Part shown: positions 1 to 1,543 of the stretch, piece by piece | How the letters are laid out: every line of letters starts with the position of its first letter | Position numbering within the stretch: the first letter of the stretch is position 1 | NCBI RefSeq assembly: GCF_003334255.1 | Contig: NZ_QOWU01000155.1 | DNA length: 1,543 nucleotides | Source: Escherichia coli | GTDB lineage: Bacteria > Pseudomonadota > Gammaproteobacteria > Enterobacterales > Enterobacteriaceae | Strand: one strand, 5' to 3' | Program-made: the position numbers and the translations under genes | Notes under the pieces: generated by a model | The model's database searches: none | Seen by the model: only the letters and a program-made list of their open reading frames with translations | Told to the model about the DNA's origin: nothing

Positions 1-62
1 AATCGGTGGAGCTGCATGACAAAGTCATCGGGCATTATCTGAACATAAAACACTATCAATAA
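1..62 (+). CDS. Possible 3' end of an upstream protein-coding gene (partial; ...SVELHDKVIGHYLNIKHYQ*)
   Basis: Frame 3 is the only + frame open from the window edge; it runs from nt 3 to a TAA at 60..62, while the other two + frames hit stops at 17..19 and 40..42. The stop lies 21 nt before the ORF1 start, an operon-like spacing. Only 19 codons are visible, so this is weakly supported. Confidence 0.25.
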   Translation, partial: SVELHDKVIGHYLNIKHYQ

Positions 63-83
63 GTTGGAGTCATTACCGTAGAT

Positions 84-479
84 ATGAAGGGAACGAAAAA
101 CGCCTTTGGTTTAGGTTCTGCGCCTAATGGACAAAAAATTGGCGCTGCATCCATTGGTATTGACAGGTCTAATGGTGGGATTCACGCGGCGGACGATACA
201 GGTGAAATTCCTGTCGACCTGATTCAAACTGACCACTGGTCAGCAGCGCCCCCCACATGGAAAGCCTCATCTAATGGCGCATTCTGCTCGCTGACAAGTT
301 GCTCAGCAATCGAGCGCGGTTATTCTGTTGCAAAAACAGGGGAACTGACACCTGTTGCCATTACAGCGGTCACCTTCCCGTTACTGATTGATGCTGCGGT
401 AAATGACAATACTATTCTTGGTTCTGATGAAACGATCAAACTGGATGGTAACGTCACTATCAGCGTTCAGTATTTATAA
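84..479 (+). CDS. Hypothetical protein, 131 aa; possibly fimbrial-subunit-like, but no signal peptide detected
   Basis: ORF from the six-frame track. The ATG at 84 is the first start after the in-frame TAA at 60..62. GGAG at 66..69 is a possible RBS, though the 14-nt spacer is long. The protein is rich in Gly/Ala/Ser/Thr/Asn, has two close cysteines (CSLTSC) and ends in an alternating-hydrophobic strand with a penultimate Tyr (VTISVQYL), loosely like the C-terminal strand of chaperone-usher pilins. The N-terminus (MKGTKNAFGLGSAPNGQK...) is not hydrophobic and does not look like a Sec signal peptide. Confidence 0.55.
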   Translation: MKGTKNAFGLGSAPNGQKIGAASIGIDRSNGGIHAADDTGEIPVDLIQTDHWSAAPPTWKASSNGAFCSLTSCSAIERGYSVAKTGELTPVAITAVTFPLLIDAAVNDNTILGSDETIKLDGNVTISVQYL

Positions 480-650
480 GAACTTGTAATACAGTTTTTA
501 TTTTTACGCATTAACCAGTTAGCTATAACTCGGACAGATTATGCCCTATGACATGGTCTGTCTTAATCAATCTCATCGCAAACAGTGCATAACATATATT
601 AACAATATGTTTCTGCGTTATTTATCATTATTACAGGAGTTTTAATTTAA
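480..650 (+). promoter_or_regulatory. AT-rich intergenic region upstream of the chaperone gene; candidate promoter and RBS
   Basis: 171-bp non-coding, visibly AT-rich spacer. RBS AGGAG at 635..639 sits 11 nt before the ATG at 651. A candidate sigma70-like promoter is TTAACA (599..604), an 18-nt spacer, then TATCAT (623..628), but such matches arise easily by chance in AT-rich DNA. A short inverted repeat ATATT-AAC-AATAT lies at 596..608. Confidence 0.3.
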
Positions 651-1325
651 ATGCTCAGACACATTACATTCACTGTATTTATAACAACATCAATGAATAC
701 CTTAGCCACAGGGATGGTTCCTGAAACATCAGTATTGCTGGTTGATGAAAAGCGTGGTGAAGCTAGTATTAATATTAAGAATACAGATGATCATCCTTCA
801 TTGCTTTACACCACCATTGTTGATTTGCCTGAAAGCAATAAATCAATTCGTTTAATCCCGACTCAGCCCGTTATTCGTGTTGAAGCCGGTCAAGTACAAC
901 AGGTTCGATTTTTACTTCAGGCGACTGTTCCTCTGCAATCAGAAGAGCTGAAACGCGTAACGTTCGAAGGTATTCCACCAAAAGATGACAAGAGCAGCAG
1001 AGTTACTGTTTCAATTCGTCAGGATCTACCTGTACTGATCCACCCGGCTTCCCTGCCGGAAGAGCGAGAGACCTGGAAATTCCTGGAATGGCGTAAAAAT
1101 GGCGACCAAATTGAGATTAGCAACCCCAGTAATTATGTCGTTCGTATGACCTTACAATTTAAAACGCTCCCTTCAGGAAAAACGGGGGCTATAAATAAGA
1201 CCTATTTTCTACCACACACCAGTACAACTACTGCATTAACAAACGCTACGGATACAAAAGTCGAGTTTTACCCAGCCAGCCGATATGGTTATCGCGGTAA
1301 TAAATATGTCACTGACTTAAAATAA
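651..1325 (+). CDS. Periplasmic pilus (fimbrial) assembly chaperone, PapD-like fold; divergent, possibly alternate (CS1/CFA-I-like) or archaic clade
   Basis: ORF from the track, 224 aa. A TAA at 648..650 sits immediately upstream in frame, so the start at 651 is unambiguous, and it has an AGGAG RBS. N-terminal signal peptide MLRHITFTVFITTSMNTLA. By-eye matches to PapD-family chaperone motifs: LIPTQPVIRVEAGQVQQVRFLL (cf. PapD ATPPVQRLEPGAKSMVRL), FEGIPPK (cf. REIPP), RVTVSIRQDLPVLIHPASLP (the alternating G1 donor strand, cf. LQIALQTKIKLFYRPAA) and ISNPSNYVV (cf. IENPTPYYV in the C-terminal domain). Size and two-domain layout fit the family. Confidence 0.75.
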   Translation: MLRHITFTVFITTSMNTLATGMVPETSVLLVDEKRGEASINIKNTDDHPSLLYTTIVDLPESNKSIRLIPTQPVIRVEAGQVQQVRFLLQATVPLQSEELKRVTFEGIPPKDDKSSRVTVSIRQDLPVLIHPASLPEERETWKFLEWRKNGDQIEISNPSNYVVRMTLQFKTLPSGKTGAINKTYFLPHTSTTTALTNATDTKVEFYPASRYGYRGNKYVTDLK

Positions 1326-1345
1326 CTTTGCCTGGAGCGACAAGG

Positions 1346-1471
1346 ATGTTAAAAAAAACGTTACTGGCCTACACCATTGGTTTTGCCTTTTCTCCCCCAG
1401 CCAATGCAGATGGTATAGAGATTGCCGCTGTTGATTTTGATCGGGAAACATTAAAATCACTAGGTGGGTGA
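1346..1471 (+). CDS. Short signal-peptide ORF (41 aa), probably the 5' end of the next pilus gene (usher or subunit), ended by an in-frame TGA; possible pseudogene or readthrough
   Basis: ATG at 1346 lies 20 nt after the chaperone stop, with GGAG at 1334..1337 as RBS (8-nt spacer). Translation is MLKKTLLAYTIGFAFSPPANA|DGIEIAAVDFDRETLKSLGG*, a canonical Sec signal peptide with an A-x-A cleavage site. TGA is at 1469..1471. The same frame continues open from 1472 to the window end (CCQLTDLVYDGVFEVLQWLLFLSA). This ORF is not on the supplied track; I translated it by hand. Confidence 0.4.
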   Translation: MLKKTLLAYTIGFAFSPPANADGIEIAAVDFDRETLKSLGG

Positions 1472-1543
1472 TGCTGCCAACTTACTGATTTAGTGTATGA
1501 TGGTGTTTTTGAGGTGCTCCAGTGGCTTCTGTTTCTATCAGCT

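Follow-up and report, generated by a model that had tools for sequence, protein, structure and literature searches.

The gltF-yhcADEF cluster of Escherichia coli has been described as a beta-clade chaperone-usher operon in which GltF and YhcF are putative subunits (PMC5216030, PMC8174762), and the function of GltF was stated as unknown in a paper of 2021 (PMC8403718). GltF (WP_000465368.1, 254 aa, annotated as 'DUF1120 domain-containing protein', PF06551) differs from the classical pilins FimA, FimG, FimI, PapA, and PapE both in the size of the mature protein (about 229 aa versus about 150-160 aa) and in sequence, identity to them being 7-17%, and it is considered a putative subunit. IS1 generates target duplications of about 9 bp. 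The gltF fragment described here shares with the IS1 insertional pseudogenes of E. coli and Shigella the canonical ends of the 768-bp IS1A, a 9-bp duplication, and a host region of low G+C content, the only oddity being an in-frame ATG supplied by the duplication together with an insB stop in the same frame.

The stretch of E. coli DNA that was analyzed (1,543 bp, hereafter the window) contains ORF1, an ATG-started frame of 131 aa on the + strand. A sequence-only reading had offered three possibilities for ORF1: a protein that is not secreted and has nothing to do with the pilus, what is left of a pilin gene after an upstream nonsense mutation, or a novel cargo exported by another way. When the window was searched by megablast against 5,426 complete E. 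coli genomes, bases 77-1466 matched the gltF-yhcA-yhcD locus at 99.9-100% identity, and the window ends matched IS1, of which the same genomes contain tens of thousands of copies. Base-by-base comparison with an intact reference locus (NZ_CP060083.1, L001; gene order gltB, gltD, gltF, yhcA, yhcD, yhcE, yhcF) detected zero mismatches over bases 77-1466, and identity ends at base 77 on the left and at base 1466 on the right. ORF1 is 100% identical to residues 124-254 of GltF, without a single substitution, and has the same neighbours, yhcA and yhcD; it has lost residues 1-123 and most of DUF1120, which makes it a fragment and not a variant. It is almost certain that ORF1 is an ordinary gene fragment, the IS1-truncated 3' part of gltF, and not a new kind of protein. 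The gene and its cryptic fimbrial operon are both known, and a pseudogene fragment left by IS1 truncation represents an already known situation.

In the proposed sequence of events, IS1 would have transposed into gltF after nucleotide 372, duplicating the 9 bp GTAGATATG. The 5' gltF fragment would now lie beyond IS1, ending with eight IS1-encoded residues (GDAANLLI), and would keep the signal peptide, the N-terminal donor-strand region, Cys44-Cys87, and most of DUF1120. The 3' fragment starts at the in-frame Met124 codon, which by chance falls within the duplication; therefore, ORF finders report a 131-aa protein that resembles a complete ORF and has a pilin-type C-terminal strand without an export signal. 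The stop codon 21 nt 5' of ORF1 is the natural stop of insB, which falls in the same frame by chance. The layout of the window is given in Table 1.

Table 1. Features of the 1,543-bp window, with positions counted from its first base
Feature	Position	Strand	Evidence or remark
Right end of an IS1 copy	1..77	+	100% identity to 692-768 of the annotated 768-bp IS1A in L002
Last 19 codons of insB and stop	3-62, TAA 60-62	+	Within the IS1 right end, by translation
IS1 right terminal inverted repeat	about 55-77	+	ATCAATAAGTTGGAGTCATTACC
Right copy of the 9-bp target-site duplication GTAGATATG	78..86	+	Carries ATG 84-86 = gltF codon Met124 = ORF1 start
3' gltF remnant, codons 122-254 and stop	78..479	+	Zero mismatches versus L001
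ORF1, 131 aa, ATG start = GltF residues 124-254	84-479	+	ORF list; comparison with L001
gltF-yhcA intergenic region	480..650	+	Promoter-like site 599-628, 34-aa ORF 541-645
yhcA, intact periplasmic fimbrial chaperone, 224 aa	651..1325	+	NF007392, 319.7 bits (cut-off 183)
5' remnant of usher gene yhcD, 40 codons and 1 nt	1346..1466	+	Identical to L001 4270-4390; weak usher N-terminus match NF011832
Left end of second IS1 copy	1467..1543	+	Left inverted repeat GGTGATGCTGCCAACTTACTGAT...; 100% identity to IS1 positions 1-77

The first and the last base of the window (1 and 1543) both lie inside IS1 copies, and comparison with the 768-bp IS1A indicates that the two copies flanking the segment share one orientation. 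On the right, window 1465-1543 is 100% identical to L002 4503-4581 by BLAST, position 1 of IS1 being window 1467 (L002 4505). The gene 3' of ORF1 had been correctly taken for a fimbrial chaperone; it is of the PapD type, and its DNA is identical to yhcA of the reference locus (WP_001311157.1). In the spacer before it, a sigma-70-like site (TTAACA, 18 nt, TATCAT; 10/12 matches) lies 23 nt 5' of the yhcA ATG and could be a separate yhcA promoter, a suggestion based on a consensus match of a kind no commoner in the window than in shuffled sequence. The same spacer contains a small ORF on the + strand (MPYDMVCLNQSHRKQCITYINNMFLRYLSLLQEF), which is annotated as a gene in several assemblies; it had no Pfam match and is probably spurious. 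An Rfam search of the window returned no RNA family.

The description of ORF1 in the sequence-only reading proved accurate throughout. The pilin-like C-terminus with a penultimate Tyr was borne out (ORF1 ends with ...LDGNVTISVQYL), as were the Cys pair (ORF1 residues 68 and 73) and the lack of a Sec signal: the best 11-residue Kyte-Doolittle mean within the first 35 residues of ORF1 is 0.70, versus a maximum of 2.36 by the same measure in the signal peptide of full-length GltF, whose N-terminus (MFFKKNLTTAAICAALSVAAFSAMA followed by TDS) is a standard Sec signal. An exhaustive search recovered 782 cluster representatives of GltF homologues at E up to 0.001, mostly 215-260 aa in length. In an alignment of 126 homologues, three positions (C44, C87, and G245) never vary, and conservation reaches at least 90% at T248 and Y253; thus, the C-terminal pattern of ORF1 is a hallmark of the family. 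The Cys pair of ORF1 corresponds to C191/C196 of GltF, which is not conserved in the same alignment.

The donor-strand and Cys region of GltF (ELTIIGEYTPGAC44...C87), which was aligned to the N-terminus of FimG, lies entirely 5' of the IS1 break. Searching the PDB with a profile built from the GltF alignment retrieves FimG (E 5e-4) via the signal, donor-strand, and Cys region. The AlphaFold2 model of GltF, computed with the family alignment, has a pLDDT of 88.2 and a pTM of 0.81, with low confidence limited to the signal peptide and the N-terminal extension. Full-length GltF is thereby predicted to have a chaperone-usher pilin fold, and the label 'pilin-like' is well founded. A PDB search with the GltF sequence only gave spurious matches (phosphoserine aminotransferase and a designed protein), a weak serC match of GltF in NCBIfam was dismissed as being far below its cut-off, and a literature search on DUF1120 returned nothing relevant. 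As a separate observation, a protein of 2199 aa (P0031) matches residues 202-241 of GltF in 15 separate stretches, suggesting that this giant protein may contain tandem repeats of the C-terminal part of the DUF1120-family fold.

Compared with the classical pilins, ORF1 alone has the C-terminal part of the fold only. The lost residues 1-123 comprise the signal peptide, the donor-strand segment, Cys44-Cys87, and the first strands of the sandwich (44-48, 74-91, 93-99, and 114-117 of the GltF model). Pfam DUF1120 spans residues 33-146 of GltF, and the break at residue 123/124 falls inside it; the match of ORF1 is confined to the final 23 positions of the model (94-116 of 116, E 7.5e-4) because IS1 cuts the domain, so that ORF1 belongs to PF06551 as a fragment only. 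Among the features of a chaperone-usher subunit, ORF1 has the C-terminal alternating strand with a penultimate aromatic residue (...GNVTISVQYL), the incomplete Ig-like pilin fold, and adjoining genes for a chaperone and an usher (yhcA and the N-terminal part of yhcD), the usher gene being full-length in the intact reference locus. The N-terminal Sec signal and the donor strand with paired conserved Cys residues are absent in ORF1 and present in its parent.

The possibility that ORF1 is expressed by IS1 read-through or from a hybrid promoter, as a non-secreted or otherwise exported protein with a new function, is very improbable. In its favour are an in-frame ATG, an undamaged ORF1 sequence, and a GGAG in the IS1 end at a distance of 14 nt from that ATG. 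However, a consensus scan of the window found no promoter-like site at the IS1/gltF junction, and this GGAG (66-69, in the IS1 inverted repeat), the sole Shine-Dalgarno-like sequence, is poorly spaced; because of these two properties, the fragment would most likely be poorly expressed, if at all, and would not be made in useful amounts. Any product would remain in the cytoplasm and would fail to fold, as it lacks about half of the beta-sandwich strands. The conserved Cys44-Cys87 pair is missing as well. In addition, ORF1 is identical to part of an intact secreted protein and so shows nothing to suggest that it has evolved independently. An identical 131-aa ORF is likewise annotated in loci where gltF is damaged in unrelated ways, through insertion of 1 bp in L003 and loss of 19 bp in L005, and it is therefore a by-product of any upstream lesion; its sequence has been deposited in public databases under E. 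coli names, e.g., 'Uncharacterised protein [Escherichia coli]'. Neither a protein unrelated to the pilus nor a novel cargo is supported for what is a fragment of GltF, identical in sequence to its parent.

A point nonsense mutation at the TAA 5' of ORF1, with the upstream frame representing the rest of the pilin, had been suggested from two observations that were both confirmed: the TAA is in frame with ORF1, 21 nt from its ATG, and the frame before it is open back to base 3 at the window edge. The frame translates up to the stop as SVELHDKVIGHYLNIKHYQ, with which the IS1 transposase InsB ends; these 19 residues are unrelated to GltF and derive from DNA that is 100% IS1, and upstream frame and ORF1 do not make up one pilin. 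The bases before window position 77 also differ, reading ...AAAGCTTATGATACTCTC in the intact gene versus ...TAAGTTGGAGTCATTACC. Base 77 is a C in IS1 and gltF alike; the IS1 end is counted as 1-77 and gltF is unambiguous from 78. Between the insB stop and ORF1 lie seven sense codons (VGVITVD), and the frame shared by the two is coincidental; the junction resembled a nonsense mutation because of this shared frame. The earlier proposal of a broken pilin gene was right in that ORF1 is a remnant (GltF 124-254) and wrong about its cause, the nonsense mutation being refuted by the alignments to the intact locus and to IS1.

The IS1 insertion in gltF is also documented by its other side. A simple insertion with a 9-bp duplication predicts a left-side product composed of GltF 1-124 and GDAANLLI, and six contigs encode exactly this protein of 132 aa. 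On both of those retrieved (L010 and L011), gltB and gltD precede the gltF fragment, and the contig stops within the left end of IS1. The left junction on L010, in which gltF nt 1-372 is followed by IS1, reads ...CTCGTAGATATG/GGTGATGCTGCC (in a longer reading ...gatactctcGTAGATATG/GGTGATGCTGCC), and the right junction in the window reads ...CATTACC/GTAGATATG (in a longer reading ...CATTACC/GTAGATATGaaggga). Both terminal sequences of IS1 and a direct duplication of about 9 bp are present at gltF, the copies of GTAGATATG occupying window 78-86 and L010 3364-3372 in two halves that come from different contigs, possibly of different isolates.

A unique short segment between repeats typically forms its own small contig in short-read assemblies. 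The window is an exact sub-sequence (44-1586) of an E. coli contig of just 1628 bp (L006; GCA_965136505.1, CBCRYS010000177.1) that starts and stops inside IS1, as such assemblies give, but it is scarcely credible that the junction is an assembly chimera of collapsed IS1 repeats and that the real gltF is intact, as the same junction was seen in a separate, independent run (L008) and in several similar contigs and as the perfect 9-bp duplication at the reciprocal junction is not expected of a random chimera.

With regard to the distribution of these junctions, an exact-pattern scan for the IS1/gltF junction gave no match in a contig collection with one genome per species, and a junction-spanning megablast against the 5,426 complete E. 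coli genomes found the exact gltF or yhcD junction in none. Apparent 100% junction matches in complete genomes were rejected because they consisted of two separate pieces joined by the tool; in CFS3246 IS1 is located upstream of gltF, and in MB20 it occupies another site in yhcD. L010 and L011 have an identical gltF::IS1 left junction in backgrounds separated by 46 substitutions in 3 kb, mostly clustered in gltD (L001 positions 1080-1590). This pattern points either to recombination in gltBD that followed the insertion or to two insertions at one position.

The second IS1 of the window cuts yhcD right behind codon 40, and the ORF continues into the element as far as a stop at 1469-1471, so that its product has 41 aa. 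Because the usher gene is truncated in this way, the Yhc operon would be unable to assemble fimbriae here despite the intact yhcA. A metagenome scan did not turn up the partner junction of this yhcD insertion. A predicted 738-aa yhcD remnant was rejected as a junction marker since gene callers yield the same product from intact loci, and an apparent read-through of IS1 at the yhcD site in L014 was also rejected, its far flank coming from another chromosomal locus; this contig is either a metagenome chimera or a rearrangement.

At yhcD nt 121 (window 1466/1467), at least four distinguishable forms of IS1 were observed across samples (L006 and L012-L017), namely forward (GGTGATGCTGCC...), forward variant (GGTAATGGTGCC...), reverse (GGTAATGACTCCAACTTATTG...), and reverse variant (...CTTACTG...), the look-up by the 41-aa product being one that retrieves only insertions at this position. 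The occurrence of both orientations at one site is impossible by homologous recombination and implies independent insertions, so that yhcD nt 121 looks like an insertion hot spot for IS1. In two samples (L012 and L013), the yhcD::IS1 junction is at the same site, gltF is intact (254 aa), and IS1 is opposite to its orientation in the window. The usher lesion is thus commoner across samples than the gltF lesion, and perhaps older; the opposite orientation of IS1 in these samples means that they represent separate events, and the order of the two insertions in the lineage of the window is not established. The sequence left of IS1 in yhcD, ATCGGGAAACATTAAAATCACTAGGTG (window 1440-1466), resembles that of a cpdB::IS1 insertion, ATCGGCGAAAGGATTAAAAGCAGGTG (L019 1200-1226), and both flanks end with GGTG, the first four bases of IS1; this likeness may reflect either target preference or chance.

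The gltF-yhc locus decays repeatedly. Other, independent lesions include the 1-bp insertion of L003 at gltF nt ~118, the 19-bp deletion of L005 at gltF nt 233-251, an IS1 in the gltD-gltF spacer (L018, strain CFS3246), and an IS1 elsewhere in yhcD (L002, strain MB20). In addition, IS5 resides in yhcE of K-12, and a new IS5 arose in the gltF-yhcA spacer during laboratory evolution (PMC5216030, PMC8403718). In the reference locus, G+C content is 54-61% in gltBD (1-2100), 30-35% in the 560-bp gltD-gltF spacer (2101-2700), and stays at 34-50% per 300-bp segment across gltF-yhcD, which fits the idea of the fimbrial cluster as an AT-rich unit of its own that is not truly part of a gltBDF operon. This AT-richness may favour the insertion of IS1. 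A broader interpretation, which we regard as unlikely, is that the AT-rich yhc operon is a recurrent target of insertion sequences with a true IS1 hot spot at yhcD nt 121, as marked by both orientations and the IS1 variants, and that, beyond target preference, selection against the expression of beta-fimbriae could underlie the repeated loss of a functional operon in E. coli lineages.

In summary, gltF has become a pseudogene here through a textbook IS1 insertion, within an already described, cryptic fimbrial operon of E. coli, and the case has little biological weight. It carries a caution for the reading of similar frames: when a protein with a family-typical C-terminus and no signal peptide is encoded near the end of a contig, a junction with a mobile element should be checked first. 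With regard to the family, the structural model provides modest support for the view that GltF and other DUF1120 proteins are pilin-fold subunits and not regulators of glutamate synthase.

Follow-up and report, generated by a model that had tools for sequence, protein, structure and literature searches.

Where does the message of a fimbrial subunit gene end when the genes for its chaperone and usher lie downstream? This question is raised by the spacer between gltF and yhcA in a 1,543-nt stretch of Escherichia coli DNA, hereafter the window, in which positions are counted from the first base and all features described lie on the plus strand. A first-pass annotation had drawn attention to an AU-rich hairpin followed by a run of T residues at 477-505, around the stop codon of an open reading frame (ORF1, 84-479). 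It proposed a weak intrinsic terminator or attenuator, of the kind by which a pilus operon may keep its subunit in excess of chaperone and usher, or alternatively the end of an upstream operon. We put the probability at roughly three in four that this hairpin, here HP1, is not the element that ends the transcript, and that the gltF message ends past a second, conserved hairpin further along the spacer, here HP2 (532-563).

The native chromosome in the window, a piece of the gltF-yhcA-yhcD pilus locus of E. coli and Shigella, extends from 77 to 1466: it begins with the last 403 nt of gltF, continues through the 171-nt gltF-yhcA spacer and the complete yhcA gene, and stops 121 nt into yhcD. It is flanked by two IS1 copies that point the same way. 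The right end of one copy occupies 1-76, is foreign to the native locus and truncates gltF, and the left end of the other occupies 1467-1543 and interrupts yhcD; native DNA matches only 77-1466, while the two ends match annotated IS1. In strain MG1655, gltF is 765 nt long (3361176-3361940), and its first 362 nt have been lost from the genome of the window. ORF1 is the in-frame remnant of this gene (77-479, with a TAA stop codon at 477-479) and not an intact gene. The yhcA gene (651-1325) is intact and encodes a PapD-type fimbrial chaperone of 224 aa. Its ribosome-binding site, AGGAG at 635-639, belongs to an ACAGGAG block conserved in the window and in three homologous loci (L004, L005 and L008). 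The usher gene yhcD starts at 1346, equivalent to 3362807 in MG1655, and is cut by IS1 after 1466.

The literature describes the gltF-yhcADEF cluster as a pilus locus of the beta class of chaperone-usher systems, found in phylogroup A E. coli; its chaperone is YhcA, its usher YhcD and its putative structural subunit the DUF1120 protein GltF (PMC5216030, PMC8174762). The pilus-operon context assumed in the first-pass annotation is correct in this respect, as ORF1 is the 3' part of the putative subunit gene of such a locus. We consider gltF to be more aptly described as the gene for the subunit of the yhc beta-fimbriae than as a glutamate-synthase gene, as earlier work has also argued. In the genome of the window, the locus is a remnant that has lost the 5' part of gltF and whose yhcD is cut by IS1, and both hairpins are probably vestigial there.

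The spacer region (430-660) was found by sequence comparison to be 100% identical to that of E. coli K-12 MG1655, so that 3'-end maps obtained in K-12 apply to the window. Adding 3,361,461 to a window coordinate gives the MG1655 coordinate; the gltF stop codon ends at 3,361,940, or window position 479. The spacer is present in 1130 of 5426 complete E. coli genomes, always with at least 99% identity. Two further candidate features of this region were set aside. A promoter-like match upstream of yhcA (TTAACA-18-TATCAT, 599-628) is unsupported: the promoter scan returned three sites, as against 3.8 in shuffled sequences, and the -35 part of the match is not conserved in L004. A 34-aa open reading frame at 541-645, which overlaps HP2, has no support and was treated as spurious.

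HP1 is present exactly where it had been reported. The stem consists of the pairs U477-A500, A478-U499, A479-U498, G480·U497, A481-U496, A482-U495, C483-G494 and U484-A493. The eight bases 485-492 form the loop, and the T-run, TTTTT, occupies 501-505. An optional ninth pair, A476-U501, extends the stem to 476-484 with 493-501 and the whole feature to 476-505. The description of an AU-rich stem of about 8 bp containing one G-U pair (G480·U497) is confirmed, and C483-G494 is the sole G-C pair. Folding assigned the stem -3.4 or -4.5 kcal/mol in isolation and -5.0 kcal/mol on local folding, and the segment 477-505 folded at -4.0 kcal/mol (z -1.6), with 12 of 200 shuffles as good. The stem is thus weak, as had been said, with a stability of -3.4 to -5.0 kcal/mol that is low by any of these calculations. 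When 470-510 is folded, an outer 3-bp helix (470-472 with 505-507) is added and the energy falls to -8.0 kcal/mol (z -3.2 to -3.9), the extended fold of 470-507 being matched by one to three shuffles per 200-300. The K-12 allele at 470-507 is locally more self-complementary than its own shuffles. This extended fold is not terminator-like, because the outer helix pairs part of the T-run, and about five distinct segments of the 1.5-kb window reach its z-score.

As a hairpin in front of a T-run, HP1 is unremarkable and at chance level. In 88 kb of related real DNA, 39 of the 186 runs of at least five T residues (21%) have a hairpin of -4.5 kcal/mol or lower directly upstream. A pattern-based terminator scan, which needs at least three G-C pairs, did not call HP1; HP2 was also left uncalled, and the only weak site that the scan reported lies inside gltF (300-316). 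HP1 resembles a canonical intrinsic terminator in that a stem-loop precedes a U run. However, such terminators have a stable, usually G+C-rich stem with a U-rich tract of about 7-8 nt directly 3' of it, whereas the stem of HP1 is AU-rich with one G-C pair in 8-9, reaches only -3.4 to -5 kcal/mol, is followed by a U-run of five and has no mapped end. The tail UUUUUACG contains 5 U in 8 bases, a short run that would lose bases to pairing if the ninth pair or the outer helix formed. Among the features of an intrinsic terminator, HP1 therefore lacks stability, a mapped 3' end and conservation, and shows the short U-run in part. The minus-strand reading of HP1 was also discarded: it folds at -3.1 kcal/mol (z -0.9), lacks a T-run and has no gene to terminate.

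The 3' ends of the gltF message were taken from RNAtag-seq data analysed by the TRS method (PMC10687069) and from the Term-seq tables of Adams et al. (PMC7815308). The TRS study lists a "Primary" gltF terminus with its dominant position at 3,362,027, which is window 566, and with peak boundaries at 3362024/25-3362032/33, corresponding to 563/564-571/572 (PMC10687069). The study also reanalysed older RNAtag-seq data, in which the terminus falls at 3,362,029, or window 568. The mapped K-12 terminus thus occupies 564-572 (PMC10687069, Supplementary Data 2 and 3), in a tail, UAAUCAAUC, that contains no U-tract. Its signal is 0.976, with adjusted p values of 0, 0.003 and 0 in three libraries. Since this statistic weighs the read starts at the peak against those beyond it, the value means that almost nothing is detected further downstream. 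The authors' own fold at the terminus is a hairpin of -17.3 kcal/mol with a maximal U-tract of 2 (PMC10687069). The terminus lies 61-67 nt past HP1 and leaves gltF with a 3' UTR of 87 nt (88 in the published table). Among the ends listed in the Term-seq and RNAtag-seq tables, none falls at window 501-510 (MG1655 33619xx), where the T-run of HP1 lies. The K-12 gltF message ends just after HP2 and not at HP1.

The Term-seq tables of Adams et al. give 3' ends after gltD at 3,360,660 and 3,360,783, and a bicyclomycin-sensitive, Rho-dependent end inside gltF at 3,361,307 (PMC7815308). From the latter it follows that Rho acts on the gltF transcript. The bicyclomycin table of the same study contains the site inside gltF but, among the ends listed, none at 33620xx. 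The end at 566 is also missing from the Term-seq tables, which show nothing at 33620xx among the ends listed; as it is found in the TRS tables and not in those of Adams et al., detection depends on the dataset. The locus has no entry in the SMRT-Cappable-seq tables, and a literature search found no described gltF terminator.

HP2 is a stem-loop of 12 bp, GGACAGAUUAUG pairing with CAUGGUCUGUCU, with an 8-nt loop (532-563), and is the structure found at the mapped 3' end of the gltF mRNA. It folds at -15.1 kcal/mol (z -3.95), a value that none of 200 shuffles equalled, and when both strands of the window were scanned, no other structure ranked above it. The tail, UAAUCAAU, has 3 U in 8 bases and a maximal U-tract of 2. 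In comparison with a canonical intrinsic terminator, HP2 has the stem but not the U-tract. It is a stable stem-loop without a U-rich tail, and the dominant end at 566 lies 3 nt after its last paired base (U563), as in protective 3' stem-loops. The next 100 nt of the window contain 17 C and 11 G, a mild bias, and C exceeds G in five of eight loci. A small 5-bp hairpin between HP1 and HP2 (AGUUA/UAACU, 517-530) is predicted at about -1.7 kcal/mol and is negligible; together, the three hairpins fold compatibly (-25.3 kcal/mol, z -3.9). HP2 and its flanks occur in exactly one place per genome in 1128 genomes and are unannotated, and this single-copy state rules out a REP-like dispersed palindromic repeat. 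A natural SNP, T554G, breaks one pair of the stem. An Rfam 15 scan of the window at permissive E-values returned three chance-level hits (E 2.4-7, far below gathering), none of them on 470-570.

Homologous loci provide a second view of the two hairpins. Relatives of GltF were grouped by identity into that of L004 (78%), those of the L005-L010 group (around 60%), that of L011 (54%) and those of the Kluyvera and Enterobacter mori loci L012-L014 (47-49%). Chaperone and usher genes lie downstream of the DUF1120 gene or genes in every homologous locus, and the locus adjoins gltD in each Escherichia-type locus long enough to show the upstream flank. When E. coli genomes were searched, the ~60% allele found no match and the 78% allele found only the K-12-type locus, at about 72% identity. 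As neither allele was found as such in E. coli genomes, both come from other Escherichia lineages.

The comparison shows that an HP2-like hairpin, as judged from predicted folds, is a structurally conserved feature of the subunit-chaperone spacer. In nine loci, representing seven lineages, the strongest hairpin of this spacer has a predicted energy of -15.1 to -22.2 kcal/mol, with z-scores of -3.1 to -4.8 against 300 shuffles, and ends 56-85 nt past the stop codon. The analogous hairpins of the lineages other than that of the window reach -18 to -22 kcal/mol. Most lineages have stems that are unrelated in sequence to one another, but the stems of the window and L004 are homologous. In the latter pair, 23 of 24 pair cells are paired (95.8%), with four compensatory and three one-sided changes, as opposed to 29-46% in slid controls. 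The covariation signal comes from two alignable sequences only, and its score is attained in 30 of 500 column shuffles. No within-species covariation test is possible, because all 1130 spacer-bearing E. coli genomes are at least 99% identical. A proper U-tract is found in none of the seven lineages, and none has more than four U in the first eight bases of the tail.

HP1 shows the opposite pattern. L004, which carries the closest allele, has lost four of the nine HP1 pairs without compensation, among them the sole G-C pair and the pair that closes the loop, and a C splits its T-run (TTCTTT). The stop-codon zone of L004 folds at -0.9 kcal/mol (z +0.35). In seven other lineages, 41-nt windows around the stop codon folded no better than shuffles (z -1.75 to +0.65), and an HP1-like structure was not found. 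Neither HP1 nor the sequence between the two hairpins shows conservation beyond the K-12 allele. In our judgement HP1 is a marginal structure that belongs to the K-12 allele alone and shows no sign of function; as a terminator it is not a real feature. The first-pass annotation was right that the message is punctuated after the subunit gene and wrong about the element: 477-505 has a weak stem with a single G-C pair, no end is called there and the stem is lost in the 78%-identical allele, and the mapped end (564-572) lies past HP2. An RNA 3' end does lie between the subunit and chaperone genes, and databases treat it as the end of the gltBDF unit.

How the end at HP2 arises is a separate matter. 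In E. coli, stable stem-loops without U-tracts, with the 3' end just downstream, are known as the steady-state ends of Rho-terminated transcripts (PMC6061677). HP2 resembles the Rho-dependent protective stem-loops described by Dar & Sorek in 2018 (PMC6061677) in being stable, in lacking a U-rich tail, in having the end 3 nt downstream and perhaps in the mild C-over-G bias. Its location is different, as it separates the subunit gene from the chaperone gene within a presumptive operon, whereas theirs is at the end of a gene cluster. We tentatively place HP2 in this class because the distance from stem to end is 3 nt, Rho is active inside gltF, C mildly exceeds G downstream and the locus is an AT-rich accessory one. 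The most likely role of HP2 would then be to protect the 3' end of transcripts that are terminated by Rho or weakly terminated.

In such a scheme, transcription that continues past the gltF stop codon would be ended downstream by Rho, or would leak past a poor intrinsic stop at HP2. Exonucleases acting in the 3'-to-5' direction would trim the RNA back to HP2, which would block them. The outcome would be a stable subunit mRNA with its 87-nt 3' UTR and little stable RNA extending into the chaperone and usher genes. Because the stop codon (477-479) lies inside the 5' arm of HP1, a terminating ribosome would mask this hairpin, which may weaken it further on translated messages. Rho termination combined with trimming is the specific route that we tentatively put forward for the end at HP2, as the likeliest single one but at slightly less than even odds.

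The rival that survives best holds that HP2 is a genuine intrinsic terminator poor in U-tract, at which polymerase stops around 570-572 without Rho, and that HP1 is irrelevant. HP2 is strong, the 3' ends mapped over 564-572 reach the distance expected for intrinsic termination, and with a signal of 0.976 there can be almost no read starts past the peak. Moreover, the equivalent hairpin of L005-L009 has an A-run upstream and a UUAUUUAU tail, and so resembles a bidirectional intrinsic terminator. However, the HP2 tail UAAUCAAU has 3 U in 8 and a maximal U-tract of 2, U-rich tails are missing from most lineages, and a dominant end merely 3 nt past the stem fits exonuclease trimming. We regard termination by HP2 itself as less likely than Rho termination with trimming, but as a serious alternative. 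An end at this position would also result if an endonuclease cut a longer transcript and HP2 then protected the upstream product, which we think unlikely.

Far less probable is the proposal that HP1 acts as a weak intrinsic terminator or attenuator that stops some polymerases at about 505-509 and so determines how far the subunit exceeds chaperone and usher. It is consistent with a stem directly followed by UUUUU and with the z-score of the extended local fold, and partial termination after a major subunit gene is documented for pap (PMC6524683). Weakly protected ends at HP1 could also escape steady-state mapping: the laboratory expression of gltF is low (a read-start density of about 0.05 in the CDS), and since an end protected by about -4 kcal/mol would decay quickly, minor termination at 505-509 could be missed. 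However, at -3.4 to -5.0 kcal/mol HP1 is weaker than every hairpin at the mapped termini in the part of the TRS table available to us, in which the weakest is -5.9 kcal/mol and most lie below -13 kcal/mol (PMC10687069). It was not called by the terminator scan, hairpins of its kind precede 21% of T-runs by chance, and the tables searched list no 3' end at its T-run. The closest allele has lost both stem and T-run, neither is present in the other lineages, and a terminating ribosome on the stop codon would be expected to occlude the 5' arm.

The least probable reading, that the whole 3' UTR (480-566) is a functional RNA, either a 3'-UTR-derived sRNA or a module for processing by RNase E to which HP1 contributes in some way unrelated to termination, agrees with the excision of FimR2 by RNase E from the fimA-fimI spacer (PMC9723502), with a read-start density in the 3' UTR at least as high as in the CDS (flagged as an outlier in one of three libraries) and with the compatible folding of the three hairpins, but the 3' UTR has no Rfam match, HP1 and the inter-hairpin sequence are unconserved beyond the K-12 allele, we found no report of an sRNA or 5' end for 480-566, and the table of PMC10687069 lists no transcription start site within 150 nt upstream of the gltF terminus.

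The reading that we prefer, in which the gltF message ends past HP2, makes the flagged hairpin of little importance and the nearby boundary an ordinary 3' stem-loop of a known kind. The K-12 3' end and its hairpin were already contained in a published supplementary table, and the structural conservation across beta-fimbrial loci is a small addition to it. AU-rich stems followed by T-runs in AT-rich spacers should be checked for stability and conservation before they are called terminators.

A partial terminator after a subunit gene has been described in another chaperone-usher system. In the pap operon, a terminator in the papA-papH interval lowers the amount of downstream transcript (Baga et al. 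1985, reviewed in PMC6524683). The order gltF (the DUF1120 subunit gene), HP2, yhcA and yhcD, a layout shared by all homologous loci, likewise places a stem-loop after a structural-subunit gene and before the assembly genes. The two differ in that HP2 lacks a U-tract, GltF is only a putative major subunit and, in K-12, the beta-class locus is cryptic or little expressed. By analogy with pap, HP2 would be expected, whether Rho or HP2 itself ends transcription, to leave more subunit message than downstream message. FimR2 (PMC9723502) is comparable to the gltF 3' UTR as a structured segment in the spacer after a fimbrial subunit gene, although no discrete small RNA, RNase E site or target was found for the gltF 3' UTR. 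A bolder proposal, which we consider a long shot and which draws on these analogies, is that the conserved spacer hairpin might be a dedicated and possibly regulated attenuator or stabiliser, and that the 87-nt 3' UTR of K-12, with HP1 and HP2, might accumulate as a trans-acting RNA in the manner of FimR2. If this were true, the hairpin would set the ratio of subunit to chaperone and usher in beta-class fimbriae.

The native segment of the window lies between two IS1 ends (1-76 and 1467-1543) that share one orientation. With the initial 362 nt of gltF missing and yhcD interrupted after 121 nt, what the window carries of this chaperone-usher pilus locus is a remnant. Among complete E. coli genomes, none of 5426 showed this exact IS1-bracketed arrangement. 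Strain MB20 carries IS1 within yhcD at a site other than that in the window, and its gltF is intact.

The gltF-yhcA spacer may itself be an IS5 target. In a laboratory evolution study, an IS5 insertion in this spacer was common to all evolved clones (PMC8403718). In strain EC05, the IS5-family element ISKpn26 forms a junction with the spacer at approximately 485/486 (2587/2588 of locus L003), inside the loop of HP1, the weak AU-rich stem noted at the gltF stop in the first-pass annotation; this junction is accompanied by a deletion of yhcA and the start of yhcD.

Published Term-seq 3' ends place a bicyclomycin-sensitive (Rho-dependent) end inside gltF at MG1655 position 3361307, upstream of the native segment of the window, and two more after gltD, at 3360660 and 3360783. 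Taken together, these three ends indicate that co-transcription of gltF with gltBD is only weak, whatever the name 'gltBDF operon' suggests. For this operon, a candidate small RNA of 90 nt, the cis-antisense ECS0018, has also been reported (PMC3175480).

HP2, the 12-bp hairpin of the gltF-yhcA spacer, is altered in strain Z1323PEC0013, where T554G disrupts the pair A541-U554; the surrounding 47-nt stretch contains a single difference in three further genomes. A 34-codon ORF (541-645, plus strand), which begins within HP2 and terminates shortly before yhcA, is unsupported and probably spurious. The second strongest local structure of the window lies inside yhcA, a 41-nt segment at 1021-1061 on the plus strand (fold -16.9 kcal/mol, z -4.0). 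Among the homologous loci, members of the approximately 60% allele group (L005, L006 and L008, at about 3299-3333) have a spacer hairpin with an upstream A-run and a U-rich tail, by which it looks like a bidirectional intrinsic terminator, and T>G and T>C variants within this group make the stem longer or stronger. The Kluyvera locus (L012, 1511-4224) contains three tandem DUF1120 subunit genes followed by a chaperone gene, the spacers between the subunit genes being structured, near-identical and 254-255 nt long.

L004-L011 are alleles of the entire subunit-chaperone-usher locus, with GltF identity of only 54-78%; those whose upstream flank can be seen sit at the same site next to gltD in other Escherichia lineages. 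The end of gltF and the spacer had no match in approximately 79% of complete E. coli genomes. Given such divergent alleles at one site and the large share of genomes with no match, the chromosomal site beside gltD appears to be highly variable.

Follow-up and report, generated by a model that had tools for sequence, protein, structure and literature searches.

The window, that is the whole stretch of 1543 bases analysed here, has IS1 sequences at both ends and, between them (77..1466), matches the gltF-yhcA-yhcD region of Escherichia coli with 99.9–100% identity. Matches to this unique locus cover 77..1466 only; 1..76 matches thousands of places per collection that are annotated as IS1 transposase, and the frame 3 translation of 3..62 (SVELHDKVIGHYLNIKHYQ*) is the end of insB. 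The two IS1 copies have the same orientation (+ strand); relative to the intact locus L001, they interrupt gltF after nt 362 and yhcD after nt 121, which leaves a 1.39-kb operon remnant, a pseudogene fragment flanked by direct IS1 copies. This exact IS1-bracketed arrangement is absent from all the complete E. coli genomes of the collection. Since both gltF and the usher gene are cut by IS1, regulation of the operon is vestigial in this window and the question of its control is moot there. The features of the window are listed in Table 1.

Table 1. Features of the window. Positions are those of the window; the corresponding MG1655 (NC_000913.3) position is 3,361,461 + window position x.
Feature	Position	Strand	Remarks
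IS1 copy, right end (insB 3' end and terminal inverted repeat)	1..76	+	truncates gltF after nt 362
gltF 3' part, DUF1120 putative major subunit, β-class fimbria	77..479	+	annotated in intact loci L001 and L011
RNA hairpin after gltF, 12 bp, no U-tract	532..563	+	dG -15.1 kcal/mol
Perfect 7-7-7 palindrome AACATAT-ATTAACA-ATATGTT	591..611		the 5-3-5 repeat reported earlier is its inner register
-35-like hexamer TTAACA, 5/6	599..604	+	
Conserved block, yhcA translation start	612..665	+	52/54 identical, E. coli vs E. albertii
-10-like hexamer TATCAT, 5/6, 18-nt spacer, no TG extension	623..628	+	
yhcA, periplasmic fimbrial chaperone, PapD_N domain	651..1325	+	
GGTAATAAATATGTCACT, PhoB ChIP-seq site inside yhcA	1296..1313		MG1655 3362763; PMC10294691
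yhcD (usher), first 121 nt, cut by second IS1	1346..1466	+	L001 yhcD start 7270 = window 1346
Second IS1 copy, left end (inverted repeat and insA start)	1467..1543	+	frame 2 reads ...VASVSIS

gltF-yhcADEF has been treated as one chaperone–usher locus (PMC5216030; PMC8174762), in which the gltF product is described as a subunit (PMC5216030). This β-class locus is found in phylogroup A only and is considered cryptic, without a described fimbria (PMC5216030; PMC8174762). Insertions of the IS5 family recur in it, either after gltF with loss of yhcA or within yhcA (strain EC05 in L006 and strain CFS3292 in L023), and one has been reported in the gltF-yhcA spacer of laboratory-evolved clones (PMC8403718). 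IS5 was considered as an activator of the locus and rejected, because in natural strains the copies are found within yhcA or in its place, which points to disruption rather than activation.

The genes form part of an islet that lies between gltD and yhcG and has 40–47% G+C (29–35% in its spacers) vs 55–60% in gltBD. Of 5426 genomes, 1130 carry it; in the others that were examined it is missing altogether, gltD being then followed directly by yhcG or nanQ. A G+C content below that of the flanking core genes and a patchy strain distribution are both as expected of a horizontally acquired islet. The suggestion of the first-pass annotation that such AT-rich DNA is of the type bound by H-NS holds true at the level of the locus, an AT-rich patchy islet in which the PhoB site inside yhcA (MG1655 3362763), described as transcriptionally inert, lies within a region bound by H-NS according to Kahramanoglou et al. 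2011 (PMC10294691 Table 1). It holds at that level only: no high-affinity H-NS motif (TCGATAAATT-like) was found in 480..650 with up to two mismatches, the sole match in the window being located in IS1, and nothing singles out 596..628 for H-NS within the AT-rich tract.

Other repeats were seen around the islet. Palindromes of a 23-bp family (TTCGCCAGAC-N3-GTCTGGCGAA and variants) are found immediately after gltD, three times inside yhcG at 39-bp intervals and after yhcG (L001 5096, 11395, 11434, 11473 and 12235; L007 7788, 7827, 7866 and 8628; L009 7317), and copies coincide with the edges of the presence/absence polymorphisms that affect the islet and yhcG. Divergent β-class operons exist in other E. 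coli, one with a chaperone allele at 76% identity (L014/L015) at the same site beside gltD and another at 63% (L021) that adjoins nanR, which makes the locus a hotspot for allelic replacement.

The spacer between gltF and yhcA (480..650) is 171 bp long, with 30% G+C and 70% A+T. The first-pass annotation had noticed in it a 5-3-5 inverted repeat, ATATT-AAC-AATAT, overlapping the -35-like hexamer of a candidate promoter for the chaperone gene, and had read this arrangement as the usual geometry of a repressor or activator site. Its description of the DNA is accurate: the repeat is present at 596..608, both hexamers are where it had placed them with an 18-nt spacer (605..622) in between, and an independent consensus scan returned the same site with a 10/12 match. 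If anything, the repeat had been understated, since the real arms are 7 bp long and make up a 21-bp palindrome, with arms that are almost pure A/T and a dyad symmetry centred on the -35-like hexamer. Among the promoter-like sites of the window this 10/12 site scores best, and it has the right position and orientation for yhcA, 22 nt upstream of its ATG.

Chance levels were estimated using dinucleotide-preserving shuffles of the 171-bp spacer. Repeats with 5-bp arms and a loop of at most 10 were observed four times vs 3.0 ± 2.1 in the shuffles. Perfect as the 7-7-7 palindrome is, at least one repeat with 7-bp arms was found in 16% of the shuffles, and 20 different perfect repeats with arms of 7 bp or more can be counted in the intact 13.4-kb locus, mostly within genes. 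Similarly, although TTAACA-18-TATCAT has the -35 and -10 elements expected of a sigma-70 promoter, a + strand match of at least 10/12 occurs in 10% of the shuffles, such a site accompanied by a repeat that overlaps it or lies at most 10 bp upstream occurs in 6.5%, and the whole window has three promoter-like sites vs 3.8 ± 2.3 expected. The palindrome and the hexamers are thus no more than chance produces in an AT-rich spacer, and the accompanying caveat that the signal might be fortuitous was right.

Signs of a cognate regulator were also sought. Elsewhere in the locus the palindrome is matched only once, with three mismatches and within chance expectation, there is no annotated regulator gene in the islet from gltD to yhcG, and no Rfam family matches anywhere in the window. 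A comparison by eye with consensus sequences for Fur, LexA, CRP, OmpR, sigma-32 and Nac/LysR gave no convincing match to the repeat, the Nac/LysR ATA-N9-TAT fitting it only trivially. Phase variation of the Dam/Lrp type was rejected since the spacer contains no GATC.

Whether the repeat is conserved in orthologous loci had been put forward in the first-pass annotation as a check, its absence from related loci speaking against a regulatory site. Within E. coli such a comparison is uninformative, because the spacer is found in 1130 of 5426 complete genomes and is always at least 99% identical. Orthologous and related β-class loci were therefore gathered by protein search and contig look-ups. The 10 related loci comprise E. 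albertii (chaperone 83% identical), two alleles at 76%, further loci at 62–69% from Citrobacter, Kluyvera, Enterobacter and metagenomes, a paralogous locus of E. coli (63%) and Entomohabitans (44%). A scan of genome contigs with YhcA identified only three loci, of which two are probable contaminants; YhcA on contigs labelled as a Collinsella MAG (L003) and as Terrisporobacter mayombei (L004) is 99–100% identical to that of E. coli, and its presence there is probably due to assembly contamination. None of the 10 related loci has the palindrome between its subunit and chaperone genes, and none has there a + strand promoter-like site that reaches 9/12.

E. albertii is the only orthologue-bearing species close enough to align, and in it the repeat is lost, the outcome that the first-pass annotation had set down as counting against its own reading. 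TTAACA is replaced by TT-CTGG, with at most a 2/6 match at any allowed spacing, and the right arm ATATGTT by GAATGCT. What survives of the two half-sites is CAT...ATG with one outer pair, a remnant GCAT-N10-ATGC dyad whose outer pair has changed on both sides, from A-T to G-C; this two-sided change, a single event in a single comparison, is weak evidence. The sequence immediately downstream behaves differently, 612..665 being almost identical in the two species against an identity of 75% for gltF, 80% for yhcA and 52% for the upstream spacer. This block includes the A/U-rich leader, the -10-like hexamer, the Shine-Dalgarno AGGAG (635..639) and the first five codons of yhcA, beginning with the ATG at 651. 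Although TATCAT is conserved in E. albertii, it sits inside this block, and its conservation is therefore not specific evidence for a promoter. As judged from the alignment, the constraint visible near the repeat concerns the translation-start region only, not the palindrome or the -35 element. In both species the ribosome-binding site would be enclosed by a pairing that is possible between UCUG (612..615) and CAGA (656..659).

Structural conservation in the spacer is seen in a different element. The hairpin at 532..563 has a z-score of -4.2, and none of 200 shuffles folds as well. In all 11 loci considered (this window, L005, L012, L014 and L016–L022), a comparably stable hairpin, unrelated in sequence in each case, follows the subunit stop codon within about 50 nt; the best stretch of 50 nt there has -17 to -23 kcal/mol, a value reached by 0–2% of shuffles. 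Most of these hairpins, including that at 532..563, have no U-tract, and the post-subunit hairpin is probably an intercistronic attenuator or a stabiliser of the message. In the available portion of the supplements of a 3'-end mapping preprint there is no entry for a 3' end at 33619xx–33621xx, and expression of the locus is very low. A + strand site classified as 'internal' is recorded inside gltF at MG1655 3361307, upstream of the part of gltF kept in the window; it stands in a supplementary table of that preprint (file 2; 10.1101/2020.07.18.207399) which may be a table of Rho-dependent sites.

As regards transcription, initiation from the candidate promoter would be expected at about 633..636, given that TATCAT ends at 628. 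It would thus fall on the Shine-Dalgarno (ACAGGAG) and leave a leader of about 16 nt, which is possible but unusual; the 18-nt spacer is suboptimal and an extended -10 (TG) is lacking. No entry for yhcA, gltF or spacer coordinates was found in the start-site and sigma-factor supplements consulted (Cappable-seq, ROSE, Shigella M90T and Cho 2014), the available text of which may be incomplete, and a coordinate-prefix search of main texts returned unrelated papers only. An equally good 10/12 promoter-like site is located 52 nt upstream of the gltF ATG, in the 559-bp gltD-gltF spacer that is the most AT-rich part of the locus (29–35% G+C). Published RNA-seq counts are about 350–640 for gltF and 38–54 for yhcA (PMC10294691). 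The stable hairpin found in 11 of 11 loci, the AT-richness of the gltD-gltF spacer, the promoter-like site upstream of gltF and this drop in counts all fit read-through from upstream of gltF. The yhcD counts (about 420) are above those of yhcA (about 40–50), which hints at initiation inside or after yhcA. In addition, genomic SELEX with RNA polymerase carrying RpoH, the heat-shock sigma factor, gave a weak peak (intensity 3.2) inside yhcA, at U00096.2 3360232 or window ~749, and yhcA is starred as a RegulonDB target of RpoH (PMC5493296).

The account that we consider probable, albeit well short of certain, is that the palindrome and the hexamers are incidental to the AT-rich DNA between two genes of a cryptic operon bound by H-NS, and that yhcA is reached by read-through past the conserved hairpin. 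A spacer with 70% A+T, lying between gltF and yhcA of a horizontally acquired, H-NS-bound cryptic operon, would give rise to such features incidentally; they would represent no dedicated operator and at most a weak promoter confined to the E. coli lineage. Transcription of yhcA would normally originate in the long AT-rich region upstream of gltF, and the transcript would cross the hairpin at 532..563, where the subunit message would probably be lowered or stabilised relative to that of the chaperone and usher. What fits this account least well is that the candidate is the best promoter match of the window and is well placed, that only 10% of the shuffles give such a match and 6.5% one associated with a repeat, and that its -10 and a residual dyad are kept in E. 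albertii. The match and its 10% frequency in the shuffles also speak for a reading in which a genuine internal sigma-70 promoter of the E. coli lineage drives yhcADEF independently of gltF, with the palindrome being incidental. Such a promoter would probably be silenced by H-NS, in a region that has been flagged as H-NS-bound, and most shuffles do not deliver a + strand 10/12 site such as this one, which has an 18-nt spacer and precedes the ATG by 22 nt. We nevertheless find this unlikely, because neither E. albertii nor any other of the 10 related loci has the site, its spacer is suboptimal and without an extended -10, its start would lie on the Shine-Dalgarno with a leader of about 16 nt, yhcA RNA is about 10-fold below gltF RNA, and the start-site and sigma-factor supplements, in what may be incomplete text, have no entry for yhcA or gltF.

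That a dimeric transcription factor represses or activates the candidate promoter with the palindrome as its operator, which was the original reading, has in its favour the perfect 7-bp arms centred on the -35 hexamer and, in E. albertii, the GCAT-N10-ATGC dyad with one outer pair altered on both sides. However, it is difficult to reconcile with a dyad at chance level whose arms are almost pure A/T, with the loss of the right arm and the -35 in E. albertii although their flanks are conserved, with the three mismatches of the only other match in the locus, and with the lack of an annotated regulator in the islet and of anything equivalent in related loci. An operator function is thus unsupported and appears very improbable, and the same holds for the narrower proposal that 591..611 is the operator of some regulator acting on an internal promoter of the E. 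coli lineage. Alternatively, the repeat could work in RNA, as a hairpin in the gltF-yhcA read-through transcript involved, for example, in processing or translational control about 40 nt upstream of the start codon. The minimum-energy structures computed for 585..660 and 420..680 do contain it as a 7-bp hairpin, a GC hairpin (ACCGA...TCGGT) lies comparably far from the Shine-Dalgarno in the 76% allele L014, and the one pair that differs in E. albertii does so on both sides. Nevertheless, the palindrome is worth just -2.7 to -3.2 kcal/mol in a segment with a z-score of -1.3, the same helix is not kept in the E. albertii fold, Rfam has no match and most related loci have no hairpin at that place, making a role in RNA scarcely more plausible than one as an operator. 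Incidental occurrence in an AT-rich intercistronic spacer accommodates the chance frequencies as well as the lack of conservation, and most likely the repeat and hexamers are ordinary, non-regulatory sequence.

Had the regulatory reading been true, this would have been the first regulatory element described for the uncharacterised β-class (yhc) fimbriae of E. coli, and an operator here would mean that yhcADEF could be expressed independently of gltF once H-NS silencing is lifted. The case instead calls for caution: dyads of 5–7 bp and 10/12 promoter matches arise by chance in the 70% A+T spacers of H-NS-bound islets, and they should not count as operators unless conservation or a mapped start of transcription supports them. 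Two conserved elements that emerged in the course of the analysis are of more use, the post-subunit hairpin and the block at the yhcA translation start.

Many cryptic promoters are present in horizontally acquired, AT-rich DNA that is bound by H-NS, and spurious sigma-70-like sequences of this kind are a close parallel to the candidate site. They have been discussed for this type of DNA (PMC10294691). The likeness lies in an AT-rich patchy islet, a region published as bound by H-NS and a near-consensus pair of hexamers present in one lineage only; the difference is that cryptic sequences of this sort lie inside genes, whereas the site considered here is a predicted one in an intergenic spacer. 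Palindromic operators that overlap a -35 element and repress by promoter occlusion offer another resemblance. As in those, the dyad is centred on a -35-like hexamer, but here the arms are A/T-only, occur at chance frequency, are unconserved and come without a cognate regulator or a second site. The hairpin at 532..563, an element distinct from the repeat that had first drawn attention, has parallels of its own. In the pap, fim and K88/K99 operons, a stem-loop after the major subunit gene sets the ratio of subunit to assembly-protein message. Most of the β-class hairpins, that at 532..563 included, differ from these stem-loops in having no U-tract, but they share with them a stable fold shortly after the subunit stop codon, found in all 11 β-class loci, and the approximately 10-fold drop in RNA counts from gltF to yhcA is a further point of likeness.

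Follow-up and report, generated by a model that had tools for sequence, protein, structure and literature searches.

An intact yhcA gene between two IS1 ends in Escherichia coli: a beta-fimbrial chaperone that lacks the classical carboxylate anchor and probably uses a non-classical one

How might a pilus chaperone hold its subunit if it lacks the two basic residues with which PapD anchors the subunit's C-terminal carboxylate? The question is raised by an open reading frame at positions 651-1325 of a stretch of E. coli DNA 1,543 bases long (the whole of it called the window below, with all features lying on its + strand). A first-pass annotation, made from the letters of the sequence, took the product to be a PapD-like chaperone in which the equivalents of PapD Arg8 and Lys112 are not conserved, and saw in this a sign either of the alternate (class 5) or archaic clade or of a different anchoring mode. 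The matter is of more than local concern, as pilus chaperones have no functional site more highly conserved than the one that anchors the carboxylate, which is also a target of pilicide design.

The window is made of three parts: the end of an IS1 element, a piece of E. coli chromosome, and the start of an IS1 element. Its first part (1..77) comprises the last 77 bases of IS1, with the right inverted repeat ending at position 77, and is 100% identical to the end of an IS1A copy in E. coli CFS3246 (locus L001, 3693-3769). Its final part (1467..1543) comprises the first 77 bases of IS1, opening with the left inverted repeat GGTGATGCTGCCAACTTACTGAT..., and is 100% identical to the start of an IS1 copy in the same strain (L001, 3001-3078). 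The two termini have the same orientation and are each exactly 77 bases long, and a chromosomal segment so placed between two IS1 copies has the layout of a composite transposon. Flanks of equal length are what a short-read contig would show if it stopped inside a repeat at the k-mer length of the assembler, which suggests that the window is a contig of this kind. A search of 5,426 complete E. coli genomes found neither IS1 junction as a single unbroken match; in other strains, IS1 is found upstream of gltF or elsewhere within yhcD.

The chromosomal part (78-1466) matches the gltF-yhcA-yhcD region of CFS3246 with 1 mismatch in 1,390 bases. That sole difference, A to C at window position 249, replaces a threonine of GltF by proline (SAATPTW to SAAPPTW). 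Searches of the window found no Rfam match at E <= 1 and no PADLOC match. Promoter-like and terminator-like sites occur in the window at chance frequency, no more often than in shuffled sequence, and a sigma-70-like site at 599-628 (TTAACA, an 18 nt spacer and TATCAT, scoring 10/12), 23 bases upstream of the start of yhcA, is likewise at chance level.

The frame encodes an intact protein of 224 amino acids (651..1325), identical to WP_001311157.1, the annotated product of yhcA in E. coli CFS3246 (b3215 in K-12). It is virtually certain that the frame is YhcA, the chaperone of the beta-class chaperone-usher operon gltF-yhcA-yhcD-yhcE-yhcF. Here, as in intact loci, it is flanked by gltF upstream and yhcD downstream, which RefSeq labels as a DUF1120 protein and a "fimbrial biogenesis outer membrane usher protein", respectively, with yhcA itself labeled a "fimbria/pilus chaperone family protein". 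The upstream neighbor is a 3' fragment of gltF (78..479), collinear with the annotated gltF of CFS3246, that retains codons 122-254 and the stop and is separated from yhcA by a 171-base spacer. IS1 has replaced codons 1-121, and with them the signal peptide and any upstream promoter are gone. The downstream neighbor is the start of yhcD, the beta-clade usher gene, of which 121 bases (40 codons; 1346..1466) remain before IS1 cuts it off. With gltF and yhcD both truncated by IS1, the strain has no working beta-fimbrial operon, and the intact yhcA has probably been left behind as an isolated remnant of it. The yhc operon has been assigned to the beta family, named after an usher clade of Nuccio and Baumler, and constitutes the beta locus of E. 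coli (PMC5216030).

That YhcA is a PapD-like chaperone, as the annotation had it, is borne out by the profile-HMM searches it had proposed as a check, which gave significant chaperone matches. With the NCBIfam model NF007392 (PRK09918, "fimbria/pilus chaperone family protein"), whose curated cutoff is 183 bits, the protein reaches 319.7 bits over residues 2-224, and its residues 21-135 match the Pfam model PapD_N (PF00345) with an E-value of 1.1e-23 over model positions 1-125 of 126. Pfam PapD_C (PF02753) does not match YhcA at E <= 10; a precomputed match to PF02753 is present in some members of the YhcA family. Domain 2 alone (window 1047-1322) found no relevant match among PDB sequences, so that the equivalences given below for this domain come from profile alignment only, yet the full YhcA model and the classical chaperones can be superposed across about 185 residues.

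In a phmmer search of PDB sequences, the whole protein matches Caf1M (1.2e-10), DraB, CupB2, SafB, PapD and SfaE, and a search with a distant member of the family (P0256) ranks PapD first. The AlphaFold2 model of mature YhcA, built on an alignment of 107 sequences, is very confident (pLDDT 97.0, pTM 0.90) and has the two-domain boomerang fold. Inspection of the sequence predicts a Sec signal peptide of residues 1-21 (651..713) with cleavage after A19-T20-G21; A19 and G21 are each conserved in 81 of the 107 sequences, and G21 aligns with residue 1 of mature PapD. The only residue invariant across all chaperone-usher chaperones is a proline of strand D1, CsuC Pro59 (Pakharukova et al. 2015, PLoS Pathog 11:e1005269, PMC4654587). 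YhcA P73 aligns with PapD P55 in a TPPV motif, with proline in 77 of 107 sequences at this column and in 70 at column 72.

The anchor residues were examined in a set of 107 full-length members of the YhcA family, mostly 50%-identity cluster representatives, drawn from 1.84 billion proteins, the most distant of them about 25% identical to YhcA. The control set consisted of PapD (100% identical to PDB 1PDK) and 117 further sequences, 118 PapD-family sequences in all. When the two sets are aligned by hhalign (probability 98.9%, E-value 1.4e-16), PapD R8 falls on YhcA V28 and PapD K112 on YhcA P127, in a register pinned by shared residues to either side of the two sites (YhcA/PapD: R76/R58, R86/R68, P132/P117, W142/W128, N158/N145, P188/P175). 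Val28 (codon 732..734), which is also the equivalent of Caf1M Arg20, lies in a column that is hydrophobic family-wide (V 53, L 14, A 11 and I 10 of 107). Pro127 (codon 1029..1031), the equivalent also of Caf1M Lys139, lies in a column of 97 prolines, 6 glycines, 3 alanines and 1 valine. Neither column contains a single Arg or Lys, whereas R8 and K112 are invariant in the control (118 of 118). YhcA and its whole family are without the classical Arg8/Lys112 anchor, and the claim made by eye in the annotation was correct.

Three other residues, all of them polar, are among the best conserved of the family. Arg102 (codon 954..956), in strand F1 of domain 1, is Arg in 94 of 107 sequences; Arg165 (codon 1143..1145), in domain 2, is Arg in 104; and Tyr185 (codon 1203..1205), also in domain 2, is Tyr in 95, Phe in 5 and Trp in 3. 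The full pattern x28-P127-R102-R165-Y185 is found in 80 of 107. Such residues have a known counterpart. In CsuC, R89, Y196 and R174 form a two-domain carboxylate anchor, established by crystallography and mutagenesis, to which R89/Y169/R148 of EcpB and R90/Y182/R154 of CfaA correspond, and the carboxylate-holding role of the CsuC and EcpB residues was shown by mutagenesis (PMC4654587).

The sequence of EcpB was taken from the K-12 genome and checked against PDB 5DFK; in mature numbering, its Arg89 is the R of YYRIVWF, its Arg148 the R of NATLRIL and its Tyr169 the second Y of ENYYLMP. An hhalign comparison of the beta family with 115 EcpB-family sequences (probability 92.4%, E-value 6.9e-8) places R165 on EcpB R148 and Y185 on EcpB Y169, which by the equivalences of PMC4654587 are the positions also of CsuC Arg174 and Tyr196, respectively. 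Arg102, the equivalent of Arg89 in both EcpB and CsuC, falls one column off EcpB Arg89 in this alignment, because the EcpB sequence (YRIVWFD) is longer by one residue at this point. KRVTFE of YhcA matches YRVYFE of CfaA with no offset, and Arg102 thereby coincides with CfaA Arg90. From the alignment with EcpB and CfaA, I infer that R102, Y185 and R165 would lie near one another in the cleft of YhcA. Of the explanations that the annotation had offered for the missing pair, a different anchoring mode is the one that agrees with the conservation of R102, R165 and Y185; the alternate or archaic clade did not hold up, for reasons given below.

The strand that would be donated to the subunit was compared in the same way. 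The G1 segment V118-T-V120-S-I122-R-Q124 (1002..1022) has alternating hydrophobic residues, of which V118, V120 and I122 stand opposite PapD L103, I105 and L107 (by alignment only), and V118, V120, I122 and Q124 stand opposite EcpB A111, A113, A115 and I117 in the hhalign alignment. Residue 124, Gln in 91 of 107 sequences, is thus at the P0 position, occupied in EcpB by Ile117, and Gln at P0 implies that the donor register is unshifted. By alignment, then, strand G1 has the P1-P4 register, with no P0 donor, of the classical FGS and FGL chaperones (gamma, kappa and pi), and not the shifted register of the non-classical ones, in which P0 is hydrophobic. The same is said of the beta-fimbriae chaperones, Gln at P0 and no register shift, in the legend to S9 Fig of PMC4654587. 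Overlapping the end of the donor segment is a motif strongly conserved in the beta family, R-Q-[D/N]-[L/I]-P (R123-P127, window 1017-1031), whose columns hold R in 79 sequences, Q in 91, D in 50 or N in 40, L in 66 or I in 27, and P in 97.

The missing anchor might be an artefact of alignment, the classical pair being present after all at shifted positions, with K34/R35 or a neighbor in the role of Arg8 and R123 or H131 in that of Lys112. R123 lends itself to this idea, as it is a basic residue in most of the family (adding 6 Lys to the Arg count just given) and, standing four residues before the Lys112 position, shares with it by parity one face of strand G1, and position 131 is Arg in 21 of 107 sequences (22 with Lys). 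However, three independent alignments arrive at the same register: that of hhalign with the PapD family, that of HMMER with Caf1M, which sets IKLLVRP opposite LPVLIHP of YhcA, and that of the HMMER family profile with CupB2, which sets GTRVVF and FKLFFRP opposite etsvvlv and lPviihP. K34 and R35 stand opposite PapD S14 and E15, in the A1-B1 loop, with Arg or Lys at their columns in just 21 and 28, respectively, of the 107 sequences, and none of columns 24 to 33 has more than 6 Arg or Lys. R123 stands opposite PapD Q108 and R116 of mature EcpB, a residue with which EcpB does not anchor (PMC4654587), and H131 stands opposite PapD R116, which is not an anchor residue. K34/R35, which the annotation itself had named as the mapping that would overturn its claim, were rejected as a displaced Arg8, being unconserved and in a loop, and R123 and H131 were rejected as a displaced Lys112 by the alignment; the artefact is very improbable. 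Nearly as improbable is decay, by which yhcA would be degenerating within a cryptic operon and the loss of Arg and Lys would represent inactivating substitutions. The state of the operon invites the thought: in K-12 it is cryptic, with yhcE interrupted by IS5, no beta pilus has ever been characterised or observed (PMC5216030), and in the window IS1 disrupts the operon on both sides of yhcA. But V28, P127 and the R102/R165/Y185 triad are conserved over the 107 sequences, down to about 25% identity, which points to purifying selection on a family-wide design. Moreover, the yhcA frame is unbroken and does not differ from the allele common in E. coli, the structural model is very confident, and the operon is carried undisrupted by many E. 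coli strains.

There is also the possibility, a shade less remote than decay though still quite unlikely, that the clade of YhcA is the alternate (alpha, class 5) or the archaic (sigma) one and that the protein works entirely as do CfaA or CsuC, with a shifted donor strand and a molten-globule-like subunit. The anchor triad is common to YhcA and those families, and the profiles offer further points of contact: searched against PDB sequences, the beta profile reaches CsuC over its full length with an E-value of 2.6e-12 (rank 12), comparable to PapD (2.9e-13) and FimC, and the beta family aligns with the EcpB family at 92% probability, as against no alignment (0.06%) of the PapD family with the EcpB family. 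Foldseek comparisons of the YhcA model give TM scores of 0.76-0.82 for classical chaperones vs 0.65-0.67 for CsuC, and CsuC, EcpB and CfaA were not its closest structural neighbors. YhcA falls in neither the alpha nor the sigma clade. The beta family is intermediate, closer in fold and profile to the classical chaperones.

The reading that I prefer, and consider probable as a whole, is that YhcA is a hybrid, combining the fold and donor register of a classical chaperone with a non-classical two-domain anchor. YhcA would be exported by the Sec pathway and cleaved near Gly21, after A19-T20-G21. It would then take up DUF1120 subunits, namely GltF and YhcF with their V-x-Y-L ends, through donor-strand complementation: strand G1 would present V118, V120 and I122 to the subunit without a shift from the classical register, leaving Gln124 at P0. 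The C-terminal carboxylate of the subunit would be clamped in the cleft between the domains by Arg102, the hydroxyl of Tyr185 and Arg165, with Arg102 the predicted primary anchor. Asp125 and Arg123, within the R-Q-[DN]-L-P motif, may position Arg102 from the neighboring strand, and R123 may take part in a charge network with Asp125 and Arg102. Anchoring by Arg102, Tyr185 and Arg165 is, judged from sequence comparison, a likely mechanism.

The other partner in such a clamp is the end of the subunit. GltF, a putative beta-fimbrial subunit of the DUF1120 type, ends in ISVQYL, and its C-terminal carboxylate is the one that YhcA would be expected to anchor. Of the two candidate clients, GltF has SVQYL and YhcF has SVVYL at its C-terminus; LHYL and LHYI are the endings of two subunit-like proteins encoded, on a metagenomic contig, beside a chaperone 34% identical to YhcA. 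Since these ends are common to GltF, YhcF and the metagenomic proteins, the C-terminus to be anchored is conserved, and it is of classical appearance. The motif may be written for DUF1120-type beta subunits as [ST]-[VL]-x-Y-[LI] (SVQYL, SVVYL, TLHYL, TLHYI) and is located at window positions 462-479 and within L008 904-1620 and L005 4596-5948. The C-terminus of YhcE is different (LVEAK). The penultimate Tyr of the motif recalls the classical pilins, despite the non-classical anchor of the chaperone, and because of this residue the C-terminus of a beta subunit could sit otherwise than that of CsuA/B.

At the metagenomic locus (L005 4596-6696), the chaperone gene, whose product retains the P/R/R/Y residues, comes after the two subunit-like genes. 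No usher gene lies in the 1.6 kb downstream of it; the gene that follows, on the opposite strand, encodes an SLT lytic transglycosylase. Upstream are regulators of the CaiF/GrlA, Trans_reg_C and GerE types.

I have also considered a third, hybrid mode of assembly, in which a chaperone of classical-like fold and donor register holds a folded subunit with penultimate Tyr and clamps its carboxylate in the non-classical, two-domain way, a clamp to which the family-specific motif R123-Q124-[D/N]125-L-P127 might contribute. This seems to me unlikely, if less so than the alternatives weighed above. Were it true, the bound C-terminus would have a geometry matching neither that in PapD nor that in CsuC. 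E. coli YhcA together with GltF or YhcF makes a tractable system in which such a mode can be tested.

Much of this picture is not new. On the strength of a sequence alignment, the beta-fimbriae chaperones were described in 2015 as lacking the classical anchor residues and possessing analogues of the non-classical ones, and a classical/non-classical hybrid was proposed for them in the same paper (Pakharukova et al. 2015; PMC4654587). Given that statement, the loss and replacement of the anchor in the beta class is already known, and yhcA is a known, annotated gene. What is added here is independent confirmation, in the form of a larger family alignment, a check of the register by profile-profile comparison, a confident predicted structure and a ranking of folds. 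No experiments on beta fimbriae or on DUF1120 subunits later than 2015 turned up in a search of the literature. The beta class indicates that a classical fold is able to carry a non-classical anchor, a point of relevance to the divergence of the chaperone-usher families.

It remains to place YhcA beside the systems it resembles. Compared with the classical FGS chaperones (PapD, FimC, YadV, SafB and CupB2, matching PF00345 and PF02753), YhcA has Val in place of Arg8 and Pro in place of Lys112, and its domain 2 falls below the Pfam threshold for PapD_C. At the positions of R102, R165 and Y185, PapD has Tyr87, Thr152 and Met172, in contrast to CsuC, EcpB and CfaA, which have in common with YhcA an Arg in strand F1 of domain 1 and a Tyr and an Arg in domain 2. 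With respect to the beta-fimbriae chaperones considered by Pakharukova et al. (2015), YhcA is the same protein, from the same gltF-yhcA-yhcD operon. And with respect to the common E. coli locus, the YhcA protein of the window is the same, but the flanking genes, gltF and yhcD, are here truncated by IS1.

Follow-up and report, generated by a model that had tools for sequence, protein, structure and literature searches.

Homopolymers in the signal-peptide codons of a pilus-biogenesis gene are known from Neisseria pilC, in which a poly(G) tract of 10 or more G lies within the part encoding the signal peptide and switches at ~1e-3 to 1e-4; ON and OFF forms of such tracts coexist in every population. 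Phase variation of E. coli fimbriae is known from fimS inversion and from pap Dam/Lrp methylation, mechanisms that are recombinational or epigenetic and act on promoters. For poly(A), a 5′ tract has been described in inlA of Listeria monocytogenes, where A7 is in frame, A6 leads to an 8-aa product, and the A7/A6 tract frequencies are 5.5e-7 and 3.9e-8 (PMC2831843). Orsi, Bowen & Wiedmann 2010 put forward a "5′ homopolymeric tract" model of gene inactivation, 5′ poly(A) tracts being generally over-represented (PMC2831843). Productive slippage has been documented mainly for runs of 9 or more A/T (Baranov et al. 2005, PMC1088944), and the E. coli indel rate climbs exponentially with run length (PMC8510543).

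The tract treated here is an A8 run at the start of the fimbrial usher gene yhcD, contained in the window, by which we mean the whole 1,543-nt stretch of E. coli DNA that was analyzed. Its closest analogue is inlA (PMC2831843). Both genes carry a poly(A) run of 7-8 nt in the first codons for a secreted, surface-related protein, and both have natural -1 alleles, of at least two independent origins, that truncate the product almost at once; the inlA pattern of a 6-8 nt poly(A) run within the first 10% of the coding sequence, with independent -1 alleles, is thus present in yhcD. Unlike inlA, yhcD belongs to a Gram-negative host and encodes the usher of a cryptic operon, its in-frame allele makes up 97%, and it is cut by an insertion sequence in the window. 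With Neisseria pilC, yhcD shares a homopolymer in the signal-peptide codons of a pilus-biogenesis gene, where a change of one base in either direction alters the frame, but in yhcD the tract is an A8 close to fixation. The fimS and pap systems share with yhcD the species and the chaperone-usher type of fimbria, with ON/OFF control known for fimS and pap; no promoter inversion or methylation features of that kind are visible in the window. Like the slippage sites treated by Baranov et al. 2005 (PMC1088944), yhcD has an A run with an A_AAA_AAA heptamer in a coding region, but unlike the productive ones it has neither a second ORF nor a conserved out-of-frame product.

The features of the window are as follows:
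1..77, + strand: right (3′) end of an IS1, at the contig end, equal to the last 77 bp of a 768-bp IS1A copy at 100% identity
78..479, + strand: 3′ fragment of gltF, a DUF1120 putative fimbrial subunit gene cut on its 5′ side by IS1, placed by collinearity with K-12
651..1325, + strand: yhcA, intact, encoding a PapD-like periplasmic chaperone of 224 aa, from the ORF listing and the RefSeq annotation
1334..1337, + strand: putative GGAG Shine-Dalgarno of yhcD, 8 nt 5′ of the ATG, read from the sequence
1346..1466, + strand: first 40 codons (+1 nt) of yhcD, beta-class fimbrial usher, the match to K-12 yhcD ending at 1466
1351..1358, + strand: A8 homopolymer (TTA AAA AAA ACG), also an in-frame A_AAA_AAA heptamer, likewise read from the sequence
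1467..1543, + strand: left (5′) end of a second IS1 copy, inserted in yhcD, equal to the first 77 bp of IS1A at 100% identity

The order along the window is therefore IS1 end, gltF 3′ part, yhcA, yhcD codons 1-40 and IS1 start. Both 77-bp stubs match the ends of the 768-bp IS1A and the two copies have the same orientation; the RefSeq annotation beneath the 1..77 match reads "IS1-like element IS1A family transposase". Because the two stubs are of exactly 77 bp, a typical assembler k-mer overlap, the window suggests a complete short-read contig broken at a repeat (k = 77). Between the stubs, positions 77-1466 are collinear with K-12 gltF-yhcA-yhcD at 99.9% identity, with only two differences across 1,390 bp, and a megablast search of 5,426 complete E. 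coli genomes aligns them at 99.9-100% to chromosomal gltF-yhcA-yhcD. The arrangement of the window in one piece was absent from all 5,426 genomes in that search, and the exact yhcD::IS1 junction was not found among species-representative genomes; the draft assembly GCA_965136505.1 contains an identical contig. An Rfam scan of the window gave no matches.

Two details of the intervening DNA can be recorded here. A C6 run at window positions 249-254 stems from an A->C SNP relative to K-12 (GCGACCCCC to GCGCCCCCC), which belongs to the two differences just mentioned and exchanges Thr for Pro in GltF. A 34-aa ORF (MPYDMVCLNQSHRKQCITYINNMFLRYLSLLQEF) at 541-645 (+), in the gltF-yhcA spacer, has a gene call in some assemblies; it is probably spurious and has no family match on record.

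By gene order and domain content, the locus is assigned to the beta-class chaperone-usher operon gltF-yhcADEF. A PapD-like chaperone and DUF1120 subunits (gltF/yhcF) lie downstream of gltBD, and the order gltB-gltD-gltF-yhcA-yhcD-yhcE-yhcF is kept in all fetched genomes. An identical 224-aa yhcA product carries PF00345 PapD_N, and the full-length yhcD orthologue, of 793 aa, has all three usher domains of Pfam (PapC_N, Usher and PapC_C). The sequence-only reading of this DNA had made the gene that opens with the A8 run a pilus component, which needs correction: yhcD encodes the usher, the assembly pore, and no structural pilus subunit. The GC content of the yhc genes is 42-45% vs 56-57% for the adjoining gltBD, and gltF-yhcADEF forms an IS-rich, AT-rich island adjoining GC-rich gltBD. 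The yhc operon has been reported as restricted to phylogroup A and is considered cryptic, in K-12 through an insertion sequence (yhcE::IS5); its deletion in ETEC gave no adhesion phenotype, and yhcD has a premature stop in at least one ETEC strain (PMC5216030). The pseudogenization of cryptic chaperone-usher operons described there concerns this same locus, and the window adds IS1 insertions in gltF and yhcD.

Of gltF, which has 254 aa in K-12, the window retains the last 133 codons, the first 121 having been lost to IS1. The yhcD product begins MLKKTLLAYTIGFAFSPPANA and continues with DG after a cleavage site judged by eye; this is a typical signal peptide, as the sequence-only reading had supposed, and its predicted coding region is 1346-1408. 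The yhcD frame then enters IS1 and stops at 1469-1471, giving 41 aa, so that the usher is reduced to its signal peptide and 19 residues, vs 793 residues at full length. Reversed copies of IS1 sit at this yhcD position in other samples (L060, 2365-2417; L061, 574-1341, where the element is an IS1 variant 91% identical and is followed by unrelated DNA), and either orientation at this site leads to the same 41-aa product. IS1 at one site in two orientations suggests an IS1 hotspot or an IS1-mediated inversion or rearrangement. As gltF is intact in L059 and L060, the gltF::IS1 of the window is a separate event.

The A8 run itself, correctly placed by the sequence-only reading at 1351-1358 in codons 2-5, takes in the third base of codon 2, all of codons 3 and 4 and the opening base of codon 5 of the ORF starting with the ATG at 1346. 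It is the longest homopolymer of the window. Its presence is not statistically remarkable for an AT-rich (42% GC) window: dinucleotide-preserving shuffles hold a mean of 0.23 A8/T8 runs per window, with at least one in 30/200 (15%). Across 40 kb of K-12 there are only two A8 runs, both inside yhcD. In the source genome the length of the tract is irrelevant, because IS1 cuts yhcD after codon 40 and a second IS1 cuts gltF; the tract cannot switch anything there and has no function.

We took the census of tract lengths with a 90-bp query centered on the tract, searched against the 5,426 complete E. coli genomes. It matched 1,135/5,426, at one site each and always on the chromosome, with the following alleles:
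A8, exact match: 1,099 genomes
A7, perfect full-length match: 27 genomes (29 in the ≥99% identity band)
A9, perfect match: 1 genome

The A8 allele thus makes up 96.8% of carriers, a count inflated by many K-12 laboratory derivatives, and tract variants about 2.6%. A variable-gap pattern scan found A8 in 21/21 metagenome contigs and in 1 MAG contig, a scan that confirms the majority state only. The MAG contig (JAIJJM010000202.1, 5 kb, with E. coli yhcA-yhcD) is filed under "Collinsella sp." and is almost certainly a binning contaminant.

Several expectations of the sequence-only reading, which had called the tract slippage-prone and had proposed looking for A7/A8/A9 polymorphism among isolates, held up in this census. 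Both A7 (27-29 genomes) and A9 (1 genome) occur among the 1,135 carriers, with at least five origins as set out below, and a change of one base in either direction does shift the frame very early: the A7 allele encodes MLKKRYWPTPLVLPFLPQPMQMV, of 23 aa, and the A9 allele a 29-aa peptide. Upstream, neither allele has a restart ATG, GTG or TTG for the YhcD frame. The further suggestion of phase-variable ON/OFF expression is not supported, with A8 in the great majority of carriers and yhcD already cut by IS1 in this genome. The tract has the frame-altering position, the length polymorphism among isolates and the recurrent independent changes of a phase-variable locus; it lacks an otherwise functional target gene, since yhcD and gltF of the window are IS1-cut and the operon is reported cryptic. 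Two observations had been named as speaking against a switch, an A8 that is invariant across isolates and a gene that is a pseudogene regardless of tract length. The former does not apply, as the tract varies among genomes, while the latter does, through the IS1 cut. In the three papers mentioning the yhc locus, we found no description of poly(A) frameshift alleles or of their recurrence.

Long-read assemblies err most often in the length of homopolymers, and nearly all the variants here are -1 deletions, so that the A7 and A9 alleles might be sequencing or assembly errors in long-read genomes, over a tract that is really invariant. We compared 40 kb around the tract in 25 A7 genomes, the A9 genome and K-12. 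In about 38 kb of the 25 A7 genomes, no other homopolymer indels were found except 2-3 intergenic ones shared by lineages, and the second A8 run (yhcD nt 206-213) and an A7 run (nt 305-311) are unchanged. Random miscalling would strike both A8 runs alike, yet miscounts of the other run, 200 bp away and of equal length, number at most 1/1,134 genomes, which marks the variants as genuine mutations. Moreover, A7 co-segregates with SNP haplotypes. Seven A7 genomes of one cluster (cluster I) share 18008T, 32217T and 36040A and come from China, Egypt, Switzerland, Japan, the USA and Australia; that genomes from different laboratories and countries have A7 together with the same SNP markers points to inheritance and not to random error. 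On these three grounds (the second-A8 control, the indel audit and the haplotype co-segregation) we rejected the explanation by error, which is hardly credible.

Four deep haplotype groups account for the 25 A7 genomes: a K-12-like group (15), cluster II (8), L020 and L056, which are 79-131 SNPs apart in about 38 kb. In the K-12-like group, the derived alleles 25363A/28996C of K-12, itself A8, are also found in three A7 genomes, and seven other A7 genomes form a clade marked by 32217T/36040A. The exact local haplotype of cluster II is shared by 51 A8 genomes and that of cluster I by at least 32. A single clonal origin of A7, which we considered, was rejected given the four deep haplotype groups and the A8 genomes with the same local haplotypes. 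With four deep groups and two clades within the K-12-like one, parsimony requires at least five independent A8->A7 events, in addition to one A8->A9 event. In no case did an A8 genome fall inside an A7 clade, in a comparison that covers 40-kb haplotypes of A7 genomes.

The second A8 run of yhcD provides an internal comparison. It occupies nt 206-213 (K-12 segment 20241-20248; GGC GAA AAA AAA GGC), 200 bp downstream of the 5′ run, and lies beyond the IS1 cut, hence its absence from the window. It is A7 in 1/1,134 genomes and never A9, on both flank haplotypes. A candidate A9 at this second tract, in strain 162.2, was rejected: the extra base lies between the tracts, not inside. Counted as genomes, the variants number 28-30 at the 5′ run vs 1 at the internal run. 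Counted as events they are at least six vs one (one-sided binomial ~0.06, not significant), so that much of the excess in genome counts is due to clonal inheritance, and the excess of events at the 5′ run is only suggestive. Pure length-dependent slippage with neutrality would lead one to expect similar numbers at both runs, and the asymmetry observed counts against a reading as decay. What asymmetry remains could mean that frameshifts very early in the gene are better tolerated or are selected for.

The rest of the operon is damaged in many strains. Insertion sequences in gltF, yhcA, yhcD or yhcF are present in 10/25 A7 genomes; in the other 15/25 the operon is otherwise intact, so that reversion could restore function there. 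Lesions occur in A8 genomes too, among them K-12 yhcE::IS5, MB20 yhcD::IS1, and a frameshift plus a nonsense mutation in strain 162.2. In different strains gltF-yhcADEF has been struck by IS1, IS2, the IS3 family, IS5, ISEc16 and ISEc33. The yhcD of strain 162.2 has a 1-bp insertion and a GAA G->T nonsense mutation beside the A7 run (L025, about 1141), and that of strain PF9285 has an in-frame 3-bp deletion at about 22334-22337 of the K-12 frame.

We think it probable that the tract is a slippage-prone run of Lys-Lys signal-peptide codons in a decaying AT-rich operon, that is, a recurrent pseudogenizing hotspot and not a programmed switch. The A8 would be a by-product of coding, arising from the rare Leu codon TTA, two AAA Lys codons and ACG, with the two Lys codons belonging to the positively charged n-region of the signal peptide. 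Since no longer homopolymer occurs in the region, it would act as a hotspot of replication slippage, a mechanism that we infer, and in natural E. coli it has lost one A at least five times and gained one A once. Each length change stops the usher after 23 or 29 residues and would create a null allele, and the A7 and A9 alleles would behave like the IS1, IS2, IS3, IS5 and ISEc33 insertions and the nonsense mutations of the operon, in a decay that is presumably neutral or near-neutral. The IS lesions found together with A7 in 10/25 genomes are expected for decay rather than for switching. In the source genome the tract has stayed at A8, with yhcD already killed by IS1 after codon 40 and gltF by the second IS1.

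The 5′ A8 could instead be a contingency locus, a reversible slipped-strand switch that sets the Yhc usher and its beta-class fiber ON (A8) or OFF (A7/A9) in phylogroup-A E. coli, the lineage of the window having later lost the system to IS1. Such a switch would be in keeping with length changes in both directions, including at least five independent -1 events, and with a 5′ tract far more variable than the internal tract of the same length, as if early frameshifts were selected; the operon remaining otherwise intact in 15/25 A7 genomes also fits, as does the proposal that poly(A) tracts at the 5′ end serve generally to switch genes off (PMC2831843). We nevertheless regard it as unlikely. A8 in 96.8% of carriers is not a balanced mix of ON and OFF, no reversion was detected in the 40-kb haplotypes of A7 genomes, and A8 is short for a switch in mismatch-repair-proficient E. 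coli, the comparable inlA tract having rates of only about 5e-7 to 4e-8 (PMC2831843). Its target is a cryptic operon whose deletion has no phenotype (PMC5216030) and which bears many irreversible lesions, and yhcD of the window is itself irreversibly dead.

Alternatively, the A7 and A9 alleles may not be null, and the tract may attenuate expression through -1 ribosomal slippage, RNA-polymerase slippage or initiation at a CTG six codons downstream. In the A7 allele, TTA AAA AAA CGT brings the heptamer into the correct register, and a -1 slip on A_AAA_AAA would restore the exact wild-type protein. In genes of E. coli, frameshift errors at heptamers of Lys codons reach measurable levels, and some bacteria show transcriptional slippage on A runs of 8-9 (PMC1088944), so A7 alleles may be slightly leaky; that same work sees selection against slippage at 9 nt, and not at 7-8, in many genomes. 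No stimulatory element is evident beside the tract, and a paper on non-programmed frameshift suppression (PMC10861913) gave nothing usable on A runs. The CTG finds some support in the NCBI pipeline, which in A7 and A9 genomes calls a 787-aa product from it (e.g. WP_032142439.1), but it has no properly spaced Shine-Dalgarno, and a start there would drop the charged n-region. Attenuation of this kind is thus a poor prospect as an explanation, and it has no bearing on the window, which lacks the gene body. The two ideas can also be merged, into a selected and reversible low-rate switch or attenuator of the Yhc fiber at which early frameshifts are favored over those of the internal run for a clean OFF, perhaps with low-level rescue by -1 slippage on A_AAA_AAA; this we consider improbable. 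The reading that we retain is that of a recurrent pseudogenizing hotspot.

The re-called CTG start (fetched-locus position 20053/20055) has a practical side. The pipeline treats A7 and A9 yhcD as intact and sets no pseudogene flag, so that the frameshift is invisible in the annotation; most likely the re-call masks a pseudogene, because the new start is without a suitably spaced Shine-Dalgarno and the charged n-region is removed. Since the NCBI annotation hides these frameshifts, adhesin-typing tools that score yhcD as "present" may overcount functional loci.

For the window itself the tract is of no consequence, the usher gene having already been destroyed. A selected reversible switch, if true, would give E. 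coli its first chaperone-usher system under slipped-strand control, and reversible switching of the tract would make slipped-strand mispairing a third mechanism of fimbrial phase variation in this species; the evidence favors plain decay. More generally, a cryptic fimbrial usher gene of E. coli has a recurrent natural frameshift site in its short 5′ poly(A) run.
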